A stretch of DNA of 51,739 nucleotides from the sequence record NC_049822.1, one strand, 5' to 3'. A model generated the notes under the pieces. That model was given only the letters and a program-made list of their open reading frames with translations, made no database searches and had not been told where the DNA came from. Shown piece by piece: positions 1 to 51,739 of the stretch. This stretch comes from Escherichia phage vB_EcoS_G29-2. The translations under genes and the position numbers were made by a program. How positions within the stretch are numbered: the stretch's first letter is position 1; the number at the start of each line of letters is the position of its first letter.

Positions 1-70
1 AGAGAAACACGGTCCTCTTGCATCCTTTCCGGCAATCCTGGCGAGCGCAACTGTTATTTCCGTTCCCAAT

Positions 71-105
71 GTTATCTCAATTAAGCCTCCGCACTTTGAG
101 ATAAC
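71..105. repeat. inverted repeat GTTATCTCAA / TTGAGATAAC (10-bp arms, 15-bp loop)
   Basis: perfect 10-bp arms at 71-80 and 96-105 in non-coding left end. Confidence 0.6.
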
Positions 106-139
106 AAAATCAGCGTTCACAAACAAAAAGAACAAAATA

Positions 140-300
140 AAATTTATATATATACCCATAAAATCAATAAGTTAGTTATATATGTATTTATATTTGTTAT
201 TTACTGTTATGCTCGTTCTGTGGGTATATGGTGGTGTGGTATTGTTTTTGGTGATATGTATGCGTGGTTGTATACTTTTTAATCAATGGTAATGCGGGGT
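140..300. repeat. AT/TG-rich non-coding element, copy A (homologous to 29770-29935)
   Basis: shared blocks AAATCAATAAGTTAG, TATTTATATTTGTT, TGTGG/TGTGTG, TGGTTGT. Confidence 0.55.
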
Positions 301-456
301 GATTTTTGTATGTATATATATGGGGTAGCGGTAATCCTCCGTCAACCAGGTCAACAAGGTCACTTTTAGCTGTTAAACCAATAACTTAACCAGTGCATTT
401 TGTTATCTCTAAACGCGCCACATGCCAAAAATCGTTATTAAAACACAAAATATATT

Positions 457-486
457 GACATGTAGGAAAGGAAAGGCAATAATGCA
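457..486 (+). promoter_or_regulatory. sigma70-like promoter candidate (TTGACA -17/18- AATAAT)
   Basis: TTGACA at 457-462 and A/T-rich -10 near 480-486, upstream of first gene. Confidence 0.45.
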
Positions 487-519
487 TCCAGTTTAAACGC
501 AACAAAAGGAGTAAATGCC

Positions 520-1005
520 ATGAGCGAAGAAAATATTAGCACCATGTCGCGTAGTGAGTTCTGCGATATGCTTCGCACCCTGGGCGCGGCAATTGGTAGC
601 GGTGAACGTAACAATGTATTCATGCCAGCACTTTTCTTGTGCGCTAACGTGGAGAACGGCGGCGCAATTACGGCATCGTACATGCGCCAGGTGGTCAACC
701 GTGTACCAGAAGTGAAGCAAAAAGGCGTGATCAGCATTAAGCGAAAGGTGACTGATGAGGGTGATGGCTTTGTGTTTACGCTCACAGAAGCCAAAAGCAA
801 GCCACGCGTTCTGACTGGTGAAGAAATCGACGAGATCGCAGAAAAGCGCGCAGAGAAGGCGGTAAGCAAAATTCTTAATCACCTGGTAAACGTAATGCCA
901 AATATCACAGACCTGGAAGGCGATAAACTTGCTGGAGCGTGTGAGGCTATCGGGCGCTACCAGGATATGATCCGTAAACTAGCTGGAGGAAAAGAGGATG
1001 AGTAA
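520..1005 (+). CDS. hypothetical early protein
   Basis: 161-aa ORF, RBS AAAGGAG at 504-510, first gene after promoter-like TTGACA/AATAAT at 457-486. Confidence 0.6.
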   Translation: MSEENISTMSRSEFCDMLRTLGAAIGSGERNNVFMPALFLCANVENGGAITASYMRQVVNRVPEVKQKGVISIKRKVTDEGDGFVFTLTEAKSKPRVLTGEEIDEIAEKRAEKAVSKILNHLVNVMPNITDLEGDKLAGACEAIGRYQDMIRKLAGGKEDE

Positions 1006-1258
1006 GGCATTAATTGGAGTTTTGATTGCAATCGCTACCCTGACCGGATGCGAAAAGGCATCGGAATCAACCGTTGTCGTAGGCGTGGAGTCAGATTTCA
1101 AAGTCGGTCGCCTGTTCACTGTTGACGGATGCACAGCATACAGATTCTATGATAACGGTCGCGCGATCTATTACACCAATTGCAAAGGCGCAACGGATAG
1201 CACGTACAACAGCGGAAAGAACGTAATGCGCCAGCAAGTCACAACAGATATTAAATAG
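998..1258 (+). CDS. putative lipoprotein (signal peptide with lipobox LTGC)
   Basis: N-terminus MSKALIGVLIAIATLTG-C; start overlaps upstream stop; stop codon embedded in motif copy at 1254. Confidence 0.6.
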   Translation: MSKALIGVLIAIATLTGCEKASESTVVVGVESDFKVGRLFTVDGCTAYRFYDNGRAIYYTNCKGATDSTYNSGKNVMRQQVTTDIK

Positions 1259-1300
1259 CACTTTTTGTTAAAACGCCAGGTGCGAATCCTGGCATAATAG
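1254..1300 (+). promoter_or_regulatory. conserved 21-bp motif promoter (motif + spacer hairpin GCCAGG/CCTGGC + -10 ATAATA)
   Basis: AATAGCACTTTTTGTTAAAAC then 19 bp then ATAAT. Confidence 0.6.
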
Positions 1301-1331
1301 CCTCATCGAAACGAGATTGAGGAAAACAAAA

Positions 1332-1517
1332 ATGGCACGTCGCATCACCAAAGACCTTAAAGTTCTGAACAAAGAAAACGTAGTTAAAATCCTGGTTATC
1401 TGGGGATACAACGAAGAAGCAGCAAAGCAGAAGGTAGAGGCAGGTTATGACCTGGCTGTAAAAGCAATGCCAAACGACGACGCCAAAGGCATTGCAAACT
1501 ATGTGGCTTTCTTTTAA
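1332..1517 (+). CDS. hypothetical protein
   Basis: ATG preceded by conserved leader CATCGAAACGAGATTGAGGA; track ORF 1317-1517 trimmed to RBS-supported ATG. Confidence 0.5.
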   Translation: MARRITKDLKVLNKENVVKILVIWGYNEEAAKQKVEAGYDLAVKAMPNDDAKGIANYVAFF

Positions 1518-1532
1518 TTAGCAGGCGAATAA

Positions 1533-1718
1533 ATGAAAACGAAATTAGTCCATAAGTCAGAAATCAAGATCGGCGATACTGTGATTCACAACGGCGAGCT
1601 TAGAACGGTTGGCAAAGAGTCAATAAGCCACGATGAGTTTATGGGGATCTTGTTGTTCGGCGACTCTTATCGGCTGGGTTATAAAATGGTTGAGCTTGTG
1701 GAAGAAGTAAAATTCTAA
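1533..1718 (+). CDS. hypothetical protein
   Basis: 61-aa ORF; stop embedded in motif copy at 1718. Confidence 0.45.
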   Translation: MKTKLVHKSEIKIGDTVIHNGELRTVGKESISHDEFMGILLFGDSYRLGYKMVELVEEVKF

Positions 1719-1764
1719 ATAGCACTTTTTGTTAAAACTCAAAAACGATAACCAGGCATAATGC
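1718..1764 (+). promoter_or_regulatory. conserved 21-bp motif promoter
   Basis: motif then 19 bp then ATAATG. Confidence 0.55.
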
Positions 1765-1817
1765 ATCACATAGGGCGGCACGGCGTCGCCCACTAAAACC
1801 AATCAGGAGAAAGCACC

Positions 1818-2765
1818 ATGTTAAAACTTGCTGACATTAAATTCCCGATCACCTTCGAATCTCGCGGCGTTGGTCATTTCATGTTTACCGACGAGAAGAC
1901 ATGCACTAAGTTTAACGAATACGGAAGTCCAAACGCTTCAACAATGGAGATTGAACACTTCATTGAAGCGCACAATAAACACTACAACTCACTTCGCGAC
2001 TACGGCTATGCAATGCCAGGATACACCTGTTTTCACTACAAGCCATATAAAGGACAGGTGTTACCAATGCGCGCACAGGACATTGCGAGCGCTGCGACTT
2101 ATGCGCGGGCAATTCACGCGCCAGAGAATGCAGAGCCACTAGTAAAAATGCACGCCTTCGACTATAAAAAATTGTGGTGCTTAAGCGTGGACAATATCAA
2201 GTATCCGATCACTTTCCGCTCCGCTGGTAATTCAACGATTCGCTACACATCACGCGACAATGGCGTTTATGGTGATGGTCAGAAATCAGAGTTGAAAGTT
2301 GATTTCTTTGTCAATGGTCACAACAAATTCAATCCACACAACGAAAAGGATAAAGTGTATTACGTGGAAGACATTACAAAACACTTGTTTGGAGAAACAC
2401 CATTCGGCGGCGGGAAGACGTCTATTGCTCAGGCTATAGATAACGTTGCGCGACGTATTGGTGAGCAGATTCACAGTCAAACAATTAAGGCGTCCGGAGG
2501 CTGGCGTATTGATAAGAGCGTCATTGCCTGTCAAGAAATCGTAACGCAGGGCGCGATTGAAGACATGCCGCTTGGCGCTTCAATCATCGGCATCAAAGAC
2601 GACAACGGCGACTGGCAGGATGTTTCATTCCCTGTTAAGCAGATCGAAGTACACGACGACCTGATTTGCCTCCTGGCTCATCATGGCAGCTATAGAGACA
2701 AAGCCTTTGCCGCAGAGCTTAACATCAAGCGCGGAACGATGGTTAAGTGGAAGGTCAAAGCGTAA
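1818..2765 (+). CDS. hypothetical protein with internal tandem repeat
   Basis: 315-aa ORF, RBS CAGGAGA; internal duplication ADIKFPITFESRG / DNIKYPITFRSAG. Confidence 0.7.
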   Translation: MLKLADIKFPITFESRGVGHFMFTDEKTCTKFNEYGSPNASTMEIEHFIEAHNKHYNSLRDYGYAMPGYTCFHYKPYKGQVLPMRAQDIASAATYARAIHAPENAEPLVKMHAFDYKKLWCLSVDNIKYPITFRSAGNSTIRYTSRDNGVYGDGQKSELKVDFFVNGHNKFNPHNEKDKVYYVEDITKHLFGETPFGGGKTSIAQAIDNVARRIGEQIHSQTIKASGGWRIDKSVIACQEIVTQGAIEDMPLGASIIGIKDDNGDWQDVSFPVKQIEVHDDLICLLAHHGSYRDKAFAAELNIKRGTMVKWKVKA

Positions 2766-2808
2766 ATAGCACGAATTGTTAAAACTCAAATGTGGGGCCA
2801 GGTATAAT
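2764..2808 (+). promoter_or_regulatory. conserved motif promoter (variant AATAGCACGAATTGTTAAAAC, -10 TATAAT inside GGCC stem)
   Basis: motif then 17-18 bp then TATAAT. Confidence 0.55.
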
Positions 2809-2838
2809 GGCCTCACTTTCAACGAAGGAGATAAAACG

Positions 2839-3069
2839 ATGTATATTAACAAGAAGATGAAATGCGTTTCCGTTAACTATGGTTGTGCTGGAATGTTCAA
2901 GCCTGGCGAAATCTATACGGCGCAAAAGCTGAAATCATCAACCGGATCCTTTTACGTGAGCAATAGTAAAGGGCATCGCATGTTCCTGAACGGTGGCGAA
3001 GGAACTAAGGTTATGGCGCACGCTATGGTAATTGCTGAATTTGAGGAAGTGAAAGATGGAAACAAATAA
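2839..3069 (+). CDS. hypothetical protein
   Basis: RBS GAAGGAGA 7 nt upstream of ATG 2839; in frame with track ORF 2776-3069. Confidence 0.5.
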   Translation: MYINKKMKCVSVNYGCAGMFKPGEIYTAQKLKSSTGSFYVSNSKGHRMFLNGGEGTKVMAHAMVIAEFEEVKDGNK

Positions 3070-3277
3070 GCGCGTTAAACACAAGTTTATTGATAATCAT
3101 GGTGATGCACTTGAGGTATACAAGTTTGGTGATCGCGTGTTTATTGATGGCACGTTTGAAGGTGGGCGCAGGCCGGATTTTAGGTCGATACTCACCATTA
3201 ACCAGGTGCGCAAGCTGGCGGATAAGTTAAATGATCTGGCAGATGAAATCGAATACAAGCAAATCCACTTTAATTGA
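3056..3277 (+). CDS. hypothetical protein
   Basis: 73-aa ORF overlapping upstream stop. Confidence 0.5.
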   Translation: METNKRVKHKFIDNHGDALEVYKFGDRVFIDGTFEGGRRPDFRSILTINQVRKLADKLNDLADEIEYKQIHFN

Positions 3278-3288
3278 TAGGTTTGATA

Positions 3289-3909
3289 ATGAAAAAATAC
3301 GAATTTGAACTTTGGGGCAGCAAATACCATTTTTCCACGAGCAAGCCGATTGTTATTGTTGATCTGGACGGCACTTTATCCGATGGAACGCATCGCTTGC
3401 ACCTGCTTCCGACAGAAGATTTACACCTTACAGAAAGCTGGTCTGAGTTCAATAAGGCGGCTTTTGGCGATTCGCCGATTAAGAGCACGGTTGCAGTGGT
3501 TAACGGATTATGGATGTCAGGATTTGCTATTGTTATCCTGACCGGACGTAGCGACGAAGTGATGGCGGACACCTTCAAATGGCTTAATGAAAATGGCGTC
3601 AAGTACGACGCATTAATCATGCGCCGCAAGGAAGACAACCGCAAAGACACAATCATCAAAGAAGAAGTCTTACGCGCTATCGGACTGGAAAACATTGTGT
3701 GCGCTTTTGATGATTCGCCGAACGTGGTTAAGCACTTCCGCAGTCTGGGGATCACAACCTATCAGGTCACGGAATACGACAAGCCACATAATCACATCCA
3801 ATCGCACGGCGTGGATGAATTGAAGCCAAAAATCGAATGCGAAGGCGAGCACTGTTTTAGTGTGGTTGATGGTAAATGTTTGCGTTGCGGCGTGGAGGGT
3901 TTGAAATGA
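3289..3909 (+). CDS. HAD-superfamily phosphatase (Pnk 3-prime-phosphatase-like), C-terminal Cys cluster
   Basis: motif IVIVDLDGTLSD (DxDGT) near N-terminus; C-terminal CEGEHC...CLRCG. Confidence 0.65.
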   Translation: MKKYEFELWGSKYHFSTSKPIVIVDLDGTLSDGTHRLHLLPTEDLHLTESWSEFNKAAFGDSPIKSTVAVVNGLWMSGFAIVILTGRSDEVMADTFKWLNENGVKYDALIMRRKEDNRKDTIIKEEVLRAIGLENIVCAFDDSPNVVKHFRSLGITTYQVTEYDKPHNHIQSHGVDELKPKIECEGEHCFSVVDGKCLRCGVEGLK

Positions 3910-4067
3910 CCTGGTTACTTTTAATCTTTGTCACAAGTTACAACTCCGCCGCTATTGAATCGCATGAGTTCCACGGCGAATCAAGATGTCAGGAAGCACG
4001 AAAGCAAGTTGTTCTCCACATGTCAGATAGTGGAAAAGATGTAACGGCGTTATGTGTCCGTAAATAG
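3906..4067 (+). CDS. small hypothetical protein with hydrophobic N-terminus
   Basis: ATG overlaps upstream stop (ATGA); stop embedded in motif copy at 4064. Confidence 0.4.
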   Translation: MTWLLLIFVTSYNSAAIESHEFHGESRCQEARKQVVLHMSDSGKDVTALCVRK

Positions 4068-4109
4068 CACTTTTTGCAAAAACAGATTGTTGGGCTTGCG
4101 GTATAGTAA
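4064..4109 (+). promoter_or_regulatory. conserved motif promoter (hairpin GGGCTT/AAGCCC around -10 TATAGT)
   Basis: motif then 18 bp then TATAGT. Confidence 0.55.
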
Positions 4110-4138
4110 GCCCATCGACAACGAAAAAGGAAAACATC

Positions 4139-4438
4139 ATGTTAGTTCGTAATGCGATTTATAAATTCACCAACGAGATGGGAGTTCAACTTTACCACGT
4201 AAACCATCAAGGCCACACATCAATTGCGATGTATCGCGACGCTCGCGGGAAGTGCAAACCTTCTCTGTGTGGCAGAATTTCTCCTGCGTTCTTCATGTTC
4301 AGATGGTATGCAACAGAACAAAGCAACCATAACCATTGGAATAAAGTATTGGTTGCAGGAGGCCGAATTGTTGCCAGCCACGTAGTCGATCCGCGCAAAC
4401 TAACAAGTCGCCAGCTTCGCAAAATGGCGCGCAAGTGA
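4139..4438 (+). CDS. hypothetical protein
   Basis: 99-aa ORF downstream of motif promoter and leader CCATCGACAACGAAAAAGGA. Confidence 0.55.
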   Translation: MLVRNAIYKFTNEMGVQLYHVNHQGHTSIAMYRDARGKCKPSLCGRISPAFFMFRWYATEQSNHNHWNKVLVAGGRIVASHVVDPRKLTSRQLRKMARK

Positions 4439-4454
4439 TAGAGGAGAAGAACAA

Positions 4455-4640
4455 ATGATATATGCACTTGTATTTTTGGTGATTTTCTTTTATATTTCAG
4501 GACTATTCATCTTCCGAGCATTGGTTAAAGAGTGTGATTGCACGGATAAAGATCAGCCTCTTGTTCTGATGTTCTGGTTTGTGTGGTTTTGGGTGGCGCT
4601 TTACCAGATTGTACGGGATGAAAGCGGCTTTAAGTGGTGA
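4455..4640 (+). CDS. small membrane protein (2 predicted TM segments)
   Basis: RBS GAGGAGAA; hydrophobic stretches IYALVFLVIFFYISGLFIF and LVLMFWFVWFWVALY. Confidence 0.5.
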   Translation: MIYALVFLVIFFYISGLFIFRALVKECDCTDKDQPLVLMFWFVWFWVALYQIVRDESGFKW

Positions 4641-4695
4641 TTCTTGCTATAGCGCATTCATGCAGTGCGCTATGTTGAGATAACAACAGGAGATC

Positions 4696-4833
4696 ATGAA
4701 GATGCGAAACTTCGAAAAAATCGTAACCAAAAAGAAGCGCTACAGCTATGACGAGCACCGCGAGATGAATCAACGCTATCGCAAGAAGCCACAGCGCCCA
4801 GGTAAACATTCAAGCAGACATGGAGAAAACTAA
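4696..4833 (+). CDS. small basic protein (45 aa)
   Basis: not in ORF track (<60 aa); RBS AGGAG 6 nt upstream; fills gap before kinase gene. Confidence 0.3.
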   Translation: MKMRNFEKIVTKKKRYSYDEHREMNQRYRKKPQRPGKHSSRHGEN

Positions 4834-4834
4834 T

Positions 4835-5425
4835 ATGAAGCGCGACATTATCATCCTTAACGGACCGCCAGGAGTTGGCAAGGATACGCTTGCGGCATAC
4901 TTAACGGGCCATCGTTACGCAGCCGTTAAAGCGTCGTTTAAACAGCCTATGTTTGATATTGCGTTTTCCATGCTTGGCGTTTACCGATATGACGAGTTCA
5001 TTGATCTGTATAACGACCGCGAGCAGAAAGAAAAGCCTCAAGCAATCTTGCAAGGCAAGTCTCCTCGCCAGTTCATGATCTGGATTAGCGAAGAAGTTAT
5101 GAAGCCAGCTTTTGGCGAGCAATATTTCGGAAATCGCATGGTTGAGCAAGTACACGAGATGTACAGAGATTTGGCTGTTGTAATTAGTGATGGCGGATTC
5201 CCTGAAGAAATAAAGCCGCTCGTTAAGGCAGGCCATGAAGTTCACATTTGCCGACTGCATCGCGAAGGCTTCACGTTTGATGGCGATTCACGAAACTATA
5301 TTGACCTGAACGGATACCATCACCGAGTAAAACATTACGACTTCACAATGATTGATGGCGATCCAGAAAAGACTGTTGACGAGATCATCAAAACGGTCCA
5401 GTGGAAACACATTAAGATCAAATAG
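4835..5425 (+). CDS. P-loop nucleotide kinase (dNMP kinase-like)
   Basis: Walker A GPPGVGKDT; resembles phage deoxynucleoside monophosphate kinases; stop in motif copy at 5421. Confidence 0.65.
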   Translation: MKRDIIILNGPPGVGKDTLAAYLTGHRYAAVKASFKQPMFDIAFSMLGVYRYDEFIDLYNDREQKEKPQAILQGKSPRQFMIWISEEVMKPAFGEQYFGNRMVEQVHEMYRDLAVVISDGGFPEEIKPLVKAGHEVHICRLHREGFTFDGDSRNYIDLNGYHHRVKHYDFTMIDGDPEKTVDEIIKTVQWKHIKIK

Positions 5426-5466
5426 CACGAATTGCTAAAAGCGGGGCGCAATGCCTCGCTATAATG
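5421..5466 (+). promoter_or_regulatory. conserved motif promoter (variant, -10 TATAAT)
   Basis: AATAGCACGAATTGCTAAAAG then 18 bp then TATAAT. Confidence 0.5.
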
Positions 5467-5495
5467 CAAACACCAATCAACGAGAGGACTTGAAC

Positions 5496-5900
5496 ATGTT
5501 AGAGCTTAACGACATTCGCGTAGGCACAAAATTTCGCGTAACCTGGGTATATGATGAGCGATGCGGCATTCGCAAAGGTGAGATTGTAACAGCTTCCGAT
5601 CGTTATATCGGATCTTTAAAAGAGTTTAACCGACCACGCATCAAGAATGGCTATATCATTACTCGACGACTTGGCTTTGATCATTATTGCGTAGTGGCAA
5701 CTCAAGGCGTTTTGATTGAGCTTAAGCGAATCAGCGATCATCGAGGCTGCCATGTTAAGACAATGAAAATGCCATTTCAGCGAGCGCGATACGATGCGCG
5801 ACGTATGCGCCGACTTGCGCGAAATGCGATCAAGTTCAAAAAGCCTGGTAATGATTTTTACGTCATGTACAATGGGATTGCGCGAAATGCTGGGAAATAA
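5496..5900 (+). CDS. hypothetical protein
   Basis: RBS GAGAGGA; in frame with track ORF 5451-5900. Confidence 0.5.
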   Translation: MLELNDIRVGTKFRVTWVYDERCGIRKGEIVTASDRYIGSLKEFNRPRIKNGYIITRRLGFDHYCVVATQGVLIELKRISDHRGCHVKTMKMPFQRARYDARRMRRLARNAIKFKKPGNDFYVMYNGIARNAGK

Positions 5901-5999
5901 CAACAACGCAACCAATCCTAAGCCACCGTTTGATTTTCATGAAATCATGATTGTGTTATTCTTGATTCTCTTATTTATTTATTCAGTGAGGGCCGCACT

Positions 6000-6263
6000 A
6001 TGGTTTTTAACGCACTAAAACGAATCTTTAAACCTGAATACCGGATCGTTGCTTGCACAGAATGCAAGATTTATTATCTGCAACGCCGCCGCGTTATTGG
6101 TGGGGATTGGGAATACCTGACGGATGATGCTTTCGGCTTTTGGGCTATGGAGTTCAATAGCTACAGCGAAGCGCGTGAATACGCTAAAAAGTTGCATAAG
6201 TTCAGACCTTACAAGCTGCGTTTGCTGGTTGTTAAAAAATGCGACGTATGGGATCACGTATGA
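6000..6263 (+). CDS. hypothetical protein (Cys-x2-Cys)
   Basis: 87-aa ORF, RBS GAGGG. Confidence 0.5.
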   Translation: MVFNALKRIFKPEYRIVACTECKIYYLQRRRVIGGDWEYLTDDAFGFWAMEFNSYSEAREYAKKLHKFRPYKLRLLVVKKCDVWDHV

Positions 6264-6436
6264 AAAGAGTAATTATCACCTTTATTGCCCTTATCGCTGG
6301 TTCTCACTTGGCCTATGAGTATAGCGGCATTGTTGAGTCAATCGGCGGAATGATTATCTTCCTGGCTGGCGCATATTACGGCTACGGCGATGGATTTAAA
6401 AATGGCAAGCGTTACATCCTGACTGGTAAGAAATAA
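6260..6436 (+). CDS. small membrane protein
   Basis: ATGA overlap with upstream stop; hydrophobic IITFIALIAG and MIIFLAGAYYGYG. Confidence 0.45.
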   Translation: MKRVIITFIALIAGSHLAYEYSGIVESIGGMIIFLAGAYYGYGDGFKNGKRYILTGKK

Positions 6437-6479
6437 TGTTTAACCGCGCCGCTTCTGTGGCGCTAAAAGGAGGAAACAA

Positions 6480-6767
6480 ATGGCTAAAAGCAATCGTAAG
6501 ATGTTGATTAACGCATTCGAAAAGGCAGCGCTTGAGCGTGGTTGGAATGACTCATTTCACACGGCAAACTGTATCCGACGTTACGGATTCAAGAATTGCC
6601 GCTCCTGGGCGCGTCAAATGGCTTCATGGTATGATTTTGATGCGCATTATCTTGATATGGATTGCGCCCTAGTCGAAATGATTGAGCAGGCAGCGCTAGA
6701 GGATAGACCGTTGACGCAATCTGATTTTGACGATTTTGTTCGCGATGAAATCTATTACATGAGCTAA
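6480..6767 (+). CDS. hypothetical protein
   Basis: RBS AAAGGAGGAAA; stop in motif copy at 6766. Confidence 0.55.
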   Translation: MAKSNRKMLINAFEKAALERGWNDSFHTANCIRRYGFKNCRSWARQMASWYDFDAHYLDMDCALVEMIEQAALEDRPLTQSDFDDFVRDEIYYMS

Positions 6768-6811
6768 TAGCACTTTTTGTTAAAACTTCCGCGAGGGCAT
6801 TTGTTAAAGTG
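6766..6811 (+). promoter_or_regulatory. conserved motif promoter (weak -10)
   Basis: motif present; -10 region TAAAGT less canonical. Confidence 0.4.
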
Positions 6812-6842
6812 TCCTCATTGAAGCGAAGCAGAGGAAAGCACA

Positions 6843-7100
6843 ATGTCAACCTTAAAAGATAAAAATTTTATTGGTCATGTTAGGGTTAAGTTAATCAATG
6901 TTGACTACAGACCAGATCCAGAGTCGCCAACATTGCGCGAGTGGGCCGGATTCGAAAACGGAAAGGAAATGGTTGTCGAGCTTTACAAAGATGGTGAGAT
7001 GTGGGCGATGGCTGGCATTAATCACAATGGCGAATTTGGCGAAGTAAAAGAAACAGATTGGTTTAGTCTTACAGAGAATGAAGCGGAGATTATCGAATGA
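6843..7100 (+). CDS. hypothetical protein
   Basis: RBS GAGGAAA; 85 aa. Confidence 0.55.
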   Translation: MSTLKDKNFIGHVRVKLINVDYRPDPESPTLREWAGFENGKEMVVELYKDGEMWAMAGINHNGEFGEVKETDWFSLTENEAEIIE

Positions 7101-7330
7101 TCACGATTAACCTTTCAGAGAAGCAAGCATATCAAGTGATGAGCTACATTTCTGGATTTGGTATGGAAGTCGCTATGGGTGAAGTTGCGGATCAGATTTG
7201 CCGTCAACTTACACCAGCACCAACGCGAGCGGCAGAAACTGCCGCATGGCGTAACGAGGCAGGATACATTCAGAAGGCTATTGAATACTGGAAGCGCAAA
7301 AACGAGACTGCGGAGGATGCAGGATTATGA
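7097..7330 (+). CDS. hypothetical protein
   Basis: ATGA start/stop overlap with upstream gene. Confidence 0.5.
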   Translation: MITINLSEKQAYQVMSYISGFGMEVAMGEVADQICRQLTPAPTRAAETAAWRNEAGYIQKAIEYWKRKNETAEDAGL

Positions 7331-7572
7331 TTTACATTCACTACTACCAGATCGGGACAAACGAAAACAAGCAGGAGCGCAGAGCAATTTGTGACACGCT
7401 CGACGATGCGAAAGCACAGCAACGCGTTTTGGGTGGAGTAATTCAGGCTTTTGAGCCAGTGGAAGACATAGAGCACCGAGAGCATTTGAAAGAGATTGTT
7501 GTTGATGAAATTTCATCACTAATCGACGACATGACAAATCACGGGCCTGGTTCTCCGTGGGAAGAGGCCTGA
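7327..7572 (+). CDS. hypothetical protein
   Basis: ATGA overlap; 81 aa, acidic. Confidence 0.5.
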   Translation: MIYIHYYQIGTNENKQERRAICDTLDDAKAQQRVLGGVIQAFEPVEDIEHREHLKEIVVDEISSLIDDMTNHGPGSPWEEA

Positions 7573-7650
7573 TCGACGGAGTGGGATTGCGCTAAAGTTG
7601 CAACGCTTAACAACTTTCGTAAGTTGCTCGACGATTTTTAATTAAAATTG

Positions 7651-7698
7651 AATGCCTCATACAGCGAACAGGACGCATTTTGACGAGGCATTTTTTAG
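7651..7698 (+). terminator. rho-independent terminator
   Basis: stem ATGCCTC/GAGGCAT with T-run. Confidence 0.5.
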
Positions 7699-7711
7699 GT
7701 AAGGTGATTCA

Positions 7712-7840
7712 ATGGATAACTACATAAAACCGTCGCAGCGGTGCGCACAGAAGCAAGAGGAAGCATTAGAACGCGGCGATACTGAAACGGCAATGCACTA
7801 TTTCGAAATGTACAACTTGTGGAAGGGTAGAGGTCTGTAA
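7712..7840 (+). CDS. small hypothetical protein (42 aa)
   Basis: not in track; RBS AAGGTGA; follows terminator 7651-7698; TAATG overlap with next gene. Confidence 0.35.
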   Translation: MDNYIKPSQRCAQKQEEALERGDTETAMHYFEMYNLWKGRGL

Positions 7841-8070
7841 TGTTTGGAATGAACGAGGCACAATTCAACGCTGCAAAACGCCAGGCTAAGAAGTGCGGCG
7901 AGGCAATGAAAGCGGATGTTGAAAAGCGCGGAAAGTATGTTGATGAAGTTATGAAGGGCATTATTGCCGAACATTATCAGCCAGTTGCGCCAATGCTGAC
8001 AATTACCCAATTCATCTGGTTGTGTGGTTATCTTCGTGGGCGATGGGGAAACGCATTTGACCGCGAATGA
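7840..8070 (+). CDS. hypothetical protein
   Basis: 76-aa ORF. Confidence 0.5.
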   Translation: MFGMNEAQFNAAKRQAKKCGEAMKADVEKRGKYVDEVMKGIIAEHYQPVAPMLTITQFIWLCGYLRGRWGNAFDRE

Positions 8071-8216
8071 TTGACAACGATTTCCTGATTGGATAGCATA
8101 TCAATCGTTTACATAAGAGCGGCGTTAGTGCCGAACGGGTGGCGCGGTTGCCACGCAACAACGGCGATATGCAGGTTTTTACCGTAAGACGTATCGCCTT
8201 TTTTATAGGTGAATAT

Positions 8217-8450
8217 ATGGAAAAGTACAAATTAACTTTCATGTTTAATAGTATGGTGATGAATCCCTTAAATGGTTACGCTTGCAATAGCTTTTCTGTT
8301 ACCGTGAATGAGGATGAAATTGATGATGATGGCAAATTCATTCGAATTGGTGAATACTTGTACCCCGTGCACAATATCAATTGCATCAAACGCGAGATCG
8401 TAAAAGATGAAGTACAAGGTAAGGTTGACGATCAGGAGAATGGGGCGTAA
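8217..8450 (+). CDS. hypothetical protein
   Basis: start chosen downstream of terminator-like hairpin 8151-8208; track ORF 8139-8450 would span it. Confidence 0.4.
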   Translation: MEKYKLTFMFNSMVMNPLNGYACNSFSVTVNEDEIDDDGKFIRIGEYLYPVHNINCIKREIVKDEVQGKVDDQENGA

Positions 8451-8595
8451 TTGCTCGTCATGCAAACAAAGTTTTGAGTGTGAAGTTGAAGCGCGAGGAG
8501 AGCTTGAGGCGGCAGCAAAAGCAAAAGAGCTGTCCGGCGCTAATCAAGACACTCACCAGTTTTCAATAGATCTTGTAAGGAAGATACAATGTTAA
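8440..8595 (+). CDS. small Cys-containing hypothetical protein
   Basis: RBS AGGAGA before ATG 8440; alternative start 8407. Confidence 0.35.
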   Translation: MGRNCSSCKQSFECEVEARGELEAAAKAKELSGANQDTHQFSIDLVRKIQC

Positions 8596-8822
8596 ACTTA
8601 ATTTCTGCTTTTATTATTGGTTTTGTTTTTGCTGTAATTATTTTGCTTGTCGCATCGGAAAAAATTTGCAAATTTCTTTCTAAGAACGGTAAGTTTGCAA
8701 GCGTGACATGGAATAACAAGATGCAGCGATGGGATGTTCGCGGTCACTATCTGACGATTGGTAGCAAAATCCATCAGCACCTGAAGAATCAAGAAGATGA
8801 AAAAGTAAAATACAAGTATTGA
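8589..8822 (+). CDS. small membrane protein
   Basis: RBS AAGGAAG; N-terminal TM LISAFIIGFVFAVIILLVA; followed by terminator. Confidence 0.5.
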   Translation: MLNLISAFIIGFVFAVIILLVASEKICKFLSKNGKFASVTWNNKMQRWDVRGHYLTIGSKIHQHLKNQEDEKVKYKY

Positions 8823-8828
8823 CCAACT

Positions 8829-8853
8829 ACCCGCCAAATGGCGGGTTTTTTAT
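8829..8853 (+). terminator. rho-independent terminator (end of early region)
   Basis: CCCGCC-AAAT-GGCGGG + TTTTTTATT. Confidence 0.75.
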
Positions 8854-8901
8854 TGCCTGCAATTTGTCTATAATGAGGCTTTGTTATAAGGAGGGCGCAT
8901 T

Positions 8902-9423
8902 ATGGCTAAAAACGTTGAGCCAGCAGTAAAGGCTTGCAATTTTAAAAAACTATATAATAAGCAATATGGCGATATTGCAAAAATGACAAAGGCGCACAAG
9001 TACACGCCGGAACAGGTGTTTGATCTGGCTGTGCGTTACTTTACGTGGGCCGAGGAAAACCATATACAGGCTGCGGAAACTGCATCCTTTCAGGGTGATG
9101 TATACGAAAGCAAGATTCACAAGCCGCGCGTGTTCACCTTAAATGGATTCCGCTTATTCGCTGGGCTTTCTGCTTCCGTTCTTGAAAAATGGCGACGCGA
9201 GCCAGGATTCAGCGATGTTATGGACTTTATCGACGGCGTTGTTTATGAACAAAAATTTCAGCTTGCTGCAAACAATATTGTTAACGCTGGATTCATTGGT
9301 AAAGAGATCGGCATTGAAAAGCCAGCAACCGTAACCATTGAGAATAACACAAGCGCAAGCGTTGACGCTGTAACGGCGGAGGAAGTCAAAGAGGCGGTAA
9401 TTGACATTCTGGAGAAGATATAA
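8902..9423 (+). CDS. terminase small subunit
   Basis: motif FTLNGFRLFAGLSASVLEKWRRE typical of TerS DNA-binding region; immediately upstream of TerL. Confidence 0.75.
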   Translation: MAKNVEPAVKACNFKKLYNKQYGDIAKMTKAHKYTPEQVFDLAVRYFTWAEENHIQAAETASFQGDVYESKIHKPRVFTLNGFRLFAGLSASVLEKWRREPGFSDVMDFIDGVVYEQKFQLAANNIVNAGFIGKEIGIEKPATVTIENNTSASVDAVTAEEVKEAVIDILEKI

Positions 9424-10991
9424 TGCTGATTTGGGAAGACTTAACAGCGGCGCAAAAACGCGCCGTTAAGGAAATGAGCGAATATTCATTCGAAAAGATG
9501 ATCCGCATTTGGTTTCAATTATTGCAAGGTCAGAAATTCTTAGGGAACTGGCATTTCAGCTACCTATGCAGCGAAGTTGAAAAAATCATCAAAGGAGAGT
9601 CACAGAATGTAATTTTCAACATAACGCCAGGCAGTGGTAAAACAGAGATATTCTCGATCCACATGTCACCTTATGCGTCATTGAAAAGTAAGAAGGTGCG
9701 AAATCTTAATCTTTCATTTAGTGATGGCCTTGTCCAGCAGAATAGCAACCGCATTAAAGAGATTATTGGTTCTCCAGAATGGCAGGAGCTATGGCCTGGA
9801 AAGCTGGTAAAGGCAAGCGCAAAGGATCTGATTGTAACCGATGGCGGCAAGGTTAAATTGCAAGTTAACTCGCGATCTATAGGTGGTCAGGTTACTGGTC
9901 TGCGTGGCGGCTACATGGACGATGGATTTACTGGTATGCTGGTTCTTGATGATCCAGACAAACCGGATGACATGCTTTCTAAGGTAAAGCGCGAAGCCGG
10001 ACACATGCGCCTAAAGAACACGGTGCGATCGCGTCGAATGAAGGACACAACGCCCATCGTAATGGTCCAGCAACGGCTACACGTCAATGATTCAACATGG
10101 TTCATGACAAACGGCGGCATGGGCGGCATCCAGTTTAAGGTGGTTAGTATTCCGGCGCTCGTTACTAAGGAATATCGCGAAACGCTTCCTGATTGGTTAA
10201 AGCCTGAGTTTGATCGCGATGTTTTGTCCAGTAAGCCAGTGATGATTGATGGAGTTGCTCATTATTCATTCTGGCCTGCTAAGGAAAGCGCGGAGGAATT
10301 GCTTGCGCTTCGAAATGCTGATCCGTACACGTTCGCTAGTCAGTATCAGCAACAGCCTGTTGCGCTTGGCGGTAACGTGTTTAAAACAGAGTGGTTTCAG
10401 TATTACGGCAGCAGCGAGAAATGCACGCTACCAAAACCGGATCGCTTTGAATATACATTTATCACGGTTGATACCGCACAGAAAACAGGGGAGCTTAACG
10501 ACTACTCCGTGATCTGTTATTGGGGGATGTATAAAGATCGCGTTTACTTCATTGATGGTGTTCGCGGAAAATGGGAAGCACCAGACCTTGAGACTAATTT
10601 TGTTGCGTTCGTTAATCAGTGCTGGAAGCGCAATAAAGAATGCGGAACGTTGCGAAGGATTCATGTTGAAGATAAATCGTCTGGCACTGGTTTGATTCAG
10701 AGTGCAGCGAAAAAAATAATGATCAAGATCAATCCCGTTCAGCGCGATAAAGACAAGGTTACTCGTGCAATGGACGCAGCGCCAGTAATGCGCGCCGGAC
10801 GCGTAGCACTTCCAGAATCGCATCCTATGCTGGCTGAGATACTCGCTGAAGTTGCGGCGTTTACATTCGATGATTCGCATCCTCATGATGATATTGTTGA
10901 TAACATCATTGATGCGGTTAACATTGAAATGAACATGGCAGATGATCCTGTAGGAAGAATGAAAAAATTGGCAGGTTTGCGGAACAAATAG
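9423..10991 (+). CDS. terminase large subunit
   Basis: 522 aa; ATPase P-loop-like TPGSGKT and acidic nuclease-type C-terminus; position between TerS and portal. Confidence 0.85.
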   Translation: MLIWEDLTAAQKRAVKEMSEYSFEKMIRIWFQLLQGQKFLGNWHFSYLCSEVEKIIKGESQNVIFNITPGSGKTEIFSIHMSPYASLKSKKVRNLNLSFSDGLVQQNSNRIKEIIGSPEWQELWPGKLVKASAKDLIVTDGGKVKLQVNSRSIGGQVTGLRGGYMDDGFTGMLVLDDPDKPDDMLSKVKREAGHMRLKNTVRSRRMKDTTPIVMVQQRLHVNDSTWFMTNGGMGGIQFKVVSIPALVTKEYRETLPDWLKPEFDRDVLSSKPVMIDGVAHYSFWPAKESAEELLALRNADPYTFASQYQQQPVALGGNVFKTEWFQYYGSSEKCTLPKPDRFEYTFITVDTAQKTGELNDYSVICYWGMYKDRVYFIDGVRGKWEAPDLETNFVAFVNQCWKRNKECGTLRRIHVEDKSSGTGLIQSAAKKIMIKINPVQRDKDKVTRAMDAAPVMRAGRVALPESHPMLAEILAEVAAFTFDDSHPHDDIVDNIIDAVNIEMNMADDPVGRMKKLAGLRNK

Positions 10992-11018
10992 CACGAATCG
11001 ATAAACCAATATATAATC

Positions 11019-11048
11019 AAAGGCTGGTAAATCCAGCCTTTTTTTATT
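11019..11048 (+). terminator. rho-independent terminator between TerL and portal
   Basis: AAAGGCTGG-TAAAT-CCAGCCTTTTTTTATT. Confidence 0.7.
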
Positions 11049-11060
11049 GGAGGAAAGATA

Positions 11061-12341
11061 ATGAGTAAATCACGAATCGTTAAGGCTGACGGCTACAACG
11101 AGATCTTTAAAGGCGAGAATTGCAAATCGCGAGTAGAGCAACCATTCTACATGCAGTCAATGCCATACAAGACGCTTGCTGACTTTTACGAAAAAGATGG
11201 CCTGGCAAAAAGGATTATTGACGTAGTACCAGAGGAAATGGTTTCCCCTGGATTTACTGTTGACGGCGTGGCAGACGAGGCAGCATTCCGTTCTTTGTGG
11301 GATGAGAAGCGATTGAATGCAAAAATAATTGATGCGCTTTGCTGGTCGCGTTTGTTTGGCGGATCTGCAATCATTGCTCTTGTTCAGGATGGGCGAGCGC
11401 TCAAATCACCTGTAAAGCCTGGAGCTATTCTGGAAGATGTGCGCGTTTACGATCGCTATCAGATTCGAGTTGAAGCGCGCGAAACTAATCCCCGCAAGGT
11501 TCGCTATGGTGAGCCAGTGCTTTACACTGTAACACCAGGCGGAGATTTGCCGGAATACCAGGTACATTACACGCGCGTTTGCATTATCGACGGTGAGCGG
11601 ATACCTAACGCAAAGCGACGCAGCAATGATGGATGGGGTGAGTCAGTTCTTAACAAGCGACTTGTTGAGGCTATTGTTGATTATAACTATTGTGAAACAT
11701 TAGCGACGCAATTATTGCGAAGAAAACAACAGGCAGTATGGAAGGCTAAAGGTCTTGCTGACTTGTGCGATGATGAAGAAGGTGTTAGCGCGGCACGTCT
11801 GAGGCTTGCGCAGGTTGACGATGAGGGCGGCGTAGGCAGGGCCATTGGTATTGATGCTGAGGATGAGGAATATGATGTTCTTAACTCTGACATTAGCTGC
11901 GTTGATTCTTTTCTGGAAAAGAAAATGGATCGCATCGTTTCCCTTTCAGGTATTCATGAAATCATCCTGAAAAACAAAAACGTTGGCGGCGTTAGCGCAA
12001 GCCAAAACACGGCGCTTGAAACATTCTATAAGCTGATTGAACGAAAACGCGTTGAGGATTACAAGCCTATCCTTGAATTTCTATTACCGTTCATCATTAG
12101 TGAGCAGGAGTGGAGCATTGAGTTTTCACCTTTGAGCGTACCTAGCGATAAAGATCAGGCTGAAATCCTGAATAAGAATATCGACTCAATCAGCAAGGCT
12201 ATTGATGGTCAGTTCCTTGATGTTGAAGAGGCGCGCGACACGTTGCGAGCAATCGCACCAAGCGTTAAACTAAAGGACACTAATAAAATCAAGCTGCCGG
12301 AGCCAGCGGAGCCGGAGCCAGGCACACAGGGGAATGAGTAA
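11061..12341 (+). CDS. portal protein
   Basis: 426 aa, acidic C-terminus, follows TerL. Confidence 0.8.
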   Translation: MSKSRIVKADGYNEIFKGENCKSRVEQPFYMQSMPYKTLADFYEKDGLAKRIIDVVPEEMVSPGFTVDGVADEAAFRSLWDEKRLNAKIIDALCWSRLFGGSAIIALVQDGRALKSPVKPGAILEDVRVYDRYQIRVEARETNPRKVRYGEPVLYTVTPGGDLPEYQVHYTRVCIIDGERIPNAKRRSNDGWGESVLNKRLVEAIVDYNYCETLATQLLRRKQQAVWKAKGLADLCDDEEGVSAARLRLAQVDDEGGVGRAIGIDAEDEEYDVLNSDISCVDSFLEKKMDRIVSLSGIHEIILKNKNVGGVSASQNTALETFYKLIERKRVEDYKPILEFLLPFIISEQEWSIEFSPLSVPSDKDQAEILNKNIDSISKAIDGQFLDVEEARDTLRAIAPSVKLKDTNKIKLPEPAEPEPGTQGNE

Positions 12342-13105
12342 TGAAAGTGAAGGGCGTCGTTAAACAATGGCGCTTTCCTGAAGCAAGCGAGCGGCAATTT
12401 AGCCGCTCAATTCAGGAGGCAATTAGAGATCTTGTGGTTCTCATGCGCAAGCGAACAAAAGCGATGAAGTTTGACGCAACCGATAATGAGATCAACAGCG
12501 CAGAAGATGAAATTAACAGCCTAGCAACTGACCTTATAGCTGGCATTGTTTCCACTCTTCCTGCAATCGCGTTGACCATCTATAAATTCAATGCGAAGCA
12601 GTTCATAAATGTTGCCAAATCAACTGGCGGAAAGGATAACACGGCGGTAATTGTTTTGATCGCGGTTGGCGCTAACGCTAATGAGGAATGGTATCATACG
12701 CTTTACGGTCAATGGCACGGCCTTACAGAATCATCGCTAAGGAAGTTATTCACAAATATTGTGTCTGACTGGTCAACAAACATTCGCAATGCAAACTTTC
12801 GCGGAAGCAATGATAAACAGGTTAATGATCTTGCAGAAAAGAGATTTGCTGTTTATAGCTCCTGGGGTAAAACGAGATCAGAAAACATTATCGGCGCGTG
12901 GAATAGTCGCCTGATGCGCCAGCGCCTTTATGATGCTAAGGTAACTCATTATTTCTGGCATGGGATGTTAGATGATAGAGAGCGATTGCAGCATGTGTTA
13001 TGGGAAGGTAAAAGAATAGCGCTTGATGCAATTCATGATTTCCCTGGTGAGCCGTGGGGTTGCCGTTGCTGGGCGATTCCAGATTGGAATAATAAAGGAG
13101 AGTAA
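12341..13105 (+). CDS. head morphogenesis / minor head protein (SPP1 gp7 / Mu F-like position)
   Basis: 254 aa directly coupled to portal. Confidence 0.55.
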   Translation: MKVKGVVKQWRFPEASERQFSRSIQEAIRDLVVLMRKRTKAMKFDATDNEINSAEDEINSLATDLIAGIVSTLPAIALTIYKFNAKQFINVAKSTGGKDNTAVIVLIAVGANANEEWYHTLYGQWHGLTESSLRKLFTNIVSDWSTNIRNANFRGSNDKQVNDLAEKRFAVYSSWGKTRSENIIGAWNSRLMRQRLYDAKVTHYFWHGMLDDRERLQHVLWEGKRIALDAIHDFPGEPWGCRCWAIPDWNNKGE

Positions 13106-13108
13106 TTA

Positions 13109-14221
13109 ATGAAGGCAAAACAAAGATTTGATAGCGTCCAGGTTAAGGCGCATTTTGATGATAATGGATTTTTAGTGGATCGCCCAATTGTGGCGCGAAT
13201 TGGCTTGCAGGAGTACCGCACACCGTATGGAATCAGACGAGAGTTCCGACCAGCGTCAGAGGTGTTTAAGGCTGATTCGCTTGCTACGTTCGCAGGCAAG
13301 CCGATAACTATCGGTCACGTCACAGTGACGCCAGATAATGCGGATCAGGTTGTTGTTGGTTCATGCGCTGGCGCTGGTGTTCCAAATGGGATTGGCGTTG
13401 AAGTTCCGTTAAGCATTTACTCAAAGCGAGCAATTGAGAGCGCAAAAAAGAAAGATACGGCTGAAATTTCAGTTGGTTACACATCAATTGATATTGATAA
13501 ACCAGGATGGGGCAACAATAAAACTGGTGATTACTTATTTGAGGAAGACCTTAAAGAAGACTGGAAGCCTGATTCTCCTGATTGGGTCAAATTTGACGCC
13601 ATTCAGACGAATATCCGTGTCAACCACATTGCGCTTGTCTTTCGTGGTCGTGCTGGCATTGCCAAATTAAATCTTGATAGTGAACAAGATTTTCCGTATA
13701 GTGACGAGATTCTAAATGACAAAGGAGATGAGGAAATGACAGTAAAAATTAAACTTGATGGCGCGGTAGAATTTGATGTTCCAAAGGCCGTTGCTGATCA
13801 TATTGAGGCGTTAAAGGCAGATGCAAAAGCTGCAACCGAAAAAGCTGATGGCCTTGAGGCCGAGCGCGACGCCCTGAAAACTAAAGTCGATGGCATTCCG
13901 GCGCAGATTGCAGAAGCTGTTAAGAAGGCAAAGACTGACGCAGAAGAACACGCCAAGCTGGTTGCAGATGCAACTGAAATTGGCATCAAGTGTGACGGCT
14001 TGGACGCTAAAGCGATCAAAGTTGCTTACGTCAAAGAAGTCACTGGCGCTGATATTTCAGAAAAAGCCGATGCATATATTGAAACAGCTTTTGACCTTGC
14101 GAAGCAGTCTGATAAAATGGCGGCGCAGCGTAAATCTGTTAAGGGCGATTCTTTCGAATCTGGCAAGAGTGAAAAAACCGACTCCCTTGATCCGACTGCG
14201 CGTTTGAAAAAACTTAAATAA
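13109..14221 (+). CDS. capsid scaffolding protein (possible protease-scaffold fusion)
   Basis: N-terminal globular domain plus long Ala/Lys/Glu-rich coiled-coil C-terminus; position before capsid genes. Confidence 0.55.
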   Translation: MKAKQRFDSVQVKAHFDDNGFLVDRPIVARIGLQEYRTPYGIRREFRPASEVFKADSLATFAGKPITIGHVTVTPDNADQVVVGSCAGAGVPNGIGVEVPLSIYSKRAIESAKKKDTAEISVGYTSIDIDKPGWGNNKTGDYLFEEDLKEDWKPDSPDWVKFDAIQTNIRVNHIALVFRGRAGIAKLNLDSEQDFPYSDEILNDKGDEEMTVKIKLDGAVEFDVPKAVADHIEALKADAKAATEKADGLEAERDALKTKVDGIPAQIAEAVKKAKTDAEEHAKLVADATEIGIKCDGLDAKAIKVAYVKEVTGADISEKADAYIETAFDLAKQSDKMAAQRKSVKGDSFESGKSEKTDSLDPTARLKKLK

Positions 14222-14233
14222 GGAGAAATAAAC

Positions 14234-14746
14234 ATGGCTACAATTGGAGCAAGTTATTTTGCTGTAATGTCTCGTGCGTTACCTGGTCAGGTTTCTGACA
14301 CTTCAGCTTATAATATTGATGGCGCTTGTGTTCTTGAGAATGCGGCAGGCAATCAGAATCAGTCTGTTTTTGTTGGTGTAGCGGTCCAGCATGGCGGCGT
14401 TGACGCTATGGGCAATAAGCTAATTAAGCCGATGGCGGCAAGCGGCAAGGCTTACGGCGTTGCAATTCGATCTCACTTTCAGACAACTTCGTCTGACGGT
14501 CGAATGATTTATGAATCTGGCGGCGGAATCAACGTAATGACTGAAGGGCGTGTTTGGATGCTGGCTAAAGACGCTTCCGCGCCAGCGTTCGGCACTACAA
14601 TCAAACTTTCTGATGATGGTCAGGTTGATACCACGTCTGGCACTATCGAAACAAACTGGATCGCGACTGGTGATTTCACCAAGTTTCAAGACTTGAAGCT
14701 GGTAGAGGTTCAGGTGCAAAAAGTTCCGGCAGCTTCAGCAGGTTAA
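14234..14746 (+). CDS. head protein (decoration/accessory)
   Basis: 170 aa, strong RBS AAGGAGA, terminator after. Confidence 0.5.
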   Translation: MATIGASYFAVMSRALPGQVSDTSAYNIDGACVLENAAGNQNQSVFVGVAVQHGGVDAMGNKLIKPMAASGKAYGVAIRSHFQTTSSDGRMIYESGGGINVMTEGRVWMLAKDASAPAFGTTIKLSDDGQVDTTSGTIETNWIATGDFTKFQDLKLVEVQVQKVPAASAG

Positions 14747-14752
14747 TAAATA

Positions 14753-14778
14753 TGGCGCTCACTGAGCGCCTTTTTTAT
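14753..14778 (+). terminator. rho-independent terminator
   Basis: GGCGCTC-ACT-GAGCGCC + TTTTTT. Confidence 0.7.
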
Positions 14779-14791
14779 ATTTGGAGTTCTC

Positions 14792-15226
14792 ATGAGTGAT
14801 TATTCAGTCATTGTTGGCGCTGAGTCGCCAGGATGCATGGTTGATTCTTCAATAATGGTGATTAATGGTTCTTTTGTATGTGGAGACGAGTTTATTTCAC
14901 CAGGTAAGATTGTAAGGTTATCATATATATCAAGCGGATATAAAATAGTCAGTGTTAATGGTGATCTAGTTATTGGCGTGGCAGTAAGACCGCCGGACTC
15001 GTGCATATATGAGGAGGGTGATCCCGTTAATGTGGTTAGTAGAGGTAGTGTGTGGTGCTTAACTTCTGAGAGCGAAGCGCCAGAATATGGAGATAAAGTA
15101 TTTGTAACGCAAGATGGAGATGCGGCATACAGTGAAGGCGACTTGCTGAGCGGTTGGATCTTTACTGGCGAACATGTAAAGGTTGATCATGATTCATATA
15201 TTGTCGGGGTAAGCATTAGCGCATAA
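14792..15226 (+). CDS. head-associated hypothetical protein
   Basis: 144-aa ORF between head genes. Confidence 0.45.
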   Translation: MSDYSVIVGAESPGCMVDSSIMVINGSFVCGDEFISPGKIVRLSYISSGYKIVSVNGDLVIGVAVRPPDSCIYEEGDPVNVVSRGSVWCLTSESEAPEYGDKVFVTQDGDAAYSEGDLLSGWIFTGEHVKVDHDSYIVGVSISA

Positions 15227-15244
15227 CACAAAATTATGTTGCAC

Positions 15245-15266
15245 GTTTAACAAAAAATGCTATCAT
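15245..15266 (-). promoter_or_regulatory. motif copy in inverted orientation between head genes (function unclear)
   Basis: TTAACAAAAAATGCTAT on + strand; lacks the usual 19-bp spacing to a -10. Confidence 0.3.
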
Positions 15267-15309
15267 TGTGGCGTTACATACTAACAGCCTTTATATATGG
15301 AGGAAGAAA

Positions 15310-16284
15310 ATGGAAAAAGAAAAATTTGATCAGCTAGATGCGGATATTGTTTCTAGCTATCTGGCTACTCGCGGCGTTAAGGGTGATGCTTCTGATATGG
15401 GTATCTGGACGGCGCAAGAGCTTCACAAGATCCGCTCAACTGCTTACGAGAAAGAATATCCGGCAGGTTCAGCGCTTCGTGTATTCCCTGTAACTAATGA
15501 GCTTTCTGATACTGATAAGACTTTTGAATATCAGATGTTTGACAAAGTTGGTTACGCAAAAATTATCGCTGATTACACCGACGACCTGCCGACCGTTGAC
15601 GCGCTGATGTCCAGCGAATTTGGTAAAGTGTTCCGCTTGGGTAACGCGTTCTTGATCTCCATTGACGAAATCAAGGATGGTCAGCGCACTGGTAAGAGCC
15701 TTTCCACTCGCAAGGCAAACGCAGCGCAAAACGCTCATGATCAGGAAGTTAACCGCCTGGTGTTTAAGGGTTCAAAGCCGCATAAGATTCTTTCGGTGTT
15801 TGAGCATCCTAACCTGACAAAGATCGTGTCTTCTGGCTGGTTAAGTAATGATGAAAACACTAAGTTCCCGCAGGCAGCATCTGATGAACTGGAAAAGGCT
15901 ATTGAAACCATTCAGACCATCACCAATGGTCAGCACCGCGCAACCAATATCCTGATTCCGCCGTCTATGCGCAAGGTTCTTTCCGTTCGAATGGAAAACA
16001 CCACTGAAAGTTATCTGGAATACTTCCAGAAACAAAACAGCGGAATCACCATCGACTCAATCGCAGAGCTTGAGGATATTGATGGCACTGGAACTAAAGG
16101 TTGCCTGGTATATGAGAAAGACCCAATGAATATGTCGATCGAAATTCCAGAAGCATTTAACATGCTTCCTGCGCAACCAAAAGATCTGCATTTCAAAGTT
16201 CCGTGCACTTCAAAATGTACTGGCCTGACGATTTACCGTCCGTTTACGCTAGTGCTTATTACTGGCTTGAAAAAATCAAGTTAA
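15310..16284 (+). CDS. major capsid protein
   Basis: 324 aa from RBS-supported ATG (GGAGGAAG); strong terminator after; position. Confidence 0.7.
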   Translation: MEKEKFDQLDADIVSSYLATRGVKGDASDMGIWTAQELHKIRSTAYEKEYPAGSALRVFPVTNELSDTDKTFEYQMFDKVGYAKIIADYTDDLPTVDALMSSEFGKVFRLGNAFLISIDEIKDGQRTGKSLSTRKANAAQNAHDQEVNRLVFKGSKPHKILSVFEHPNLTKIVSSGWLSNDENTKFPQAASDELEKAIETIQTITNGQHRATNILIPPSMRKVLSVRMENTTESYLEYFQKQNSGITIDSIAELEDIDGTGTKGCLVYEKDPMNMSIEIPEAFNMLPAQPKDLHFKVPCTSKCTGLTIYRPFTLVLITGLKKSS

Positions 16285-16295
16285 TCGTATAACAT

Positions 16296-16328
16296 TGGGG
16301 AATCCTTAACTGGATTCCCTTTTTTATT
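16296..16328 (+). terminator. rho-independent terminator after major capsid gene
   Basis: GGGGAATCC-TTAACT-GGATTCCC + TTTTTTATT. Confidence 0.75.
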
Positions 16329-16340
16329 GGAGGTTATGAA

Positions 16341-16613
16341 ATGGCTAAAGAAAAAACTGTAACGCTAAAGGTTTCCGGCGTATGCCTTATTATTGTTGAT
16401 GGTGAGCATTATCATCCAGGCAAAGAGTTTGACGTAGAAGAATCAAAATTGAAAACAAGCGCGTTTGAATATCTAATTGCAAAAGGCGATCTGGAGGTTA
16501 AAGATAACTCCGCATTGAACGAAGAAATCAAACAGAGCGCAGCAAGCAAACGTAAAAAAGACCCGCGAGAGGGCAAGAGCAAAGCCGAACTTGAAGACGG
16601 CGGCATCTATTAA
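16341..16613 (+). CDS. hypothetical head-proximal protein
   Basis: 90 aa, RBS GGAGG, flanked by terminators. Confidence 0.5.
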   Translation: MAKEKTVTLKVSGVCLIIVDGEHYHPGKEFDVEESKLKTSAFEYLIAKGDLEVKDNSALNEEIKQSAASKRKKDPREGKSKAELEDGGIY

Positions 16614-16633
16614 TAAAGAGGGCGCTATAAGCG
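16609..16633 (+). terminator. terminator-like hairpin (weak T-run)
   Basis: AGGGCGC-TATA-AGCGCCCT + TTTG. Confidence 0.45.
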
Positions 16634-16660
16634 CCCTTTGTCATATCTGGAGGAAACACA

Positions 16661-17077
16661 ATGGTTGATGAATTTTTCACTGACGCAGAAATCACGCAGC
16701 AAATCGTGAAATTAGCGCCACCGATGAAGCAGATTGATCCAGATTTAATGGCGGCATGGATTGATCTTGCAAAGGAATTTGTTTGCAAGAAGCGGTTTAA
16801 AGAATCATATCCTAAAGCGGTTGCTCTTTATACGTTGCACCTTATGACGCTTGACGGAGCGATGAAGCAAGAAGGGGAAAGCGTAGAGAGTTACTCTCGG
16901 CGCGTGGCGTCATTTTCCCTGACTGGTGAATTTAGCCAGACTTTTGATCGAGTGTCCGTCGATTCAAGCGGGAAAGAGATTAGGCAAACTCCGTGGGGTA
17001 AAATGTATGAAACGTTAAATCGCAAAAAAGGCGGAGGATTTGGCCTTGTGACTGGATTTAGGAGACGTTGCAAATGA
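16661..17077 (+). CDS. head-tail connector / adaptor protein
   Basis: position between capsid and tail genes; RBS GGAGGAAA. Confidence 0.5.
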
Positions 17078-17445
17078 ACTATAACGAGATCGCAAGAATG
17101 GCAACTGAAGGAATAAACTTCTTCAGTGATGGCAACGGTGAGTTTAAGTGCATAACGCAGCGTGGAAGCGTTGAAATCATCGGAGGCGAAGAAGTAGAAA
17201 AGCCAGAGATTAGTGTAATGATTAAGGGTTTAATTCGATCCCCAAAAGTTCGAGAGGTTGACGGCGAGACAATACGAGCAACCGATAAGTTGGGAGTTTT
17301 TAACAATAAAGTTGAAATTAAGAACGGGTATCATATTGATGTTGATGGTGAATTATATGTTGTAGTTGAAGCAAGACCAATCAGACAAACCAATGTCACG
17401 GTTGCTTATCGGCCTATTTTGAGAAGGATTTCTGTACATGGTTAA
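17068..17445 (+). CDS. head-tail joining protein
   Basis: overlapping-coupled ORF in connector block. Confidence 0.45.
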
Positions 17446-17881
17446 AAACTACACGATAAGGGAATTTCACGGCAACATTGATGCGTGGATAAACGCCGTT
17501 GATAGTGGACTAAAAGATTGCGTGGAGTTATTCGCCGAAAAAGTACACACAGATTTGGTTAAGCGTTCTCCGGTAGATACTGGTCGTTACCGTGGAAACT
17601 GGCAGGTAACAGCAAATAAGCCGCCATTGTATGCGCTTAACCAGTACGATAAGCACGGCGACAAAACGATCGCGGAAGGTAAGCGAGCTATATACGCAAT
17701 ATTGAGAGGTGGCGGAGCGGTAAGGGCTATTTATTTTTCAAATATGCTTATTTACGCTAACGCGCTTGAATACGGTCATTCAAAACAAGCGCCAGCGGGT
17801 GTGCTTGGTATTGTTGCCGTTAAGTTGCGTTCATATATGGCTGAAGCAATAAAAGAGTCGAGGGCTAAAAATGCACTATGA
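17438..17881 (+). CDS. tail completion protein (HK97 gp10-like position)
   Basis: 147 aa, coupled ORF. Confidence 0.45.
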   Translation: MVKNYTIREFHGNIDAWINAVDSGLKDCVELFAEKVHTDLVKRSPVDTGRYRGNWQVTANKPPLYALNQYDKHGDKTIAEGKRAIYAILRGGGAVRAIYFSNMLIYANALEYGHSKQAPAGVLGIVAVKLRSYMAEAIKESRAKNAL

Positions 17882-18269
17882 ATTAATGCTATCTGCGCGT
17901 AAGGCGCTGGCGACTGAATACGAGAGCAGATTCACGATCTCTTATGAAAACGTAGAGTTTACGCCACCTGGTGACGGTTCGCCGTGGTTGAAGTTTGACT
18001 ATGCCGAAGTTGACACAGAATACTTGTCATTGGATCGAAAATGCGTTTCATATATCGGAATGATTCAGGTTGGCATTGTGTTTCCACCAGGTTACGGAAC
18101 TGACAGGCCGCGCGTTCTAGCTAAAGAGATTGCGCAATTCTTTTACGATGGTAAAATGCTGGAGCATGGTTATATATATGAGGGTGCAAGAGTTCACAAG
18201 CCGCTCAAGAGTGAAAGCGGTTGGCTTCTCCCTATAAGGTTTTATGTTCGAATTGAAACAAAGGAGTAA
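17871..18269 (+). CDS. tail terminator / minor tail protein
   Basis: 132 aa preceding major tail protein. Confidence 0.45.
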   Translation: MHYELMLSARKALATEYESRFTISYENVEFTPPGDGSPWLKFDYAEVDTEYLSLDRKCVSYIGMIQVGIVFPPGYGTDRPRVLAKEIAQFFYDGKMLEHGYIYEGARVHKPLKSESGWLLPIRFYVRIETKE

Positions 18270-18274
18270 AAATT

Positions 18275-18937
18275 ATGCATTTACCAAATGGATCGCAAAT
18301 TTTCGTTGAGAGCAATCGCGGAAGCGCTATTGAGGCAACGGCAGTATCAAACGCTAAAGATCCTGTATTCACCGTTGCATCTGGCGGAACTGCGTACAAG
18401 AAAGGTGATTATGTTATCATCACTGCGTCTTCTTGGGGTAAGCTGATTGATCGTGTTATGCGTGTAAAGACTAACGGTGAAGAAACAAGCGTGACTCTTG
18501 AAGGCGTAGATACTACTGATCAGAACGTTTTTCCGTCTGGCGGCACTGCATCTTTTGCCAAAATTGATGCATGGACTGAGATCCCTTGCGTTCAGGATTT
18601 GTCGCAGGACGGCGGCGAACAGCAATACTACACTTATCAGTGTTTGGCAGACGATCAGGAACAGCAGTTACCTACATATAAGAGCGCTGTTTCTCTTACT
18701 TACACTTTTGCGCACGAATACGATAACGCGATCTATCCGCTATTGCGTTCAGCAGATGAATCAGGCGAAGTGACCGCGCTTCGCATGTATGTACCGAAAG
18801 CGAAAGAGATGCGTTGCTGGGCTGGTGTCCTTTCGTTTAACGAGATCCCACAAACGACCGTTAACGAAATGGAAACTGTTTCCCTGTCTGTATCCCTGAA
18901 AGGTCGATTCACCTTCCTACCTTCTCAAGTAGCATAA
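18275..18937 (+). CDS. major tail protein
   Basis: 220 aa, strong terminator after, immediately upstream of chaperone pair and tape measure. Confidence 0.65.
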   Translation: MHLPNGSQIFVESNRGSAIEATAVSNAKDPVFTVASGGTAYKKGDYVIITASSWGKLIDRVMRVKTNGEETSVTLEGVDTTDQNVFPSGGTASFAKIDAWTEIPCVQDLSQDGGEQQYYTYQCLADDQEQQLPTYKSAVSLTYTFAHEYDNAIYPLLRSADESGEVTALRMYVPKAKEMRCWAGVLSFNEIPQTTVNEMETVSLSVSLKGRFTFLPSQVA

Positions 18938-18942
18938 TCACA

Positions 18943-18968
18943 AGGGGCGTTGCGCCCCTTTTTTTGTT
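18943..18968 (+). terminator. rho-independent terminator after major tail gene
   Basis: AAGGGGCG-TT-GCGCCCCTT + TTTTTTTG. Confidence 0.75.
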
Positions 18969-19003
18969 ACTGTACAATCATGCTACACGATTCATAATCA
19001 ATT

Positions 19004-19024
19004 CTTTTAACAAAAAGTGCTATC
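19004..19024 (-). promoter_or_regulatory. motif copy in inverted orientation upstream of chaperone gene (function unclear)
   Basis: CTTTTAACAAAAAGTGCTATC on + strand immediately before RBS of 19037. Confidence 0.3.
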
Positions 19025-19036
19025 AAGGAGAAAGAA

Positions 19037-19354
19037 ATGTCAAAAATGAAATTAACTCTTGGGCCGCTTCCTGACTTTAAATTACCAGTGAAATTTGCAA
19101 TGCCTAACGGAGAAGATCAAACAATTATCTTCACAGTTCGCCACCGCAAAACAAGTGAGATTCACGAGCGATACACGTCAGACACTCCAATGAGCGATGT
19201 TGAAATGATCACCTTCCTTGCTTCCGGTTGGAATCTTGATGATGAATTTAACGAAGAAAATATTAAACAGCTTCTTGATTACTACCCAGCAACAGCAATC
19301 GGATTAACTAGCGCATACATGAAAGCGCTTGCGGGGCAGCGAGTAAAAAACTAA
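19037..19354 (+). CDS. tail assembly chaperone (G-like)
   Basis: acidic 105 aa directly upstream of tape measure; ends at slippery heptamer. Confidence 0.7.
   Translation: MSKMKLTLGPLPDFKLPVKFAMPNGEDQTIIFTVRHRKTSEIHERYTSDTPMSDVEMITFLASGWNLDDEFNEENIKQLLDYYPATAIGLTSAYMKALAGQRVKN
19345..19351 (+). other. candidate -1 programmed ribosomal frameshift site (A AAA AAC)
   Basis: slippery heptamer in the zero frame of 19037-19354 two codons before stop; -1 frame is open into 19357-19665. Confidence 0.55.
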
Positions 19355-19356
19355 AA

Positions 19357-19665
19357 ATGGCGGTTTACCTGTTTTATCAGAAACCGCCGACAGATGCAGA
19401 GCTTGAGGCCGTTGGCCTTACAAGGGCAGACTATGAAGGAGAAGATCCGCCAGAGGTTATATTTGATGAAAGCATGATGCAATCATGGGATATATTTTGC
19501 GCAATGCAAACGCAATGGAGATGTTCTGGCGGTGGCGCTTACGGATTTGATTATAATGTCTTGCCTATGCTTTTTGAGATTTACAAGGTTGAGGATCGCG
19601 AGATGGCGCTAAACGACTTGCGAATCATGGAGCAAAAAGCACTTGAAATGATGCATTCAAAATAA
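19357..19665 (+). CDS. tail assembly chaperone frameshift extension (GT-like)
   Basis: -1 frame relative to 19037-19354, open from slippery site A AAA AAC at 19345-19351. Confidence 0.6.
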   Translation: MAVYLFYQKPPTDAELEAVGLTRADYEGEDPPEVIFDESMMQSWDIFCAMQTQWRCSGGGAYGFDYNVLPMLFEIYKVEDREMALNDLRIMEQKALEMMHSK

Positions 19666-19687
19666 GCGCCTACGGGCGCTTTTTTAT
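19663..19687 (+). terminator. rho-independent terminator after chaperone genes
   Basis: AGCGCC-TACG-GGCGCT + TTTTTATT. Confidence 0.7.
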
Positions 19688-19704
19688 TACTTGGAGGATT
19701 AATA

Positions 19705-22377
19705 ATGTCAGAACAATACGCAGGCTTGACGCTTGGGGTTGACGTTTCTCAACTAAACAATGCTGTAAAGTCTTTGCAGCAATTCAAGAAGGCAAACGAC
19801 GACGCAAAGGGAAGCGTTGAGAGTTTTGTTGATTCAGAGGTTGTTGCGAGACAAAGAGCCAAACAACTGGCTGAGGAATTGGCAAAGCAGAAGCAAGAAT
19901 TTAAAGCAATTCAGTCGGCAATAGATCCGACAGCAAGCAAAATGGATAAGTTGCGCCAGGCTGCGACACAGCTTGATGCGCTTTGGAAAAAAGGAATTGT
20001 GCCGGATGATACATTCTTTGAGTTAGGATCAATTCTTGAGACGCAGCAAAATAAACTGATCGCAACTAAAAAGGCACTAACTGAAGAAGGCCGAGCAGCG
20101 CTTGAGGAAGCAAAAAATAAGGCAAGAGCAGAGGCTGAGGCAAGAAAGTTCATTGCGGCATTGCAGGCGCAAGCTGACGCAGCGGAAAAAACAAAATCAG
20201 AGCTTGTAGAAATGAGAGCCGCACAACTTGGAGTTAGTGCAGAGGCCGCGCCATTTATTGCAAAAATGAAGGAGCAGGAAAAACAAGCCTCAAAACTTGG
20301 CGTTTCTATGGGGCAGTACAAGCAAGCAATGGCGCAATTGCCAATGCAGATCACTGACGTTGTTACTTCTCTTGCTTCAGGTATGCCAGTGTGGATGATC
20401 GCAATCCAGCAGGGCGGGCAAATCAAGGACTCATTTGGCGGTGTTGCTAACACGTTTAAAGCGCTAATGACATTTGTCACGCCTTTAAGTGTAGGGATGA
20501 CGGCGCTGACTGGTGCTCTTGGTTATGCTGCATATAATGCATACAAAGCAAATGCACAACTGAAGGAGATCACAAAAACCGTTCAGGAGGCAACTGGTCT
20601 TTCTGGTGATTTTGCGGAGCGGATTGCAACTGGAATCCAGGCGCTATCTGACAAGACAGGTGAGAGCGCCGACAATCTGGCAAAGGCATACATAAGCACT
20701 AAGGATGGAGCAACCGAGGCCATACAAAAACTCGTCGATGTTGGATTTACCTATGACGAAGCAAAGGCAAAAGTAAACGAATACAAAAAAGCATCAAGTT
20801 TTGTAAGTCTTAACAATGAAATTGCTGATCACAAAAACAAGGTTCTTGAGCTTGGCGATTCATGGTATGCGGTCTTAAAAGCAAAACGTGATTATGCTTC
20901 ACCGTCCGGCGGGCTGTTGGGGAAAGAGCTTGGTTATGTGAATCCAATGCTGCAATTTGCGAAAAACACCTATGAGGATATAGGAAAGATCGTAAAAGAT
21001 GCGAATAAGGATATGGCGGAACGAGCAGCACGCATCGACAGAGAAAATCTTTCCTTAAACAGAGTTCGAGCGGCGCAAGAGGCTTTAAACAAAGCCATAG
21101 AGGATCAGAAAAATGTAGCAAGGACAGCAGACGAAGAGTTGAAAAAACGAGCGGCTGAGAACGTGGAGTTCAGGCGAAAAGAGCTTGAAGAGGCGAAGAA
21201 GGCACAGCAGCAAAAGGAGAAAGTTGGCGGAGTTGTAAAAGCACCAACAGAGCAGCTTGATAAGGAGCTATATGTGCTCAAGGCGCAACTTGAAACGCTG
21301 AAAGAGCACCGAACTGTAAATGATGTTATTTCACGCCAGAGGCAATCTTTGTGGAGTATTGAAAAGCAGATCCAGATCCTAGAGGAAGCGCAAAGCAAAC
21401 GTAAGCTGACAAAAGCGGAACAGGCGTTACTAAACGAGCAAAAAACAGTTCTTGCTATGGCAAAAGAAAAGGCAGAGATAGGCGATCAGATTGTTTTGCA
21501 ACAGAGAAAGAACAAGCAATACCAGGAAGGGCTAAAGTTCATTCAGCAAACTTCAGATGCCATTGATGCTATGAACTTGCGACAGTCTGGAGCTACAGAT
21601 CTGCAAATCCAGCGAGAGCTTGAATTGAAAAAGTTGCGAACTGATTATGTTGCTGGCGGAGGTAGTATCGACGATGAAATTTATCAGCAGATGGAAGCAA
21701 AGCTGAAAGAGTATTACGCCACTGAGGATCAGCTAAGAAATAACTGGATTGCAGGAGCAAAAAACGCATGGGAGGTTTACGGACAAGATGCAATGGATAT
21801 GTACGGAAACGTGCAAGATATTGCAAGCGAGGCGCTCAACGGTCTAACCAACCAAATGGCTACATTCCTTGCAACAGGCAAGGCAAACTTTAAGAGCTTC
21901 GCAACGTCAATCATCCAAATGATTATCCAGATGATCACAAAGATGGTTATCTTTAATGCCATATCTGGTGCGATTGGCGGTGACACTTGGACGATTGGGA
22001 GCCTTCTTAAAAATGTTGGATTTGCAACTGGTGGATACACTGGCGACGGCGGGAAGTATGAGCCAGCAGGTGTTGTTCATAAAGGCGAGTTTGTCATGAC
22101 TAAGGAGGCCACGAAGCGGATCGGGGTTGGAAATCTTTACAAAATGATGCGCGGTTATGCAAATGGCGGCGTTGTTGGCGGAACTTCATACACTGGCGGC
22201 GGAGTTTCATCTGGAGCAACAAATCTTAATATTGGCGGGATCAGCGTTGATATTAACAACGGAAGCGATCCGAAAGGGTTGGAGACTGGCGTAAAAATGA
22301 TTTTCACTGATATGATTAAGCGTTCCTGTACGCAGGGTGGGGAAGTTTACGAATTTGTTATGTCTAAGCGGGGGTGA
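19705..22377 (+). CDS. tail tape measure protein
   Basis: 890 aa, extensive coiled-coil, Gly-rich C-terminus; position. Confidence 0.85.
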
Positions 22378-22730
22378 TAGTGAAACTTGAGCAATTCAAA
22401 TGGTGCACGCAAACGCAAGGAGGCGGCGGCACTATGACCACATCAAATAACGACAGGGAAATCTCATTTGGTAATGGTTACACGCAGGTTGCGTCAGGAG
22501 GGTTTAACACGGTACGCAGGGAGTTTTCCATTGTCTATGTTGGCAAGGATTACAGAGACGTTGTTGACTTCCTGAATGGGCACAGGCTGAAGCCGTTTTT
22601 ATGGTTCATGCCTGACGGTCAGCCTGGTCTATTCAGGGTTAAATCCGGTAGCGTTGGATTAACTCCAATATCAGCAACCGTTCAGGAAGTGAAAGCAACA
22701 TTTACTGAGCAATTTACATCAATGCAATAA
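22374..22730 (+). CDS. minor tail protein (lambda gpM-like)
   Basis: [16 protein letters not shown] matches lambda M VRFGDGYSQRAPAGLN; alternative start ATG 22434 with RBS GGAGG. Confidence 0.7.
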
Positions 22731-22734
22731 TTCA

Positions 22735-22759
22735 AGCCGCCTTTGTGCGGCTTTTTTAT
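22735..22759 (+). terminator. rho-independent terminator
   Basis: GCCGC-CTTTGT-GCGGC + TTTTTTATT. Confidence 0.7.
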
Positions 22760-22791
22760 TGATGATACAATGTACGAAAGGAGGTGCAATT

Positions 22792-23553
22792 ATGGCTAAT
22801 GAAACAACAGGTCGCGCGGATCTTGAAAATTGTCTGCAAAGCCTTTACCCTGGCGAGATTATCACGCTAATTGAAATTGACGGCACAAAGTTTGGCGCAA
22901 ACATTTACCGCATACACAATGAGAACATCTCATACACTGCGGAAGAATTATTGCAGGCGCGAGAAACTGGAGTTCTTCCGCCGAAAGAGATTACATTCCG
23001 TGGTGAGGTTTACGGCGCGCGCCCGTTCGGAATATCTGGAATCAACTTCACAAGCAACGGAAAGGCTGATAAGCCACAATTGATACTATCAAACCTTGAT
23101 AGCCAGGTGAGTGCGATGATTCGCAACTTTAACGGCATGATGCAAGCTAAGGTTACAATCTGGATCACTCCAACGGAATTAATGGGGAAAGATGGCAGCA
23201 TTAAAGATGGCGCTTCAAGAAAGCTGGTTTATTACATTGAGCGCCCAAGCCATTACAATAGGATGATGGCAAAATTTGATCTGACATCGCCTTATGATAT
23301 GGATGGAATAATGATTCCTCCGCGAATAACTCAAAGCGTTTGTTATTGGGCGCAGCGTGGATGGTATCGAAGCGGAAAAGGTTGCGGATACAATGGATCG
23401 CGAATGTTTGACAAAGACAACAATCCTGTAACCGATCCATCTCAAGACTTTTGCGCAGGAACTGTAACAGCGTGCAAACTTCGTTTTGGTGCAGATCAGC
23501 AGCTTGATTTTGGCGGCGCACCAGTAGCAAGCCTGTTAAGGAGAAACCAGTAA
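22792..23553 (+). CDS. minor tail protein (lambda gpL-like)
   Basis: C-terminal CYWAQRGWYRSGKGCGYNG resembles lambda L Cys motif; RBS AAAGGAGG. Confidence 0.7.
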   Translation: MANETTGRADLENCLQSLYPGEIITLIEIDGTKFGANIYRIHNENISYTAEELLQARETGVLPPKEITFRGEVYGARPFGISGINFTSNGKADKPQLILSNLDSQVSAMIRNFNGMMQAKVTIWITPTELMGKDGSIKDGASRKLVYYIERPSHYNRMMAKFDLTSPYDMDGIMIPPRITQSVCYWAQRGWYRSGKGCGYNGSRMFDKDNNPVTDPSQDFCAGTVTACKLRFGADQQLDFGGAPVASLLRRNQ

Positions 23554-24284
23554 TGATTAGTGCAAAGATAAAACTTGAAATAATGCAGCACGTAAAAGAT
23601 GAATACCCGCGCGAGGCGTGCGGGGTTATCACTCAAAAGTCGCGGGTACAGAAATATCACCGAATAACAAACGTGCATGATGATCCTGAAAATCATTTTG
23701 AGATGAACGCAATTGAATACGTTGAGGCGTGTGAAAGTGGCGAGATTATTGCTGTTGTGCATAGCCACACTGGGGACGGGGCAAGTACAATTCCAAGCGC
23801 CCATGATACATGCATGTGTGATGAAATGGGTGTTTCATGGGTTATTGTGTCATGGCCAGAAGGTGATATGAGAATCATTGAGCCTGAATCTCGTCCTCTT
23901 ATTGGTCGCCCGTGGTCGCTTGGGGCGTATGATTGCTGGGGGCTTATTATGGCATGGCACAAACAACATGGCGTTATCCTGAATGATTTCAGGAAACCAT
24001 ATGAATGGTGGAAGCCTGAGCACGGCGAAAATCTTTACCAGGAAAATTATCTGAAAGAAGGTTTTGTTGAAACAGGAGAGACGCCAAAACCTGGTGATAT
24101 GGTTATCTTTCAGCTTTCCGCTCCAGTGTGGAATCATGCAGGTATTTATCTTGGCAACAATCAGTTGCTTCATCATGCCTTTGGTAAGTTGTCGAGGGTT
24201 GATTTGTATTCTGGATGGTATCAGGAACATGCAAAAATGGTTTGTAGACATAAGGATCTGAAATATGACTTTGAAGGTAATTAA
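23553..24284 (+). CDS. tail assembly protein (lambda gpK-like, JAB/MPN + NlpC/P60)
   Basis: HSHTGDGAS...HD metalloprotease-like motif and downstream Cys/His region. Confidence 0.7.
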   Translation: MISAKIKLEIMQHVKDEYPREACGVITQKSRVQKYHRITNVHDDPENHFEMNAIEYVEACESGEIIAVVHSHTGDGASTIPSAHDTCMCDEMGVSWVIVSWPEGDMRIIEPESRPLIGRPWSLGAYDCWGLIMAWHKQHGVILNDFRKPYEWWKPEHGENLYQENYLKEGFVETGETPKPGDMVIFQLSAPVWNHAGIYLGNNQLLHHAFGKLSRVDLYSGWYQEHAKMVCRHKDLKYDFEGN

Positions 24285-24861
24285 ATTATCTGGATCTTTA
24301 GGCCGAAGATTTGGAGTATTTCATAAGCTGGCTGTTGATTCATACCCCGAGGCAATACGCGCACTATCTTCGCAGGTGGAAGGATTCAAGGACTACATGC
24401 AAAGCGAAGTAGGATCGCGAATGCGTTACGCTGTATTTGTTGACGGTAAGAATGTAGGACAGCACGATGAAAAATCGTGGCAATGCGCAAAGGAAGTGAG
24501 GATTATTCCAATCCCAACAGGTTCAAAGTCTGGCGGGTTGTTTCAGGTTGTTCTTGGCGCGGTTATTATGGCGACTGCATTTTTCACTGGCGGCGCTTCA
24601 CTTGCGTTGATGGGTGCTTTTGCATCGTCTGCTTTCATGATGGGTGGAGCAATGGTACTTGGCGGAGTAATGCAAATGATCTCACCGCAGCAAGGAGGAT
24701 CAAGATTGTCATCTCAATCAGCAGAAAACAAGCCGTCTTATGCTTTCGGTGGCGCTGTTAACACAACCGCAGCAGGATACCCGATACCATTGCCATACGG
24801 TCAAAGGACCGTCGGCGGAGCTATCTGGTCGGCTGGGAGTTATGCAGAAGATAAGGCTTAA
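24265..24861 (+). CDS. tail assembly protein (lambda gpI-like)
   Basis: KSGGLFQVVLGAVIMATAFFTGG matches lambda I KSGGVFQIVLGAAAIAGSFFTAG. Confidence 0.75.
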   Translation: MTLKVIKLSGSLGRRFGVFHKLAVDSYPEAIRALSSQVEGFKDYMQSEVGSRMRYAVFVDGKNVGQHDEKSWQCAKEVRIIPIPTGSKSGGLFQVVLGAVIMATAFFTGGASLALMGAFASSAFMMGGAMVLGGVMQMISPQQGGSRLSSQSAENKPSYAFGGAVNTTAAGYPIPLPYGQRTVGGAIWSAGSYAEDKA

Positions 24862-24869
24862 TATAAAAG

Positions 24870-24897
24870 AGTCGCGCGTTGCGCGGCTTTTTTTTTG
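24870..24897 (+). terminator. rho-independent terminator before J gene
   Basis: GC-rich hairpin GTCGCGCG..CGCGGC + T9. Confidence 0.6.
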
Positions 24898-24941
24898 CCC
24901 GTATAATTCAACAAATCAAATAGCACAAAAGGTGAAAAAGC

Positions 24942-27900
24942 ATGGCTGAAAATATGATAACGGGCAGTAAGGGTGGATCATCAAAACCTTATGTTCCGAA
25001 AGAGATGGAAGATAACCTGATCTCAATCAACAAAATCAAAATCCTTCTTGCCGTTTCAGATGGCGAGTGCGATCCAGATTTTACACTTCGGGATCTGTAT
25101 CTTGATGATGTTCCGGTAATTGCAGACGACGGAACTGTTAACTACCAGGGTGTGAAAGCTGAATTTCGACCTGGAACGCAGACGCAAGATTACATCCAGG
25201 GGTTTACTGACACATCAAGCGAAGTGACGCTGGCGCGTGACATTACTACATCAAATCCTTATGTAATTTCTGTAACCAACAAAACATTATCGGCTATCAG
25301 AATCAAAATGCTAATGCCAACAGGCATTAAGCAAGAGGACAACGGCGATCTTGTCGGCGTTAAGGTCACTTATGCTGTTGATATGGCTGTTGACGGAGAC
25401 TCTTACAAAGAAGTATTGCGAGACACTATCGAAGGTAAAACACGTTCAGGTTACGATAGAAGCCGAAGGATTGACCTTCCGTCATTTAATGATCGCGTAT
25501 TACTTAGGGTTAGAAGGGTTACGGCAGACAGCGCATCTTCTCGTGTTACTGATCTTATTAAGCTACAAAGTTACGCTGAGGTTATTGATGCAAAATTCCG
25601 TTACCCTCTGACTGGTCTTGTATACGTTGAATTTGACAGTGAATTGTTTCCTAACCAGATCCCAAATATTTCAATCAAGAAAAAGTGGAAACTGATTAAT
25701 GTACCAAGCAACTATGATCCTGTATCCAGAGAGTATAGAGGTTCATGGGATGGAACATTCAAAAAAGCCTGGTCAAATAATCCAGCATGGGTGCTTTACG
25801 ACATCATTACAAATCAGCGTTATGGATTAGATCAGAGAGAGCTTGGTGTACAGGTTGATAAGTGGAGTCTTTACGAAGCTGCGCAATACTGCGATCAGAA
25901 AGTTCCAGACGGAAAAGGAGGCACAGAGCCACGCTATCTATGTGATGTTGTTATCCAGAGTCAGATTGAGGCTTATCAGCTTATTCGTGACATTTGCTCT
26001 ATCTTCCGTGGAATGAGCTTTTGGAATGGCGAGAGTTTGTCAATCGTTATTGATAAACCACGCGATCCATCTTACATCTTCACAAATGATAACGTTGTTG
26101 ATGGTGATTTCCAGTATACGACGGCAAGCGAAAAGAGCATGTACACTCAGTGCAACGTGACGTTCGACGACGAACAAAACATGTATCAACAGGACGTAGA
26201 GGGAGTATTCGACACAGAGGCAGCATTGCGCTTTGGATACAATCCTACAAGCATAACCGCGATCGGATGTACACGCAGGAGTGAGGCTAATCGGCGCGGT
26301 CGATGGATACTAAAAACCAACTTGCGCAGCACTACGGTAAACTTTGCTACTGGACTGGAAGGCATGATCCCATCAATAGGTGATGTGATTGCTATTGCTG
26401 ACAATTTTCACAGCAGCAACCTTAAATTAAACCTATCAGGGCGCGTGATGGAAGTTTCCGGCTTGCAGGTGTTCGTTCCGTTTAAGATTGACGCGCGACC
26501 AGGTGATTTCATTATCATCAACAAGCCGGACGGAAAGCCAGTTAAGCGCACAATCTCAAAGGTAAGCGGTGACGGAAAAACAATTGAGCTAAACATCGGG
26601 TTTGGGTTTGAAGTTAAGCCGGATACAGTTTTTGCAATCGACCGCACTGATATTGCATTGCAGCAATACGTTGTAACGAGTATCGGCAAAGGTGATGATG
26701 ATGATGAATTTACATACTCCATCACGGCTGTTGAATATGACCCGAACAAATACGACGAGATTGATTATGGAGTAAACATTGACGACAGGCCAACTTCAAT
26801 TGTCCAGCCTGACACAATGGCAGCGCCTGAAAATGTGCAAATATCCTCCTACTCGCGAATTGTCCAGGGTGCAAGCGTTGAAACAATGGTTGTGTCGTGG
26901 GATAAAGTACCTTACGCATCGCTGTATGAAATGCAGTGGCGAAAAGGTGATGGCAACTGGCTGAATACACCACAGACTGCAAACAAAGAAATTGAGGTTG
27001 AAGGTATTTATTCAGGAAACTACCAGGTAAGGGTTAGATCTGTTTCTGCTTCAGGTTCGACGTCGCCGTGGTCCAGAATTGTAACAGCTTCACTGACTGG
27101 TAAGGTAGGGGAGCCAGGCGCGCCAGTTAACTTAACTGCATCCGACAATGAGGTGTTTGGCATTCGTGTTAAGTGGGGGATGCCAGAAGGCAGCGGAGAC
27201 ACGGCATACATTGAGCTTCATCAGTCGCCGGATGGAACGGCTGAAAACTCAAGCCTGTTAACTCTGATCCCATATCCACAATATGAATACTGGCACGGTA
27301 CGCTTCCGGCTGGTCATGTTGTATGGTATAGAATCCGCAGTGTTGACAGAATCGGCAACGTTTCCGGATGGACTGATTTTGTTAGAGGCATGGCTTCAGA
27401 TGATGTGGAGGCTGTTTTAGGCAATATTCTTGATAAGATTTTTGATACCGAAGCAGGGAAGGATCTGAAAGAGAATGCCATTGATAGCGCAAACAAAATC
27501 AAGGATCAGGCGCAAAGCATCATTCAAAACGCATTGGCGAATGATGCAGACGTTAGGATTATGAGGAAGGAAAACGGAAAACGCAAAGCCGAATTCAGGC
27601 AATCAATACAGTTGATCGCAGATGAAACTGAGGCGCGCGTTACCGCAATGACGCAACTCAAGGCTGAATTTGACGAGGAAATAACTAGCGAAGTAACGAG
27701 GCTTGATCAGGCAATTGCAACAGAATCGGAAACGCGAGCAACAGCCATTGAGGAATTGAAATCACAGATTGGAGATGATATTCAGGGGCAGTTAACGAGA
27801 GTTGAGGAGGCGATTGCAAGCGAAACAGAGGCGCGCGTTTCTGCTGACACAGCATTAACAGCGAAGTTTGGAGATGTTGAATCAGCGCTGACGGAAAAAC

Positions 27901-28367
27901 TTGATTCATGGGCTGGCGTTAATGGAGTTGGCGCACAGTACGCAATGAAACTTGGATTGACATACAACGGTCAGAAGTACAGTGCTGGTATGGTGATGCA
28001 GCTTTCGCAGGGTTCATCCGGCCTTATTTCGCAGATTTTGTTTGATGCGAACAGGTTCGCTATCATGACAAGTTCGACCGGAGGGTCGTATACATTGCCT
28101 TTTGTGGTTGAAAATAACCAAGTTTTCATTAACAGCCTGTTAGTGAAAAACGGATCAATCACAAACGCCATGATCGGTAACTTCATCCAATCAAACAATT
28201 ACGTTTGGAATCAAACAGGATGGAGGCTGGATAAAAACGGAACGTTTGAAAATTATGGTTCTACTCCTGGAGAGGGGGCCATGAAAATGACAAACGAAAC
28301 GATCAGCGTTAGGGATGCAAACGGCGTTTTGCGTGTTCAGATTGGTAGGCTTACTGGTACGTGGTAA
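24942..28367 (+). CDS. tail tip / host-specificity protein (lambda gpJ-like)
   Basis: 1141 aa following K/I genes; coiled-coil repeats; terminator after. Confidence 0.85.
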   Translation: MAENMITGSKGGSSKPYVPKEMEDNLISINKIKILLAVSDGECDPDFTLRDLYLDDVPVIADDGTVNYQGVKAEFRPGTQTQDYIQGFTDTSSEVTLARDITTSNPYVISVTNKTLSAIRIKMLMPTGIKQEDNGDLVGVKVTYAVDMAVDGDSYKEVLRDTIEGKTRSGYDRSRRIDLPSFNDRVLLRVRRVTADSASSRVTDLIKLQSYAEVIDAKFRYPLTGLVYVEFDSELFPNQIPNISIKKKWKLINVPSNYDPVSREYRGSWDGTFKKAWSNNPAWVLYDIITNQRYGLDQRELGVQVDKWSLYEAAQYCDQKVPDGKGGTEPRYLCDVVIQSQIEAYQLIRDICSIFRGMSFWNGESLSIVIDKPRDPSYIFTNDNVVDGDFQYTTASEKSMYTQCNVTFDDEQNMYQQDVEGVFDTEAALRFGYNPTSITAIGCTRRSEANRRGRWILKTNLRSTTVNFATGLEGMIPSIGDVIAIADNFHSSNLKLNLSGRVMEVSGLQVFVPFKIDARPGDFIIINKPDGKPVKRTISKVSGDGKTIELNIGFGFEVKPDTVFAIDRTDIALQQYVVTSIGKGDDDDEFTYSITAVEYDPNKYDEIDYGVNIDDRPTSIVQPDTMAAPENVQISSYSRIVQGASVETMVVSWDKVPYASLYEMQWRKGDGNWLNTPQTANKEIEVEGIYSGNYQVRVRSVSASGSTSPWSRIVTASLTGKVGEPGAPVNLTASDNEVFGIRVKWGMPEGSGDTAYIELHQSPDGTAENSSLLTLIPYPQYEYWHGTLPAGHVVWYRIRSVDRIGNVSGWTDFVRGMASDDVEAVLGNILDKIFDTEAGKDLKENAIDSANKIKDQAQSIIQNALANDADVRIMRKENGKRKAEFRQSIQLIADETEARVTAMTQLKAEFDEEITSEVTRLDQAIATESETRATAIEELKSQIGDDIQGQLTRVEEAIASETEARVSADTALTAKFGDVESALTEKLDSWAGVNGVGAQYAMKLGLTYNGQKYSAGMVMQLSQGSSGLISQILFDANRFAIMTSSTGGSYTLPFVVENNQVFINSLLVKNGSITNAMIGNFIQSNNYVWNQTGWRLDKNGTFENYGSTPGEGAMKMTNETISVRDANGVLRVQIGRLTGTW

Positions 28368-28373
28368 AATCAA

Positions 28374-28397
28374 AGCGGGGCATTTGCCCCGCATTTA
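28374..28397 (+). terminator. terminator-like hairpin after J
   Basis: GCGGGG-CATTT-GCCCCGC + ATTTAT. Confidence 0.5.
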
Positions 28398-28410
28398 TGG
28401 AGGTTTAATA

Positions 28411-28716
28411 ATGGCTGAATATGGTGTTTCAACGTGGGATGCTAACGGGAAGTATAACAACTACGGAATCAAGCCAGTTTCCGTTGTTGGTGTCATTAGC
28501 CTTGCGGCTGGTCAGACAAGCGGATCGTGGAGCTTTAGCATTCCAAGTGGTTTTAAGGTTGGGTATGTTGTTTCGCTTGATGAGGGTGCTAGAGGGGTTG
28601 GAAGGGAAATAGTAGCATCTGGAAACACAATAAGAATCAGTCCTACATCTTCAGTTGGTGCAAATAGATATTCTTCTTCAAAGTGTGAGTTAGTTGTTTT
28701 TCTTGAGAGGGCTTAA
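28411..28716 (+). CDS. hypothetical tail-associated protein (MAEYG paralog 1)
   Basis: RBS GGAGG; N-terminus MAEYGVSTWDANGK shared with next gene. Confidence 0.55.
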   Translation: MAEYGVSTWDANGKYNNYGIKPVSVVGVISLAAGQTSGSWSFSIPSGFKVGYVVSLDEGARGVGREIVASGNTIRISPTSSVGANRYSSSKCELVVFLERA

Positions 28717-28717
28717 A

Positions 28718-38037: not shown

Positions 38038-38511
38038 TTAGCAATTAGTGCTTTCAGGTTTATACAGGAATCCGCCAGGTTCATAATCTGACATTCTTAC
38101 CACTCGCAACATTTCACGCTTATCACATCTCTTTGTGAGCGGTTTGCCATTGGAATCAAATCGCAGATCTGGACGGCAGAATGACGCGCGATAGCCTTGA
38201 CAACCATATTTCTTGTAATCGTTATGCACCTTTTGAGCGCCAGCGGCTGAAATCATACCGCGAACGCGCCACTGATTTACAGTTTGCTGGCTAACGTTAA
38301 GACGCTTTGCCATTGCTGACACGCTGCCGTAATACTCAATAAGAATGTCAAGCCGTGCTTTTAGTCCGGCGCGCACTTCATCTTTTAAAACATAGTATCC
38401 TGTAGGGCGCTTGCGCTTTTTCTTATCTTTACCCCGTCGAGTTCCGTTATTGCCATTAATTGTGCGCTTGTCAATCTTGCCTGTTGATACCGCGATTCGC
38501 TGCTCTTTCAT
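38038..38511 (-). CDS. HTH DNA-binding protein (putative regulator)
   Basis: helix-turn-helix SVSAMAKRLNVSQQTVNQWRVRG; basic K/R-rich N-terminus. Confidence 0.6.
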   Translation of the reverse strand: MKEQRIAVSTGKIDKRTINGNNGTRRGKDKKKRKRPTGYYVLKDEVRAGLKARLDILIEYYGSVSAMAKRLNVSQQTVNQWRVRGMISAAGAQKVHNDYKKYGCQGYRASFCRPDLRFDSNGKPLTKRCDKREMLRVVRMSDYEPGGFLYKPESTNC

Positions 38512-38523
38512 TATTCATTCTCC

Positions 38524-38569
38524 AATAGCATTTTTTGTTAAACGATGATTTAATGATTGTGTATTATAC
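38524..38569 (+). promoter_or_regulatory. conserved motif promoter for helicase operon (no spacer hairpin, -10 TATTAT)
   Basis: CAATAGCATTTTTTGTTAAAC then 19 bp then TATTAT. Confidence 0.5.
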
Positions 38570-40640
38570 ACTCCAAATGGCATTACTCAAAGGTTTTAGA
38601 ATGATTCCAAACATTGAAAAGCAAATATCAGCACTTGGTGAAGCGGTAATTAAATCCATTCAGGAGCGGTTCACTGTTGGCGATATTGTGCCTTACCCTT
38701 ACCAGTGCGTTGCATACGCTGAGATCGCAAAGCGTATGAAAAATTATGAGCATCCATTCTTTGTTAAAGCGTCGGTATCGGCTGGCAAAACATTGATGTT
38801 TGCAATGGTTGCTCACCAGTGCCGGAAAATGGGCTTAAAAATGATGGTTCTTGCTCGCCAAGCTGAGATTGTGGATCAAGATTCTGAAGAGATAACAAAT
38901 CTTGGCGTGCCGAACTCAATCTATTGCGCAGGGCTGAAGACAAAGAGCGCATACTTTCCGATCGTTGTTGGTTCTGAGGGAACTGTAGTTAATGGACTGT
39001 TTAAAGCGCTTGGCGACTATGTTCCGCACGTTATCGGGATTGACGAGTGTCACCAGGTGGATTGGGAAGACCTTGCCGACGCCATAGAGAAAGATGAGTC
39101 ATTTTTACAAATGACGACAAAGAAAGGCGAAAGAGTACCAAATCCAGATTATGACATAGAGAGCGATAACGAGTGCGAAGAGTTCCTGATTGGTGAGGAT
39201 GGCTTGCCAATGGAGGGAACAGGCCGCACACAATACACTGTCATTATCATGGAAATGATGCGACGTTGCAGGAAAGCATATGGCCATGAACTGCGCATAT
39301 TTGGCATGACTGGATCGGAGTTTCGCGGTGTAGTCCCAATACTGGTAGAAGATAAAAAGCAGAAAGGATTTTGGCGTGAACAGGTTACTAATATTGACAC
39401 CAACTACCTGATCAAGTTCGGTTCTGTTGTTCCGACTAATTTTGGCGACGTTGGCGATCTCGGGTATGACCTTTCAGAGTTTGAGGCATCAAGCGAGGAT
39501 GGCGTTGCAGACTTTGACGCTAAAACGCTTCGCAGGATGGAACAAAAAATTCATGAAGAAGCGACCATGACAAAGCGCATCATGGCGAAAGTGCACGAGA
39601 TCTGTAAAAACCGTAACGGTGTACTTGTGACATGTGCAGGCGAAAGGCACTGTAAAGAGGCGGCGGCAGCATTGCCGCCTGGAACGACTTACAGGATCAT
39701 TACTGGTAAGACTGGCGATAACCAGCGCAAGGAGTGGTTGAAAGAAGCATACGAGGGAAAGGTTAAATACATCTTCCAGGTGCAGGCGCTAACTACTGGC
39801 GTTAACGTGCCGTTTTGGGATACGTCTGTTATTCTGCGTAAGATTGGATCTCTTACGTTGCTGATTCAGCTTTTAGGGCGCGGAATGCGACTGCTTAAGA
39901 AATGGCATAAGGAGCAAGGATTCAAGAAAGATGATCATCTCGTCATGGATTTTTCAGGAACGATGGACGAGCTAGGGGAGCTTTATTTTGATCCGATACT
40001 GGAACAGGCGCAGCACCAGAAGCGATTCAGAAATGGTAAAGATCCGAAGCCTTGTCCTGTTTGCGGAACTCTTAACAGCTATTATGCTCGTCGTTGTATG
40101 CACGTAGACGAAAACGGCAACAGATGCGAGTGGTTCTTTAAATTCAGGACATGTGATGATCAGATTGACCCGCGCACTAAAAAGATTATTCATCGCGGTT
40201 GCGGAACGAAGAATGATATTGCGGCCAGGGTATGCAGACATTGCGACATGTCATTGATTGACCCTAACGAGAAGTTAAGCGGAAAGCACTACACAAAAAA
40301 CGACTGGTTTCAGGTGCAATCTTTCTCGGTTGACATGACGAAAAACCAGAAAGGGATAATATTTAATTATGAGCTTTCCGATGGCATAGACACTTTCAGG
40401 GCGAGAGAGATATTTTTCCCTGAATCTGAGAGCCAAATTTGCCGCGCAAAATGGCGAAGCGTTGCTCTTAAGCACATACCAGATCGCCGTGTTGCTGGCA
40501 TGGTGGCGAGCTATCGTAATGCACGTAAAATCATGCAATATGTGAATCACATCATGCCACCATCGCGTGTAACTCACCGCAAGACTAGCAAGGGTGAAGA
40601 TAATTTGTACAAGAAGGACTTTAATTATGGCAATGACTGA
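38535..40640 (+). CDS. ATP-dependent helicase (SF2, DEAH-type) with C-terminal zinc ribbons
   Basis: Walker A SAGKT, DEAH-like IGIDECHQV, C-terminal CPVCG...C...C clusters; start uncertain (38535 TTG, ATG 38578 or 38601). Confidence 0.75.
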   Translation: MLNDDLMIVYYTLQMALLKGFRMIPNIEKQISALGEAVIKSIQERFTVGDIVPYPYQCVAYAEIAKRMKNYEHPFFVKASVSAGKTLMFAMVAHQCRKMGLKMMVLARQAEIVDQDSEEITNLGVPNSIYCAGLKTKSAYFPIVVGSEGTVVNGLFKALGDYVPHVIGIDECHQVDWEDLADAIEKDESFLQMTTKKGERVPNPDYDIESDNECEEFLIGEDGLPMEGTGRTQYTVIIMEMMRRCRKAYGHELRIFGMTGSEFRGVVPILVEDKKQKGFWREQVTNIDTNYLIKFGSVVPTNFGDVGDLGYDLSEFEASSEDGVADFDAKTLRRMEQKIHEEATMTKRIMAKVHEICKNRNGVLVTCAGERHCKEAAAALPPGTTYRIITGKTGDNQRKEWLKEAYEGKVKYIFQVQALTTGVNVPFWDTSVILRKIGSLTLLIQLLGRGMRLLKKWHKEQGFKKDDHLVMDFSGTMDELGELYFDPILEQAQHQKRFRNGKDPKPCPVCGTLNSYYARRCMHVDENGNRCEWFFKFRTCDDQIDPRTKKIIHRGCGTKNDIAARVCRHCDMSLIDPNEKLSGKHYTKNDWFQVQSFSVDMTKNQKGIIFNYELSDGIDTFRAREIFFPESESQICRAKWRSVALKHIPDRRVAGMVASYRNARKIMQYVNHIMPPSRVTHRKTSKGEDNLYKKDFNYGND

Positions 40641-41046
40641 TAAAGGCGATTATCTGGAGTTTTACGAAAGAGATCCGACGGATACGCTAAAAGAGGAATC
40701 ACACCAGATCGGGGCGTTTCAATGGTTGACTTATGCTTACCCTGAATTGCTGGCATGGCATACGAAAAACGAGGGCGACAAGGGGATCGCCACCGCAATG
40801 ATGGATCAGCAAGCCGGACTCGTTAAGGGCGTAAGTGATTTTATCATCCTGATTGGATTAAAAGGCCGTTATCCGTTTGCAGCAATTGAGATGAAGCGCG
40901 TCAATAAGTCTGGAAAGGGTAAGGCTTCACCAGTCAGTAAGGAGCAAAAAGCCTTCTTACGACGTGTGCGCGAGCTTGGCGGATTCGCTGCCGTAACATA
41001 CGGATATAAGCAATTCATGATCGCTGTAGAATACATGATGAAATAG
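40627..41046 (+). CDS. VRR-NUC domain nuclease
   Basis: PD-(D/E)xK-like SDFIILIG...AIEMKR; start overlaps helicase stop. Confidence 0.6.
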   Translation: MAMTDKGDYLEFYERDPTDTLKEESHQIGAFQWLTYAYPELLAWHTKNEGDKGIATAMMDQQAGLVKGVSDFIILIGLKGRYPFAAIEMKRVNKSGKGKASPVSKEQKAFLRRVRELGGFAAVTYGYKQFMIAVEYMMK

Positions 41047-41088
41047 CACTTTTTGTTAAAACAGGCGCGAAGGATTGCGCCATAATAA
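41042..41088 (+). promoter_or_regulatory. conserved motif promoter (hairpin GGCGC/GCGCC, -10 CATAAT)
   Basis: motif then 19 bp then ATAATA. Confidence 0.55.
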
Positions 41089-41120
41089 CACCAGTTCAAC
41101 AAGCAACAGGTAATTAAGAA

Positions 41121-41822
41121 ATGATCAAAGAAACCGAAGTGACATTTGAACAAATCGAACGAGAAACATTCATTGGCAATGCTCTTGCTACCGGAGGCTA
41201 TTACCAGGCTGTTAAACCAAATCAATATTATAAAGTCACTGGCAACCGCTATAACGGCAGCAATACGCCGGACGTTGTGCGAGATTTGTGGTCTACGCCG
41301 TCTGAGCTTGTCGCATGGATGGAAATCGAATACGGTGATTATGACATCGACGCTGCGGCAAGCAAAGAAAATGCTGTATGTGAAAAATTCTACAGCAAGG
41401 AAACAAATTGCTTAAAGCGTTGGTGGGGTAGTAATAAGCATATCTGGCTGAATCCACCGTACAGCAATATAACGCCTTTCGTTAAGAAAGCGATTGAGCA
41501 AATGGAGCACAATAACCAGATCGACATTCTGTTACCTTGCGACACATCGACAGGATGGTTTTATGAGGCACAACAGAAAGCAGCGGAAATAATCTGGATC
41601 ACTGGCGAAGTTTACCAGGAGGAAGGAATAGAATATTCCAGAACTGGACGGCTTGCTTTCACTTCAGCGCTTACAGGTAAACCAGTGCAGGGAAACAACA
41701 AAGGAAGCGTTATTTTCATCATGCGCGAACTTAAAGAAGGTGAGCAGCAGAAAACTCGATACGTTAAGATCAGCGACATTTGCCCGTCAGTGGCAGAGCG
41801 TCGAGCAAGAAAGCGGAGTTAA
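41121..41822 (+). CDS. dam: DNA N6-adenine methyltransferase (phage Dam family)
   Basis: catalytic motif WLNPPYS (NPPY); size typical of phage Dam. Confidence 0.75.
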   Translation: MIKETEVTFEQIERETFIGNALATGGYYQAVKPNQYYKVTGNRYNGSNTPDVVRDLWSTPSELVAWMEIEYGDYDIDAAASKENAVCEKFYSKETNCLKRWWGSNKHIWLNPPYSNITPFVKKAIEQMEHNNQIDILLPCDTSTGWFYEAQQKAAEIIWITGEVYQEEGIEYSRTGRLAFTSALTGKPVQGNNKGSVIFIMRELKEGEQQKTRYVKISDICPSVAERRARKRS

Positions 41823-41826
41823 TATC

Positions 41827-42066
41827 ATGCAGAAAGAAAGAAGCGTTTATTTAAATGAAACTGGAGAGTGGTTGTTATTTCGCGCTATGGTTTGCGAGGC
41901 GCTTGATAAAAACGAGTTCATAAAACCGCTATTAGGTTGTGATCCGTGGGAGTTTACAAGCGCGCTTGATATGAGCTTTGAGGAAACAAGAAAACTACCG
42001 CTTGAAAAATGGCATGAGCAGATCGGTAAAGACTTGCAAGAGTTTTACGAATCCGCGACAAAATAG
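41827..42066 (+). CDS. hypothetical protein
   Basis: RBS GGAG; stop in motif copy at 42062. Confidence 0.45.
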   Translation: MQKERSVYLNETGEWLLFRAMVCEALDKNEFIKPLLGCDPWEFTSALDMSFEETRKLPLEKWHEQIGKDLQEFYESATK

Positions 42067-42107
42067 CACTTTTTGTTAAAAAGCCCGGCCCTGTGTCGGG
42101 CATAATT
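42062..42107 (+). promoter_or_regulatory. conserved motif promoter (hairpin GCCCG/CGGGC, -10 CATAAT)
   Basis: motif then 19 bp then ATAATT. Confidence 0.55.
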
Positions 42108-42138
42108 ATTTCATCAAAACGAACAAGAGGAAAACAAA

Positions 42139-42318
42139 ATGGTTGTTTACGATCCACGCGCTTTTAAAATTGCTCAAGAAGTTTCACGCGAATCTGTTGC
42201 TGGCGGTTCGGTTAACGGCTATCAGTTTGATTGGTCGGCAGCAATGACCTTGCTTAAGGTTGCATATGGTCACGCGCCAATTGAAACAGCGGAGGCATAT
42301 TATAAGCATGAAGGTTGA
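42139..42318 (+). CDS. small hypothetical protein (59 aa)
   Basis: not in track; RBS AAGAGGAAAA downstream of motif promoter. Confidence 0.4.
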   Translation: MVVYDPRAFKIAQEVSRESVAGGSVNGYQFDWSAAMTLLKVAYGHAPIETAEAYYKHEG

Positions 42319-42550
42319 ACAAGGTAGGCAGGCTGTATGGGATCACGCAAAGGAATGTGGGATCTCTGAAGACATAGCCAGGATAGCAAAATATTTTGAT
42401 ATTGCTGACATAAGCATTATAAGCGGCGACAAAATGACTTTTCTCAATGAACGCCCGCGCAAGATGCATCGCGTCCCAGCAATACCAACAAAGATTGATT
42501 TCAAAGAGGCTATGGCGAAAATTCGCGAGCCGCGCAAATACTACAAATGA
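42308..42550 (+). CDS. hypothetical protein
   Basis: ATG with GGAGG upstream, overlaps previous ORF. Confidence 0.4.
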   Translation: MKVEQGRQAVWDHAKECGISEDIARIAKYFDIADISIISGDKMTFLNERPRKMHRVPAIPTKIDFKEAMAKIREPRKYYK

Positions 42551-42648
42551 GGATTATTATCATGTGGCGTTTGTTACTTTTGCCCTTACCTGTTATGATG
42601 GCGATCTCTATTGTATATGTTGTCATAATGAGATAAGGAGAATTTTTG

Positions 42649-43764
42649 ATGAAGCAAATCAAAATCACAGATGAACAATTTATCAATGAGCGCAAGCAGG
42701 GAAAGACATATAAGCAGATAGCTAATGAGTATGGTATGAACGTTCGCAGCATTGAGCGACGCGCAGCGCGACTTGCAAAGCAAGGTAAAGTTACAACCAT
42801 CGGATCACCTGGCTTTGGCGTTACTGGAGAATCAAAGCTAATTGATAAAGATGGCAATGTGGTTATGACATGGATTAAGACAAGCAAGGACCGCGAGCAG
42901 TTAGAAGCATTAATGCAGGCCGCTATGGATGCATTTAGCGAAGAAGTTCCGCGACTTGATCCGCAACCAGAATCACAAAAGGATTATAGCGAGACGTTAT
43001 CACTGTATCCGATCTTTGACATGCACTTGGGCGCAATGGCGCATAAGCATGAATGCGGAGAGAATTGGGATACAGCAACAGCAGAGCGCGTAATGAATAA
43101 TTTCATTGATTATTCTATCCAGTGCGCGCCGGATAGCGAAAAAGCTGTTTTGCTGATTGGTGGCGATATGCTTCACAGTGACGGACTTGAAGCGGTTACA
43201 CCTGCAAGCGGTCACGTATTGGATCAAGATAGTCGATACGCAAAACTTGTTTATGTTGCCATCCGGTCAGTGCGTCGAGCAATCACAAAGCTGTTATCAA
43301 AACATAAAAACGTAGAGATTCAGATAATTGAAGGCAACCACGACCAAAGCGGCATGATCTGGTTGCGCGCAGCAATGGCGGCAGCATATGAGAATGAGCC
43401 GCGAGTGCATGTTGATGTGTCTCCGCGAGTGGTTCATCACACACAATATGGCAAAACATTCCTGGCATACCATCATGGGCACACTATCCGCAAGCCTGAA
43501 ACATTGCTCATGATGTGTGCGGCAGACTGGCGCGAAGACTTCGGAAATTCAAAAATGATGTATGCTCACGTAGGGCACTGGCATCATCAGACAGTAACTG
43601 AAACAAGCCTGGGCATTGTTGAAGTGCATAGCACTATGGCGGCAAAAGATGCATATGCGGCGCGCGGTGGATGGCGTTCTCGACGCCGTGCGGCTGTTAT
43701 TGTTTACGATAAAGAATACGGAGAGGTAGGGCGATTTATGCATTATCCAGAAATGGCTTATTGA
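42649..43764 (+). CDS. calcineurin-like metallophosphoesterase with N-terminal HTH domain
   Basis: motifs GGDMLHSDG, GNHDQ, GHWHH; N-terminal YKQIANEYGMNVRSIERRAARL; RBS AAGGAG. Confidence 0.65.
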   Translation: MKQIKITDEQFINERKQGKTYKQIANEYGMNVRSIERRAARLAKQGKVTTIGSPGFGVTGESKLIDKDGNVVMTWIKTSKDREQLEALMQAAMDAFSEEVPRLDPQPESQKDYSETLSLYPIFDMHLGAMAHKHECGENWDTATAERVMNNFIDYSIQCAPDSEKAVLLIGGDMLHSDGLEAVTPASGHVLDQDSRYAKLVYVAIRSVRRAITKLLSKHKNVEIQIIEGNHDQSGMIWLRAAMAAAYENEPRVHVDVSPRVVHHTQYGKTFLAYHHGHTIRKPETLLMMCAADWREDFGNSKMMYAHVGHWHHQTVTETSLGIVEVHSTMAAKDAYAARGGWRSRRRAAVIVYDKEYGEVGRFMHYPEMAY

Positions 43765-43807
43765 ACTTTTAATCATTAAAATATAAATATAAATCATAAA
43801 TTTAATT

Positions 43808-43838
43808 GGGCGTGGCATTTTGCTTCGCCCTTTTTTTA
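43808..43838 (+). terminator. rho-independent terminator before lysis cassette
   Basis: GGGCG-loop-CGCCC + TTTTTTTATT. Confidence 0.65.
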
Positions 43839-43910
43839 TTCCTTTTTGTGCGTTCAATGGTTAGGATACAATCAATTAATTGTTGACTTTTATCTACAGG
43901 AGATCTAATC

Positions 43911-44126
43911 ATGAAAGATTTTTTAAACGCTGCAACTTCCGGCACTGGCGGAGCGTCAATCACTGGCGCGGTAACTGGTCAAACAACTATTGCAATAGCC
44001 AGCTTCGTTTTGATGGCTGCATTTGGTATGTGGGGCGCTTATCTTCGCTGGCGTGATAGTAAGGCGCTACGTGACGCGCTTGAATGCGGTGATATTAAGA
44101 AAGCTATTGAGATCAGAGGTAAATAA
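43911..44126 (+). CDS. holin
   Basis: 71 aa, single [22 protein letters not shown], charged C-terminus, directly upstream of endolysin. Confidence 0.7.
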
Positions 44127-44614
44127 TGAGTATAAAACAAAGAGTGACCGCTGCGGCTTTTGGCGTTGCTCTTGCCCTTACTTCTCCGCTACTGGAGGAA
44201 ATAGAAGGAGTAAAACATAAGCCGTACAAAGATATTGCTGGGGTATGGACGGTTTGCGCCGGAATAACTGGCCCTGACGTAATACAAGGCAAAACGTACA
44301 CACAAAGAGAGTGCGATGCACTACTGGCGAAGCATATCAAGATCGCAAAGGATGAAGTTGATAAGCGTGTAAAGGTTGACATTCCTGATACAATGCGCGC
44401 AGCAATGTATTCATTCACATACAATGCTGGAACTGGAGCTTTTAGAAATTCAACCATGCTTAAGCTGATTAATAACGGTCGTTATATGGAAGCGTGCGAT
44501 CAGTTATGGATATGGACAAAATACACCAATCCAAAAACAGGAAAGAAAGAAACGTCTAAAGGACTGCGCAACCGCCGCGCGGTGGAATTTAAATATTGCA
44601 TTAAGGATCTGTAA
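44126..44614 (+). CDS. SAR endolysin (lysozyme, E-8-D-5-T catalytic triad)
   Basis: weakly hydrophobic N-terminal signal-anchor [15 protein letters not shown] followed by E-x8-D-x5-T. Confidence 0.75.
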
Positions 44615-44616
44615 TT

Positions 44617-45015
44617 ATGCGAAAGTTATCAATAATCGCTATCGCTGTTATTTTGTCTGGATGTTCAAGCGTTACGCCACTGACCGGATTAATCGGTAGT
44701 AAGCCGGAAATCACAGCACAGGCAGGAGCGGAGAACGTAAAGCAGACCGTTGGCGTTACCGCAAAGCAGGACACCAGCACAAAACAGGAAACTACAATAA
44801 AGGAATCTGCGGTTGATAAGGTGGACACTTCCAGCAAGAAGGATTTCACTACGTCAACCATTCAGGCCAATACCATCAAGGCTGATAAAATCCAGGTTGT
44901 GCAGGGTGAGCAAAGGAAGTGGTACGATCCCATAATCTATTGCGCTGCAATTTTTAGCGGTCTTTTGTCAATGCTTTACTTTTCCTACCGCAAAGGCAAC
45001 AAAAAGGAGGCTTAA
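44617..45015 (+). CDS. unimolecular spanin (lipoprotein with C-terminal TM)
   Basis: lipobox LSG-C plus C-terminal TM IIYCAAIFSGLLSMLYF; arrangement as in T1 gp11. Confidence 0.7.
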   Translation: MRKLSIIAIAVILSGCSSVTPLTGLIGSKPEITAQAGAENVKQTVGVTAKQDTSTKQETTIKESAVDKVDTSSKKDFTTSTIQANTIKADKIQVVQGEQRKWYDPIIYCAAIFSGLLSMLYFSYRKGNKKEA

Positions 45016-45030
45016 CGCCTCCTTTGTTTT
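45004..45030. terminator. bidirectional terminator at convergence of lysis cassette and leftward block
   Basis: AGGAGGC-TTAA-CGCCTCCT + TTGTTTT. Confidence 0.7.
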
Positions 45031-45250
45031 ATAGTGCATCCATCAAATCTTGAAAGCTGTTTCCGCTATAATCATTCTCGACAAGAATGTAAGCACCTTT
45101 CTTCTTTATATCCCATAACATTTCATTGTATTCGTAACGATTTATTTCAAACGTGCTGCCATCTTCTCTTGTCGCAGTTCCTTTGTCGTTGAAAACATCA
45201 AAAGTTACATTGATGATTTTTGTCTCTTTCTTTGTTACTTTGATAGCCAT
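45029..45250 (-). CDS. hypothetical protein
   Basis: RBS GAGGA; downstream of minus-strand motif promoter 45283-45328. Confidence 0.5.
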   Translation of the reverse strand: MAIKVTKKETKIINVTFDVFNDKGTATREDGSTFEINRYEYNEMLWDIKKKGAYILVENDYSGNSFQDLMDAL

Positions 45251-45282
45251 TTTTAAAATCCTCATATTCGTTCCGATGAAAC

Positions 45283-45328
45283 AAATATACCCGATACGAG
45301 ATCGGGAGTTTTAACAAAAAGTGCTATT
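45283..45328 (-). promoter_or_regulatory. conserved motif promoter (hairpin CCCGAT/ATCGGG, -10 ATATTT)
   Basis: minus-strand motif then 19 bp. Confidence 0.5.
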
Positions 45329-45518
45329 CGATACGCTTTACAGTAACCAACAAAACGCCGTCCTCATCACACAAATTATGCTCTGATATGTTAAACGCTC
45401 GCATGTCAGAATGAATTAGCGTTAACATTGCGTGCATGAAGTCTTCATGTGAGATTGAACTTACGGCGCAGAACTTCAATATTTTGTCTATTAGCATTTG
45501 ACGTAAACAGTTCTTCAT
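45324..45518 (-). CDS. small hypothetical protein (start uncertain)
   Basis: stop TAG embedded in motif copy; overlaps upstream gene unless started at internal ATG 45437. Confidence 0.3.
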   Translation of the reverse strand: MKNCLRQMLIDKILKFCAVSSISHEDFMHAMLTLIHSDMRAFNISEHNLCDEDGVLLVTVKRIE

Positions 45519-45837
45519 CGCTCATTTCTCCGATCCGTAAAACATCCCTAACCCATTCGTTTTGCATACCTTCCAGGCTGTAAAGTTCAAACGAGAAAGG
45601 GCGATTTGCGGATCCTTTCTTACACCAGAACTTTCCACCAACTCCATCAAGATAACCAGCGGTCATCATTCTTGCGCAAAACTCTTTTGAAACGGCAGTA
45701 GCAAACATTCTCTGCGTAAATCCTGCGGCCCTTGCGAGCCGCTCACATTCTCTATGCTGAAAGATAAATTTTGCTATATGTTGACGCGTAAACCATTCGA
45801 ATGACTCACACCAGCGATACAGATCCAGAAGAAACAT
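45445..45837 (-). CDS. hypothetical protein
   Basis: 130 aa, start coupled (TAATTATG) to stop of upstream gene. Confidence 0.55.
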   Translation of the reverse strand: MFLLDLYRWCESFEWFTRQHIAKFIFQHRECERLARAAGFTQRMFATAVSKEFCARMMTAGYLDGVGGKFWCKKGSANRPFSFELYSLEGMQNEWVRDVLRIGEMSDEELFTSNANRQNIEVLRRKFNLT

Positions 45838-45839
45838 AA

Positions 45840-47423
45840 TTACCCCAGCAATGTTGGATTTACAAAAACAACGCCATTAATCACACAAATATAATTTCTT
45901 TCTTCAAGCATCGGCAGCAGTTGCGTTTCCATACGCTTCATTACGCCAGCCTGGCCAACAAACGGCTTAACTTTTCGTGCAGCCTCATATATGGCGCGAA
46001 CATTCAAGATCCCCTTGTTAGCCTTACCGTGTCGAGTGATAATCTCGATTAGTTTACCCATTTCAGCATCATCACCAGCATAGCCAGAAGCGTTGGCGGC
46101 GCTAATGTATGTTTTGCTCAACTCGCTAAACATCAGCAGTGCTTCTTGAACGGTTTCAACTTCAATCTCTTTCGACTTCTGAGGGTATCCACCAGGATTA
46201 AACCAGTTGCGGATAGTGTGCAAAACCGAAGCAATCCTGATCACCTGCTTATCCATTTTGCCAAGAGCACCGCGCAGCATTGTATGCGAATACTTTCCGC
46301 CATCAGCAAGGTGCGGCTCCATCTCCTGACGAGCTATGTTAAGAACTCGCATTGCTGATTTGCTGATCTTAAGCTGGATGTTTGATTCACTCATGATGTT
46401 ATGGATCAGCTTAAAATATTGACTTTTCAGTTCTCCATCAACAGGCTCATAAGTAGAATCACCGTTATCATCAACAAACTTTCGACGACCTAAAAATGAT
46501 TCCTCACGCACAAGCAAATAACGCTCACTCACACCGATACCGCGCGATCCTGCATCCATGATGGCATTGATTGTTTCATCCTGGGCAATCACCGCCATAC
46601 AGCCAAGAGCTTTAAAACTCATATTGTTGTCAGCGTTTGCACGAGCTATAGAAACATGACCATGATCCCATGCTTTCAGCACAAGTTCGCTGTTGGTTTT
46701 ACGTTCGCTATTAGCATATGTCAGACCTAAAAGGCTGTTAATACTCGTTGCCTCGTCTGAAATCACAGCAAAGTTACCCTGGCGATTGTTGATTCTTGCA
46801 AGTCCTTCCGGCGTGGTGTCGGACACAGGGAAAACAATGTCACACATCTTTTCCAGTTTTTCTTCCAGATCTTCTTTCTCCTGGTACAGAGATTCCATAT
46901 CAGCGCCGGAGCGCTCGCTTTTCATCTCTTTTGCAAGACCTGCCAACTTTGCCTGAATCTTTTTTCTTTCCTTCTTTCGCTGATCGTTAATTCTTTCCAC
47001 TTCTGCAACCATTGGAGCAAGTGCCAGGCTGTTAACGGCAGATTTACCAGTTGAAGGAGGCTGGCTTGTGACAACATAAAGAGCGGTCGGCTGATCCGTT
47101 CCGTGATACTCAACCGTGAAGCGTCCAAGCATTGCAGCAGACACGCAGCCGATAAAATGCATATATGCCGATGATTCAGGGAACTGAACTGAGCGAGCAA
47201 TGTTGCGCGCCAACTTACCAACAACATCAACATCATTGCCAAGAGAAATTACAGGGTAGCGATCATTTCCGTTATTAACATCATTAACCTCACCCCAAAA
47301 GCTGGACGATTGACGGTATCCGTTTGCCTGAATGGACACGCGCACCGGAGACAATCCTTGTGCATCAGCTAATTCGATAATTTGTTTTGGTGTTAGTTTG
47401 TTGGTTTCAAACGAAAAATTCAT
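45840..47423 (-). CDS. P-loop NTPase-containing protein (putative replication-associated)
   Basis: 527 aa from RBS-supported ATG (GGAG); Walker A-like SQPPSTGKSA. Confidence 0.6.
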   Translation of the reverse strand: MNFSFETNKLTPKQIIELADAQGLSPVRVSIQANGYRQSSSFWGEVNDVNNGNDRYPVISLGNDVDVVGKLARNIARSVQFPESSAYMHFIGCVSAAMLGRFTVEYHGTDQPTALYVVTSQPPSTGKSAVNSLALAPMVAEVERINDQRKKERKKIQAKLAGLAKEMKSERSGADMESLYQEKEDLEEKLEKMCDIVFPVSDTTPEGLARINNRQGNFAVISDEATSINSLLGLTYANSERKTNSELVLKAWDHGHVSIARANADNNMSFKALGCMAVIAQDETINAIMDAGSRGIGVSERYLLVREESFLGRRKFVDDNGDSTYEPVDGELKSQYFKLIHNIMSESNIQLKISKSAMRVLNIARQEMEPHLADGGKYSHTMLRGALGKMDKQVIRIASVLHTIRNWFNPGGYPQKSKEIEVETVQEALLMFSELSKTYISAANASGYAGDDAEMGKLIEIITRHGKANKGILNVRAIYEAARKVKPFVGQAGVMKRMETQLLPMLEERNYICVINGVVFVNPTLLG

Positions 47424-47452
47424 TGATGATAACTCCTTTTTTTGATGCGGCA

Positions 47453-47497
47453 ATAATACCGCACCAATGCTACCCGCATTTAACAAAAAATGCTATT
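47453..47497 (-). promoter_or_regulatory. conserved motif promoter (variant, -10 TATTAT in hairpin loop)
   Basis: AATAGCATTTTTTGTTAAAT then 19 bp then TATTAT. Confidence 0.5.
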
Positions 47498-47714
47498 TGA
47501 TCCGCTCTATGCTAACTAAGATTTTTTCTGGTTCCCTTGCGCTATGGCAATGCGCGGTTACGGAGTCAGCAAAATCAAAATAAAGTGATTTGTGGTAAGA
47601 AAGACCAATCAGCCATCCAACCATCGTTTTCTTTATTGGCCTGACTATATCGCCAGGCTTGAAGGTTTTTGTTGCTGAATGAGTCACCTTATAGCGATAT
47701 TCAGCCTTGATCAC
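47493..47714 (-). CDS. hypothetical protein (GTG start)
   Basis: GTGA overlap with upstream stop; stop embedded in motif copy. Confidence 0.45.
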   Translation of the reverse strand: MIKAEYRYKVTHSATKTFKPGDIVRPIKKTMVGWLIGLSYHKSLYFDFADSVTAHCHSAREPEKILVSIERIK

Positions 47715-48097
47715 TTATACATAGCCTCAAATAAATGACAGCCACCAGCGGAAAATCCTACTTCTTCGCGATATAGCGTCCAGCGGTCGCCAGCTTCATC
47801 AAAAACATAACCAGCAACAGCACCAAGCGCGCGCCCTTGCTCAATCTGGTAGCGCTTTCCTTCTTTGAAATGCTTTTTGCACGGGATCTTGTGATCTACA
47901 AATGTGCATTTAATTGTTTTTGTCTTGATATGACGATAGTCAGACTCAACAGCGTTTTTCCACTTGCTACCCTTTGTAATGCTCTTTACCTGGAATTGTT
48001 CCAACTCGATCACATCATCGCTACCAGCAATTTTTTCGTATACAGCTTTATAACGACCGTTCATCAAAACGTTGGTTTTATTGCAGATAACTTTCAT
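47711..48097 (-). CDS. hypothetical protein
   Basis: 128 aa, RBS GGAGAAA, leader CACCGAAACGAAAGGAGA. Confidence 0.55.
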   Translation of the reverse strand: MKVICNKTNVLMNGRYKAVYEKIAGSDDVIELEQFQVKSITKGSKWKNAVESDYRHIKTKTIKCTFVDHKIPCKKHFKEGKRYQIEQGRALGAVAGYVFDEAGDRWTLYREEVGFSAGGCHLFEAMYK

Positions 48098-48128
48098 CGT
48101 TTATTTCTCCTTTCGTTTCGGTGAAGTG

Positions 48129-48173
48129 ATTATGCCAGGCTTTTACACCTGGCTTTTAACAAAAAGTGCTATT
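48129..48173 (-). promoter_or_regulatory. conserved motif promoter (hairpin GCCAGG/CCTGGC, -10 CATAAT)
   Basis: minus-strand motif; same hairpin sequence as copy at 1254. Confidence 0.55.
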
Positions 48174-48879
48174 TTGCGTTTGCTTCAAAGACGGCGCGAG
48201 CAAAACCGCGCGGTGTGAGGGAGCGGATCATCTTTGTGCGAGACGATTTTCCGCCAGTTTTGGCCCAACCAGGATTATCCTTGTCGCCATCTTTAGGAAT
48301 GATTGTTGCGCGCGGAGGAATAACAAATCCGTTTCCAGTCCAAAGGCATGTTTTCTTAAAGTACCGATCCCGTGCCGGAATAATATCAGGAAAGTCGGGA
48401 TGTTTATCATCTTCCGGCAGATAGCCAGCATAATCGCACGGATGGAACGTATAATCAGGCTTGCGCCATAGCGTTGACAGCTTGCCTACAGGATTCTCTA
48501 TCATGTACGGAACACCGAAATAATCAGCAATTTGCGCCGCTATTTTGCAAGTGTCGGCGGCTTCATCCTGGAACGATGGATTCTCAATGCGTTTTTTAGC
48601 CCAATGGCGAGATCCGCTATTTGCAAGGTCAGTGCATGGAGGGAACGCCATAATAAAATCAGGCTTACCCCAATTTTCAAGTTTTGCGGTATATTTGAAT
48701 AGATCATCAATCCACGCGTTAACGTAAAAGATATTGTCATGGATTATGCGCACTGAGTGGTAATCACCGTGATCAGCATCATCGTAATTAAAGCAAATGC
48801 ATTTATATCCAGCATCAGCCCAATCTTTAACGGCTTTACCGGATCCATCAAACAAAGAGAAAATTAAACCCTTATACAT
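48169..48879 (-). CDS. putative DNA (cytosine-5) methyltransferase, compact
   Basis: motif I-like LFDGSG, motif IV-like FPPC, motif VI-like ENPVG; RBS GAGGTGA. Confidence 0.5.
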   Translation of the reverse strand: MYKGLIFSLFDGSGKAVKDWADAGYKCICFNYDDADHGDYHSVRIIHDNIFYVNAWIDDLFKYTAKLENWGKPDFIMAFPPCTDLANSGSRHWAKKRIENPSFQDEAADTCKIAAQIADYFGVPYMIENPVGKLSTLWRKPDYTFHPCDYAGYLPEDDKHPDFPDIIPARDRYFKKTCLWTGNGFVIPPRATIIPKDGDKDNPGWAKTGGKSSRTKMIRSLTPRGFARAVFEANAK

Positions 48880-48888
48880 TTCATCACC

Positions 48889-49113
48889 TCAAAACGGAAA
48901 GCATCGCGGACAGTTAGGATCAAAATTGCAGCCGCAATCATTAACAATCATCGTTGGATCTGCAAATGCAGCACCGCATTCATGTTCCATATCCATTTCA
49001 CCCAACGCATCATCAAGTGTCCTGATCTTATATGCAACTTCAAGAGCAGCCTCTTTATTCAGCCCAGCATCTTCCGCTTTTTGCAGTCGCTCAAAAAATC
49101 CGTCCTGGCTCAT
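48889..49113 (-). CDS. hypothetical protein with C-terminal Cys cluster
   Basis: CGCNFDPNCPRC at C-terminus. Confidence 0.5.
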   Translation of the reverse strand: MSQDGFFERLQKAEDAGLNKEAALEVAYKIRTLDDALGEMDMEHECGAAFADPTMIVNDCGCNFDPNCPRCFPF

Positions 49114-49223
49114 TTCATAAGCTCCTTGATAACAATCAGAATAGTAGCAATAACAGCAGTGACAACTAAAAGACCAGCAAGGCTCATCATCACACCAAAT
49201 AAAATATCAAGAAATTTCGTCAT
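49110..49223 (-). CDS. small hydrophobic peptide (37 aa)
   Basis: not in track; RBS AGGTGA; single TM MTKFLDILFGVMMSLAGLLVVTAVIATILIVI. Confidence 0.3.
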   Translation of the reverse strand: MTKFLDILFGVMMSLAGLLVVTAVIATILIVIKELMK

Positions 49224-49240
49224 TATTATCACCTTTATTT

Positions 49241-49265
49241 AAAGGGAGGCGAAACCTCCCGTTTA
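49241..49265 (-). terminator. rho-independent terminator
   Basis: minus-strand GGGAGG-TTTCGC-CTCCC + TTTAAAT. Confidence 0.55.
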
Positions 49266-49269
49266 TTAA

Positions 49270-49497
49270 TTAGATAGCCTTCCAACTTTCAATGAACATG
49301 CTGTTCTCTTCAAGAAGTTTAATCAATTCTTCGCGCGTATATTTGCGGATTTTACTACCTGGATGCGAGCCAACAACAAACACACCTTTACCGCTCGTGA
49401 TTGTTAACTGGTTGATTCCGCAAGATTTATCCATCTTAATGGCGACGCGGTGATGTGCATCAACAGTGTGCATGATGTTAGTGATTTTGGCTTTCAT
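49270..49497 (-). CDS. hypothetical protein
   Basis: 75 aa, terminator hairpin after stop. Confidence 0.5.
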   Translation of the reverse strand: MKAKITNIMHTVDAHHRVAIKMDKSCGINQLTITSGKGVFVVGSHPGSKIRKYTREELIKLLEENSMFIESWKAI

Positions 49498-49671
49498 TAT
49501 GCAATCCTCATTATATTTGGTGTGGTAACTATATCAGGTTTGAGAAATATTGTTTAGCAATTTGTGCTATCAGTTGAAATAGCTATGGCGATTTGCTCGC
49601 TTTCCGTCTCCGCCATAATGATCATTAGAAACGGGAATCATCCAGGAATTATGAAATATTATTAGTCTCAT

Positions 49672-49953
49672 CTAATTAATGCCAACAACGTTAAAACTTA
49701 CAGCTTTTGTTGCGCTAAACACATACGCTTCAACAGCCTCACCAAATACACGAATTTTTCCCTGGCCGTACTGCGCATTCATATTGCGCCAAACCGTCCT
49801 GTTAGAACAGAACGCGCTACCAGTCTTGATAAGATTATCCATCTCTTTCCTTAGATCATGATAATCAAGCCAGAATCTATAAGCGCGTTGTTTAATGAGT
49901 TGTGCCTTGATTGTTTCAGTTGAGTTTTTAAAATCGCTGTTTGTGTAGGCCAT
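49672..49953 (-). CDS. hypothetical protein
   Basis: RBS GGAGG; TAATG coupling with upstream gene. Confidence 0.5.
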   Translation of the reverse strand: MAYTNSDFKNSTETIKAQLIKQRAYRFWLDYHDLRKEMDNLIKTGSAFCSNRTVWRNMNAQYGQGKIRVFGEAVEAYVFSATKAVSFNVVGIN

Positions 49954-50147
49954 TACACAACCTCCATAAAAGTATTGAATCCACGCAGTTTGAAAGCATT
50001 GCCATGTTTAACAACGTTCCATGTCAGGCCGGAGTGATACGCAACCATATCCTCAAGATCAATGGTGATGATAGCGCCTTTCTTAAAGATTCCTTTCTCG
50101 TGAGTGGTGTCACGCTGTACAACTTTAACATCAACTTGATTTTCCAT
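49953..50147 (-). CDS. hypothetical protein
   Basis: RBS GAGGA and conserved leader downstream of motif promoter 50178-50223. Confidence 0.5.
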   Translation of the reverse strand: MENQVDVKVVQRDTTHEKGIFKKGAIITIDLEDMVAYHSGLTWNVVKHGNAFKLRGFNTFMEVV

Positions 50148-50177
50148 CTTTAAATCCTCGTTCGTTGTCGATGGATG

Positions 50178-50223
50178 TAATATACCATTCAGGCGCATAC
50201 CGTTTTTAACAAAAAGTGCTATT
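50178..50223 (-). promoter_or_regulatory. conserved motif promoter (-10 ATATTA)
   Basis: motif then 18-19 bp then ATATTA; followed by conserved leader. Confidence 0.5.
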
Positions 50224-50509
50224 CAACAACAGATCCAGTTAAAGAGATAAGTGCCCTTGTGATCTTGTGTCTGCGATACTGACGCGCAACAACCGGAAGA
50301 TTTTCACCGCTTTGATGACCGAAGCAGATCGGCAACTCACCCTCAAGAGAGCGGAAGCCGCCAAACTCAAGATCACGCACAGGCTTTGAGCGCCACGCTT
50401 CAATAAATCCGCGTTCGTCACGCGTGATATAGCGGTATATGTTCGGGAGGGGCAATTGTATCCCCTCAAAATCCACTGTATCGGTATAGCTGTAAAACTT
50501 AGAACTCAT
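50219..50509 (-). CDS. hypothetical protein
   Basis: RBS GGAG; stop in motif copy. Confidence 0.5.
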   Translation of the reverse strand: MSSKFYSYTDTVDFEGIQLPLPNIYRYITRDERGFIEAWRSKPVRDLEFGGFRSLEGELPICFGHQSGENLPVVARQYRRHKITRALISLTGSVVE

Positions 50510-50651
50510 AGTCAACAACTCCAAATTCGTTAACAATTTGCGCCTTATAGAATCCGCCATTTTTCGCCAGGTTATAACATGCCGCTACAGTTTCAAATTC
50601 GCGCACTTCCGGCTGGCTGTTTTCGTGTTCCCAGGTAATCAGAGTAACCAT
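50499..50651 (-). CDS. small hypothetical protein (50 aa)
   Basis: not in track; RBS GAGGA and conserved leader after motif promoter 50685-50729. Confidence 0.4.
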   Translation of the reverse strand: MVTLITWEHENSQPEVREFETVAACYNLAKNGGFYKAQIVNEFGVVDYEF

Positions 50652-50684
50652 TTTCAAATCCTCGCATTCGTTATCGATGTGTGT

Positions 50685-50729
50685 AATGTACAGGAATACG
50701 AGGATTGAGTTTTAACAAAAAGTGCTATT
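50685..50729 (-). promoter_or_regulatory. conserved motif promoter (-10 TACATT)
   Basis: motif then 18 bp then TACATT; followed by conserved leader. Confidence 0.5.
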
Positions 50730-50995
50730 TAGTCCAGGAATTCGATTTCGCGCTCGCCAGTTAACGGATCTTTAATCCAGAATCCTAGCGCCTCACCGTA
50801 AATACCGCCATAGAATCCAAGCGCCGACAGATCCTCACCTTTAACAAATACCAGATCCCCGCTACGGCTTACGTGAGATACGTTAACGATAACCGGAAAG
50901 GTGCGATCCTTAAATGCAGGCCGCAGGGCGTAACACCCGTTATTGAGCAAACGTGCTTTGCGCTTAACTGGAATAGGTGCATTGATTCGCGCCAT
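50729..50995 (-). CDS. hypothetical protein
   Basis: RBS AAGGAGA; stop in motif copy. Confidence 0.5.
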   Translation of the reverse strand: MARINAPIPVKRKARLLNNGCYALRPAFKDRTFPVIVNVSHVSRSGDLVFVKGEDLSALGFYGGIYGEALGFWIKDPLTGEREIEFLD

Positions 50996-51008
50996 CTTTA
51001 TTTCTCCT

Positions 51009-51254
51009 TCATTGTTGATCGTGTTTAACTGCCATCAGAATATCACAGGACTCGTTAATAAATTTTGCCATGCGCTTATCATCACCATCAGGGATTAGCG
51101 CGTTAAACTCGCGTTTGCTACTGAACACAGTCACTTTATGGAATGATGCGAACGGCATCGACGGGAACTCGACTGTTTGCGTCAAGATCCGCAAACCCAT
51201 CTTTTTGGCCCTTACCTGGGCCTCGGCAAGTTCAAAATCCACTTCACTAATCAT
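51009..51254 (-). CDS. hypothetical protein
   Basis: ATGA coupling to upstream gene. Confidence 0.45.
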   Translation of the reverse strand: MISEVDFELAEAQVRAKKMGLRILTQTVEFPSMPFASFHKVTVFSSKREFNALIPDGDDKRMAKFINESCDILMAVKHDQQ

Positions 51255-51523
51255 TTCTTGATCTCCTCGGCAATAAACTTCAGGACTTTGCGCAAAAAAA
51301 CTTCGTTGTTGATGGTTGCTGGCAATTCCTCTTTCACTTCTTGCGGCAGATAGATATTGTCGTGCCAGGTTAAGCAATCGTAATTGATACGATAAGAGCA
51401 AAGCCACTCGCAATCGTTATCCGCTTCCCAAATGCAGAGTTGCAGAACATCGCCAAAATCCTCAACAGTCAGATCCAGACCGTGACGCTTTGCAAAGTTG
51501 AAAGTGGTTTTGCTGATGTTCAT
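51251..51523 (-). CDS. hypothetical protein (first gene of leftward operon)
   Basis: RBS CAGGAGA, downstream of motif promoter 51561-51605. Confidence 0.55.
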   Translation of the reverse strand: MNISKTTFNFAKRHGLDLTVEDFGDVLQLCIWEADNDCEWLCSYRINYDCLTWHDNIYLPQEVKEELPATINNEVFLRKVLKFIAEEIKK

Positions 51524-51560
51524 TGCTATCTCCTGATGGGTATCTCGTTTCGATGTGTCT

Positions 51561-51605
51561 AATGTACCCGATCAGGGCAATTCAGTTTTAACAAAAAGTG
51601 CTATT
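51561..51605 (-). promoter_or_regulatory. conserved motif promoter (-10 TACATT)
   Basis: motif then 18 bp then TACATT; drives leftward operon from 51523. Confidence 0.5.
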
Positions 51606-51618
51606 TGCTTACTGGTTA

Positions 51619-51658
51619 TTATTCCACCTATTCCATTAATCAGGAATAACAGGAATAA
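51619..51658. repeat. imperfect palindrome TTATTCCACCTATTCC ..8 bp.. GGAATAACAGGAATAA
   Basis: 16-bp arms, 13/16 complementary, upstream of leftward operon promoter. Confidence 0.5.
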
Positions 51659-51739
51659 ATCATTCGCGATCACCTGGATTGTGAGACTTTGAGTTTGATC
51701 AATTTTAATCAAGTGATTAACTTTTTGTGTGGAGGGGAT

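Follow-up and report, generated by a model that had tools for sequence, protein, structure and literature searches.

What does a repeated sequence motif do when it lies among the head genes of a phage and points against their transcription? The question is raised by a short intergenic sequence of Escherichia phage vB_EcoS_G29-2 (NC_049822.1), within the 51,739-nt stretch of DNA analysed here, which we call the window. A preliminary description had placed the reverse complement of the motif core between two plus-strand head genes, without the usual 19-bp spacing to a minus-strand -10, and both points are borne out. The sequence is an exact 17-mer at 15247-15263, with a cement gene upstream and the gene for the major capsid protein (MCP) downstream, and the minus-strand hexamer at the standard 21-nt offset (the "19 bp", counted past two trailing A's) is TATGCG, which is without the essential final T.

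The site is thus real, and one of the three readings offered for it, a regulator site that works in either orientation, is kept below in modified form; the other two, an antisense promoter and a decayed copy, are not. What had been missed is the main feature, a predicted plus-strand promoter for the capsid gene. The range then described (15245-15266) also includes the remainder of its -10 hexamer. We propose that the site is a capsid promoter, P_MCP, with an embedded operator for a motif-binding factor, probably the Cro-like regulator encoded at 38038-38511. Judging from the sequence, we put the probability of this reading at about 0.55.

Gene setting and motif family

By its sequence the phage is classed as a T1-like coliphage of the Drexlerviridae, near aaroes and grams. 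Over about 3 kb around the site, DNA identity to Hanrivervirus-type coliphages (vB_Eco-B1.3, aaroes, grams, egaa) is 96-98%. Several GenBank records (MG065636, MG065670, MG065671 and others) named "Campylobacter phage A16a/A121/A120..." are about 96% identical over the capsid region, and the Campylobacter jejuni host labels on these coliphage-like records look doubtful. The gene order is that of T1 and KP36: terminase, portal, protease, cement proteins, major capsid protein and tail genes, continuing with Cor, recombination genes, primase, regulator and helicase. The features of the capsid locus are the following.

14792-15226, plus strand: cement/decoration-type minor capsid gene (Pfam PF23982, 1.4e-25, and PF22758), TAA stop at 15224-15226
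15227-15236, plus strand: A-rich stretch CACAAAATTA, upstream of the -35, a conserved A-run in the orthologue alignment
15239-15244, plus strand: putative -35 hexamer TTGCAC of P_MCP, 3/6 consensus, TTG kept
15247-15263, no strand assigned: motif copy TTAACAAAAAATGCTAT, 17-mer, proposed operator, at about -26 to -10 of P_MCP
15258-15266, plus strand: putative extended -10 TGcTATCAT, with TG at -15/-14 and the hexamer at 15261-15266
15270-15289, plus strand: terminator-like hairpin GGCGTTA...TAACAGCC followed by TTT, beginning 3 nt after the -10
15299-15303, plus strand: MCP ribosome-binding site GGAGG, from the sequence
15310-16284, plus strand: MCP gene, which P_MCP would serve (77 homologous loci, 53-98% identity)
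16297-16320, plus strand: intrinsic terminator after the MCP gene, from a terminator scan

The MCP, which is annotated as major head or capsid protein in relatives, starts at the ATG at 15310, with GGAGG upstream; the GTG at 15268 that opens the longest reading frame is not its start.

The motif family extends well beyond this locus. The window holds 16 copies with at most three mismatches, against 0.61 expected, and 21 copies of the core ATAGCAC-N3-TTGNTAA with at most one mismatch, against none in 20 shuffles. The T-tract "core" of the preliminary description was therefore a real motif, but one that overlooked the variants with a GAATT centre, which scoring of the core finds at 2766, 5422, 49554, 10988 and 38038. 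The core is a near-palindrome, TAGCA-N5-TG(C/T)TA, and as such fits a dimeric helix-turn-helix protein, so that the "orientation" of a copy is largely a matter of its flanks.

A standard copy has a TAnAAT-like hexamer 20-22 nt past the 17-mer and, beyond it, a leader resembling CATCGAAACGA and a ribosome-binding site; these motif promoters are without a -35. A -10-like hexamer at 20-22 nt accompanies 18 of the 21 window copies, 16 of the 20 copies in T1 and all 13 in KP36. The standard copies sit in the non-structural regions (1-7 kb and 38-51.7 kb), with one more at 29674. With TATAGT at 20 nt, this last copy forms a standard promoter (region 29389-29690) for a Cor-like lipoprotein ORF of 75 aa on the minus strand, MKKLIAVLIAAATLTGC..., which occupies the position of the Cor superinfection-exclusion gene of T1. 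Although the copy comes after the plus-strand tail block, it is not inverted in our sense, because it drives a minus-strand ORF.

Three further observations concern these standard regions. Many standard promoters carry a leader resembling CATCGA(A/C)AACGA about 7-20 nt past the -10, between it and the ribosome-binding site (for example at 1303-1313 and 50150-50160); T1, KP36 and Vibrio phage Vc1 have a similar leader. Of 48 standard promoters from the window, T1 and KP36, 73% have a GC-rich hairpin that abuts the -10 or holds it in its loop (1272-1310, 2783-2820, 4081-4118, 42080-42115 and 48120-48155 are examples). These hairpins have a mean z-score of -2.7 against shuffles and no U-run after them; their stems differ in sequence, so structure rather than sequence appears to be kept. 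At 49953-50198, on the minus strand, an 81-aa ORF matches Pfam PF25180, "Phage antiviral trigger protein Gp54" (E = 3e-37).

Our literature search found the motif described only in the 2024 reannotation of phage TLS, a member of the same phage family (PMC11447400). That paper reports the same motif as a 21-nt direct repeat, aaATAGCACnnnTTGnTAAAA, in 21 places, with DR1-DR18 listed, oriented with transcription about 76 nt upstream of start codons, and leaves its function open, with a stoperator, an enhancer site or an UP element as suggested roles (PMC11447400). Only three canonical sigma-70 promoters were found in TLS, one of them that of the regulator (PMC11447400). In its Supplementary Table S1, DR7 is on the negative strand at 15044..15024, atatagcattttttgttaaac, directly followed by terminator T35 (PMC11447400). 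DR7 is the orthologue of the copy at 15247 and T35 that of the adjoining hairpin. The paper is silent on the opposite orientation of DR7 and calls no promoter there (PMC11447400). The motif family and this very copy had thus already been listed; the new reading is the placing of DR7 and of the 15247 copy inside a sigma-70 promoter of the capsid gene.

Like DR7, the copy at 15247 points to the minus strand between two plus-strand genes, against local transcription. It is the exact reverse complement of the motif variant at 38525 and 47480, and its own reverse complement, ATAGCATTTTTTGTTAA, matches the core with a single mismatch (C7 to T, giving ATAGCAT) that it shares with those two standard copies. 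As written on the plus strand, it is a near-palindrome, TAACA-N5-TGCTA, having the dyad symmetry of an operator for a dimeric Cro-like protein, with half-sites about 10 bp apart; in motif variants with TTGCTAA the dyad is perfect (TAGCA-N5-TGCTA). The usual flanking aa...AA is missing. None of the host sites considered (Fis, IHF, CRP, ArcA, sigma-54 and others) is known to fit TAGCA-N5-TGCTA, the sigma-54 fit failing on the GG/GC dinucleotides and their spacing.

Were the copy to be read in its own direction, it would be a motif-dependent promoter making RNA antisense to the cement gene at 14792-15226. The core is intact but for the one mismatch, and the copy at 19007, which also opposes its flanking genes and makes the 15247 copy not unique in this respect, has retained a minus-strand -10-like hexamer at 21 nt, so that such promoters may exist in the family. 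At 15247, however, the hexamer at the 21-nt offset is TATGCG, and of 36 distinct orthologues only 2 have, 20-22 nt away, a hexamer with the A2 and T6 that 18 of the 21 window copies and all 13 in KP36 possess. The offset position falls on the upstream stop codon and the A-run, here read in reverse complement, and the leader of the standard promoters is missing. We regard an antisense promoter as very unlikely.

That the copy has decayed, or is hitch-hiking without function, is a still poorer account of it. The mismatch in the core and the missing flanks would fit such a history, but two standard copies, those at 38525 and 47480, have ATAGCAT as well. T1, TLS (as DR7) and dozens of phages with MCP identity down to about 55% share this copy, with place and orientation unchanged. 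Among 29 distinct sequences from the E. coli clade, nothing else in the intergenic region is as well conserved as the motif columns, and we find decay scarcely credible.

A predicted forward promoter for the capsid gene

Read on the plus strand, the same DNA has the elements of a promoter aimed at the MCP gene: TTGCAC (15239-15244), 16 nt, TGc within the end of that spacer, and TATCAT (15261-15266). The 17-mer makes up part of the spacer, the TG of the extended -10 and the first three bases of the -10 itself. TATCAT matches the consensus at 5/6 positions, with A2 and T6 present. TTGCAC with its 16-nt spacer is a weak match at 3/6, and a consensus promoter scan did not list the site; a weak -35 is tolerated by extended -10 promoters. 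The A-rich stretch at 15227-15236, whose counterpart in relatives is CA(C/T)AAAAA or AAAAAAA, is possibly an UP-element-like sequence.

When all of the motif copies are read in reverse in this way, a TTG-type -35 together with a 5/6 -10 appears only at this copy (1 of 21 in the window) and at its orthologue (1 of 20 in T1). From these elements and their spacing we infer promoter activity: the 17-mer is predicted to be the core of a forward sigma-70 promoter for the capsid gene, with a start about 7 nt past the -10, at about 15272-15275. Other plus-strand registers were considered, with TTAACA as the -35 or with TACATA or CATACT as the -10, and rejected, the partner hexamer being missing at 16-18 nt. 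Literature searches on the motif and the phage family brought up neither transcript nor start-site nor binding data on any of the Drexlerviridae.

Directly after the -10 comes the terminator-like hairpin, which in the window is weak or degenerate (RNAfold -5.8 kcal/mol, followed by TTT only). In most relatives it starts 1-3 nt past the -10, has a folding energy of -11 to -15 kcal/mol and is followed by 4-6 T, and compensatory changes are seen at 5 of its 8 pairs across relatives. The predicted P_MCP start falls within its 5' arm. Transcripts reading through from upstream would, in most relatives, stop at the hairpin, while those of P_MCP, starting inside the 5' arm, would escape it. P_MCP transcripts would start at about 15273, drive the MCP gene and end at the terminator at 16297-16320; promoter, gene and terminator would form a self-contained one-gene unit.

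The hairpin can also be fitted into a different picture, in which a protein bound to the motif acts as a stoperator-type roadblock and, with the hairpin, insulates the capsid gene, there being no promoter at the site. The site lies just upstream of the hairpin, the motif is inside a transcribed leader at 19007 and at 38525, and a stoperator-like role for the repeats was suggested as possible by the TLS authors (PMC11447400). Such a roadblock would nevertheless leave unexplained why a TTG-type -35 is conserved at a fixed 16 nt from a complete TATNNT -10; and if every transcript from upstream ended there and no promoter existed, nothing would supply mRNA for the most abundant virion protein. We think the roadblock unlikely.

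Conservation among relatives

To follow the site among relatives, we aligned the sequences upstream of the MCP gene from 77 IMG/VR loci with MCP relatives (98% to 53% identity) and from the T1 and KP36 genomes. For 74 of the 77 loci and for both genomes the region could be identified, and at each of these sites the A-run is followed by a TTG-type -35, then by 16 nt of spacer and a TATNNT hexamer as the -10 (A2, T6). The -35 is TTGCAC, TTGAAC, TTGACG or TTGACC, the last two being 5/6 matches to consensus, and the -10 is TATCAT, TATATT, TATTAT, TATTCT or TATCCT. TG at -15/-14 is kept in every located orthologue except two, L019 and L024.

The orthologue in T1 reads TTGACG-16-TGc-TATTAT. For KP36, the GenBank record (NC_029099, 15358..15385) already has a promoter annotated before the major head gene at the orthologous site, with the position and architecture of P_MCP (TTGACG-16-TATCCT); the annotation was made in silico only, the motif inside the promoter differs from the core at two positions, and the record draws no link to a repeat family.

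The motif embedded in the promoter is conserved in its own right. In the 29 distinct E. coli-clade sequences, the mean information of its columns is 1.86 bits out of a maximum of 2, compared with 1.59 in the -35 and about 1.0 in the flanks, and a motif with at most one core mismatch is present at the orthologous site in most relatives other than the KP36 type. RNA polymerase reads most spacer bases non-specifically, and the motif columns are nonetheless the most conserved, which suggests that the spacer has a second reader. In Webervirus-like loci (L041, L043-L047) the centre of the copy has gone from AAAAA to the GAATT type that is also seen in standard copies, with ATAGCAC...TTGCTAA perfect; the half-sites TAACA and TGCTA thus stay fixed while the centre switches between AAAAA and the GAATT type. 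That the spacer is kept as a palindromic copy of the motif is what leads us to propose an operator there.

The conservation is not without exceptions. Weberviruses of the KP36 type keep the promoter, but their motif, ATATCACGAATCGTTAA, departs from the core at two positions, and L019 and L024, which retain the -35 and the -10, have the motif interrupted by an extra base. The motif has not changed clade-wide: the standard copies of KP36 are unchanged (ATAGCAC...), and only the copy in the capsid promoter has drifted. Because these lineages damage the motif and keep the promoter, the operator, if real, would be dispensable in some of them. By the alignment, the predicted promoter is the deeper feature, and an operator, if real, one that can be lost in some lineages.

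These exceptions also favour the simplest alternative, that the site is a promoter only, its likeness to the motif being without regulatory meaning and its spacer kept for promoter strength or by descent. The promoter does outlive the motif in the KP36 type and in L019 and L024, and 6 of the 17 motif bases (TGCTAT) are explained by promoter function alone, since they supply the TG and the first three bases of the -10. Inheritance rather than selection could likewise explain part of the spacer conservation. Set against this are the eleven spacer bases TTAACAAAAAA, which RNA polymerase does not read base-specifically and which in the 29 sequences vary no more than the -10 and less than the -35. 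Nor would a plain spacer be expected to exchange its centre for the other centre found in standard copies, with perfect half-sites, as in L041 and L043-L047, and an exact match to the core is not expected by chance, having been found in none of the shuffles. We consider a promoter without an operator doubtful, if still deserving of attention.

With regard to the regulator site that the preliminary description suggested, the near-palindrome TAGCA-N5-TGYTA, intact over deep divergence, makes such a site plausible, and we retain it as a putative operator within P_MCP.

Candidate regulator and a two-geometry model

A candidate for the motif-binding protein is encoded close to another motif copy. 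The features needed here and in the comparison of copies are the following.

18950-18978, plus strand: sigma-70-type promoter TTGCGC-17-TACAAT, overlapping the terminator of the major tail gene, upstream of the 19007 motif
19007-19023, pointing against the flanking genes: opposing motif copy within the 5' leader, directly ahead of the ribosome-binding site for the tail chaperone
38038-38511, minus strand: Cro-like helix-turn-helix regulator of 157 aa, with T1 gp23 and KP36 gp55 as homologues, the candidate motif-binding protein
38525-38590, no strand assigned: divergent control region with a motif copy at 38525-38541, same layout in T1 and KP36
38562-38567, plus strand: -10 of the helicase gene, TATTAT, 20 nt downstream of the 38525-38541 motif
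38590-38563, minus strand: regulator-gene promoter TTGAGT-16-TATAAT, reading through the 38525-38541 motif before the ribosome-binding site

The regulator matches the Pfam families YdaS_toxin and P22_Cro, both just under the cut-offs, and its residues 54-91 match Cro proteins in the PDB (5w8y, 3bd1, 1rzs; E = 2e-5). It is 60-73% identical to T1 gp23 and KP36 gp55, and its homologues occur only in Drexlerviridae-like contigs about 50 kb long. When a further 20 non-structural ORFs were scanned against Pfam, no other DNA-binding domain came to light, most of these ORFs being without any match, which leaves the regulator as the only recognisable DNA-binding protein among the 21 scanned. Its gene adjoins a motif copy and, from a predicted promoter, is transcribed through that copy. 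A search for covariation between regulator and motif gave none: even Vibrio phage Vc1, Citrobacter phage HCF1 and a Logan contig, whose regulators are the most distant homologues (46-54% identity), keep the same motif core. On the strength of its position and its domain type, and since a Cro-like helix-turn-helix suits a palindromic site, this protein is probably the motif-binding factor.

Two other copies share the relative orientation of the capsid copy and likewise have a sigma-70 promoter with a -35 associated with them, lying downstream of that of the regulator gene and that of the tail-chaperone gene. In the control region, the -10 elements of the regulator and helicase genes overlap on opposite strands in a shared palindromic -10 region, TATAAT/TATTAT (38562-38568), and the two genes share the copy at 38525, which falls in the leader of the regulator gene and, seen from the putative motif-dependent helicase promoter, at about -42. 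The TLS counterpart has promoter P57 and repeat DR11, and the KP36 record annotates a promoter there as well. As a whole, the layout at 38509-38612 resembles an autoregulated switch.

Downstream of the copy at 19007 is a gene matching Pfam PF08748 (the tail-chaperone gene), and the -10 of the promoter at 18950-18978 varies among relatives only at its third position (TAAAAT, TAGAAT, TACAAT). On the minus strand this copy has TAGCAT at the standard 21 nt, and TAAGAT or TAGAGT across relatives, T1 included; within the region 18942-19048 it may also fire antisense RNA into the tail-gene terminator. A separate irregular case, in the region 10988-11060, is the forward copy ATAGCACGAATCGATAA, whose core has a single mismatch and which lies between the genes for the large terminase and the portal. 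It is without the standard 21-nt -10, has TATAAT only 7 nt downstream and then a terminator-like hairpin, and many relatives have a perfect motif copy at the same relative position.

Considering the conservation of these copies and their geometry, we infer binding by one factor whose sign of regulation would depend on where its site lies. The regulator would be made early, from its own host-type promoter. Bound at about -42, the factor would activate some 18-20 standard early and middle promoters that are without a -35, in a class II-like manner. On P_MCP, bound from -26 to -10, it would cover the TG and the -10 and exclude RNA polymerase, giving repression, and in the leaders of the regulator gene and the tail-chaperone gene it would also repress. 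Capsid expression would in this way be coupled negatively to the early and middle programme. One point speaks against the scheme: a factor-independent sigma-70 promoter would fire before any repressor exists, which is awkward to combine with simple late timing.

The full form of the model, in which the Cro-like protein is a dual regulator in the style of lambda CI, using one palindromic site in two geometries to activate from about -42 and to repress the sigma-70 promoters of the capsid, tail-chaperone and its own gene, is tentative, and we hold it with distinctly less confidence than the reading of the capsid site alone. Lambda CI and CRP provide the known pattern, with activation from sites near -42 at promoters having a weak or absent -35 and repression from sites that overlap the -35 or -10. 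As with CI at OR (PRM/PR) and with dual regulators of the CRP type, one dimeric protein would put one type of site to two uses, and the divergent overlapping promoters at 38525-38590 match a lambda-like layout, the likeness being one of layout. Unlike lambda, the phage is virulent and without a lysogeny module, and it has a single site per promoter rather than cooperative tripartite operators.

Other phage systems offer partial parallels. In T4, a phage activator reads the MotA box (TGCTTtA-like), centred at -30, 11-13 bp from the -10. The middle promoters of T4 resemble the standard copies in having a good -10, no -35 and a phage-specific upstream box, and the MotA box itself is similar to the TTGCTAA of the Drexlerviridae motif; the latter, however, ends 21 nt from the -10, and the capsid copy is inside its promoter, not upstream. 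Stoperators block elongation and keep no fixed distance to a -10. Those of mycobacteriophage L5, which are repressor sites, are like the present motif in being many, short and asymmetric, in lying in short intergenic spaces and in having an orientation tied to transcription, whereas standard copies of the motif are fixed at 20-22 nt from a -10 and the capsid copy overlaps one. The L5 stoperators are cited by the TLS authors (PMC11447400).

A promoter with an operator in it is an ordinary regulatory design. What the proposed reading would add is a promoter, missing until now, for the most abundant virion protein, and an explanation of the one repeat that opposes transcription without a promoter -10 of its own. 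For the repeat family it suggests a two-geometry model, with activation at -42 and repression at -18. The compact and conserved unit of host-polymerase promoter, gene and terminator could aid the engineering of Drexlerviridae phages, which are common in therapy collections. If the dual-regulator reading is true, the capsid site would be the late-gene arm of the T1 temporal switch, relieved perhaps by titration of the regulator as genomes replicate. T1 is one of the classical T phages, and the reading offers a concrete and testable model for the timing of T1-like gene expression.

What the first reader, a model, noticed from the sequence alone, without database searches (positions are those of the whole stretch)
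19004..19024. Inverted motif copy immediately upstream of the tail-chaperone RBS
CTTTTAACAAAAAGTGCTATC ends only 3 bp before the AAGGAG RBS of 19037, just after the major-tail terminator. In this orientation it would direct transcription back into the major tail gene, or it may be a protein-binding site modulating chaperone and tape-measure expression.
Basis: seen in the sequence. Interest (0 to 1): 0.45.

Follow-up and report, generated by a model that had tools for sequence, protein, structure and literature searches.

The report
Backward-facing promoter before tail chaperone gene
A copy of the 21-base control sequence that T1-like phages place in front of most of their early genes sits backwards just before the tail-chaperone gene, and together with a conserved start signal it forms a complete leftward promoter that shares its core DNA with the rightward promoter of the chaperone and tape-measure genes, so it most likely tunes those genes down; this is inferred from sequence comparison only.

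Summary
CTTTTAACAAAAAGTGCTATC at 19004-19024 is the reverse complement of the Drexlerviridae 21-nt repeat (aaATAGCACnnnTTGnTAAAA, described for phage TLS in 2024, function unknown). The window is a T1-like Hanrivervirus. Twenty of its 22 copies point the way their genes run, and 20 of 22 are followed after 19-20 nt by a -10 hexamer.

The 19004 copy is one of two antisense copies, yet on the minus strand it is a full unit: motif, 20 nt, TAGCAT (18985..18980). All 26 orthologous sites fetched without reference to the -10 keep TAnnnT at exactly 20 nt, although the spacer and inner hexamer bases have diverged. One base further left lies a conserved rightward sigma70-type promoter, TTGCGC (in the terminator loop)-17-TACAAT. 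This promoter is also present in genera that lack the motif.

The two promoters are back to back with interdigitated -10s and predicted starts 12 bp apart, so RNA polymerase cannot occupy both. My best reading (confidence 0.5) is a motif-dependent decoy or antisense promoter that damps or delays chaperone and tape-measure transcription. No transcript data exist. Novelty is modest: a known repeat used in a new way.

The parts
18942..18965 (+). Intrinsic terminator of the major tail protein gene (hairpin 18942-18960, T run to 18965)
   Evidence: Terminator scan. The hairpin is conserved in all orthologs.
18950..18955 (+). TTGCGC, the -35-like hexamer of the rightward promoter P(+), lying in the loop and 3' stem of the terminator
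   Evidence: TTGC[GA]C lies 17 nt upstream of TAnAAT in every ortholog read, with or without the motif. The same layout precedes the tail-fibre J-like gene at 24879-24907.
18973..18978 (+). TACAAT, the -10 of rightward promoter P(+). Predicted start is A18985.
   Evidence: TAnAAT in 26 of 26 orthologs (TAAAAT 14, TAGAAT 8, TACAAT 4). Motif-less genera have TAATAT at the same place. The start site is inferred as 7 nt after the hexamer.
18980..18985 (-). TAGCAT (read on the minus strand), the -10 of leftward promoter P(-). Predicted start is at 18973 (A on the minus strand).
   Evidence: TAnnnT in 26 of 26 orthologs, with 9 different hexamers and a tenth in L005. It always lies exactly 20 nt from the motif, which is the family spacing.
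18986..19005 (-). 20-nt spacer between the motif and the leftward -10. Its length is fixed but its sequence is free.
   Evidence: At least 10 unrelated spacer sequences, all 20 nt long. The CATAAT at 18993-18998 inside it is specific to Hanrivervirus.
19004..19024 (-). The finding: the 21-nt Drexlerviridae repeat in inverted orientation. Its core, ATAGCACTTTTTGTTAAA, is 19023..19006 on the minus strand. The dyad half-sites are TAGCA (19022..19018) and TGTTA (19012..19008). The dyad centre at 19015 corresponds to -42 of P(-) and +31 of P(+).
   Evidence: The 18-nt core TTTAACAAAAAGTGCTAT is unchanged in Hanrivervirus, Warwickvirus, Tunavirus (T1, IME18) and several unclassified phages, except for one A-for-G variant (L100), while the flanks diverge. 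Dyad.
19025..19039 (+). AAGGAG Shine-Dalgarno (19025-19030) and the ATG (19037) of the tail assembly chaperone gene 19037-19354
   Evidence: Pfam Phage_TAC_4, E = 1e-31.

Best explanation
The inverted motif is the upstream element of a complete leftward promoter, P(-): motif 19023..19006, a 20-nt spacer, the -10 TAGCAT at 18985..18980, and a predicted start near 18973. It belongs to the same class as the roughly 20 motif-dependent promoters that drive the non-structural genes of this T1-like phage.

P(-) is built back to back with a conventional sigma70-type rightward promoter, P(+): TTGCGC at 18950-55, 17 nt, TACAAT at 18973-78, and a predicted start near 18985. P(+) serves the chaperone and tape-measure operon. 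The two -10 hexamers are one base apart and the predicted starts 12 bp apart, so the polymerase footprints overlap almost completely and only one promoter can be occupied at a time.

Whatever recognises the motif therefore draws polymerase into the unproductive leftward orientation. The recogniser is most likely a dimeric helix-turn-helix activator bound at -42, possibly the phage's Cro-like regulator encoded at 38038-38511. Leftward occupancy occludes P(+) and opposes read-through from the major tail gene. The result would be to lower or delay chaperone and tape-measure transcription relative to the major tail protein. A short untranslated RNA antisense to the terminator and 3' end of the tail-tube gene would be a by-product.

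Shown: the sequence architecture and its conservation. Inferred: the start sites, mutual exclusion, the direction of the regulatory effect, and the identity of the factor.
For: 1. The motif family behaves as a promoter element. In the window, 20 of 22 copies are followed after 19-20 nt by [T/C]AnnnT and then by an RBS and a gene. The same holds in T1 and Stevie. Among 159 unique contexts from IMG/VR, TAnnnT occurs at offset 20 in 59% and at no other offset between 10 and 29 in more than 6%. With CAnnnT included, the share at offset 20 is about 83%.

2. The 19004 copy has that -10 at exactly that spacing. So do 26 of 26 orthologous sites retrieved with a pattern that did not specify the -10. 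They carry 9 different hexamers and at least 10 different spacers, so neutral positions have had time to change.

3. By contrast, the distance from the motif to the Shine-Dalgarno varies from 0 to 12 nt.

4. The + strand TTGC[GA]C-17-TAnAAT is conserved in 26 of 26 sites. It is also present (as TAATAT) in motif-less Tlsvirus, Henuseptimavirus and Webervirus. P(+) is therefore an independent element.

5. In motif-less genomes the base that would be A-11 of P(-) is G on the minus strand (C on +). It is A in every motif-bearing genome.

6. The same design occurs at 38511-38601. There a sigma70 promoter of the Cro-like regulator and the motif-dependent helicase promoter share one palindromic -10, and the inverted motif again lies just before an RBS.

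7. The motif contains the dyad TAGCA-N5-TG(C/T)TA, centred at -42 of the downstream -10. Other late-region copies sit at positions that would be repressive for sigma70-type promoters: -18 for the capsid gene and +15 for the J-like gene.
Against: No transcript, footprint or reporter data exist for any T1-like phage in the held literature.

The leftward -10 variants (TAGCAT, TAGGAT, TACGAT and others) are weaker than the family norm of TATAAT, CATAAT or TATAGT.

Two of the three invariant -10 positions (complements of A18980 and A18985) are also conserved in motif-less relatives. They could reflect the discriminator and start site of P(+). Only the A-11 position is specific to motif-bearing genomes, and the orthologs are related by descent.

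The unit is absent from Tlsvirus, Rogunavirus, Braunvirinae, Webervirus, Kyungwonvirus and Sauletekiovirus, so it is dispensable.

There is no minus-strand gene and no recognisable minus-strand terminator.

The -35 of P(+) in this window matches the consensus at only 3 of 6 positions.

The factor that reads the motif is unknown. It could be host RNA polymerase itself.
Confidence: 0.5

Rival explanations
1. Pure operator or roadblock. The motif is only a protein-binding site in the 5' leader DNA of the chaperone operon, centred at +31 of P(+). The bound protein blocks elongating polymerase. No leftward transcription occurs, and the apparent minus-strand -10 merely reflects the discriminator and start-site preferences of P(+).
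For: Two other late-region copies lack any -10 at the family spacing yet are conserved. They are the capsid-site copy inside the spacer of a sigma70 promoter and the J-site copy overlapping the RBS. The motif has dyad symmetry typical of helix-turn-helix dimers. A at x+7 and A at x+12 after the P(+) -10 are also conserved in motif-less genomes.
Against: A roadblock does not need a fixed 20-nt distance from the P(+) core, but that distance is invariant in 26 of 26 orthologs while the distance to the RBS floats. The A-11 position is found only in motif-bearing genomes. The proximal half-site orientation (TTGTTAAA side towards the -10) is the same as in all canonical promoters.
Confidence: 0.2
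2. Functional cis-antisense RNA. The purpose of P(-) is its product, an RNA complementary to the terminator and 3' end of the major tail protein mRNA. This RNA would alter that mRNA's stability or termination, in the manner of lambda oop acting on cII.
For: P(-) points into the 3' end of gene 18275-18937, and its unit is conserved. The first 60 nt of the predicted RNA fold well, at -24 kcal/mol with z = -3.3, because they contain the reversed terminator hairpin.
Against: No minus-strand terminator-like site follows the hairpin in the window. In T1 the hairpin is followed by UGUGGAUGG rather than a U run, so no discrete RNA end is conserved. The good fold is simply the mirror image of the + strand terminator. 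Rfam gives nothing above threshold. Antisense RNA against the most abundant tail protein seems counterproductive late in infection.
Confidence: 0.12
3. Neutral or hitch-hiking copy. A promoter cassette was inserted or recombined in the wrong orientation at a module boundary and is simply tolerated.
For: The unit is present in some genera and absent in others with otherwise collinear genomes. Identical repeats at gene boundaries are natural recombination points (general knowledge).
Against: The motif, the -10 key positions and the 20-nt length stay intact across Tunavirinae and Tempevirinae, while the neighbouring intergenic bases are saturated with changes. That pattern indicates purifying selection.
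Confidence: 0.1
4. RNA-level leader element. The transcribed inverted motif in the chaperone 5' UTR controls translation, either by pairing with the Shine-Dalgarno or by binding a protein.
For: In this window the motif abuts AAGGAG. UUCUUUU could pair with AAGGAGAA (seen in the MFE fold).
Against: The leader folds no better than shuffled sequence, with z = +0.2 in both the window and T1. The distance to the Shine-Dalgarno varies from 0 to 12 nt among orthologs. The sequence is identical to a DNA element that in about 20 other places lies upstream of the transcription start. There is no Rfam match.
Confidence: 0.04

Closest known systems
21-nt direct repeats of T1-like phages (TLS DR1-DR18, consensus aaATAGCACnnnTTGnTAAAA; Kropinski and co-workers 2024, PMC11447400)
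   Same: The sequence matches the consensus at every specified position. It lies in an intergenic region and belongs to the same phage family. It has the same fixed 20-nt distance to a -10 hexamer that I find for the family.
   Different: The paper describes the repeats as lying in the direction of transcription, about 76 nt upstream of start codons, and leaves their function open (stoperator, enhancer site or UP element). This copy is antisense to its neighbours, abuts an RBS, and has no counterpart in TLS or Stevie. The one inverted late copy in the TLS list (DR7, before the capsid gene) is not discussed there.
Class II activator-dependent promoters, e.g. lambda PRM with CI at OR2 centred at -42, or CRP at -41.5 (own knowledge)
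   Same: The promoter has a -10 but no -35 at the normal place. A dyad-symmetric site with 10 bp between half-site centres is centred at about -42. The same site lies at repressive positions in other promoters, as lambda operators do.
   Different: No activator has been identified or tested. The site has asymmetric A-rich flanks and a fixed polarity relative to the -10, which a symmetric dimer site would not need. Host RNA polymerase alone may read it.
Overlapping divergent promoter pairs that compete for RNA polymerase, e.g. lambda PR/PRM, and the phage's own regulator/helicase pair at 38511-38601 (own knowledge for lambda; for the latter)
   Same: Two promoters face away from each other with overlapping footprints. 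One is constitutive sigma70-type and the other depends on an upstream site that lies in the leader of the first.
   Different: Here the leftward partner has no gene to express. Its only evident outputs are occupancy of the shared core and an antisense RNA.
Lambda oop RNA (own knowledge)
   Same: A small promoter just downstream of a gene, firing back across its 3' end.
   Different: oop has its own terminator and a defined 77-nt product. No minus-strand terminator is recognisable here.
Stoperators of mycobacteriophage L5 (own knowledge; suggested as an analogy in PMC11447400)
   Same: Many copies of one asymmetric site in short intergenic regions, mostly in one orientation relative to transcription.
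   Different: Stoperators are not tied to a -10 at a fixed distance. This family is, which argues for a promoter element rather than an elongation block.

Membership tests
Drexlerviridae 21-nt repeat (TLS DR family) | Match to aaATAGCACnnnTTGnTAAAA | tested here: met
   The minus strand reads gATAGCACTTTTTGTTAAAAg, with 0 mismatches in the 15 specified core positions. Consensus from PMC11447400.
Drexlerviridae 21-nt repeat (TLS DR family) | Host genome is a T1-like phage carrying many copies | tested here: met
   The window is 96-97% identical to Hanrivervirus phages. It carries 22 copies.
Drexlerviridae 21-nt repeat (TLS DR family) | Oriented in the direction of transcription, about 76 nt upstream of a start codon | tested here: not met
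   The copy is antisense to genes 18275-18937 and 19037-19354. There is no minus-strand gene downstream. It lies 13 nt from the chaperone ATG, but in the opposite orientation.
Motif-dependent promoter unit (motif + 19-20 nt + -10), as defined here | [T/C]AnnnT hexamer 19-20 nt after the core | tested here: met
   TAGCAT at 20 nt. 26 of 26 orthologs. Family statistics.
Motif-dependent promoter unit (motif + 19-20 nt + -10), as defined here | Conserved leader (..CAtcGAAAc.AA..) and an RBS downstream of the -10, as in the early copies | tested here: not met
   The downstream sequence is gattgtacagtaac followed by the reversed terminator. It has no such leader and no RBS.
Motif-dependent promoter unit (motif + 19-20 nt + -10), as defined here | Transcription actually initiates there | not testable with these tools
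   No TSS or RNA-seq data for T1-like phages were found.
Class II activator-dependent sigma70 promoter | -10 present, no -35 at 16-18 nt, activator site centred near -41.5 | tested here: met
   TTGTTA lies 22 nt from the -10, and the dyad centre is at -42 assuming a start 7 nt after the hexamer. This is geometry only.
Class II activator-dependent sigma70 promoter | A defined activator protein that binds the site and contacts RNA polymerase | not testable with these tools
   The candidate is the Cro/YdaS-like HTH protein encoded at 38038-38511 (phrog_2856, E = 3e-78; Pfam HTH hits just below cut-off). Its link to the motif is inference.
cis-antisense small RNA (oop-like) | Promoter antisense to the 3' end of a gene | tested here: met
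   P(-) points into the 3' end of 18275-18937.
cis-antisense small RNA (oop-like) | Own terminator giving a discrete short RNA | tested here: not met
   No minus-strand terminator-like site near 18900-18960. In T1 the reversed hairpin is followed by UGUGGAUGG.
Known RNA families (Rfam 15) | Covariance-model match at or above the gathering score | tested here: not met
   The best hits score 24.4 and 20.6 bits against gathering scores of 50 and 60. Both lie on the terminator hairpin.
UP element | A/T-only tract at -40 to -60 without invariant G or C | tested here: not met
   G4, C5 and G13 are invariant and C7 nearly so. Because copies were selected by a pattern that specifies these positions, this is partly by construction. 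Position and A-richness are similar. The UP consensus is recalled from own knowledge.

The most novel reading that the evidence does not exclude
The whole temporal programme of T1-like phages may be run by one operator and one immediate-early Cro-like protein. Three consensus sigma70 promoters would start the infection: 455-483, 30062-30089, and the regulator's own promoter near 38563-38590. The regulator would then bind the TAGCA-N5-TGYTA dyad. Centred at -42, it would switch on about 20 promoters that lack a -35. At -18 (capsid), +15 (J-like gene), about +23 (its own promoter) and +31 (chaperone), it would hold down sigma70-type promoters. At the chaperone site, where the operator lies too far downstream to block polymerase directly, evolution added a -10 so that the activator recruits polymerase as a 'decoy' that occludes the real promoter.
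Probability: 0.22. Interest if true: 0.65.

Novelty: new variant of a known kind. Interest (0 to 1): 0.45.

Why it matters
T1 is one of the seven classic coliphages. It has no RNA polymerase or sigma factor of its own, and how it times its genes is still unknown. The only recent paper that discusses the 21-nt repeat leaves its role open.

The antisense copy is informative because it separates what the motif needs (a -10 at exactly 20 nt) from what it does not need (a gene, a leader, or a fixed distance to an RBS).

Together with the capsid-site, J-site and regulator-site copies, it gives a concrete model that is cheap to test: one site used positively at -42 and negatively elsewhere. It would also be a compact natural example of a promoter whose apparent job is to compete with its neighbour rather than to make a product. 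That is useful for phage engineering, where T1-like phages are common therapeutic candidates.

Tried and rejected
1. The promoter-like hit reported by the scanner, TGTACA-16-CATAAT at 18971-18998. The CATAAT is found only in Hanrivervirus and is not conserved in other motif-bearing genera. I treat it as incidental.

2. Reading the inverted motif itself as a rightward extended -10 (TGcTATCAA). This works at the capsid site, where TTGCAC-16-TGcTATCAT is conserved as a good promoter in T1 and Stevie. At 19004 there is no -35, the last hexamer base is not T in any ortholog, and the start would fall after the Shine-Dalgarno.

3. An RNA structure in the leader. The fold z-score is +0.2, so I rejected this.

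4. Rfam. Nothing scored above threshold.

5. A minus-strand ORF downstream of P(-). There are only short, RBS-less frames.

6. TTGTTA as a normal -35. The spacer would be 22 nt.

7. By-eye comparison with the CRP, FNR, IHF and Fis consensus sequences recalled from memory. There was no convincing match, and this was not tested formally.

8. Literature searches for TSS or RNA-seq data on T1-like phages, or for other descriptions of the motif. Only PMC11447400 turned up. The T1 and Rtp genome papers are not held.

9. My first description of the two promoters as convergent was wrong. Recomputing the coordinates shows they are divergent, with interdigitated -10s.

10. The first-gene product (520-1005, DUF7174) as the motif reader. 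It has no DNA-binding signature, so the question is left open.

Full report
**What the window is.**
The 51.7-kb window is a T1-like siphovirus of the Drexlerviridae, genus Hanrivervirus. It is 96-97% identical over the structural region to Escherichia phages aaroes, haarsle and vojen and to Shigella phage pSf-1. Gene 18275-18937 is the tail tube (major tail) protein (Pfam Phage_tail_3, E = 2e-64). Gene 19037-19354 is the tail assembly chaperone (Phage_TAC_4, E = 1e-31).

**The observation.**
CTTTTAACAAAAAGTGCTATC is at 19004-19024 as stated. It belongs to a repeat family. With up to 3 mismatches there are 15 matches in the window and none in 100 shuffles. With the published consensus and up to 2 mismatches there are 22 copies.

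The family is already in the literature. [quoted passage not shown] It says similar repeats occur in T1, Rtp and Rogue1, and it leaves the function open: stoperator-like, enhancer site or UP element (PMC11447400).

Two details of the finding need correction. The motif touches AAGGAG (19025-19030), so the gap is 0 nt rather than 3. The T run of the terminator ends 38 nt before the motif.

**What the family looks like.**
In the window, 20 of 22 copies point the way their genes run. 20 of 22 are followed after 19-20 nt by CATAAT, TATAAT, TATAGT or a similar hexamer, and then by a leader and an RBS. T1 and Citrobacter phage Stevie show the same pattern.

In 159 unique contexts fetched from IMG/VR with the exact 18-mer, TAnnnT occurs at offset 20 in 59%. 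It occurs in no more than 6% at any other offset from 10 to 29. Adding CAnnnT brings the offset-20 figure to about 83%.

There is no -35 at the normal distance, because TTGTTA is 22 nt from the -10. The core contains the dyad TAGCA-N5-TG(C/T)TA with half-site centres 10 bp apart. If transcription starts 7 nt after the hexamer, the dyad is centred at -42. The geometry is therefore that of a class II activator-dependent promoter. This conclusion rests on sequence geometry, not on a demonstrated activator.

Only three consensus sigma70 promoters stand out, as in TLS:
- 455-483, before the first gene.
- 30062-30089, before the recE-like gene.
- The promoter of a Cro/YdaS-like HTH regulator encoded at 38038-38511.

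**Which copies are really inverted.**
The copy at 29673 is not inverted. It is an ordinary promoter of a minus-strand cor-like lipoprotein gene, as in T1. Only 15246-15263 (before the major capsid gene) and 19006-19023 (the finding) are antisense to their neighbours.

**Anatomy of the 19004 site.**
On the minus strand the site reads as follows:
- ATAGCACTTTTTGTTAAA at 19023..19006.
- A 20-nt spacer.
- TAGCAT at 18985..18980.
- Six bases.
- A at 18973.

On the plus strand, one base to the left of that hexamer, lies TACAAT (18973-18978). Seventeen nt upstream of it is TTGCGC (18950-18955), which sits in the loop and 3' stem of the major-tail terminator. Seven nt downstream of TACAAT is A18985.

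The two promoter-like units are thus divergent, with interdigitated -10s and predicted starts 12 bp apart. Each one's upstream element lies in the other's initial transcribed region. Polymerase footprints of about -55 to +20 cannot coexist on this DNA.

**Comparative test.**
I fetched orthologous sites in two ways.

- *By homology of the chaperone and by BLAST of the region*. The inverted motif is present, with its 18-nt core TTTAACAAAAAGTGCTAT unchanged apart from one A-for-G variant (L100), in Hanrivervirus, Warwickvirus (tonnikala), Tunavirus (T1, IME18), an IME347-like phage, BananaBelafonte and Enterobacter phage BHUENT9, while the rest of the intergenic region diverges.
- *By scanning IMG/VR for 'inverted motif, 0-14 nt, GGAGA'*. 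This pattern says nothing about the -10. Of 30 unique contexts found this way, 26 are this site. All 26 have TAnnnT on the minus strand at exactly 20 nt, with nine different hexamers (TAGGAT, TACGAT, TAGCAT, TAGAGT, TATCAT, TAGATT, TATATT, TACAGT, TAAGAT) and at least ten unrelated spacers. All 26 also have TAnAAT on the plus strand one base further on. A relaxed search found no other spacing.

The distance from the motif to the Shine-Dalgarno is not fixed. It ranges from 0 to 12 nt.

**Relatives without the motif.**
Tlsvirus (TLS, Stevie, Salmonella phage 36, UTK0007), Henuseptimavirus, Webervirus, Rogunavirus, Braunvirinae, Kyungwonvirus and Sauletekiovirus lack the motif at this site. Tlsvirus, Henuseptimavirus and Webervirus RCIP0096 keep the terminator-embedded rightward promoter (TTGCGC-17-TAATAT) and have a leader about 40 nt shorter. 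In these three groups the base corresponding to A-11 of the leftward -10 is G.

The rightward promoter is therefore an independent, older element. The leftward unit is an add-on whose critical adenine co-occurs with the motif.

The caveat is that the complements of the other two invariant positions, A18980 and A18985, are also conserved in motif-less genomes. They may serve the rightward promoter as its discriminator and start site. Only one position is uniquely explained by a leftward -10, and the orthologs are not independent samples.

**A second example in the same genome.**
At 38511-38601 the sigma70 promoter of the regulator gene (minus strand, TTGAGT-16-TATAAT) and the motif-dependent promoter of the helicase gene (plus strand; motif 38525-38542, TATTAT 38562-38567) share one palindromic -10. 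The regulator's leader therefore contains the inverted motif directly before its RBS, just as at the chaperone gene.

There the opposing promoter has a gene to express. At 19004 it does not. The minus strand offers only short frames without an RBS and no terminator-like site.

**Other late copies.**
- *Capsid site.* The inverted motif forms the spacer of a strong rightward promoter with an extended -10 (TTGCAC 15239-44, 16 nt, TGcTATCAT to 15266). This is conserved in T1 (TTGACG-16-TATTAT) and Stevie (TTGAAC-16-TATATT). The minus strand there has no usable -10 (TATGCG, TATACA, TAGCAC).
- *J-like gene.* A direct 'A-type' copy at 24920-24937 overlaps the RBS. It lies 13 nt downstream of another terminator-embedded promoter (TTGCGC 24879-84, 17 nt, TATAAT 24902-07) and again has no -10 after it.

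So in the late region the site sits at -18, +15 and +31 of sigma70-type promoters. At all three positions occupancy should hinder those promoters. Only at +31, which is too far downstream to hinder directly, is the site accompanied by a -10 that would bring polymerase onto the shared core.

**Mechanism proposed.**
I commit to the following, at about 0.5 confidence. The 19004 copy is the upstream element of a real leftward promoter of the motif-dependent class. Its main effect is competition with, and occlusion of, the rightward chaperone and tape-measure promoter. It would also collide with read-through from the major tail gene. This lowers or delays expression of proteins that are needed in far smaller numbers than the tail tube protein. 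A short antisense RNA across the terminator and 3' end of the tail tube gene is a by-product and may add to the effect.

Steps shown: the architecture, the spacing and the conservation. Steps inferred: initiation, mutual exclusion, the sign of the effect, and the reader of the motif.

A plausible reader is the Cro-like regulator. It is expressed from its own consensus promoter, carries an HTH, and is 57-59% identical between the window, T1 and Stevie with the HTH and a basic N-terminal segment best conserved. Nothing links it to the motif except position and logic. Host polymerase alone is not excluded.

**Rivals.**
- *A pure roadblock or operator (0.2).* This is supported by the -10-less late copies. 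It does not explain the rigid 20-nt spacing or the motif-specific A-11.
- *An oop-like functional antisense RNA (0.12).* It lacks a conserved 3' end.
- *A tolerated mis-oriented cassette (0.1).* This conflicts with the selective pattern of conservation.
- *An RNA leader element (0.04).* This conflicts with the floating distance to the Shine-Dalgarno, the absence of structure (z = +0.2) and the identity with a DNA element that elsewhere lies upstream of transcription starts.

**Novelty and score.**
The repeat is known, and so are overlapping competing promoters. Three things appear to be undescribed:
- This antisense copy is a complete promoter unit, conserved in two subfamilies, fused to a sigma70 promoter.
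- The family has class II geometry with a dyad core.
- The late copies occupy repressive positions.

The literature searches found only the TLS paper. I rate the finding a new variant of a known kind with interest 0.45. It is not startling, but it turns the old question of how T1 times its genes into a few simple experiments.

Noticed in passing
window 15239-15266 (motif core 15246-15263, minus strand); T1 L012 15069-15086; Stevie L013 6387-6404: The other antisense copy forms the 16-nt spacer and half of the extended -10 of a strong rightward sigma70-type promoter aimed at the major capsid gene (ATG 15310): TTGCAC-16-TGcTATCAT. This is conserved as TTGACG-16-TATTAT in T1 and TTGAAC-16-TATATT in Stevie. 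The minus strand has no usable -10 there. In T1 and Stevie a hairpin followed by Ts lies between this promoter and the capsid RBS (annotated as terminator T35 in TLS). That layout recalls lambda PR'-QBE-tR'.
   Followed up: partly
window 24879-24944: Terminator-embedded promoter TTGCGC (24879-84)-17-TATAAT (24902-07), followed 12 nt later by a direct 'A-type' motif copy, ATAGCACAAAAGGTGAAA (24920-37). The copy contains the RBS of the J-like tail gene (ATG 24942) and has no -10 after it. The same layout is found in T1 and Stevie.
   Followed up: partly
window 38511-38601: Divergent regulator and helicase promoters share one palindromic -10 (TATTATA, 38562-38568). The regulator (a Cro/YdaS-like HTH protein, 38038-38511) has a consensus-like sigma70 promoter, and the inverted motif sits in its leader just before the RBS. 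This looks like an autoregulatory switch.
   Followed up: partly
window 18950-55, 24879-84 and other late terminators (14754-70, 16297-320, 19664-81, 22736-58): Late-region terminators often carry TTGCGC in the loop and are followed after the T run by a -10-like hexamer. Terminator and next promoter therefore overlap, matching the 'transcriptons' mentioned for T1 in PMC11447400. Only the two sites at 18950 and 24879 were examined in detail.
   Followed up: partly
canonical promoter units, e.g. window 1253-1331, 42061-42139, 48118-48174: The 20-nt spacer between motif and -10 holds a GC-rich hairpin of at least 5 bp in 30% of 353 unique units, against 7% after shuffling. A conserved leader, ..acc.CAtcGAAAc.AAa.., follows the -10. 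The function of both features is unknown. In some units the hairpin is annotated as a terminator in TLS (T62, right after DR12).
   Followed up: partly
window 118-265 and 29764-29907: Two AT-rich stretches share direct and inverted repeats (D8 at 73% over 105 nt; I7 and I8). One lies upstream of the consensus sigma70 promoter at 455-483 and the other upstream of the one at 30062-30089. They may be early control regions or origin-like regions.
   Followed up: no
window 10988-11060: A motif copy overlapping the 3' end of the large terminase gene is followed after 4-6 nt by TATATAAT, then by a terminator hairpin and the portal RBS. It is one of the two copies without a -10 at the family spacing. 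T1 has no copy here but has one before the small terminase gene (L012 8362-8379).
   Followed up: no
window 29395-29690 (minus strand): A small minus-strand gene for a cor-like lipoprotein (MKKLIAVLIAAATLTGC...) is driven by a canonical motif promoter (core 29673-29690, TATAGT at 19 nt). It ends at the bidirectional terminator at 29360-29382. The gene falls below the 80-aa cut-off of the ORF list.
   Followed up: yes
window 19037-19665: The chaperone ORF 19037-19354 is followed by ORF 19357-19665 and a terminator at 19664-19681. This is the usual G/GT programmed-frameshift pair, annotated as a joined CDS in Stevie and KLPN1. The slippery site was not located.
   Followed up: no
GenBank records MG065649, MG065637, MG065643 ('Campylobacter phage A143, A15b, E6'): These records, labelled as Campylobacter jejuni phages, are Hanrivervirus or Tlsvirus-like T1-type genomes about 79% identical to this window. 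The host attribution looks doubtful, and the two records fetched, A143 and A15b, are flagged UNVERIFIED or unannotated.
   Followed up: no

What the first reader, a model, noticed from the sequence alone, without database searches (positions are those of the whole stretch)
19345..19351. Candidate -1 programmed frameshift joining the two tail assembly chaperone ORFs
The heptamer A AAA AAC lies in the zero frame two codons before the stop of 19037-19354, and the -1 frame is open from there into 19357-19665. This is the conserved chaperone frameshift arrangement of tailed phages.
Basis: partly seen in the sequence, partly recalled or inferred. Interest (0 to 1): 0.4.

Follow-up and report, generated by a model that had tools for sequence, protein, structure and literature searches.

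The report
Tail chaperone frameshift site, T1-like phage
This is the ordinary, already-recognised -1 ribosomal frameshift site that lets a T1-like coliphage make a small amount of a fused two-part tail assembly chaperone, a lambda G/GT analogue; it is real and well conserved but not new.

Summary
A_AAA_AAC (19345-19351) forms the last two sense codons of a 105-aa tail assembly chaperone gene (19037-19354, Pfam Phage_TAC_4). The stop TAA follows directly, and the -1 frame is open from 19312 through 19665 (DUF1799). The pair lies between the major tail gene and the tape measure gene of a Hanrivervirus, a T1-like phage.

In 104 distinct related junctions the second part is always in the -1 frame:
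- 63 have A_AAA_AAC.
- 29 have G_GGA_AAC at the same place.
- 12 have an A_AAG or A_AAA tetramer.

The ATG at 19357 is a rare substitution, shared with one of 40 close relatives. All other relatives lack a start codon there, yet the 41 codons after the slip site evolve as coding sequence.

A hairpin (19359-19388) starts 7 nt after the heptamer. It is more stable than 99% of synonymous recodings of the same peptide.

The homologous site is already annotated as a joined CDS (tfmS) in phage TLS, and genome announcements for T1-like phages Stevie and Skenny mention it. I found no experimental proof for this family. The heptamer is a weak shifter in E. coli (about 0.2-0.7%).

Verdict: real, ordinary, already known.

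The parts
18275..18937 (+). Major tail (tube) protein gene. This is the upstream context gene.
   Evidence: PF08813 Phage_tail_3, E=1.7e-64; phrog_584 major tail protein.
19037..19354 (+). Zero-frame tail assembly chaperone ORF (G analogue), 105 aa. Its SD, AAGGAG, lies at 19025-19030.
   Evidence: PF08748 Phage_TAC_4, E=1.1e-31, covering the whole protein. Sequence read.
19345..19351 (+). Slippery heptamer A_AAA_AAC in X_XXY_YYZ phase.
   Evidence: The heptamer is present at this position in 63 of 104 distinct related junctions. It is replaced by G_GGA_AAC in 29 and by an A_AAG or A_AAA tetramer in 12.
19352..19354 (+). Zero-frame stop TAA directly after the heptamer. Its role as a pause element is inferred.
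   Evidence: A stop is directly adjacent in 90 of the 92 heptamer-bearing distinct junctions, in both heptamer classes. No functional test was done.
19359..19388 (+). Predicted RNA hairpin 7 nt downstream of the heptamer. The outer stem is 8 bp (GGCGGUUU/AAACCGCC) and the inner stem 3 bp. It is a candidate frameshift stimulator.
   Evidence: - Folding: -15.0 kcal/mol for the 45 nt, against -5.3 +/- 2.9 for all other 45-nt windows of the same two genes, none as stable.
- Shuffles: z = -2.96 against dinucleotide shuffles.
- Codon choice: more stable than 99.3% of 3000 synonymous recodings.
- Relatives: 75% of cells paired across 48 relatives, against 49% or less with slid partners, but covariation is weak.
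19351..19665 (+). The -1 frame extension (T analogue, DUF1799), 104 codons, read after the shift. The mechanically listed ORF2 is 19357-19665.
   Evidence: - Family: PF08809 DUF1799, E=6.4e-13.
- Fused-length profile: phrog_17368, a 213-position profile, matches ORF1 at positions 1-107 and ORF2 at 112-211.
- Coding signature: seen from the first codon after the slip site.
19705..22377 (+). Tape measure protein gene. This is the downstream context gene.
   Evidence: PF06791 TMP_2 and PF09718 Tape_meas_lam_C.

Best explanation
This is a programmed -1 ribosomal frameshift of the lambda G/GT type.

**Proposed mechanism (inferred).**
- Most ribosomes translating the chaperone gene (19037-19354) terminate at TAA 19352 and make the 105-aa chaperone.
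- A small fraction slip back one base on A_AAA_AAC. The tRNA-Lys moves from AAA to AAA and the tRNA-Asn from AAC to AAA.
- The slip could occur during decoding or translocation of the heptamer. It could also occur while the adjacent stop codon waits for a release factor.
- The hairpin 7 nt downstream (19359-19388) probably helps by resisting unwinding.
- Shifted ribosomes read CUA AAA AUG GCG ... to 19665. The product is a 209-aa fusion of the chaperone domain with a C-terminal DUF1799 domain.

**Proposed function (by analogy with lambda).**
- The shared N-terminal part would coat the tape measure protein.
- The frameshift-only C-terminal part would recruit the major tail protein.
- The fixed low ratio of the two products would be set by the shift frequency.

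**Shown here:** the anatomy, the family-wide conservation of frame and motif, the absence of a start codon in relatives, the coding signature, and the predicted hairpin.

**Not shown here:** the actual shift, its frequency, and the roles of the stop codon, the hairpin and the two domains.
For: - **Anatomy and phase** of the heptamer, and the open -1 frame.
- **Position.** The two ORFs lie between the major tail and tape measure genes. Pfam assigns them to Phage_TAC_4 and DUF1799.
- **Frame and motif conservation.** Of 131 loci analysed, 104 distinct junctions have the T part in the -1 frame. Of these, 63 have A_AAA_AAC, 29 have G_GGA_AAC and 12 have A_AAG or A_AAA. The motif changes but stays a legal tRNA-slippage motif at the same codon. 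That fits ribosomal slippage and not chance.
- **No start codon in relatives.** The codon matching the window's ATG is AGG, ACG, GCG and so on. The first ATG in that frame usually lies 122 nt downstream. Only 1 of 40 close GenBank relatives shares the ATG, and no IMG/VR contig does.
- **Coding signature.** The 41 codons after the slip site behave as coding in the T frame. Third-position entropy is 1.13 against 0.47 and 0.39. Synonymous to nonsynonymous codon differences are 12085:10292, against 1800:20834 and 2379:20608 in the other two frames.
- **No SD before 19357**. The chaperone gene has AAGGAG and the tape measure gene has GGAGG.
- **Hairpin**. A different-sequence hairpin sits at the same spacing in the Pseudomonas-type G_GGA_AAC group, with 92% of cells paired against 53% or less when slid.
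- **Prior annotation.** The TLS RefSeq record has tfmS as a two-piece joined CDS at the homologous site. The Stevie and Skenny announcements state a conserved frameshift in T1-like chaperones (PMC4319613; PMC6763657).
Against: - I found no experimental detection of the fusion protein for any T1-like phage.
- A_AAA_AAC is a weak shifter in E. coli reporters: 0.16% alone, 0.19% with IS911 stimulators and 0.74% with the IS3 pseudoknot (Sharma et al. 2014, supplement). The yield may therefore be well below lambda's roughly 1:30.
- Hairpin covariation is weak. RNAalifold gives no consensus over all 48 enterobacterial relatives. Several lineages lack the hairpin.
- This particular phage has an ATG 2 nt after the stop, so some independent synthesis of the second part cannot be excluded.
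- There is no detectable sequence homology to lambda G or T. The functional analogy rests on gene position and arrangement.
Confidence: 0.88

Rival explanations
1. ORF2 is made on its own in this phage. Ribosomes would terminate at TAA 19352 and reinitiate at ATG 19357 (translational coupling), giving a free 102-aa DUF1799 protein instead of, or in addition to, the fusion.
For: - An ATG lies 2 nt after the stop.
- Such spacing can support termination-reinitiation; this rests on general knowledge.
- The ATG is also present in phage vB_EcoP_06.
Against: - There is no SD within 20 nt upstream.
- The ATG is absent from 39 of 40 close relatives and from every other lineage, where no start codon exists.
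- It therefore cannot be the conserved way of expressing this domain.
- It reads as an Arg-to-Met substitution inside the fusion.
Confidence: 0.06
2. Transcriptional slippage. RNA polymerase would add one A in the A6 run (19345-19350), producing mRNAs in which the two ORFs are in frame. The protein would be the same as with -1 ribosomal frameshifting.
For: - The site contains a run of six A.
- One extra A gives exactly the same fusion sequence.
- Sharma et al. note that homopolymer runs can cause transcriptional indels.
Against: - Twenty-nine distinct relatives use G_GGA_AAC, and others use CAAAGG. Those motifs have no long homopolymer but are valid tRNA-slippage motifs.
- Six A is shorter than the runs known to give efficient slippage in E. 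coli; this rests on general knowledge.
- The conserved phase of the motif relative to the zero frame matters only for ribosomes.
Confidence: 0.04
3. There is no recoding. The heptamer would be coincidental, and the downstream frame would be expressed only as the short 63-aa ORF from the internal ATG (about 19474), as annotated in several GenBank relatives.
For: GenBank records of JLBYU09 and KarlJaspers annotate exactly this 63-aa ORF.
Against: - The 38-41 codons upstream of that ATG are conserved as protein and show a coding signature.
- The DUF1799 match begins at ORF2 residue 20, upstream of that ATG.
- The slippery motif is conserved over very distant relatives.
Confidence: 0.02

Closest known systems
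Phage lambda G / GT tail assembly chaperone frameshift (Levin, Hendrix & Casjens 1993; Xu, Hendrix & Duda 2004, 2013, 2014; summarised in PMC5009743)
   Same: - Two small ORFs lie between the major tail gene and the tape measure gene.
- The second ORF is in the -1 frame and overlaps the 3' end of the first.
- There is an X_XXY_YYZ heptamer in the overlap.
- The second ORF has no independent start in the family.
   Different: - There is no detectable sequence similarity to lambda G or T (hhalign probability below 1%). The Pfam families also differ: Phage_TAC_4 and DUF1799.
- The heptamer is the weak A_AAA_AAC rather than the efficient G_GGA_AAG.
- The stop codon is directly adjacent to the heptamer, whereas in lambda it is five sense codons further on.
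- A predicted hairpin lies 7 nt downstream.
Phage TLS tfmS (joined CDS 18779..19416 of NC_009540) and the chaperone pairs of other T1-like phages (Stevie, Skenny)
   Same: - The site is homologous...CGC GTA AAA AAC TAA AAC GGG CGG TTT... with the same heptamer, adjacent stop and hairpin arms.
- The proteins are 56% (G part) and 87% (T part) identical to the window's.
   Different: - TLS has ACG where the window has ATG at 19357.
- The window's own genus, Hanrivervirus, is not annotated with the joined CDS in the records I checked.
IS1 insA-insB' -1 frameshift
   Same: It uses the same weak heptamer, A_AAA_AAC, to make a small amount of a fusion protein. Sharma et al. 2014 list it as a proven case.
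   Different: It is a transposase rather than a phage chaperone. No stimulator has been established for IS1, whereas here there is an adjacent stop and a predicted hairpin.

Membership tests
G/GT-type tail assembly chaperone programmed frameshift (Xu, Hendrix & Duda 2004) | Two small ORFs located between the major tail protein gene and the tape measure protein gene | tested here: met
   The order is 18275-18937 (PF08813), then 19037-19354, then 19357-19665, then 19705-22377 (TMP_2, Tape_meas_lam_C).
G/GT-type tail assembly chaperone programmed frameshift (Xu, Hendrix & Duda 2004) | The second ORF is in an alternative frame (-1) that overlaps the 3' end of the first, and the arrangement is conserved among relatives | tested here: met
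   The overlap is 19312-19351. The -1 relation holds in all 104 distinct intact junctions.
G/GT-type tail assembly chaperone programmed frameshift (Xu, Hendrix & Duda 2004) | A slippery sequence lies in the overlap, in the correct phase | tested here: met
   A_AAA_AAC at 19345-19351. Relatives have A_AAA_AAC, G_GGA_AAC, A_AAG or A_AAA at the same place.
G/GT-type tail assembly chaperone programmed frameshift (Xu, Hendrix & Duda 2004) | The second ORF has no translation start of its own | tested here: inconclusive
   This is met in all relatives except one. The window itself has ATG 19357 but no SD, so the feature cannot be settled from sequence for this phage.
G/GT-type tail assembly chaperone programmed frameshift (Xu, Hendrix & Duda 2004) | The fusion protein is made at a low fixed ratio and is required for tail assembly | not testable with these tools
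   This needs protein detection and phage genetics.
Pfam PF08748 Phage_TAC_4 / PF08809 DUF1799 | HMM score above the curated gathering threshold | tested here: met
   Phage_TAC_4 scores 110.1 bits against a cut-off of 21.1. DUF1799 scores 49.2 bits against a cut-off of 26.
Lambda gpG / gpT sequence families | Detectable sequence or profile similarity to lambda G or T | tested here: not met
   hhalign of the 7-sequence fusion profile against lambda G and T gives probabilities of 0.1% and 0.5%. The Pfam scan also gave no hit to lambda G or T families.
Canonical -1 PRF cassette (heptamer + 5-9 nt spacer + downstream RNA structure) | A stable downstream structure at the right spacing, supported by evolution | tested here: inconclusive
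   - For: a 7-nt spacer, -15.0 kcal/mol, an outlier against other windows in the same genes and against synonymous recodings.
- For: an equivalent hairpin in the G_GGA_AAC clade.
- Against: few compensatory changes and no RNAalifold consensus.
- Against: several lineages lack the hairpin.

The most novel reading that the evidence does not exclude
The most novel reading has three parts, and my evidence does not exclude any of them.

1. In this chaperone family the frameshift signal is a tuned composite. A deliberately weak X_XXA_AAC heptamer never upgrades to the 20-50 times stronger ..AAG form. An immediately adjacent stop codon and a hairpin 6-7 nt downstream would together set the product ratio.
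2. Lineages that switched to the stronger A_AAG tetramer dropped the hairpin.
3. In this phage and in vB_EcoP_06, the Arg-to-Met change at 19357 creates a reinitiation start. That could add a free DUF1799 domain, which no other family member makes.
Probability: 0.2. Interest if true: 0.3.

Novelty: already known. Interest (0 to 1): 0.15.

Why it matters
The main value is for annotation. GenBank records of the closest relatives (damhaus, JLBYU09, KarlJaspers, tonnikala, SLUR29) either omit the second part or call a truncated 63-aa ORF. The correct feature is join(19037..19351,19351..19665), a 209-aa frameshift product.

The comparative picture offers a tidy natural series for studying how weak slippery sites are tuned. 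It shows heptamer switching between A_AAA_AAC and G_GGA_AAC, an always-adjacent stop codon, and a hairpin at a fixed spacing. It does not change what is known about tail assembly chaperones.

Tried and rejected
- **Literature search for 'tfmS'** returned only unrelated chemistry and medicine papers. 'Hanrivervirus' plus 'frameshift' found no paper.
- **Megablast with a 51-nt query** across the site found nothing. The query is short, and much of it is low-complexity sequence that BLAST filters. A 44-nt blastn query worked.
- **RNAalifold on all 48 enterobacterial junctions** gave no consensus structure. The hairpin is therefore claimed for a subset of lineages only.
- **Covariation tests** gave only weak compensatory signal, so I do not claim proof of structure (one search had only 12 sequences at 92% identity).
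- **Database searches with no useful hit:**
  - PDB sequence search with the fusion profile found nothing.
  - NCBIfam found nothing.
  - Rfam gave only a chance InvR match at 18 bits, E = 0.4.
  - hhalign against lambda G and T showed no similarity.
- **Upstream SD-like stimulator, considered and rejected.** The GGGG at 19333-19336 is a glycine codon context that varies among relatives (GGG, GGA, GGT).
- **Second slippery site in the overlap, considered and rejected.** None is present.
- **Structure prediction not run.** I also did not run the large protein searches. The family assignment was already clear, and they would not have changed the verdict.

Full report
**What is in the sequence**

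- The window is a T1-like coliphage. Region 18900-19800 is 98-99% identical to Hanrivervirus phages (damhaus, egaa, pSf-1 and others; family Drexlerviridae).
- ORF1 (19037-19354, 105 aa) ends ...CAG CGA GTA AAA AAC TAA. The heptamer A_AAA_AAC (19345-19351) is therefore in X_XXY_YYZ phase, forms the last two sense codons, and is directly followed by the stop.
- ORF2 (19357-19665) is in the -1 frame. That frame is open from 19312, so the overlap is 13 codons. It contains no other slippery heptamer.
- A shift at the heptamer gives a 209-aa protein, join(19037..19351,19351..19665), with the junction ...QRVKN|LKMAVYLFYQKPP...

**Is it more than chance?**

- The string AAAAAAC is not enriched: 18 copies against 22 expected.
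- In-frame X_XXY_YYZ heptamers occur at 52 of 15,648 codon positions in the window's ORFs, so about 0.04 are expected in a 12-codon overlap.
- Of those 52, only this one opens a long -1 extension, of 104 codons. The next longest are 54 and 43.

**Gene context**

- ORF1 is a Pfam Phage_TAC_4 tail assembly chaperone (E=1e-31). ORF2 is DUF1799 (E=6e-13).
- The upstream gene is the major tail protein (PF08813). The downstream genes are the tape measure protein and lambda-like M and L homologues.
- One PHROG profile of 213 positions (phrog_17368) matches ORF1 with its first half and ORF2 with its second half. Proteins of fused length therefore already exist in phage annotation.
- ORF1 has an SD (AAGGAG, 19025-19030) and the tape measure gene has one (GGAGG, 19693-19697). 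The 20 nt before ATG 19357 have none.
- Terminator-like hairpins bracket the pair, at 18942-18960 and 19664-19681.

**Comparative evidence**

I collected 130 related loci from GenBank phages, IMG/VR contigs and GTDB genomes. I then located both protein parts in each by tblastn.

- *Motif:*
  - 63 junctions have A_AAA_AAC, and in 61 of them the stop follows directly.
  - 29 junctions have G_GGA_AAC with the stop following directly. These are prophages of Pseudomonas, Burkholderiales, Neisseria and others, at about 25-50% protein identity.
  - 12 junctions have an A_AAG or A_AAA tetramer one codon before the stop. These are T1-like viral contigs at about 50-64% T-part identity, plus one metagenome bin.
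  - The motif is thus replaced by other legal tRNA-slippage motifs at the same codon. That is what selection for ribosomal slippage predicts. It also argues against transcriptional slippage, since G_GGA_AAC has no long homopolymer.
- *Exceptions:*
  - Four contigs have five A instead of six. Two of them carry other frame breaks, so these are probably sequencing errors.
  - One contig has frame breaks upstream of the junction.
  - In two loci the G part was not detected.
- *The ATG at 19357 is not conserved.*
  - Close relatives read AAA AGG GCG, and others have ACG, GCG and so on.
  - The first ATG in that frame is usually 122 nt downstream.
  - Only PP532814.1 (vB_EcoP_06), one of 40 close GenBank records, shares the T at 19358. 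No IMG/VR contig does.
- *The segment after the slip site is coding.* Over 45 distinct sequences, the 41 codons right after the slip site behave as coding in the T frame.
  - Entropy is 0.47, 0.39 and 1.13 at codon positions 1, 2 and 3.
  - Synonymous to nonsynonymous codon differences are 12085:10292, against 1800:20834 and 2379:20608 in the other two frames.
  - The DUF1799 match and several invariant residues (Y114, K116, P117, L123, G127 of the fusion) lie in this segment.
  - The domain is therefore translated from the slip site onward, and in nearly all relatives only a frameshift can achieve that.

**Possible stimulators**

- *The hairpin in the window.* A hairpin (GGCGGUUU 19359-19366 paired with AAACCGCC 19381-19388, plus a 3-bp inner stem) starts 7 nt after the heptamer.
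  - The 45 nt fold at -15.0 kcal/mol, against -5.3 +/- 2.9 for all other 45-nt windows of the two genes. None of those is as stable.
  - The fold is more stable than 99.3% of 3000 synonymous recodings of the same peptide.
- *The hairpin in relatives.*
  - In about half of the 92 distinct relatives scored, the equivalent window is within the most stable 5% of its own genes.
  - The Pseudomonas-type G_GGA_AAC group has a hairpin of different sequence at the same 6-nt spacing, with 92% of cells paired against 53% or less for slid partners.
- *Limits of the hairpin evidence.*
  - Compensatory changes are few.
  - RNAalifold finds no consensus over all 48 enterobacterial junctions.
  - The A_AAG lineages have no hairpin at all.
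  - I therefore treat the hairpin as a probable but unproven stimulator.
- *The adjacent stop codon.* It is conserved in 90 of 92 heptamer junctions, which suggests a pausing role. That is inference only.

**Expected efficiency**

- In E. coli reporters, A_AAA_AAC gave 0.16% -1 frameshifting alone, 0.19% with IS911 stimulators and 0.74% with the IS3 pseudoknot.
- G_GGA_AAC gave nearly the same: 0.16%, 0.22% and 0.89%.
- The ..AAG forms gave 4% and 39-43% with the two stimulators (Sharma et al. 2014, supplement).
- The same paper lists IS1, which uses A_AAA_AAC, as a proven case.
- The fusion is therefore probably a minor product, likely below the roughly 1:30 ratio reported for lambda GT to G (PMC5009743).

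**Comparison with what is known**

- The arrangement is the lambda G/GT type. In lambda, G and the G part of GT bind the tape measure protein. The T part binds the major tail protein, and the ratio of the two products matters (PMC5009743).
- There is no detectable sequence similarity to lambda G or T. In lambda the stop lies five sense codons after G_GGA_AAG. The resemblance is therefore one of position and logic, not of sequence family.
- Within T1-like phages the site is already recognised:
  - RefSeq TLS annotates tfmS as a two-piece joined CDS at the homologous heptamer.
  - The announcements of T1-like phages Stevie (PMC4319613) and Skenny (PMC6763657) state a conserved chaperone frameshift.
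- Records of the window's own genus and of Warwickvirus do not annotate it. They show either a truncated 63-aa ORF or nothing.
- I found no experimental demonstration for this family.

**Verdict**

The feature is real, strongly conserved and already known in kind. Its practical value is in correcting annotation. The minor open points are the roles of the adjacent stop and the hairpin, and whether the rare ATG at 19357 allows some independent synthesis of the second domain.

Noticed in passing
window 19005-19023, and 19 other sites (for example 1255, 1719, 6767, 41043, 45309, 50204, 51586): A 19-bp repeat, TTTTARCAAWWMRTGCTAT, occurs 20 times with up to 2 mismatches, against 0.03 expected. One copy sits between the terminator after the major tail gene and the SD of the chaperone gene. 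It matches the 22-bp intergenic repeat described for T1 and Stevie, whose function is unknown (PMC4319613).
   Followed up: partly
window 19357-19359 (T at 19358): The ATG that makes ORF2 look like an independent gene is AGG (Arg) in 39 of 40 close relatives. It is shared only with PP532814.1 vB_EcoP_06. Lying 2 nt after the stop, it could allow termination-reinitiation in this phage.
   Followed up: partly
L012 1809, L025 1805, L069 1805, L089 1806: Four IMG/VR relatives have GTAAAAACTAA, with five A instead of six, at the slip site. This puts the T part in the +1 frame. L025 and L069 also carry other frame breaks, so homopolymer sequencing errors are the likely cause, but a real length polymorphism is not excluded.
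   Followed up: partly
window 18942-18960 and 19664-19681: Terminator-like hairpins with T tails bracket the chaperone gene pair on both sides. The T1 record annotates terminators at the equivalent places.
   Followed up: no
L110, L113-L116, L028 (A_AAG); L120-L130 (A_AAA): Some T1-like lineages replaced the heptamer with a tetramer one codon before the stop. The A_AAG lineages have essentially no downstream structure, with MFE near 0 against about -6.3 to -7 for control windows of the same genes. The A_AAA lineages keep a moderate hairpin.
   Followed up: partly
L001 2075-2266, L002 2075-2266 (equivalent to window 19474-19665): GenBank records of close relatives annotate only a 63-aa ORF from an internal ATG for the second part, or nothing at all (damhaus, tonnikala, SLUR29). 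The joined frameshift CDS is missing from those records.
   Followed up: yes
window 3897-3903 (+): An in-frame GGGTTTG lies one codon before the stop of the mechanical ORF 3274-3909, with 54 open codons in the -1 frame. The ORF starts with TTG, and the nearby copies of the repeat described above are on the minus strand. The ORF may therefore not be a real gene.
   Followed up: no

What the first reader, a model, noticed from the sequence alone, without database searches (positions are those of the whole stretch)
38524..42107. Motif promoters in the replication/methylase block, and a hairpin embedded in the promoter spacer
Copies at 38524, 41042 and 42062 precede helicase, Dam and small genes. 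In many copies the 19-bp spacer is a GC-rich inverted repeat: GCCAGG/CCTGGC at 1275 and again at 48135-48152, GGCGC/GCGCC at 41063, GCCCG/CGGGC at 42083, GGGCTT/AAGCCC at 4091, CCCGAT/ATCGGG at 45289. A stem-loop between an upstream element and the -10 is unusual. It could be a protein-binding palindrome, or an RNA hairpin at the 3-prime end of read-through transcripts acting as a processing or stability element. The helicase promoter at 38524 lacks the hairpin.
Basis: partly seen in the sequence, partly recalled or inferred. Interest (0 to 1): 0.65.

Follow-up and report, generated by a model that had tools for sequence, protein, structure and literature searches.

The report
Marbox promoters hiding RNA hairpins
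In this T1-like phage, about twenty promoters carry a perfect binding site for the host stress activators MarA/SoxS/Rob instead of a -35 box, and many tuck into the promoter's sequence-free positions a small RNA hairpin that most likely serves the end of the preceding gene's message.

Summary
The window is a T1-like phage (98% identical to Escherichia phage herni). The motif ATAGCACTTTTTGTTAAA occurs 17-21 times against 0.2-1.6 expected. A -10 hexamer follows at a fixed distance.

GC-rich hairpins sit between the two elements far more often than chance. They take two sharp geometries, not one:
- Class A: the stem lies in the spacer and ends at the first base of the -10.
- Class B: the arms flank the -10 and end exactly at -1.

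Across 272 motif copies from related phages, the stems differ in sequence but keep pairing. They tolerate G·U but not A·C. They occur mainly where a same-strand gene ends at the motif. The hairpin is therefore an RNA element of read-through transcripts. A few are true terminators, and T1's RefSeq record already annotates three as such. Most lack a U-tract.

The bigger result concerns the motif. Published for phage TLS as a direct repeat of unknown function, it matches the published marbox consensus exactly. It has the same orientation and the same 18-bp spacing to the -10 as E. coli micF. These are class II Mar/Sox/Rob-type promoters. Binding and transcript ends remain untested.

The parts
38525..38544 (+). 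Marbox (20-mer ATAGCATTTTTTGTTAAACG) of the helicase promoter. It has no GC hairpin.
   Evidence: The hairpin is absent here and in orthologues. There is no same-strand gene upstream, because the neighbouring gene 38038-38511 is on the minus strand.
38562..38567 (+). -10 hexamer TATTAT of the helicase promoter. The inferred start is near 38574 and the helicase ATG is at 38601.
41043..41062 (+). Marbox of the Dam methylase promoter. The TAG at 41044-41046 is the stop codon of the upstream VRR-NUC gene.
41064..41081 (+). Class A hairpin GGCGCGA/agga/TTGCGCC, which ends on the first base of the -10. Its 3' tail is poor in U.
   Evidence: In the antisense direction it is followed by TGTTTTAACA.
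41081..41086 (+). -10 hexamer CATAAT. The inferred start is near 41093 and the Dam ATG is at 41121.
42063..42082 (+). Marbox of the promoter of the 59-aa gene (42139-42318). The TAG at 42064-42066 ends the upstream 79-aa gene.
42083..42101 (+). Class A hairpin GCCCGGC/cctgt/GTCGGGC followed by ATAATTATTT. It resembles a terminator.
   Evidence: It is the top terminator-like site. T1's RefSeq annotates a terminator (39998-40024) over the T1 orthologue CCCGGCgaaaGTCGGG.
42101..42106 (+). -10 hexamer CATAAT. The inferred start is near 42113.
38035..38054 (-). Marbox (AAAGCACTAATTGCTAAAAA) inside the 3' end of the Cro/YdaS-like regulator gene. It faces the primase gene.
   Evidence: Pfam result
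37995..38030 (-). Hairpin GCCUGGCA...UGUCAGGC with the -10-like TATCAT in its loop, followed by UUUUUUU. This is a textbook intrinsic terminator interleaved with the promoter.
   Evidence: (-22 kcal/mol, z = -4.5). T1 (35930-35971) and TLS (T57) annotate the equivalent terminators.
1255..1293 (+). Marbox followed by the class A hairpin 1275-1293 (GCCAGG/CCTGGC). The -10 CATAAT is at 1293.
2766..2816 (+). Marbox followed by the class B hairpin 2792-2816, whose arms flank the -10 TATAAT at 2803.
4064..4114 (+). Marbox followed by the class B hairpin 4091-4114, whose arms flank the -10 TATAGT at 4102.
5422..5460 (+). Marbox (GAA variant) followed by the class A hairpin 5440-5460.
6767..6816 (+). 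Marbox followed by the class B hairpin 6793-6816, whose arms flank the -10 TAAAGT.
45290..45327 (-). Marbox followed by the class A hairpin CCCGAT/ATCGGG (45306-45290), then TATATTTGTT.
47442..47496 (-). Marbox followed by the class B hairpin 47467-47442, whose arms flank the -10 TATTAT.
48134..48172 (-). Marbox followed by the class A hairpin GCCAGGT/GCCTGGC (48153-48134).
49533..51604 (-). Four marbox promoters (51604, 50728, 50222, 49570) with a -10 at the canonical spacing but no strong hairpin.
1719..1762 (+). Marbox promoter without a spacer hairpin. A GGGCGGC/GTCGCCC stem lies downstream in the leader instead.
29648..29690 (-). Marbox promoter of the minus-strand 75-aa gene (29389-29616), which sits where T1 has cor. 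It has no same-strand upstream gene and no hairpin upstream of the start.

Best explanation
Each unit is a sigma-70 promoter of the class II Mar/Sox/Rob type.

**Promoter.** A forward-oriented 20-bp marbox lies at about -50 to -31. It takes the place of a -35 box. Eighteen base pairs downstream there is a -10 hexamer (TAnnnT), usually preceded by G at -14 and often by TG, as in extended -10 promoters. Transcription most likely starts 7 nt after the hexamer, at the A of a conserved leader (C)ATCGAAACGA. An SD sequence and an ATG follow 25-30 nt later.

The window has no recognisable MarA-like gene. The activator is therefore most likely host Rob, MarA or SoxS. This step is inferred.

**Hairpin.** A class II activator makes the 18-bp spacer and the 6-bp discriminator free of sequence-specific contacts. 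The phage uses exactly those positions to encode a GC-rich hairpin. The hairpin lies wholly upstream of +1, so it is never part of the promoter's own transcript. It exists only in RNA reading through from the preceding gene, whose stop codon usually is the TAG inside the marbox.

The hairpin forms in that sense RNA and marks or protects the 3' end of the upstream message:
- Copies followed by a U-rich -10 or discriminator (42083, 45306) or by a U7 run (38030) act as intrinsic terminators.
- The majority, with no U-tract, more likely act as barriers to 3' exonucleases or as pause elements.

The result is a chain of compact, partly insulated transcription units.

**Shown here:** the sequence, spacing and orientation of the promoter elements; the two hairpin geometries; the conservation of pairing; the selection for sense-strand pairing; and the association with upstream same-strand genes.

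**Inferred:** the start site, the identity of the activator, and what the hairpin does to RNA.
For: **Marbox**
- The motif matches the published definitions GCANNWWNTGNNAAA (PMC12052159) and GCAHWWWWTGYYAAA (PMC6900184).
- The window has 21 exact matches against 1.6 expected, and 22 within one mismatch against 2.4.
- T1 has 20 matches. An unrelated Vibrio phage has 2.
- Positions left free in my search pattern obey the marbox degeneracy: column 9 is W in 98% of copies, column 10 is W in 97%, column 14 is Y in 95%.
- Orientation and spacing equal those of E. coli micF. There the marbox lies at -51 to -32, followed by 18 bp and then TAGAAT. In the phage it lies at -50 to -31, followed by 18 bp and then the hexamer. 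The two 20-mers are identical at 15 of 20 positions.
- Published class II rules are: forward orientation, sites clustered near -41, no recognisable -35, a canonical -10 (PMC10268841).
- The -10 has invariant A-11 and T-7, and G-14 is invariant in the class B subset. The hexamer sits at exactly 20 nt in 194 of 272 copies.
- Canonical sigma-70 promoters are not enriched in the window.
- phmmer with MarA and SoxS found no homologue in the window.

**Hairpin**
- A strong stem occurs in 64% of copies against 17% of shuffles. The 3' ends of the stems peak at hexamer position 0 and at position +11, which is -1.
- There are 74 distinct stem-sequence clusters. Six of eight pairs show changes on both sides.
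- G·T outnumbers A·C by 36 to 2, or 15 to 2 after correction.
- GNRA and UUCG loops are frequent in class A.
- Hairpins are linked to same-strand upstream ORF ends, with an odds ratio of 5.
- The helicase promoter lacks a hairpin across the family.
- Three hairpins pass or exceed a terminator test.
- T1's RefSeq record and the TLS supplement annotate terminators at equivalent sites.
Against: - No transcript 5' or 3' ends are available for any T1-like phage in the searchable literature.
- Most hairpins lack a U-tract. Class A discriminators are no richer in T than those of hairpin-less copies (1.95 against 1.97). Only 37% of class A copies have five or more T in the 9-nt tail. 'Terminator' therefore fits only a minority.
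- About a third of the copies that follow a same-strand ORF have no hairpin.
- The G·U asymmetry would also fit a hairpin on the non-template DNA strand.
- The comparative counts include orthologous copies, so the p-values are inflated.
- The alignment was selected for pairing in that register.
- A phage-encoded marbox binder with no sequence similarity to MarA cannot be excluded.
Confidence: 0.55

Rival explanations
1. The motif is bound by a phage-encoded protein rather than by host MarA/SoxS/Rob. One candidate is the Cro/YdaS-like HTH protein encoded at 38038-38511(-), which has its own sigma-70-like promoter. On this view the motif acts as an activator box or as a stoperator-like silencer, and the resemblance to a marbox is convergent or is mimicry.
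For: - The 'C' variant of the motif contains a partial dyad, TAGCA-N5-TGCTA (one search shows C at column 14 in 154 of 272 copies).
- All T1-like phages carry a conserved HTH regulator next to the helicase promoter.
- That gene faces a sigma-70-like promoter, TTGAGT-16-TATAAT.
- The TLS authors suggested stoperators or enhancer-binding sites.
Against: - The invariant positions are asymmetric (A1, C7, T11, A17, A18), and column 14 is T in 105 of 272 copies, which breaks the dyad.
- Every conserved or degenerate position follows the monomer marbox consensus.
- The position, orientation and 18-bp spacing copy micF exactly.
- Early genes would then need a pre-made activator.
Confidence: 0.2
2. The inverted repeat works at the DNA level. 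It extrudes as a cruciform or as a hairpin on the non-template strand. This tunes promoter melting, supercoiling sensitivity or open-complex lifetime, for example through the GC-rich discriminator that forms the 3' arm in class B.
For: - The geometry is fixed relative to promoter elements: stems end at -12 or at -1.
- Class B discriminators are C-rich (2.98 C in 6 nt), as in promoters with short-lived open complexes.
- G·T mismatches are also the least destabilising mismatches in DNA.
Against: - A cruciform needs both strands to pair, yet A·C, the mirror image of G·T, is avoided 15 to 2.
- In class B the stem pairs T-7 and the discriminator, which sigma-70 must hold single-stranded.
- GNRA and UUCG loops give extra stability in RNA.
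- Hairpins are missing exactly where no same-strand transcription arrives, which a promoter-intrinsic role does not predict.
- A third of the promoters do without a hairpin.
Confidence: 0.12
3. The motif is itself the promoter, with TGnTAAAAC read as an extended -10. Transcripts would start at about column 27, the first base of class B stems. The hairpin would then be a 5'-terminal stabiliser, and the downstream TATAAT-like hexamer would be a sigma-70-dependent pause site of the lambda pR' type.
For: - T12, G13, T15 and A16 fit TGnTA.
- Column 27 is always a purine and is the first base of the commonest class B stem.
- 5'-terminal hairpins are known to stabilise E. coli mRNAs (general knowledge).
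Against: - The would-be -10 rarely has T at -7: column 20 is C, A or G in all but 9 of 272 copies.
- Class A stems start at columns 19-24, upstream of that start site, so they would be truncated.
- The downstream hexamer has the full invariant signature G-14, A-11, T-7, sits at micF spacing from a marbox, and lies at a normal distance from the SD and ATG.
- Hairpin presence follows upstream genes, which this model does not predict.
Confidence: 0.06
4. The inverted repeat is a palindromic binding site for a dimeric protein, either a repressor or an activator.
For: It is a near-perfect inverted repeat lying within or around core promoter elements.
Against: - The arm sequences differ at almost every copy: GCCAGG, GGCGCGA, GCCCGGC, CCCGAT, GGGCTT, GAGGGCA and others. 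There are 74 clusters.
- Loop lengths vary from 3 to 14 nt.
- Wobble pairs are tolerated in a strand-specific way.
Confidence: 0.02

Closest known systems
Class II MarA/SoxS/Rob-dependent promoters of E. coli and Salmonella (micF, fumC, inaA, lpxC P2 and others)
   Same: - The marbox consensus is the same.
- The orientation is forward and the site overlaps the -35 position, centred at about -40 or -41.
- The marbox lies 18 bp from the -10, as at micF.
- There is no recognisable -35, and the -10 is canonical.
   Different: - The promoters are carried about 20 times by a virulent phage rather than by host stress genes.
- The marboxes are far closer to consensus, and to each other, than host marboxes are.
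- The marbox overlaps the stop codon of the upstream gene.
- The spacer or discriminator carries an RNA hairpin.
- Activator binding has not been tested.
The 21-nt direct repeats aaATAGCACnnnTTGnTAAAA of phage TLS, also noted in T1, Rtp and Rogue1 (PMC11447400)
   Same: It is the same sequence element, in the same intergenic, transcription-oriented positions.
   Different: That paper left the function open, suggesting a stoperator, an enhancer site or an UP element. It did not link the repeat to a downstream -10, to the marbox or to the hairpins. Two of its predicted terminators (T57, T62) directly abut repeats DR10 and DR12.
Rho-independent terminators, including those annotated in T1 RefSeq at 38973-39001, 39998-40024, 41980-42007 and 35930-35971
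   Same: - They are GC-rich stem-loops just after a same-strand gene.
- Some are followed by a U-rich tract: 38030-37995, 42083-42111, 45306-45280.
- GNRA and UUCG loops occur.
   Different: - Most copies have no U-tract.
- The hairpin is nested inside the next promoter, so the -10 hexamer lies either in the 3' tail (class A) or in the loop (class B).
Intercistronic stabiliser hairpins (REP sequences in malEFG, puf operon stem-loops)
   Same: They are stable stem-loops between cistrons with no U-tract, which would protect the upstream segment from 3'-to-5' exonucleases (general knowledge). Selection here acts on sense-strand pairing.
   Different: These hairpins are not a repeated sequence family. 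Each has its own sequence, and its position is dictated by promoter geometry. No effect on RNA decay has been measured.
T4 middle promoters (a MotA box replaces the -35, with AsiA)
   Same: The logic is the same: an activator box takes the place of the -35 and is combined with a good -10 across a whole temporal class of phage genes (general knowledge).
   Different: T4 encodes its own activator and co-activator, and its box is centred at -30. Here the box is a host-factor site at about -41, and no phage activator is recognisable.
N4 virion-RNA-polymerase hairpin promoters
   Same: A small hairpin is associated with phage early promoters.
   Different: - The N4 hairpin is the promoter itself and is read on extruded template-strand DNA by a phage RNA polymerase.
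- Here the hairpin is dispensable, because a third of the promoters lack it.
- Its sequence varies, and it shows sense-strand, RNA-type signatures.
- T1-like phages are reported to encode no RNA polymerase.

Membership tests
Class II Mar/Sox/Rob (marbox) promoter | Marbox sequence: GCANNWWNTGNNAAA or GCAHWWWWTGYYAAA | tested here: met
   - The window has 21 exact matches against 1.6 expected, and 22 within one mismatch against 2.4.
- The free positions obey W, W and Y in 95-98% of 272 copies.
- The consensus definitions were read in PMC12052159 and PMC6900184.
Class II Mar/Sox/Rob (marbox) promoter | Forward orientation relative to the transcribed gene | tested here: met
   Seventeen of the 21 exact matches point toward a downstream -10, SD and ATG on the same strand. 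The exceptions are two antisense copies in the late region (15263-, 19023-) and two others with no downstream start codon, one of them an in-gene match (18545).
Class II Mar/Sox/Rob (marbox) promoter | Site overlaps the -35 position (centre near -41) at a fixed distance from the -10 | tested here: met
   The 20-mer lies at -50 to -31 with 18 bp to the hexamer. At micF it lies at -51 to -32 with 18 bp to TAGAAT. Forward sites are reported to cluster near -41. The phage start site is inferred, not measured.
Class II Mar/Sox/Rob (marbox) promoter | No recognisable -35 hexamer but a canonical -10 | tested here: met
   The only TTG-containing hexamer (TTGYTA) lies 22 bp from the -10. A-11 and T-7 are invariant, and G-14 is invariant in the class B subset.
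Class II Mar/Sox/Rob (marbox) promoter | Bound and activated by MarA, SoxS or Rob | not testable with these tools
   This needs EMSA, in vitro transcription or host mutants. No MarA-like gene was found in the window.
Intrinsic (Rho-independent) terminator | GC-rich stem-loop downstream of a same-strand gene | tested here: met
Intrinsic (Rho-independent) terminator | U-rich tract immediately 3' of the stem | tested here: not met
   - The feature is met only by a minority of copies: 42083-42101, 45306-45290 and 38030-38002 with U7.
- 37% of class A copies have five or more T in 9 nt.
- Class B stems are followed by ATCGAAACGA.
Intercistronic 3' stabiliser hairpin (REP-like function) | Stable hairpin formed in the sense transcript between cistrons | tested here: met
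   G·U is tolerated and A·C avoided. The pairs covary. Folding energies are -10 to -19 kcal/mol.
Intercistronic 3' stabiliser hairpin (REP-like function) | Lengthens the half-life of the upstream message or defines its 3' end | not testable with these tools
   This needs Term-seq or rifampicin chase experiments.
Sigma-54 promoter (TGGCAC-N5-TTGCW) | GG and GC doublets spaced exactly 10 bp apart | tested here: not met
   The motif is TAGCAC-N3-TTGYT. It has AG instead of GG and a gap 2 bp too short (read).
UP element (alpha-CTD site, -59 to -38) | A/T tracts at -57 to -47 and -46 to -38 | tested here: not met
   The T-tract lies at -43 to -39 and AAA at -35 to -33, about 8 bp too close to the start. 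GCAC and TG are invariant, which an UP element does not require. The UP consensus was recalled from memory.
Rfam RNA families | Match to any curated covariance model | tested here: not met
   There were no hits at gathering thresholds in the whole window.

The most novel reading that the evidence does not exclude
An entire family of virulent enterobacterial phages (T1-like, Drexlerviridae) has wired essentially all of its early and middle promoters to the host's Mar/Sox/Rob stress and antibiotic-resistance activators, through near-consensus class II marboxes. Phage gene expression would then be boosted or gated by bile salts, salicylate, oxidative stress or mar-type resistance mutations. Each of these promoters also doubles as the RNA 3'-end module of the preceding gene, because a hairpin is written into the contact-free spacer and discriminator.
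Probability: 0.45. Interest if true: 0.8.

Novelty: new variant of a known kind. Interest (0 to 1): 0.62.

Why it matters
**An open question becomes testable.** How T1-like phages are transcribed is still open. The 2024 TLS re-annotation found only three sigma-70 promoters and left the 21-nt repeats unexplained. Reading the repeats as class II marboxes with an extended -10 supplies about 20 promoters per genome. It also gives simple tests: rob/marA/soxS mutants, EMSA and in vitro transcription.

**A link to drug resistance.** If the reading is right, phage development is tied to the regulon that controls multidrug efflux (AcrAB-TolC; TolC is the TLS receptor). This bears on phage therapy against mar-type resistant Enterobacteriaceae and on phage behaviour in bile-rich gut conditions.

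**A design principle.** The nested hairpins show that RNA signals for one transcription unit can be packed into the DNA positions of the next promoter that make no specific contacts.

**Better annotation.** Terminators called at these sites overlap promoters, and most of these hairpins are not classical terminators.

Tried and rejected
**Identity of the motif**
- Sigma-54 -24/-12 promoter: the spacing is 2 bp too short and it has AG instead of GG.
- UP element: the register is about 8 bp off.
- IHF and CRP sites: no match by eye.
- Dimeric operator TAGCA-N5-TGCTA: the dyad is broken in 105 of 272 copies and the invariant positions are asymmetric.
- The motif's own TGnTAAAAC as a -10: T is almost never at -7, and class A stems would be cut.

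**Nature of the hairpin**
- RNase III site: the stems are only 5-10 bp.
- Known RNA family: Rfam found nothing.

**A phage-encoded MarA-like activator**
- phmmer over all six-frame ORFs gave a best E-value of 0.46.

**Literature**
- Searches for transcript maps of T1-like phages found no data on transcription start sites or RNA 3' ends.
- Two of these searches were badly targeted and wasted.
- Searches linking the marbox, Rob, MarA or SoxS to phages found nothing relevant.

**Controls and checks that fell short**
- The Vibrio phage K204 fetched as an out-group turned out to be an unrelated myovirus. It serves only as a negative control for marbox counts.
- Mapping orthologues of the Dam promoter by tblastn failed, because the Dam N-termini differ.
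- Class A discriminators were not richer in T than those of hairpin-less copies. This weakens a general terminator reading.

Full report
**What the window is.** The 51.7-kb window is a T1-like phage. The region 38000-43000 is 98% identical to Escherichia phage herni and 95% to Shigella phage pSf-1. The annotated neighbours are a helicase, a VRR-NUC nuclease, a Dam methylase, a small regulator and a phosphoesterase. Pfam confirms the VRR-NUC domain. It also gives a weak Cro/YdaS-type HTH hit for the 157-aa protein encoded at 38038-38511(-).

**Checking the observation.** The motif ATAGCACTTTTTGTTAAA occurs 17 times within 3 mismatches, against 0.15 expected. Three of these copies are the ones named in the finding: 38525, 41043 and 42063.

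Aligned on the motif, all copies show a 19-20-nt gap and then a hexamer with A at position 2 and T at position 6. Next come 6 nt, then a conserved (C)ATCGAAACGA, an SD sequence and an ATG.

Nine of 17 copies fold at -10.4 kcal/mol or lower over the 44 nt after the motif. The genomic background mean is -6.2. The helicase promoter has no such hairpin.

There are two corrections:
- The hairpin does not always lie within the spacer.
- The window holds additional copies at 5422(+), 38054(-) and 49570(-).

**A family-wide sample.** An exact-pattern scan of IMG/VR returned 120 stretches from T1-like phage contigs. Together with T1 itself and the window, this gave 272 unique motif instances.

- 194 have the A2/T6 hexamer at exactly 20 nt.
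- A strong stem is present in 64% of copies, against 17% after shuffling.
- The 3' ends of the stems fall in two sharp peaks. In class A (about 43 copies) the stem lies in the spacer and ends on hexamer position 0. In class B (about 96 copies) the 5' arm lies in the spacer, the -10 lies in the loop or upper stem, and the 3' arm is the discriminator. Class B stems end at hexamer position +11, which is -1 relative to the inferred start.

In the window, the copies sort as follows:
- Class A: 1275, 5440, 41064, 42083, 45306 and 48153.
- Class B: 2792, 4091, 6793, 47467 and 38030.

**DNA or RNA, and which strand?** The stems fall into 74 distinct sequence clusters. This rules out a sequence-specific palindrome binder.

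For the commonest class B register, six of eight pairs show changes on both sides. The covariation score is 0.72, against 0.29 in shuffles and 0.23 or less in slid controls. These sequences were selected for having a stem in that register, so the 95% pairing figure is by construction.

With any isolated mismatch allowed, stems contain 36 G·T against 2 A·C. Outside the -10 hexamer, and counted once per cluster, the figures are 15 against 2. Selection therefore acts on the sense strand only. This fits RNA, or a non-template single strand, but not a cruciform. In class A, 7 of 15 four-base loops are GNRA or UUCG, which is an RNA signature.

Hairpins are present in 105 of 159 copies where a same-strand ORF of at least 45 codons stops at the motif. 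They are present in 28 of 100 copies without such an ORF (odds ratio 5). Orthologous copies inflate the p-value.

By inspection, T1 shows the same pattern. The roughly ten motif copies that end a same-strand gene all have a hairpin. The copies without one have none or only an atypical stem.

Orthologues of the helicase promoter in about 17 phages all lack a GC hairpin. That promoter has no same-strand upstream gene.

In 108 cases the upstream stop codon is the TAG inside ATAGCAC. In the window this holds at 41044-41046 and 42064-42066.

Both hairpin classes lie entirely upstream of the inferred +1. The hairpin can therefore exist only in transcripts reading through from the preceding gene.

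**Is it a terminator?** Sometimes.
- 42083-42101 (tail ATAATTATTT) and 45306-45290 (tail TATATTTGTT) pass a lenient terminator scan.
- The 38054(-) unit carries a textbook terminator, -22 kcal/mol with a U7 run, and its loop holds the -10-like TATCAT.
- T1's RefSeq record annotates rho-independent terminators at 38973-39001, 39998-40024, 41980-42007 and 35930-35971. These are exactly such hairpins sitting behind motif copies.
- TLS terminators T57 and T62 abut repeats DR10 and DR12.

Most copies, however, have no U-tract. Class B stems are followed by ATCGAAACGA. Class A discriminators are no richer in T than those of hairpin-less promoters (1.95 against 1.97). Only 37% of class A copies have five or more T in the next 9 nt.

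For the majority, a role as a 3'-exonuclease barrier or pause element in the read-through RNA is more plausible than termination. This step is inferred.

**What the motif is.** The TLS re-annotation (PMC11447400) describes this element as a 21-nt direct repeat, aaATAGCACnnnTTGnTAAAA. It occurs in 18 intergenic copies and is also seen in T1, Rtp and Rogue1. Its function was unknown, and the authors offered stoperators, enhancer sites or UP elements as guesses. They found only three sigma-70 promoters.

The motif matches the published marbox, the binding site of the monomeric AraC-family activators MarA, SoxS and Rob:
- 5'-GCANNWWNTGNNAAA-3' (PMC12052159)
- 5'-GCAHWWWWTGYYAAA-3' (PMC6900184)

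The evidence for the match is as follows:
- The window has 21 exact matches to the first definition, against 1.6 expected.
- It has 22 matches within one mismatch to the second, against 2.4 expected.
- T1 has 20 matches, and an unrelated Vibrio myophage has 2.
- The positions I left free in the IMG/VR pattern obey the marbox degeneracy. Column 9 is W in 98% of copies, column 10 is W in 97% and column 14 is Y in 95%.

Class II marbox promoters are defined by four features: forward orientation, overlap with the -35 position, sites clustered near -41 with no recognisable -35, and a canonical -10.

At E. coli micF, the 20-mer ACAGCACTGAATGTCAAAAC lies at -51 to -32. It is followed by 18 bp and then TAGAAT. 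In the phage, ATAGCACTTTTTGTTAAAAC lies at -50 to -31, followed by 18 bp and then the hexamer. The two 20-mers are identical at 15 of 20 positions.

In the class B subset, G-14, A-11 and T-7 are invariant and T-15 is common, which is an extended -10. Canonical sigma-70 promoters are not enriched in the window: 22 against 28.5 expected, and 10 against 18.3.

I found no paper connecting marboxes or Rob/MarA/SoxS with T1-like phages.

**How it most likely works.** Host Rob, MarA or SoxS occupies the marbox and recruits sigma-70 RNA polymerase to the extended -10. Transcription starts 7 nt downstream of the hexamer.

In class II complexes the activator takes over the -35 region, and sigma region 4 is reported to be displaced. 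The 18-bp spacer and the discriminator are therefore free of specific contacts. These are precisely the positions that carry the hairpin arms, and this explains the two sharp geometries.

The hairpin is transcribed only by polymerases arriving from the upstream gene. It acts on that RNA. It acts as a terminator where the -10 or discriminator is U-rich or a U-run follows. Elsewhere it acts as a 3'-end protector or pause element.

Rivals and their weights are listed in the Rival explanations section. The main open point for the promoter is host activator against phage-encoded binder. For the hairpin it is RNA against non-template DNA, and termination against stabilisation.

**Novelty and verdict.** The motif as a repeat, and a few of the hairpins as 'terminators', were already in the literature and in database annotation. 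Three things appear to be new:
1. The repeat is recognised as a class II marbox with micF geometry.
2. The hairpins have two fixed geometries nested in the promoter.
3. The evidence indicates that they are sense-RNA elements tied to upstream genes.

I rate this a new variant of known kinds, with good testability.

Noticed in passing
window 15246-15263(-) and 19006-19023(-); L001 (T1) 15086(-) and 18850(-): Two marbox copies lie antisense inside the plus-strand late (structural) region, at positions conserved between this phage and T1. The 19023(-) copy has a -10 (TAGCAT) and would fire straight into the bidirectional terminator after the major tail gene, giving an RNA of about 35-40 nt. The 15263(-) copy has no proper -10 at the canonical spacing. 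Their purpose is unknown; they could make a small antisense RNA or serve as an activator sink.
   Followed up: partly
window, about 12 nt after each -10 (e.g. 41093-41103, 42113-42123, 4115-4125): The first 10-11 transcribed bases are conserved across promoters and across phages, as (C)ATCGAAACGA followed by GAGGA and ATG. No function is assigned; it could be a translational leader, an initial-transcribed-sequence effect or a processing site.
   Followed up: partly
window 37995-38054(-): A marbox lies inside the 3' end of the Cro/YdaS-like regulator gene. A strong terminator follows, with a U7 run and a loop that contains the -10-like TATCAT. Terminator and promoter are fully interleaved ahead of the primase gene.
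   Followed up: yes
window 38563-38590(-): A sigma-70-like promoter (TTGAGT-16-TATAAT) faces the regulator gene and overlaps the helicase marbox promoter back-to-back. This suggests mutual interference or a regulatory switch.
   Followed up: no
window 455-483(+) and 8071-8099(+): These are the only two near-consensus sigma-70 promoters in the left arm (TTGACA-17-AATAAT and TTGACA-17-TAGCAT). They are candidates for activator-independent transcription.
   Followed up: no
all marbox copies, e.g. window 41044-41046 and 42064-42066: The TAG inside ATAGCAC serves as the stop codon of the upstream gene in 108 of 159 family-wide cases. The activator site and the end of the coding sequence therefore overlap.
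   Followed up: yes
window 1719-1800(+): This marbox promoter has no hairpin upstream of the start. It has a GGGCGGC/GTCGCCC stem in its own 5' leader, so here the hairpin would be part of the promoter's own transcript.
   Followed up: no
window 49533-51604(-): The four marbox promoters nearest the right end (51604, 50728, 50222, 49570) all lack strong hairpins, although most follow same-strand ORFs. They are the main exceptions to the association with upstream genes.
   Followed up: no

What the first reader, a model, noticed from the sequence alone, without database searches (positions are those of the whole stretch)
38535..41046. SF2 helicase with C-terminal zinc ribbons, translationally coupled to a VRR-NUC nuclease
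The helicase C-terminus carries two Cys-x2-Cys pairs (CPVCG...C...C and CGTKNDIAARVCRHC), and its stop overlaps the start of a VRR-NUC nuclease. This looks like a replication-fork processing pair. The helicase start is ambiguous: 38535 would be TTG, and ATG candidates are 38578 and 38601.
Basis: partly seen in the sequence, partly recalled or inferred. Interest (0 to 1): 0.35.

Follow-up and report, generated by a model that had tools for sequence, protein, structure and literature searches.

The report
Phage RadD-like helicase plus junction nuclease
This is an ordinary, already annotated gene pair of a T1-like coliphage: a RadD-family DNA motor protein with two zinc ribbons, followed by a small VRR-NUC nuclease that probably cuts branched DNA.

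Summary
The window is a T1-like coliphage (Drexlerviridae, Hanrivervirus), about 97% identical to phage herni. In herni the same two genes are annotated as 'DNA helicase' and 'VRR-NUC domain-containing protein'.

The helicase CDS is 38601-40640 (679 aa). The TTG at 38535 lies inside a repeated promoter-associated element, and no homologue has the N-terminal extension.

The protein is a full-length relative of E. coli RadD. RadD is by far the best hit by sequence, profile and fold. Eight conserved cysteines align one-to-one with the ligands of RadD's two crystallographic zinc ribbons. These ribbons sit before a ~130-aa C-terminal domain, not at the C-terminus.

The VRR-NUC CDS is 40627-41046. 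It overlaps the helicase stop by 14 nt, keeps the E..D..ExK catalytic residues, and its model best matches psNUC, a proven dimeric Holliday-junction resolvase.

The pairing is strongly conserved: 83 of 85 phage loci have VRR-NUC downstream, usually abutting the helicase gene. In distant phages the pair sits next to exonuclease, annealase (Erf or Bet-like) and SSB genes.

Most likely function (inferred): a motor plus resolvase that process branched recombination/replication intermediates.

Novelty is low. The RadD assignment and the start-codon call are annotation refinements.

The parts
38524..38542 (+). Copy of the T1-family direct repeat / promoter-associated element (AATAGCAtTTTTTGTTAAA). 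It contains the TTG at 38535 that opens the maximal ORF.
   Evidence: TTTTTGTTAAA has 18 hits at <=1 mismatch against 4.1 +/- 2.0 expected. The copies align as aATAGCAcTTTTTGTTAAAa - N19-20 - cATAAT-like, always upstream of and co-oriented with a gene. The same 21-nt repeat is described in phage TLS, about 76 nt upstream of start codons (PMC11447400). Here the repeat lies 77 nt upstream of ATG 38601.
38562..38567 (+). -10-like hexamer TATTAT downstream of the repeat. It implies a transcript start near 38574. It overlaps a minus-strand TATAAT (38568..38563) of a divergent sigma-70-like promoter for the Cro/YdaS-like regulator gene.
   Evidence: Alignment of the repeat copies. Minus-strand promoter TTGAGT-16-TATAAT, 10 of 12 matches. 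Inferred, not mapped.
38589..38593 (+). Shine-Dalgarno AAAGG, 7 nt upstream of the helicase ATG.
   Evidence: Read from the sequence.
38601..40640 (+). RadD-family SF2 ATPase/helicase CDS, 679 aa. Layout: RecA-like domain 1 (~res 28-250, with a ~50-60-aa variable insertion between motifs II and III), RecA-like domain 2 (~255-455), two zinc ribbons (485-548), C-terminal domain (~565-675).
   Evidence: The herni gp06 annotation starts at the equivalent ATG. All homologues start at MIPNIEKQ, and relatives at 79-84% identity have an in-frame stop 3-4 codons upstream. PDB phmmer: RadD E=4.5e-41, next hit 1.9e-4. BLASTP to RadD: 26% identity over 657 columns, E=4e-48. NCBIfam heli_RadD_YejH: E=1.7e-58. 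AF2 model pLDDT 84. Foldseek: RadD 7r7j E=2.4e-34, next 2.2e-13.
38784..38792 (+). Walker A / motif I: G62-K63-T64. K63 is equivalent to RadD K37.
   Evidence: Alignment to RadD. Invariant in alignments A3 and A5.
39042..39053 (+). Motif II, DECH (D148-H151), equivalent to RadD D117-E118-C119-H120.
   Evidence: for the role of RadD Asp117/Glu118.
40053..40127 (+). Zinc ribbon 1: C485, C488, C499, C509, equivalent to RadD ZF1 C384, C387, C411, C425.
   Evidence: BLASTP and MAFFT alignments. The four positions are Cys in 123-125 of 127 family representatives. RadD ligands from the crystal structure paper (PMC9049331).
40152..40244 (+). Zinc ribbon 2: C518, C534, C545, C548, equivalent to RadD ZF2 C434, C437, C448, C451. 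The first knuckle is expanded to C-x15-C.
   Evidence: Homologue P0104 lacks the 13-residue loop and has a canonical CPEC, like RadD's CPQC.
40614..40618 (+). Shine-Dalgarno AAGGA for the VRR-NUC gene, inside the 3' end of the helicase CDS, 8 nt upstream of ATG 40627.
   Evidence: Read from the sequence.
40627..40640 (+). 14-nt overlap between the VRR-NUC start and the helicase stop (ATGGCAATGACTGA).
   Evidence: The same -14 arrangement, or -26 to +28 nt variants, occurs in most of the related loci.
40627..41046 (+). VRR-NUC nuclease CDS, 139 aa. PD-(D/E)xK residues E23, D71, E88, K90. One short helix (res 54-62) lies between the first two core strands.
   Evidence: Pfam PF08774 E=1.3e-9. Invariant residues in alignment A2. 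AF2 pLDDT 82.6. Foldseek best hit 4QBL (psNUC): TM 0.64/0.72, rmsd 2.7 A. 4QBL is psNUC according to PMC4103454. herni gp07 has the same coordinates.
41042..41061 (+). Next copy of the promoter-associated repeat, immediately after the VRR-NUC stop and 79 nt upstream of the dam ATG (41121). It marks the downstream boundary of the two-gene unit.
   Evidence: Dam methyltransferase by Pfam, E=6e-61.

Best explanation
The region is a two-gene unit of a T1-like virulent coliphage.

Gene 1 (38601-40640) encodes a phage-lineage member of the RadD (YejH) family of SF2 ATPases. It has two RecA-like motor domains, two Cys4 zinc ribbons and a C-terminal domain.

Gene 2 (40627-41046) encodes a stand-alone VRR-NUC PD-(D/E)xK nuclease of the psNUC type. 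It is expected to be a homodimeric four-way-junction resolvase.

Shown here: domain identities, catalytic and zinc-ligand residues, the start codon, the overlap, and the conservation of the pairing.

Inferred:
- Both genes are transcribed from the repeat-associated promoter at about 38524-38567.
- The nuclease is translated by ribosomes terminating or re-initiating at the 14-nt overlap, which ties the expression of the two proteins together.
- The motor binds and remodels or branch-migrates branched DNA (D-loops, three- and four-strand joints, reversed forks). These joints would be made by the phage exonuclease/Erf/SSB system or by host RecA.
- The VRR-NUC dimer then cleaves the junctions. This supports recombination-dependent replication and removes branches from concatemers before headful packaging.
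- The pair would be a functional analogue of RuvAB-RuvC or RecG-RusA.
For: Identity of the phage: 96.8% nucleotide identity to Escherichia phage herni, with the same two genes annotated there.

RadD relationship:
- PDB phmmer: RadD E=4.5e-41 against 1.9e-4 for the next hit.
- Full-length BLASTP, E=4e-48.
- NCBIfam RadD model, E=1.7e-58, against 1.5e-5 for the next family.
- Foldseek: RadD 2.4e-34 against 2.2e-13 for the next hit.
- Eight Cys equal the RadD ZF1/ZF2 ligands and are conserved in >=122/127 representatives.
- Motifs I, II, III and VI are invariant.

VRR-NUC:
- Pfam hit above the cut-off.
- E23, D71, E88 and K90 are invariant.
- The fold matches psNUC, which is dimeric and resolves Holliday junctions symmetrically (PMC4103454).

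Pairing:
- 83 of 85 phage loci with a RadD-like gene have a VRR-NUC gene downstream on the same strand. In most, the predicted start lies within -26 to +28 nt of the helicase stop.
- The pairing holds down to 26% helicase identity in Yersinia, Brucella and Vibrio phages and in phage-like contigs of bacterial assemblies.

Recombination context:
- In Klebsiella K49PH164C2, Skatevirus BS5, Vibrio 1.286.O and Yersinia YenM_39 the pair sits directly beside exonuclease and annealase (Erf or Bet-like) genes, plus SSB where annotated.
- The window itself encodes exonuclease VIII-like, Erf and SSB proteins.
- The phage SSB ends in MDFDDDIPF, the peptide RadD binds (PMC10238739).
- A separate DUF3987 'DNA helicase' and a primase are available for replication proper.

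Prior annotation:
- The TLS paper already lists Gp59, next to helicase Gp58, as a 'Holiday junction recombinase'.
- One GenBank record names the helicase homologue 'Holliday junction branch migration helicase'.

Transcription unit: promoter-associated repeats bracket the pair.
Against: - No biochemical or genetic data exist for this protein pair in the sources searched.
- E. coli RadD has no detectable helicase or branch-migration activity by itself and acts only with RecA (PMC8887467). 'Branch-migration motor' is therefore an extrapolation, and the partner recombinase in the phage (RecA or Erf) is unknown.
- The protein scores 198 bits against the 720-bit equivalog cut-off of the NCBIfam RadD model. 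It is a relative of RadD, not an orthologue.
- Of the three Arg that frame RadD's SSB pocket, only one aligned position (R232) is conserved across the phage family.
- No physical interaction or fusion of the two proteins was found.
- Some VRR-NUC proteins (saNUC, stNUC) are weak or less specific nucleases in vitro.
- Translational coupling is inferred from geometry only.
Confidence: 0.6

Rival explanations
1. Replication helicase. The SF2 protein is the phage's replication-initiation or replicative helicase, working with the divergently encoded primase. The VRR-NUC gene is merely a neighbour.
For: - The gene lies next to the primase and a Cro-like regulator in the early region.
- The TLS paper suggests that primase Gp56 and helicase Gp58 'might initiate replication'.
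- T1-like phages lack a DNA polymerase gene, as stated in the same paper.
Against: - The closest characterised relative, RadD, is a repair/recombination accessory ATPase with no unwinding activity.
- SF2 RadD-type proteins are not known replicative helicases (established knowledge).
- The phage has a separate DUF3987/phrog_2373 'DNA helicase'.
- The near-universal pairing with a junction nuclease, and the placement beside exonuclease and annealase genes in distant phages, point to recombination.
Confidence: 0.12
2. Stalled-fork processing. The motor regresses or remodels stalled replication forks and the nuclease cleaves them to restart replication. Recombination joints would not be the main substrate.
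For: - RadD binds synthetic replication forks and partly substitutes for RecG.
- psNUC cleaves replication-fork substrates to an intermediate degree, and stNUC cuts nicked three-way junctions.
- The SSB tail is identical to the RadD-binding peptide.
Against: - This is not distinguishable from the main explanation with sequence data, because reversed forks are four-way junctions.
- The gene neighbourhood in distant phages is a recombination module (exonuclease, annealase, SSB), not a replisome module.
Confidence: 0.2
3. Offensive or anti-defence translocase-nuclease. The pair works like a split HsdR- or SauUSI-type enzyme, with an SF2 translocase delivering a PD-(D/E)xK nuclease. It would degrade host or competitor DNA.
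For: - After RadD, the next-best hits are type I restriction R subunits and SauUSI.
- VRR-Nuc domains are used as DNA-breaking toxins in T6SS effectors (PMC9635880).
Against: - Those hits are 20 or more orders of magnitude weaker than RadD.
- The RadD-specific zinc ribbons and C-terminal domain are retained.
- The nuclease fold is closest to a dimeric junction resolvase and lacks toxin-type N-terminal domains.
- No immunity-like gene was seen beside it in the loci examined.
Confidence: 0.05

Closest known systems
E. coli RadD (YejH), SF2 DNA-repair ATPase (PDB 6JDE, 7R7J, 8H5Y/Z)
   Same: - Same domain order over the full length: RecA-like 1, RecA-like 2, ZF1, ZF2, C-terminal domain.
- Motifs I, II (DECH), III and VI are shared.
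- All eight zinc-ligand cysteines align.
- RadD is the best hit by sequence, profile and fold.
   Different: - Only 26% identity, and 198 bits against the 720-bit equivalog cut-off.
- About 50-60 aa hypervariable insertion between motifs II and III.
- The first knuckle of ZF2 is expanded from CxxC to C-x15-C.
- Shorter ZF1 loops.
- Two of the three SSB-pocket arginines are not conserved in the phage family.
- Always paired with a VRR-NUC gene, whereas E. coli radD sits between rsuA and rplY with no nuclease neighbour.
- Activity and RecA dependence are untested.
psNUC, stNUC and saNUC: stand-alone bacterial/phage VRR-NUC Holliday-junction resolvases (PDB 4QBL, 4QBO, 4QBN)
   Same: - PF08774 domain.
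- E..D..ExK active-site residues.
- Alpha-beta core with a short helix between the first two strands, as in the psNUC subset.
- Best structural match is 4QBL.
   Different: - About 20% identity; there is no sequence-level PDB hit at E <= 10.
- It has an N-terminal beta-hairpin (res 3-12) and a flexible loop at 91-103.
- Dimerisation and junction cleavage are untested.
Helicase plus VRR-NUC genes of described T1-like phages (herni gp06/gp07; TLS Gp58/Gp59; KMI8 ORF31/32; AAS23)
   Same: Orthologous gene pair in the same order and context. It is annotated as helicase plus VRR-NUC or 'Holiday junction recombinase'.
   Different: In the papers read, the helicase carries only generic labels (DNA helicase, SSL2 domain) and is discussed as a possible replication initiator. 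No paper in the searched library uses 'RadD-like'.
RuvAB-RuvC, RecG-RusA, T4 UvsW-endonuclease VII (motor plus resolvase systems)
   Same: Proposed logic only: an ATP-driven motor on branched DNA plus a dimeric junction nuclease.
   Different: No homology to RuvB (AAA+), RuvC, RusA or endonuclease VII. The comparison is functional analogy drawn from established knowledge and was not tested here.

Membership tests
SF2 helicase superfamily | Two RecA-like domains with motifs I (GKT), II (DExH), III and VI (QxxGRxxR) | tested here: met
   G62-K63-T64, D148-E-C-H151, T237-G-S239 and Q423..G426-R427..R430 are invariant. ResIII and Helicase_C score above the Pfam cut-offs.
RadD (YejH) family | Full-length collinear homology to RadD, including the C-terminal domain | tested here: met
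   BLASTP covers 657 columns, E=4e-48. The NCBIfam RadD profile is matched up to position 562 of 573. Foldseek aligns 687 columns with 7r7j, E=2.4e-34.
RadD (YejH) family | Two tandem Cys4 zinc ribbons (ZF1 C384/387/411/425; ZF2 C434/437/448/451) | tested here: met
   C485/488/499/509 and C518/534/545/548 align one-to-one and are conserved in >=122/127 relatives. Metal binding itself was not tested.
RadD (YejH) family | Score above the NCBIfam equivalog cut-off (orthologue-level membership) | tested here: not met
   198.3 bits against a cut-off of 720. Other phage and metagenome relatives score 214-452 bits. It is a homologue in the RadD superfamily, not a RadD equivalog.
RadD (YejH) family | SSB C-terminal-tail binding pocket framed by R21, R49, R145 | tested here: inconclusive
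   The aligned residues are K47, R75 and R232 in the window protein. Only R232 is invariant in the phage family; K44 and R45 nearby are >=90% conserved. The phage SSB has the MDFDDDIPF tip.
RadD (YejH) family | RecA-dependent acceleration of strand exchange; DNA-independent, SSB-stimulated ATPase | not testable with these tools
   These are biochemical properties from PMC8887467 and PMC10238739.
VRR-NUC (PF08774), stand-alone resolvase type | Pfam domain above the gathering threshold | tested here: met
   38.6 bits against 23.8, E=1.3e-9.
VRR-NUC (PF08774), stand-alone resolvase type | PD-(D/E)xK catalytic residues | tested here: met
   E23, D71, E88 and K90 are invariant in 24 homologues. D..ExK is also kept in the Brucella and Vibrio phage counterparts.
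VRR-NUC (PF08774), stand-alone resolvase type | Hjc-like alpha-beta fold without the two-helix FAN1 insertion that blocks dimerisation | tested here: met
   The AF2 model has one 9-residue helix (54-62) between the first two core strands. Best match is psNUC 4QBL, TM 0.64/0.72; FAN1 hits cover only ~58-92 columns. The criterion comes from PMC4103454.
VRR-NUC (PF08774), stand-alone resolvase type | Homodimer that cleaves four-way junctions symmetrically | not testable with these tools
   Requires protein work. No multimer prediction was available.
Translationally coupled gene pair | Stop/start overlap with an SD inside the upstream gene, and no intervening promoter or terminator on the coding strand | tested here: met
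   14-nt overlap, with AAGGA 8 nt upstream. No + strand promoter- or terminator-like site was found at the junction (about 40600-40650). The arrangement is conserved in related loci. Actual coupling was not tested.

The most novel reading that the evidence does not exclude
The RadD-family motor and the VRR-NUC resolvase form a dedicated, physically cooperating branch-migration/resolution machine. It would be conserved across very different phages and would work with the phage Erf-type annealase and SSB, independently of RecA. That would mean the enigmatic RadD family is at root a junction-processing motor, and the phage pair would give a simple system for working out what RadD does.
Probability: 0.3. 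Interest if true: 0.5.

Novelty: already known. Interest (0 to 1): 0.2.

Why it matters
For genome annotation the result is routine. The pair is already annotated in closely related phages, and the nuclease has been called a Holliday-junction enzyme in the TLS paper.

Two refinements are useful:
- The start codon is fixed at 38601. The TTG lies inside a promoter-associated repeat.
- The generic 'DNA helicase' of T1-like phages can be named a RadD-family protein with both RadD zinc ribbons.

The near-obligate pairing of RadD-like genes with a junction resolvase holds across Drexlerviridae, Skatevirus, and Brucella, Yersinia and Vibrio phages. This is circumstantial support for the idea that RadD-type motors act on four-way or branched recombination intermediates, which is still unresolved for E. 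coli RadD.

Tried and rejected
- Start codons TTG 38535, ATG 38553, GTG 38559 and ATG 38577 were rejected. They lie in or upstream of the promoter-like element. Homologues lack the extension, and relatives at 79-84% identity have an in-frame stop 3-4 codons before the conserved ATG.
- The first HMMER alignment to RadD paired the phage C509/C518 with RadD C411/C425. That left ZF2 with three Cys and a possible His ligand (H531 in 679-aa numbering). I rejected it because that His position is K or V in homologues. BLASTP and MAFFT give a consistent 8-to-8 Cys alignment, supported by P0104's canonical CPEC.
- A PDB sequence search with the VRR-NUC protein found nothing at E <= 10. The link to solved structures needed the AF2 model and Foldseek.
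- Pfam calls no zinc-ribbon domain in the window protein. Only weak sub-threshold DZR/zf hits appear in distant relatives.
- The search for related loci with the 39-sequence alignment A4 failed because no stretch was conserved enough. It worked when repeated with the 10-sequence alignment A5.
- I searched for helicase-VRR-NUC fusions as Rosetta-stone evidence and found none. The long family members are intein-containing or have uncharacterised C-terminal extensions.
- Conservation of the SSB pocket is inconclusive.
- The TLS paper notes GATC clustering in the helicase gene. It is not seen here: 14 sites in 2 kb against a genome mean of 5.6 per kb.
- The AAS23 paper attributes 4QBL to SETP3. 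I checked this against the primary paper: 4QBL is psNUC.
Full report
**What the window is.** The 2.8 kb around the finding is 96-97% identical at the nucleotide level to Escherichia phages herni, damhaus and grams and to Salmonella phage slyngel (Drexlerviridae, Tempevirinae, Hanrivervirus). In herni the same stretch is annotated gp06 'DNA helicase' (equivalent to window 38601-40640) and gp07 'VRR-NUC domain-containing protein' (40627-41046). The flanking genes are, upstream and divergent, a primase and a Cro-like regulator. Downstream lie a Dam methyltransferase, small ORFs, a repair exonuclease and the lysis genes. Pfam on the window's own ORFs reproduces this picture. The finding is therefore a real gene pair that has already been annotated in a T1-like phage.

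**Checking the observation.** The maximal ORF runs from TTG 38535 to the TGA at 40638-40640. The VRR-NUC ORF has its ATG at 40627, giving a 14-nt overlap, with an AAGGA Shine-Dalgarno 8 nt upstream inside the helicase gene. Pfam gives ResIII (E=6e-8) and Helicase_C (E=2e-8) for the first protein and VRR_NUC (38.6 bits, cut-off 23.8) for the second.

**The start codon.** Four lines of evidence agree on ATG 38601.
- Every homologue, from 97% down to 52% identity, begins at the residues equivalent to MIPNIEKQ.
- In relatives at 79-84% identity an in-frame stop lies only 3-4 codons upstream of that ATG, so the extension cannot exist there. Only the ~98% identical genomes keep the frame open.
- AAAGG lies 7 nt upstream of 38601.
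- The TTG at 38535 is part of a repeated element, aATAGCAcTTTTTGTTAAAa, followed after 19-20 nt by a cATAAT-like hexamer.

On the last point, TTTTTGTTAAA has 18 hits at <=1 mismatch in the window against 4.1 +/- 2.0 expected, and none of 100 shuffles reached 18. The copies sit upstream of genes and point the same way. The same 21-nt direct repeat was described for phage TLS (consensus aaATAGCACnnnTTGnTAAAA, about 76 nt upstream of start codons, also present in T1, Rtp and Rogue1). Here the repeat begins at 38524, 77 nt before 38601. With the -10-like TATTAT at 38562-38567, transcription would begin near 38574, downstream of all the other candidate starts. This is inferred, not mapped. A second copy at 41042-41061 follows the VRR-NUC stop directly, so the two genes form a unit bracketed by two such elements.

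**What the helicase is.** A sequence search of all PDB chains gives E. coli RadD (6JDE, 7R7J, 8H5Y/Z) at E=4.5e-41; the next hit, SauUSI, is at 1.9e-4. BLASTP against RadD taken from the K-12 genome aligns 657 columns end to end at 26% identity, E=4e-48. NCBIfam's RadD model is the top hit (E=1.7e-58; the next is 1.5e-5). However, the score is 198 bits against an equivalog cut-off of 720, and other phage and metagenome relatives score 214-452 bits. An AlphaFold2 model built from 41 homologues (mean pLDDT 84, pTM 0.71) finds RadD structures first in the PDB (E=2.4e-34, about 687 aligned columns) and SauUSI/HsdR-type enzymes next at 1e-13 to 1e-12. The global TM-score is only 0.46-0.55 with a high rmsd, which I attribute to different inter-domain orientation and the insertions. 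Motif I (G62-K63-T64; K63 = RadD K37), motif II (D148-E-C-H151 = RadD D117-H120), motif III (T237-G-S) and motif VI (Q423..GR..R430) are invariant in the family.

**The zinc ribbons.** The 2022 RadD-ADP structure defined two zinc sites: ZF1 (C384, C387, C411, C425) and ZF2 (C434, C437, C448, C451). A C437A mutant is non-functional in vivo (PMC9049331). In BLASTP and MAFFT alignments the phage C485, C488, C499, C509 and C518, C534, C545, C548 match these eight positions exactly. Each is Cys in 122-125 of 127 representatives drawn from a search of 1.8 billion cluster representatives. The second string (CGTKNDIAARVCRHC) contains three ZF2 ligands; the fourth is C518, because the first knuckle carries a 13-residue insertion (C-x15-C instead of CxxC). 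Homologue P0104 lacks this loop and reads CPEC, like RadD's CPQC. The ribbons are followed by a conserved ~130-aa C-terminal domain (strands 569-605, helices 612-645, strands 656-673) that aligns with RadD's C-terminal domain. They are internal, not C-terminal. Relative to RadD there is also a ~50-60-aa insertion between motifs II and III, whose centre (about res 173-205) is hypervariable in length among relatives.

**What the nuclease is.** No PDB chain matches by sequence. [quoted passage not shown] According to the primary paper 4QBL is psNUC. In that paper psNUC is dimeric, binds four-way junctions with sub-nanomolar affinity and cuts them symmetrically to give ligatable nicks. stNUC and saNUC are weaker (PMC4103454). 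E23, D71, E88 and K90 are invariant in 24 homologues, which is the E..D..ExK constellation of Hjc-like PD-(D/E)xK enzymes. Between the first two core strands the model has a single 9-residue helix, as in the psNUC-like subset. It does not have the two long helices that make FAN1 monomeric.

**Is the pairing meaningful?** I collected 80 viral contigs encoding relatives at 42-98% identity, plus five annotated phages down to 26% identity. I scanned their ORFs with HMMs built from the helicase and VRR-NUC alignments.
- 83 of 85 loci have a VRR-NUC gene downstream on the same strand.
- Of the two exceptions, one locus ends at the helicase stop. The other (Vibrio phage 1.286.O) has a divergent homologue found by profile-profile comparison (90% probability). 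The Brucella Tb-like phage protein gives 95.7%.
- In most loci the predicted start lies within -26 to +28 nt of the helicase stop (-14, -4, -1, +1 and +2 are common). These start predictions are approximate.
- In three loci an HNH homing-endonuclease gene has been inserted exactly between the two genes.
- The pair also appears on phage-like contigs in bacterial assemblies.
- E. coli radD itself has no nuclease neighbour.
- No fusion of the two proteins was found.

**Context and mechanism.** In Klebsiella phage K49PH164C2, Skatevirus BS5, Vibrio phage 1.286.O and Yersinia phage YenM_39 the pair is directly followed by exonuclease VIII-like and Erf or Bet-like genes, plus SSB where annotated. 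In the window these genes lie at 30119-32736 (DUF3799/exonuclease VIII, Erf, SSB). The phage SSB ends in ...MDFDDDIPF, identical to the peptide RadD binds with a Kd of about 5 uM (PMC10238739). The three Arg of RadD's SSB pocket align with K47, R75 and R232, but only R232 is conserved in the phage family, so an SSB interaction remains open. A separate DUF3987/phrog_2373 helicase (45840-47486, minus strand) and a primase are candidates for fork functions.

RadD has no stand-alone helicase activity. It accelerates RecA strand exchange in an ATPase-dependent way and partly backs up RecG (PMC8887467). Putting this together, the best-supported reading has two steps. First, the RadD-like motor remodels or branch-migrates joint molecules and reversed forks generated during recombination-dependent replication. 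Second, the VRR-NUC dimer resolves them, leaving unbranched concatemers for packaging. The domain identities and the conserved pairing are shown. The cooperation, the substrates and the partner recombinase are inferred.

**Comparison with what is known, and novelty.** The pair is annotated in GenBank for many Drexlerviridae and listed in phage papers (KMI8 ORF31/32; AAS23). The TLS paper names Gp59 a 'Holiday junction recombinase' beside helicase Gp58, and discusses the helicase as a possible replication initiator. One GenBank record labels the homologue 'Holliday junction branch migration helicase'. No paper in the searchable library uses 'RadD-like'. So the explicit RadD-family assignment with both zinc ribbons, and the survey of the pairing, may be modest additions. 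Even so, any HHpred or PDB search would show the RadD relationship. I rate the finding as already known and of low interest, with a moderately interesting open question about what RadD-type motors do.

Noticed in passing
window 1262, 1726, 6774, 15256(-), 19016(-), 29683(-), 38532, 41050, 42070, 45320(-), 47489(-), 48165(-), 50215(-), 50721(-), 51597(-): About 15 copies of a conserved intergenic element: aATAGCAcTTTTTGTTAAAa, then N19-20 (often a GC-rich hairpin), then a cATAAT-like hexamer, then ...CATCGAAACGA..GAGGA..ATG. Each copy is co-oriented with the downstream gene. It matches the 21-nt direct repeat described for phage TLS (PMC11447400), whose role (promoter, UP-element or 'stoperator') is still undetermined there. 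The spacing from TTGTTA to the -10-like hexamer (21-22 nt) does not fit a standard sigma-70 -35/-10 pair.
   Followed up: partly
window 32287-32736 (+): The phage SSB (phrog_44; no Pfam hit at 1e-3) ends in PPMDFDDDIPF. This is identical to the E. coli SSB C-terminal tip that recruits RadD and other SSB-interacting proteins, so the phage SSB could tap the host SSB interactome.
   Followed up: partly
search results (GenBank MG065640-MG065681): About 19-20 unannotated GenBank records named 'Campylobacter phage ...' (host Campylobacter jejuni, ~47-50 kb) are 96-99% identical to this E. coli T1-like phage in the helicase region. This looks like host misattribution or contamination of those records.
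   Followed up: no
L043 5901-6431; L051 5997-6470; L052 (related phage loci): In a few relatives an HNH-type homing endonuclease gene (DHINHIRDDNRIENLRLV motif) is inserted exactly between the helicase and VRR-NUC genes. Several distant helicase homologues (P0164, P0184, P0190, P0193, P0224, P0152) carry inteins in RecA-like domain 1.
   Followed up: partly
window 38563-38590 (-): A sigma-70-like promoter on the minus strand (TTGAGT-16-TATAAT, 10/12) faces the Cro/YdaS-like regulator gene (38038-38511, minus strand). Its -10 overlaps the plus-strand -10-like TATTAT of the helicase unit, giving a compact divergent control region of 89 bp.
   Followed up: no
window 45840-47486 (-): A second helicase-like gene (DUF3987, phrog_2373 'DNA helicase', 548 aa) is the more likely fork or primase-associated helicase of this polymerase-less phage.
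   Followed up: no
window 39117-39215 (helicase residues ~173-205): A hypervariable, indel-rich segment lies inside the insertion between helicase motifs II and III. It ranges from absent to about 50 aa longer among relatives that are otherwise 60-97% identical. Its function is unknown.
   Followed up: no
whole window: GATC is over-represented genome-wide: 292 sites against ~195 expected from base composition. This is consistent with the phage-encoded Dam methyltransferase (41121-41822). There is no special clustering in the helicase gene, unlike what was reported for TLS.
   Followed up: partly

Follow-up and report, generated by a model that had tools for sequence, protein, structure and literature searches.

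The Dam methyltransferase of phage T1 (M.EcoT1Dam, ST20), which was purified and sequenced decades ago, is the closest described relative of the enzyme reported here. The T1 protein (YP_003925.1) methylates GATC in a dam- host and shows no significant similarity to the host Dam, while deletion of the T1 dam gene leaves the DNA unmethylated, with the host Dam methylating the mutant only partly (PMC10470545). The deletion also lowers the burst size from 52 to 32, about 60% of the wild type, in hosts without a GATC restriction enzyme, even when these are dam+; in addition, GATC methylation gives T1 no protection from a GATC-directed Dnd system (PMC10470545). A more distant enzyme, M.Phi93DAM of Lactococcus phage Phi93, was found to produce G6mATC by SMRT sequencing and DpnI/DpnII digestion, and protects against DpnII in vitro (PMC4190342). 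At the level of whole phages, the BASEL study reported that the majority of Drexlerviridae are highly sensitive to restriction-modification (RM) systems and that their methyltransferase genes show no pattern with resistance (PMC8594841).

Here, we analysed a dam-like gene in the window, by which we mean the whole 51,739-nucleotide stretch of Escherichia phage vB_EcoS_G29-2 DNA (NC_049822.1), which is a Hanrivervirus genome (Drexlerviridae). The gene product is very probably the Hanrivervirus orthologue of T1 Dam, namely a small single-domain AdoMet-dependent orphan GATC methyltransferase of the PF05869/TIGR01712 family. The gene is of little weight as a discovery; in this genome, as in hundreds of related phage genomes, its annotation already reads DNA methyltransferase.

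Results

A T1-type Dam gene in a Hanrivervirus genome

The gene under study is a complete ORF:

41121..41822, + strand: T1-type Dam coding sequence, 233 aa, with an ATG start and a TAA stop lying inside the end coordinate

An earlier note, made from the sequence alone, had called this gene a phage Dam-type N6-adenine methyltransferase of a size matching orphan phage Dam enzymes, and had proposed a profile HMM search as a check. The search did detect a methyltransferase domain: the ORF matched PF05869 "Dam" (Pfam) with 205.4 bits (cut-off 28.1, E=6.4e-61) and the NCBIfam equivalog TIGR01712 "phage N-6-adenine-methyltransferase" with 184.6 bits (cut-off 97.05), exceeding the curated cut-offs of both, and also matched PHROG 111 'DNA methyltransferase' (E=3.4e-83). 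The size agrees as well (233 aa versus 237 aa in T1 Dam), and the best PADLOC model was 'oMTase' (orphan methyltransferase; PDLC03721, E=6e-103). Motif IV and the W-x-T-P, D-x-A-A-S, and G-R-x-x-F elements are all present in the ORF, which belongs to the PF05869/TIGR01712 family. The protein matches Escherichia phage herni gp08 and the vB_EcoS_G29-2 protein at 100% identity, and the ORF coordinates coincide with those of the herni gp08 RefSeq CDS (7167..7868) at an offset of 33954. T1 Dam shows 67% identity to it across 218 residues. The PF05869 family itself comprises 6301 clusters at 50% identity.

Conserved motifs and predicted structure

Conservation was assessed in two alignments, A1 (9 sequences) and A2 (70 diverse homologues); P60, D77, N111, P113, R177, and F180 are invariant across the 70 homologues. 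The AF2 model of the protein (pLDDT 87, pTM 0.80) predicts a class I (Rossmann-like) AdoMet-dependent methyltransferase fold, which appears closest to those of TaqI-like adenine methyltransferases. The features of the protein are as follows:

41121..41255, + strand: N-terminal extension, aa 1-45, preceding the Pfam match (which starts at aa 46)
41283..41300, + strand: D55-L-W-S-T-P60 motif, with W57, T59, and P60 invariant in A1
41343..41363, + strand: D75-I-D77-A-A-A-S81, motif I-like element on predicted strand beta-1 and loop, with D77 invariant in A1 and A2
41445..41465, + strand: W109-L-N-P-P-Y-S115, catalytic motif IV (NPPY at 41451..41462), at the end of predicted strand 107-110
41604..41645, + strand: clade-specific beta-hairpin insertion, about aa 162-175 (GEVYQEEGIEYSRT), between core strands
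41646..41660, + strand: G176-R177-L-A-F180, C-terminal core motif, with R177 and F180 invariant in A1 and A2

The NPPY catalytic motif, which the earlier note had read within WLNPPYS, is present, with WLNPPYS at residues 109-115. In this motif, N111 and P113 are invariant in both alignments, Y114 is invariant in A1, and P112 is conserved in at least 90% of A2; the surrounding region is the sole part that can be aligned with the DPPY of E. coli Dam and the NPPF of EcoKI HsdM. Within the DLWSTP motif, P60 is invariant and T59 reaches at least 90% in A2. Judging from motif nomenclature, DLWSTP resembles and may correspond to motif X ('TP'), which gamma-class N6-adenine methyltransferases have ahead of motif I. 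The D75-S81 element, in which DSSP places a strand at residues 76-77 of the model, may bind AdoMet, and the G176-F180 motif probably contributes to the pocket that receives the flipped adenine.

Among the A1 proteins, the N-terminal extension was found only in those of the window, T1, and ATCEA85, a 'long-form' T1-like subfamily, and is missing from the minimal family members of 140-175 aa. It is modelled with low pLDDT (52-72) and has a putative DNA-binding role. The hairpin insertion, whose strands span residues 163-167 and 170-174 in the model, occurs in the window, T1, and Vibrio phage proteins and corresponds to a gap in the Stx-phage, Dhillonvirus, Lactococcus, and Geobacillus members of A1. 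The enzyme has no separate target-recognition domain, and the hairpin is a candidate DNA-recognition element. What makes the family structurally puzzling is that GATC is read with just 140-230 core residues and no recognition domain. To our knowledge, no structure of a PF05869 member has been solved.

Comparison with described methyltransferases

T1 Dam and the window Dam have the N-terminal extension, the hairpin insertion, and a basic C-terminal tail in common, and both genes stand in the order helicase, VRR-NUC or VRR-NUC-like gene, Dam, small ORF, and terminator. However, one third of the residues differ, the first ~15 cannot be aligned, and the two phages belong to different groups (Tunavirinae/Tunavirus for T1 and Tempevirinae/Hanrivervirus for the window phage); moreover, the window phage has a second, C5-like methyltransferase, while T1 has no annotated second DNA methyltransferase. 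M.Phi93DAM, a minimal enzyme of 140 aa, is likewise an orphan matching PF05869 (E=6e-34), with 36% identity over the core formed by DLWSTP, D-x-(A/C)-(A/S)-(S/T), and NPPY. It differs in lacking 45 aa at the N-terminus, 30 aa at the C-terminus, and the hairpin insertion, in having a Gram-positive host, and in the position of its gene, which lies between terminase subunit genes and not in a replication block as here. The Dam of the Stx-phage/lambdoid nin region (Escherichia phage PA32 AKI87031, 175 aa) is also an orphan (PF05869 E=6e-65, about 35-39% identity) that shares the conserved motifs, but it is a short form without the N-terminal extension and is encoded between ninB and ninE in temperate phages.

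E. coli Dam, T4 Dam, and DpnM are solitary or orphan GATC N6-adenine methyltransferases as well, with a (D/N)PPY motif and a class I fold. They belong to the alpha class (MethyltransfD12), in which a target-recognition domain is inserted between motif I and motif IV. In contrast, D77 and N111 of the window Dam are only 34 residues apart, with no separate recognition domain, and the protein therefore does not have the alpha-class architecture. It did not match the family profile of these enzymes either: at E<=1 no Pfam family besides PF05869 was found for the ORF, and an hhalign comparison of the 70-sequence profile with E. coli Dam gave a probability of 11%, covering only 54 columns around the DPPY of motif IV. 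These enzymes are functional analogues of the window Dam, sharing its target and not its lineage. Because the name Dam here denotes a family that shares no lineage with the Dam proteins of E. coli and T4, inferences should not be carried over from one to the other.

The apparent order of TP motif, acidic strand of motif I, and NPPY is shared with the gamma-class enzymes (M.TaqI, M.BseCI, CamA, and type I HsdM) and PCIF1, and the positions in the window Dam (TP 59-60, D77, and NPPY 111-114) are compatible with it. However, the identity to these proteins is about 12-16% with no HMM match, and the hhalign probability against EcoKI HsdM was 0.5%. Gamma-class enzymes possess a large C-terminal target-recognition domain or a specificity subunit, whereas the window Dam stops about 20-30 residues past the catalytic core. 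By its motif order, though with no sequence match, the window Dam would be compatible with a minimal gamma-type core.

Gene neighbourhood and orphan status of Dam

The neighbouring features of the Dam gene are as follows:

38601..40640, + strand: SF2 helicase gene (ResIII and Helicase_C by Pfam; herni gp06), the first gene of the T1-type block helicase, VRR-NUC, and Dam
40627..41046, + strand: VRR-NUC nuclease gene (PF08774, E=1.3e-9), overlapping the helicase gene by 14 nt and lying 74 nt upstream of Dam
41827..42066, + strand: 79-aa gene (herni gp09; PHROG 2676, unknown function), beginning 4 nt past the Dam stop
42083..42101: terminator-like hairpin downstream of the 79-aa gene

The 79-aa gene is probably co-transcribed with Dam. 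The arrangement in T1 is the same, ST19 being followed by an annotated terminator. A promoter/terminator scan of 38300..44000 yielded counts no higher than the shuffled expectation, and within this region only the hairpin at 42083..42101 agrees with a T1-annotated terminator at the equivalent position. The locus comparison, based on a 5-sequence alignment, showed that the helicase and VRR-NUC genes lie upstream of Dam in all 22 T1-like loci, whereas both are missing from all 58 loci of the Dam clade with 41-49% identity. The Dam neighbours are different again in Stx, Vibrio, Lactococcus, Geobacillus, Dhillonvirus, and Proteus phages, with helicase and VRR-NUC absent from those examined. A repair exonuclease gene is also found near Dam, in the replication/recombination block.

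The view that Dam is an orphan with no cognate nuclease, as the earlier note put it, held up. No restriction endonuclease was found among 81 of the 83 annotated features of herni (record positions 1-50,000), and no restriction enzyme was found in the window ORFs differing from herni or among the flanking genes; the PADLOC model named above is in agreement. Dam is thus an orphan methyltransferase, while small ORFs of unknown function might still be novel nucleases. The gene does not form part of a type II or III RM system, as the adjacent nuclease is the helicase-coupled VRR-NUC described below and the T1 delta-dam mutant is viable.

The VRR-NUC nuclease gene adjoining Dam upstream, which the earlier note had overlooked, was tested as a partner and did not behave as one. 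It matched no PADLOC restriction model, and its functional PHROG matches were weak and limited to endonuclease and Holliday-junction resolvase. The distance between VRR-NUC and Dam, 74 nt here, ranges from 113 to 1115 bp in relatives, with an annotated terminator in the gap in T1. The overlap with the helicase gene indicates that VRR-NUC is coupled to the helicase. Given the missing PADLOC model, the variable spacing, and the absence from other Dam clades, we rejected the idea that VRR-NUC is a concealed cognate nuclease. The helicase's ResIII domain was likewise rejected as evidence for a type III system, the weak PADLOC matches arising via the Helicase_C region only; ResIII is the name of a generic SF2 helicase domain.

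GATC sites in the phage genome

The window contains 292 GATC sites, with an observed/expected ratio (O/E) of 1.03. The median O/E of GATC is 0.99 in the 22 T1-like loci, compared with 0.865 for other 4-base palindromes, and the values are 0.78 in T1, 0.55 in lambda, and 0.04 (6 sites) in T7, the latter two phages having no Dam. In the Dam clade with 41-49% identity, GATC is moderately avoided (median O/E 0.745). Among six-base palindromes, 19 of 64 are missing from the window. The GATC count is 1.5 times that expected from base composition and 9 sd over first-order Markov simulations; however, it is fully accounted for by the GAT and ATC trinucleotide frequencies. A GATC 'enrichment' was therefore dropped, and we claim only non-avoidance and not positive selection.

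The spacing of GATC in the window is the most even of 246 tetramers (z=-2.37) and is also extreme in the close relative herni. On the same scale, T1 shows -0.41, Dam-less lambda -0.76, and the 57 Dam-encoding loci a median of -0.97, with GATC narrowly first. As T1 is ordinary and lambda lies near the Dam-encoding median, even spacing was rejected as a general signature of Dam phages. The pac site of P1 is methylation-controlled; no pac-like GATC clusters were found in the window, where local counts peak at or below the level expected by chance.

Discussion

We propose that Dam would be expressed from the replication-gene block (helicase, VRR-NUC, and Dam) and would hold AdoMet through D77-AAAS, with the adenine of 5'-GATC-3' flipped into the N111-P-P-Y114 pocket and the methyl group transferred to N6. 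In this way, the roughly 292 GATC sites of a fast-replicating phage genome could become fully methylated, a task for which the host Dam alone may be too slow. Two pay-offs may follow: the progeny DNA would resist nucleases cutting un- or hemimethylated GATC (MboI/DpnII-type and possibly host MutH), which may be the pressure relevant in nature, and the burst size would gain independently of restriction.

By analogy with T1 Dam, at 67% identity, the window Dam would share the GATC specificity. Both T1 Dam (67%) and M.Phi93DAM (36%) make G6mATC, and GATC specificity therefore spans the PF05869 family. The fact that these two enzymes bracket the window Dam in divergence argues against a same-family adenine methyltransferase with a target other or broader than GATC, such as a relaxed site covering several restriction specificities, and so does the O/E of GATC, the highest of any 4-base palindrome in the window genome. 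Such a target is unlikely, although specificity cannot be derived from sequence, a third of the positions differ from T1 Dam (including the hairpin and both termini), and the family is large and diverse. The best structural neighbour, an mRNA cap adenosine methyltransferase, raises the idea that the true substrate is RNA or a small molecule and not DNA; this is extremely improbable, as the remaining top structural matches are DNA N6-adenine methyltransferases and T1 Dam and M.Phi93DAM are proven DNA GATC methyltransferases (PMC10470545, PMC4190342). Only slightly more credible is that Dam is no orphan and forms an RM-like or exclusion module with VRR-NUC (PD-(D/E)XK fold) and the ResIII helicase, in which the nuclease attacks unmethylated DNA of the host or of competitor phages and Dam shields the phage's own DNA. 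The three genes are indeed adjacent and co-directional and are retained together in 22 of 22 T1-like loci, and the helicase has a Pfam domain named 'Type III restriction enzyme, res subunit' as well as weak PADLOC matches of its C-terminal region to type IV enzymes. However, that domain name is a generic SF2 helicase one, VRR-NUC points by PHROG to an endonuclease or Holliday-junction resolvase with no PADLOC restriction match, its gene overlaps that of the helicase while its distance to Dam varies, and all 58 loci of a second Dam clade, together with the phages examined from six other groups, lack both partners. In addition, a nuclease of this kind, held back from the phage's own DNA by methylation, should make a dam deletion lethal, whereas T1 delta-dam is viable (PMC10470545), and the module is largely refuted already.

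What the methylation is for is a more balanced matter. The earlier note had described Dam as a classic anti-restriction device. This is supported only narrowly, in that protection is plausible against GATC-specific, m6A-sensitive nucleases alone. The BASEL panel is not known to include an RM system that targets GATC, and for this reason its result limits the anti-restriction claim and does not refute it. In T1, a burst about 40% smaller without any GATC restriction enzyme makes another role of Dam likely. It is quite possible, if somewhat short of probable, that the chemistry is the same GATC methylation but the selected function is phage physiology, with restriction evasion as a side effect, a reading that overlaps with the one we prefer. 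Full methylation of replicating concatemers might hold host MutH or SeqA away from un- or hemimethylated GATC, or aid recombination-dependent replication and headful packaging, and thereby enlarge the burst. This agrees with the T1 delta-dam phenotype (PMC10470545), with the missing link between methyltransferases and resistance in BASEL (PMC8594841), with the location of Dam in the replication/recombination block near helicase, VRR-NUC, and repair exonuclease in all 22 T1-like loci, and with GATC being the most evenly spaced tetramer of the window. On the other hand, the even spacing is not repeated in T1 and lambda comes close to the Dam-encoding phages, the distant M.Phi93DAM does block DpnII cleavage (PMC4190342), and the purging of GATC from Dam-less phages such as T7 fits nuclease pressure on GATC, whichever the nuclease. 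A bolder version, which we regard as rather unlikely, makes the Hanrivervirus Dam mainly a genome-maintenance factor, with dense, regular, and complete GATC methylation selected to block MutH/SeqA, or the phage's own helicase/VRR-NUC, from replicating concatemers. It draws on the un-avoided and most evenly spaced GATC and on the 40% of burst lost in T1, and is linked to the idea that the N-terminal extension, beta-hairpin, and basic tail would make up a new kind of GATC reader.

Under the preferred reading of an orphan GATC methyltransferase orthologous to T1 Dam, the virion DNA should be fully G6mATC whatever the dam status of the host, which affects cloning, DpnI/MboI digestion, and nanopore base-calling. 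Full G6mATC would also expose the phage to methyl-directed (DpnI-like) nucleases.

The Dam gene and its phage relatives

The earlier note had assigned an ORF with the motif WLNPPYS to a phage N6-adenine methyltransferase. The ORF listing returned exactly this reading frame, and the motif was found in it:

41121..41822, + strand, Dam coding sequence, 233 aa, ATG start, TAA stop counted in the end coordinate (ORF listing)
41445..41465, + strand, W109-L-N-P-P-Y-S115, read directly in the raw sequence

No longer competing ORF was listed on either strand, and the overlapping ORFs (51-137 aa) are without support. The profile HMM check also bore out the assignment: the protein scores 184.6 bits with the NCBIfam equivalog TIGR01712 "phage N-6-adenine-methyltransferase" (cut-off 97.05), matches PHROG 111 "DNA methyltransferase" (E=3.4e-83), and has PDLC03721 "orphan methyltransferase" as its top PADLOC model (E=6e-103). 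Its Pfam match is PF05869 "Dam" (E=6.4e-61), and even at E<=1, no Pfam family besides PF05869 was found. This very large family has 6301 clusters (50% identity) at E<=1e-3 but only 12 at E<=1e-30, and the phage collection contains 1842 matching records. The gene is thus well known and already annotated, and its earlier identification is correct. In five homologues (P0133, P0134, P0135, P0143 and P0149), the PF05869 domain is C-terminal in much larger fusion proteins (497-663 aa).

Across 1.8 kb around Dam, the window is 100% identical to the annotated phage herni (NC_049823; Drexlerviridae, Tempevirinae, Hanrivervirus), whose counterpart, gp08, is annotated "DNA methyltransferase"; the remainder is 92-99% identical and, once herni is circularly permuted, collinear with it. 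A vB_EcoS_G29-2 protein in NCBI is identical to the ORF product. According to its published description (PMC6563267), this phage is a siphovirus resembling pSf-1, about 51 kb long and with a GC content of 44%; that of the window is 44.0%. The identical Dam protein occurs on 16 assembled contigs, none of which exceeds phage size, a distribution more in line with a lytic phage than with a prophage. Among the segments that do not align to herni are two that show the mosaic variation expected of host-range genes:

34755..37034, - strand, 759-aa tail-fibre gene with a C-terminal Peptidase_S74 intramolecular chaperone domain
32287..33486, two ORFs (149 and 163 aa) without family match

Predicted GATC target

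Dam shares 67% identity over 218 residues with the product of phage T1 gene ST20 (YP_003925.1, 237 aa), and the two phages have a common gene order of helicase, 138-aa gene (the VRR-NUC nuclease gene here), Dam, small ORF and terminator. The locus shows no departure from the T1 paradigm. The T1 protein itself was the subject of a 2023 study (PMC10470545), in which its original purification and sequencing are cited (Scherzer 1987; Schneider-Scherzer 1990). T1 DNA from a dam- host is cut by DpnI and is therefore G6mATC-methylated; DNA of a CRISPR-made T1 dam deletion from such a host is unmethylated and MboI-sensitive, and host Dam methylates the mutant only partly (PMC10470545). M.Phi93DAM, a much more distant family member encoded by Lactococcus phage Phi93 (36% identity to the window Dam; PF05869 at E=6e-34), also makes G6mATC according to SMRT sequencing and confers DpnII protection both in the phage and from plasmid expression (PMC4190342). 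Because family members at 67% and 36% identity have the same target, GATC is the best prediction for the window Dam, and complete GATC methylation of the phage DNA is, in our reading, what the enzyme would ensure.

Protein anatomy and relation to other methyltransferases

In two alignments, one with 9 and one with 70 diverse homologues, W57, T59, P60, D77, A80, N111, P112, P113, W146, G176, R177 and F180 are invariant or nearly so, and Y114 does not vary in the 9-sequence alignment. The AlphaFold2 model built from the 70-sequence alignment (mean pLDDT 87, pTM 0.80; >90 at residues about 45-215) shows helices and strands alternating as is typical for class I methyltransferases, with a helix following DLWSTP, one short strand at D77, a strand at 107-110 that leads into NPPY and a beta-hairpin at residues 163-174. 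Compared with minimal members of 140-175 aa, the T1-like long form has three additions:

aa 1-45, N-terminal extension, low model confidence
aa ~162-175, beta-hairpin, alignment and model
aa ~217-233, basic C-terminal helix, alignment and model

A separate target-recognition domain is absent, and we infer that GATC may be read by these additions together with core loops.

The authors of the T1 study reported no significant similarity between T1 Dam and E. coli Dam (PMC10470545). No sequence relatives of Dam were found in PDB, and Foldseek gave no match at E<=1e-3. Among structural neighbours, E. coli Dam (8.3), T4 Dam (8.2) and DpnM (7.8) were lower-scoring, with fewer residues aligned. In profile-to-sequence comparisons, the motif IV region alone aligned with E. 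coli Dam (probability 11%) and EcoKI HsdM (0.5%). The linear order in Dam is TP at 59-60, an acidic strand at D77 and NPPY at 111-114. The motif I-like element lies only 34 residues from motif IV, which rules out an alpha-class arrangement like that of E. coli and T4 Dam; this order and gap are compatible with a stripped-down gamma-type core. "Dam" is therefore right as a family name and target statement, not as a sign of shared descent with host Dam.

Orphan status of Dam

The claim that Dam lacks a cognate nuclease is supported. No restriction endonuclease is among the herni features listed (81 of 83), in which the nucleases are VRR-NUC, a repair exonuclease and a RecE-like exonuclease, and ORFs in window segments without herni alignment gave solely a tail-fibre chaperone domain, a PNKP phosphatase and DUFs. 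Other genes of interest are as follows:

38601..41046, + strand, SF2 helicase (ResIII + Helicase_C) and VRR-NUC pair
41827..42550, + strand, three small conserved genes (79, 59 and 80 aa) directly downstream of Dam
48169..48879, - strand, second orphan DNA methyltransferase gene, 236 aa, equivalent to herni gp21

The VRR-NUC gene upstream of Dam (PF08774, E=1.3e-9), missed in the earlier note, shares 14 nt with the helicase gene, and 74 nt separate it from Dam. Its product matches none of the PADLOC restriction models, and its functional PHROG matches are endonuclease and Holliday-junction resolvase only. Helicase and VRR-NUC genes lie upstream of Dam in all 22 T1-like IMG/VR loci, at distances varying from 113 to 1115 bp; neither occurs within 10 kb of Dam in any of the 58 loci of the clade at 41-49% identity. 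The pair probably serves replication and repair, not defence. A self-directed nuclease restrained by Dam methylation is disfavoured, because T1 delta-dam is viable (PMC10470545). A restriction enzyme never adjoined the Dam-family gene in the phages examined:

Stx phages, between ninB and ninE
One Vibrio phage, adjoining another N4/N6 methylase
Lactococcus phages, between terminase genes
Enterobacter phage ATCEA85, following a C5 methylase
One Geobacillus phage, following ssb

The small downstream genes belong to PHROGs 2676, 2180 and 2817 (function not assigned); the 79-aa gene begins 4 nt past the Dam stop and is present in just 11 of the 22 T1-like loci. The product of the second methyltransferase gene carries the C5-cytosine-like motifs FDGSG, FPPC and ENP and matches PHROG 757 "DNA methyltransferase" (E=1.5e-85), and no Pfam or PADLOC model matches it at the thresholds used. 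Unlike the window, T1 has no second DNA methyltransferase in its annotation.

Restriction-site content and a possible anti-restriction role

GATC, with 292 sites (O/E, observed/expected count, 1.03), is the least avoided 4-base palindrome in the window, where most others are rare (O/E 0.51-0.85); across the 22 T1-like loci the median O/E is 0.99 for GATC versus 0.865 for other 4-base palindromes. In phages without Dam, GATC O/E is 0.55 (lambda) and 0.04 (T7, 6 sites). Nineteen of the 64 six-base palindromes, including AAGCTT, GATATC, CAGCTG, GCATGC, GTCGAC and GGTACC, are missing from the window, against 0.1 expected from first-order Markov simulations and 3.1% of other, non-palindromic hexamers. 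Type II restriction clearly exerts pressure on the phage, which responds mainly by avoiding sites. Purging a 4-base site is much more difficult, and methylation would cover it.

GATC non-avoidance, site loss in the Dam-less phages and six-base palindrome avoidance count for the anti-restriction role that the earlier note had proposed, as does the block of DpnII by M.Phi93DAM in vitro (PMC4190342). Against a broad role, most Drexlerviridae proved very sensitive to RM systems in the BASEL study, with no pattern linking methyltransferase genes and resistance (PMC8594841); the BASEL phage JakobBernoulli has a Dam 99% identical to that of the window. T1 gained no protection from GATC methylation against a Dnd system that targets GATC, and deleting T1 dam reduces the burst from about 52 to about 32, even in hosts without the tested defence system, a defect independent of restriction (PMC10470545). 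In our reading, restriction evasion is plausible as one benefit of narrow scope, with protection limited to nucleases requiring unmethylated GATC, and Dam has a second, physiological benefit in T1.

The spacing of GATC in the window is unusually even (CV 0.776 vs 0.995 +/- 0.058 under random placement; first in evenness among 246 tetramers, z=-2.37), the widest GATC-free gap being 825 bp. Even spacing is also seen in herni and not in T1 (z=-0.41), and Dam-less lambda (z=-0.76) is near the median of 57 Dam-encoding loci (-0.97). Because T1 is ordinary and lambda resembles Dam-encoding loci, the even spacing is a lineage-specific oddity or chance.
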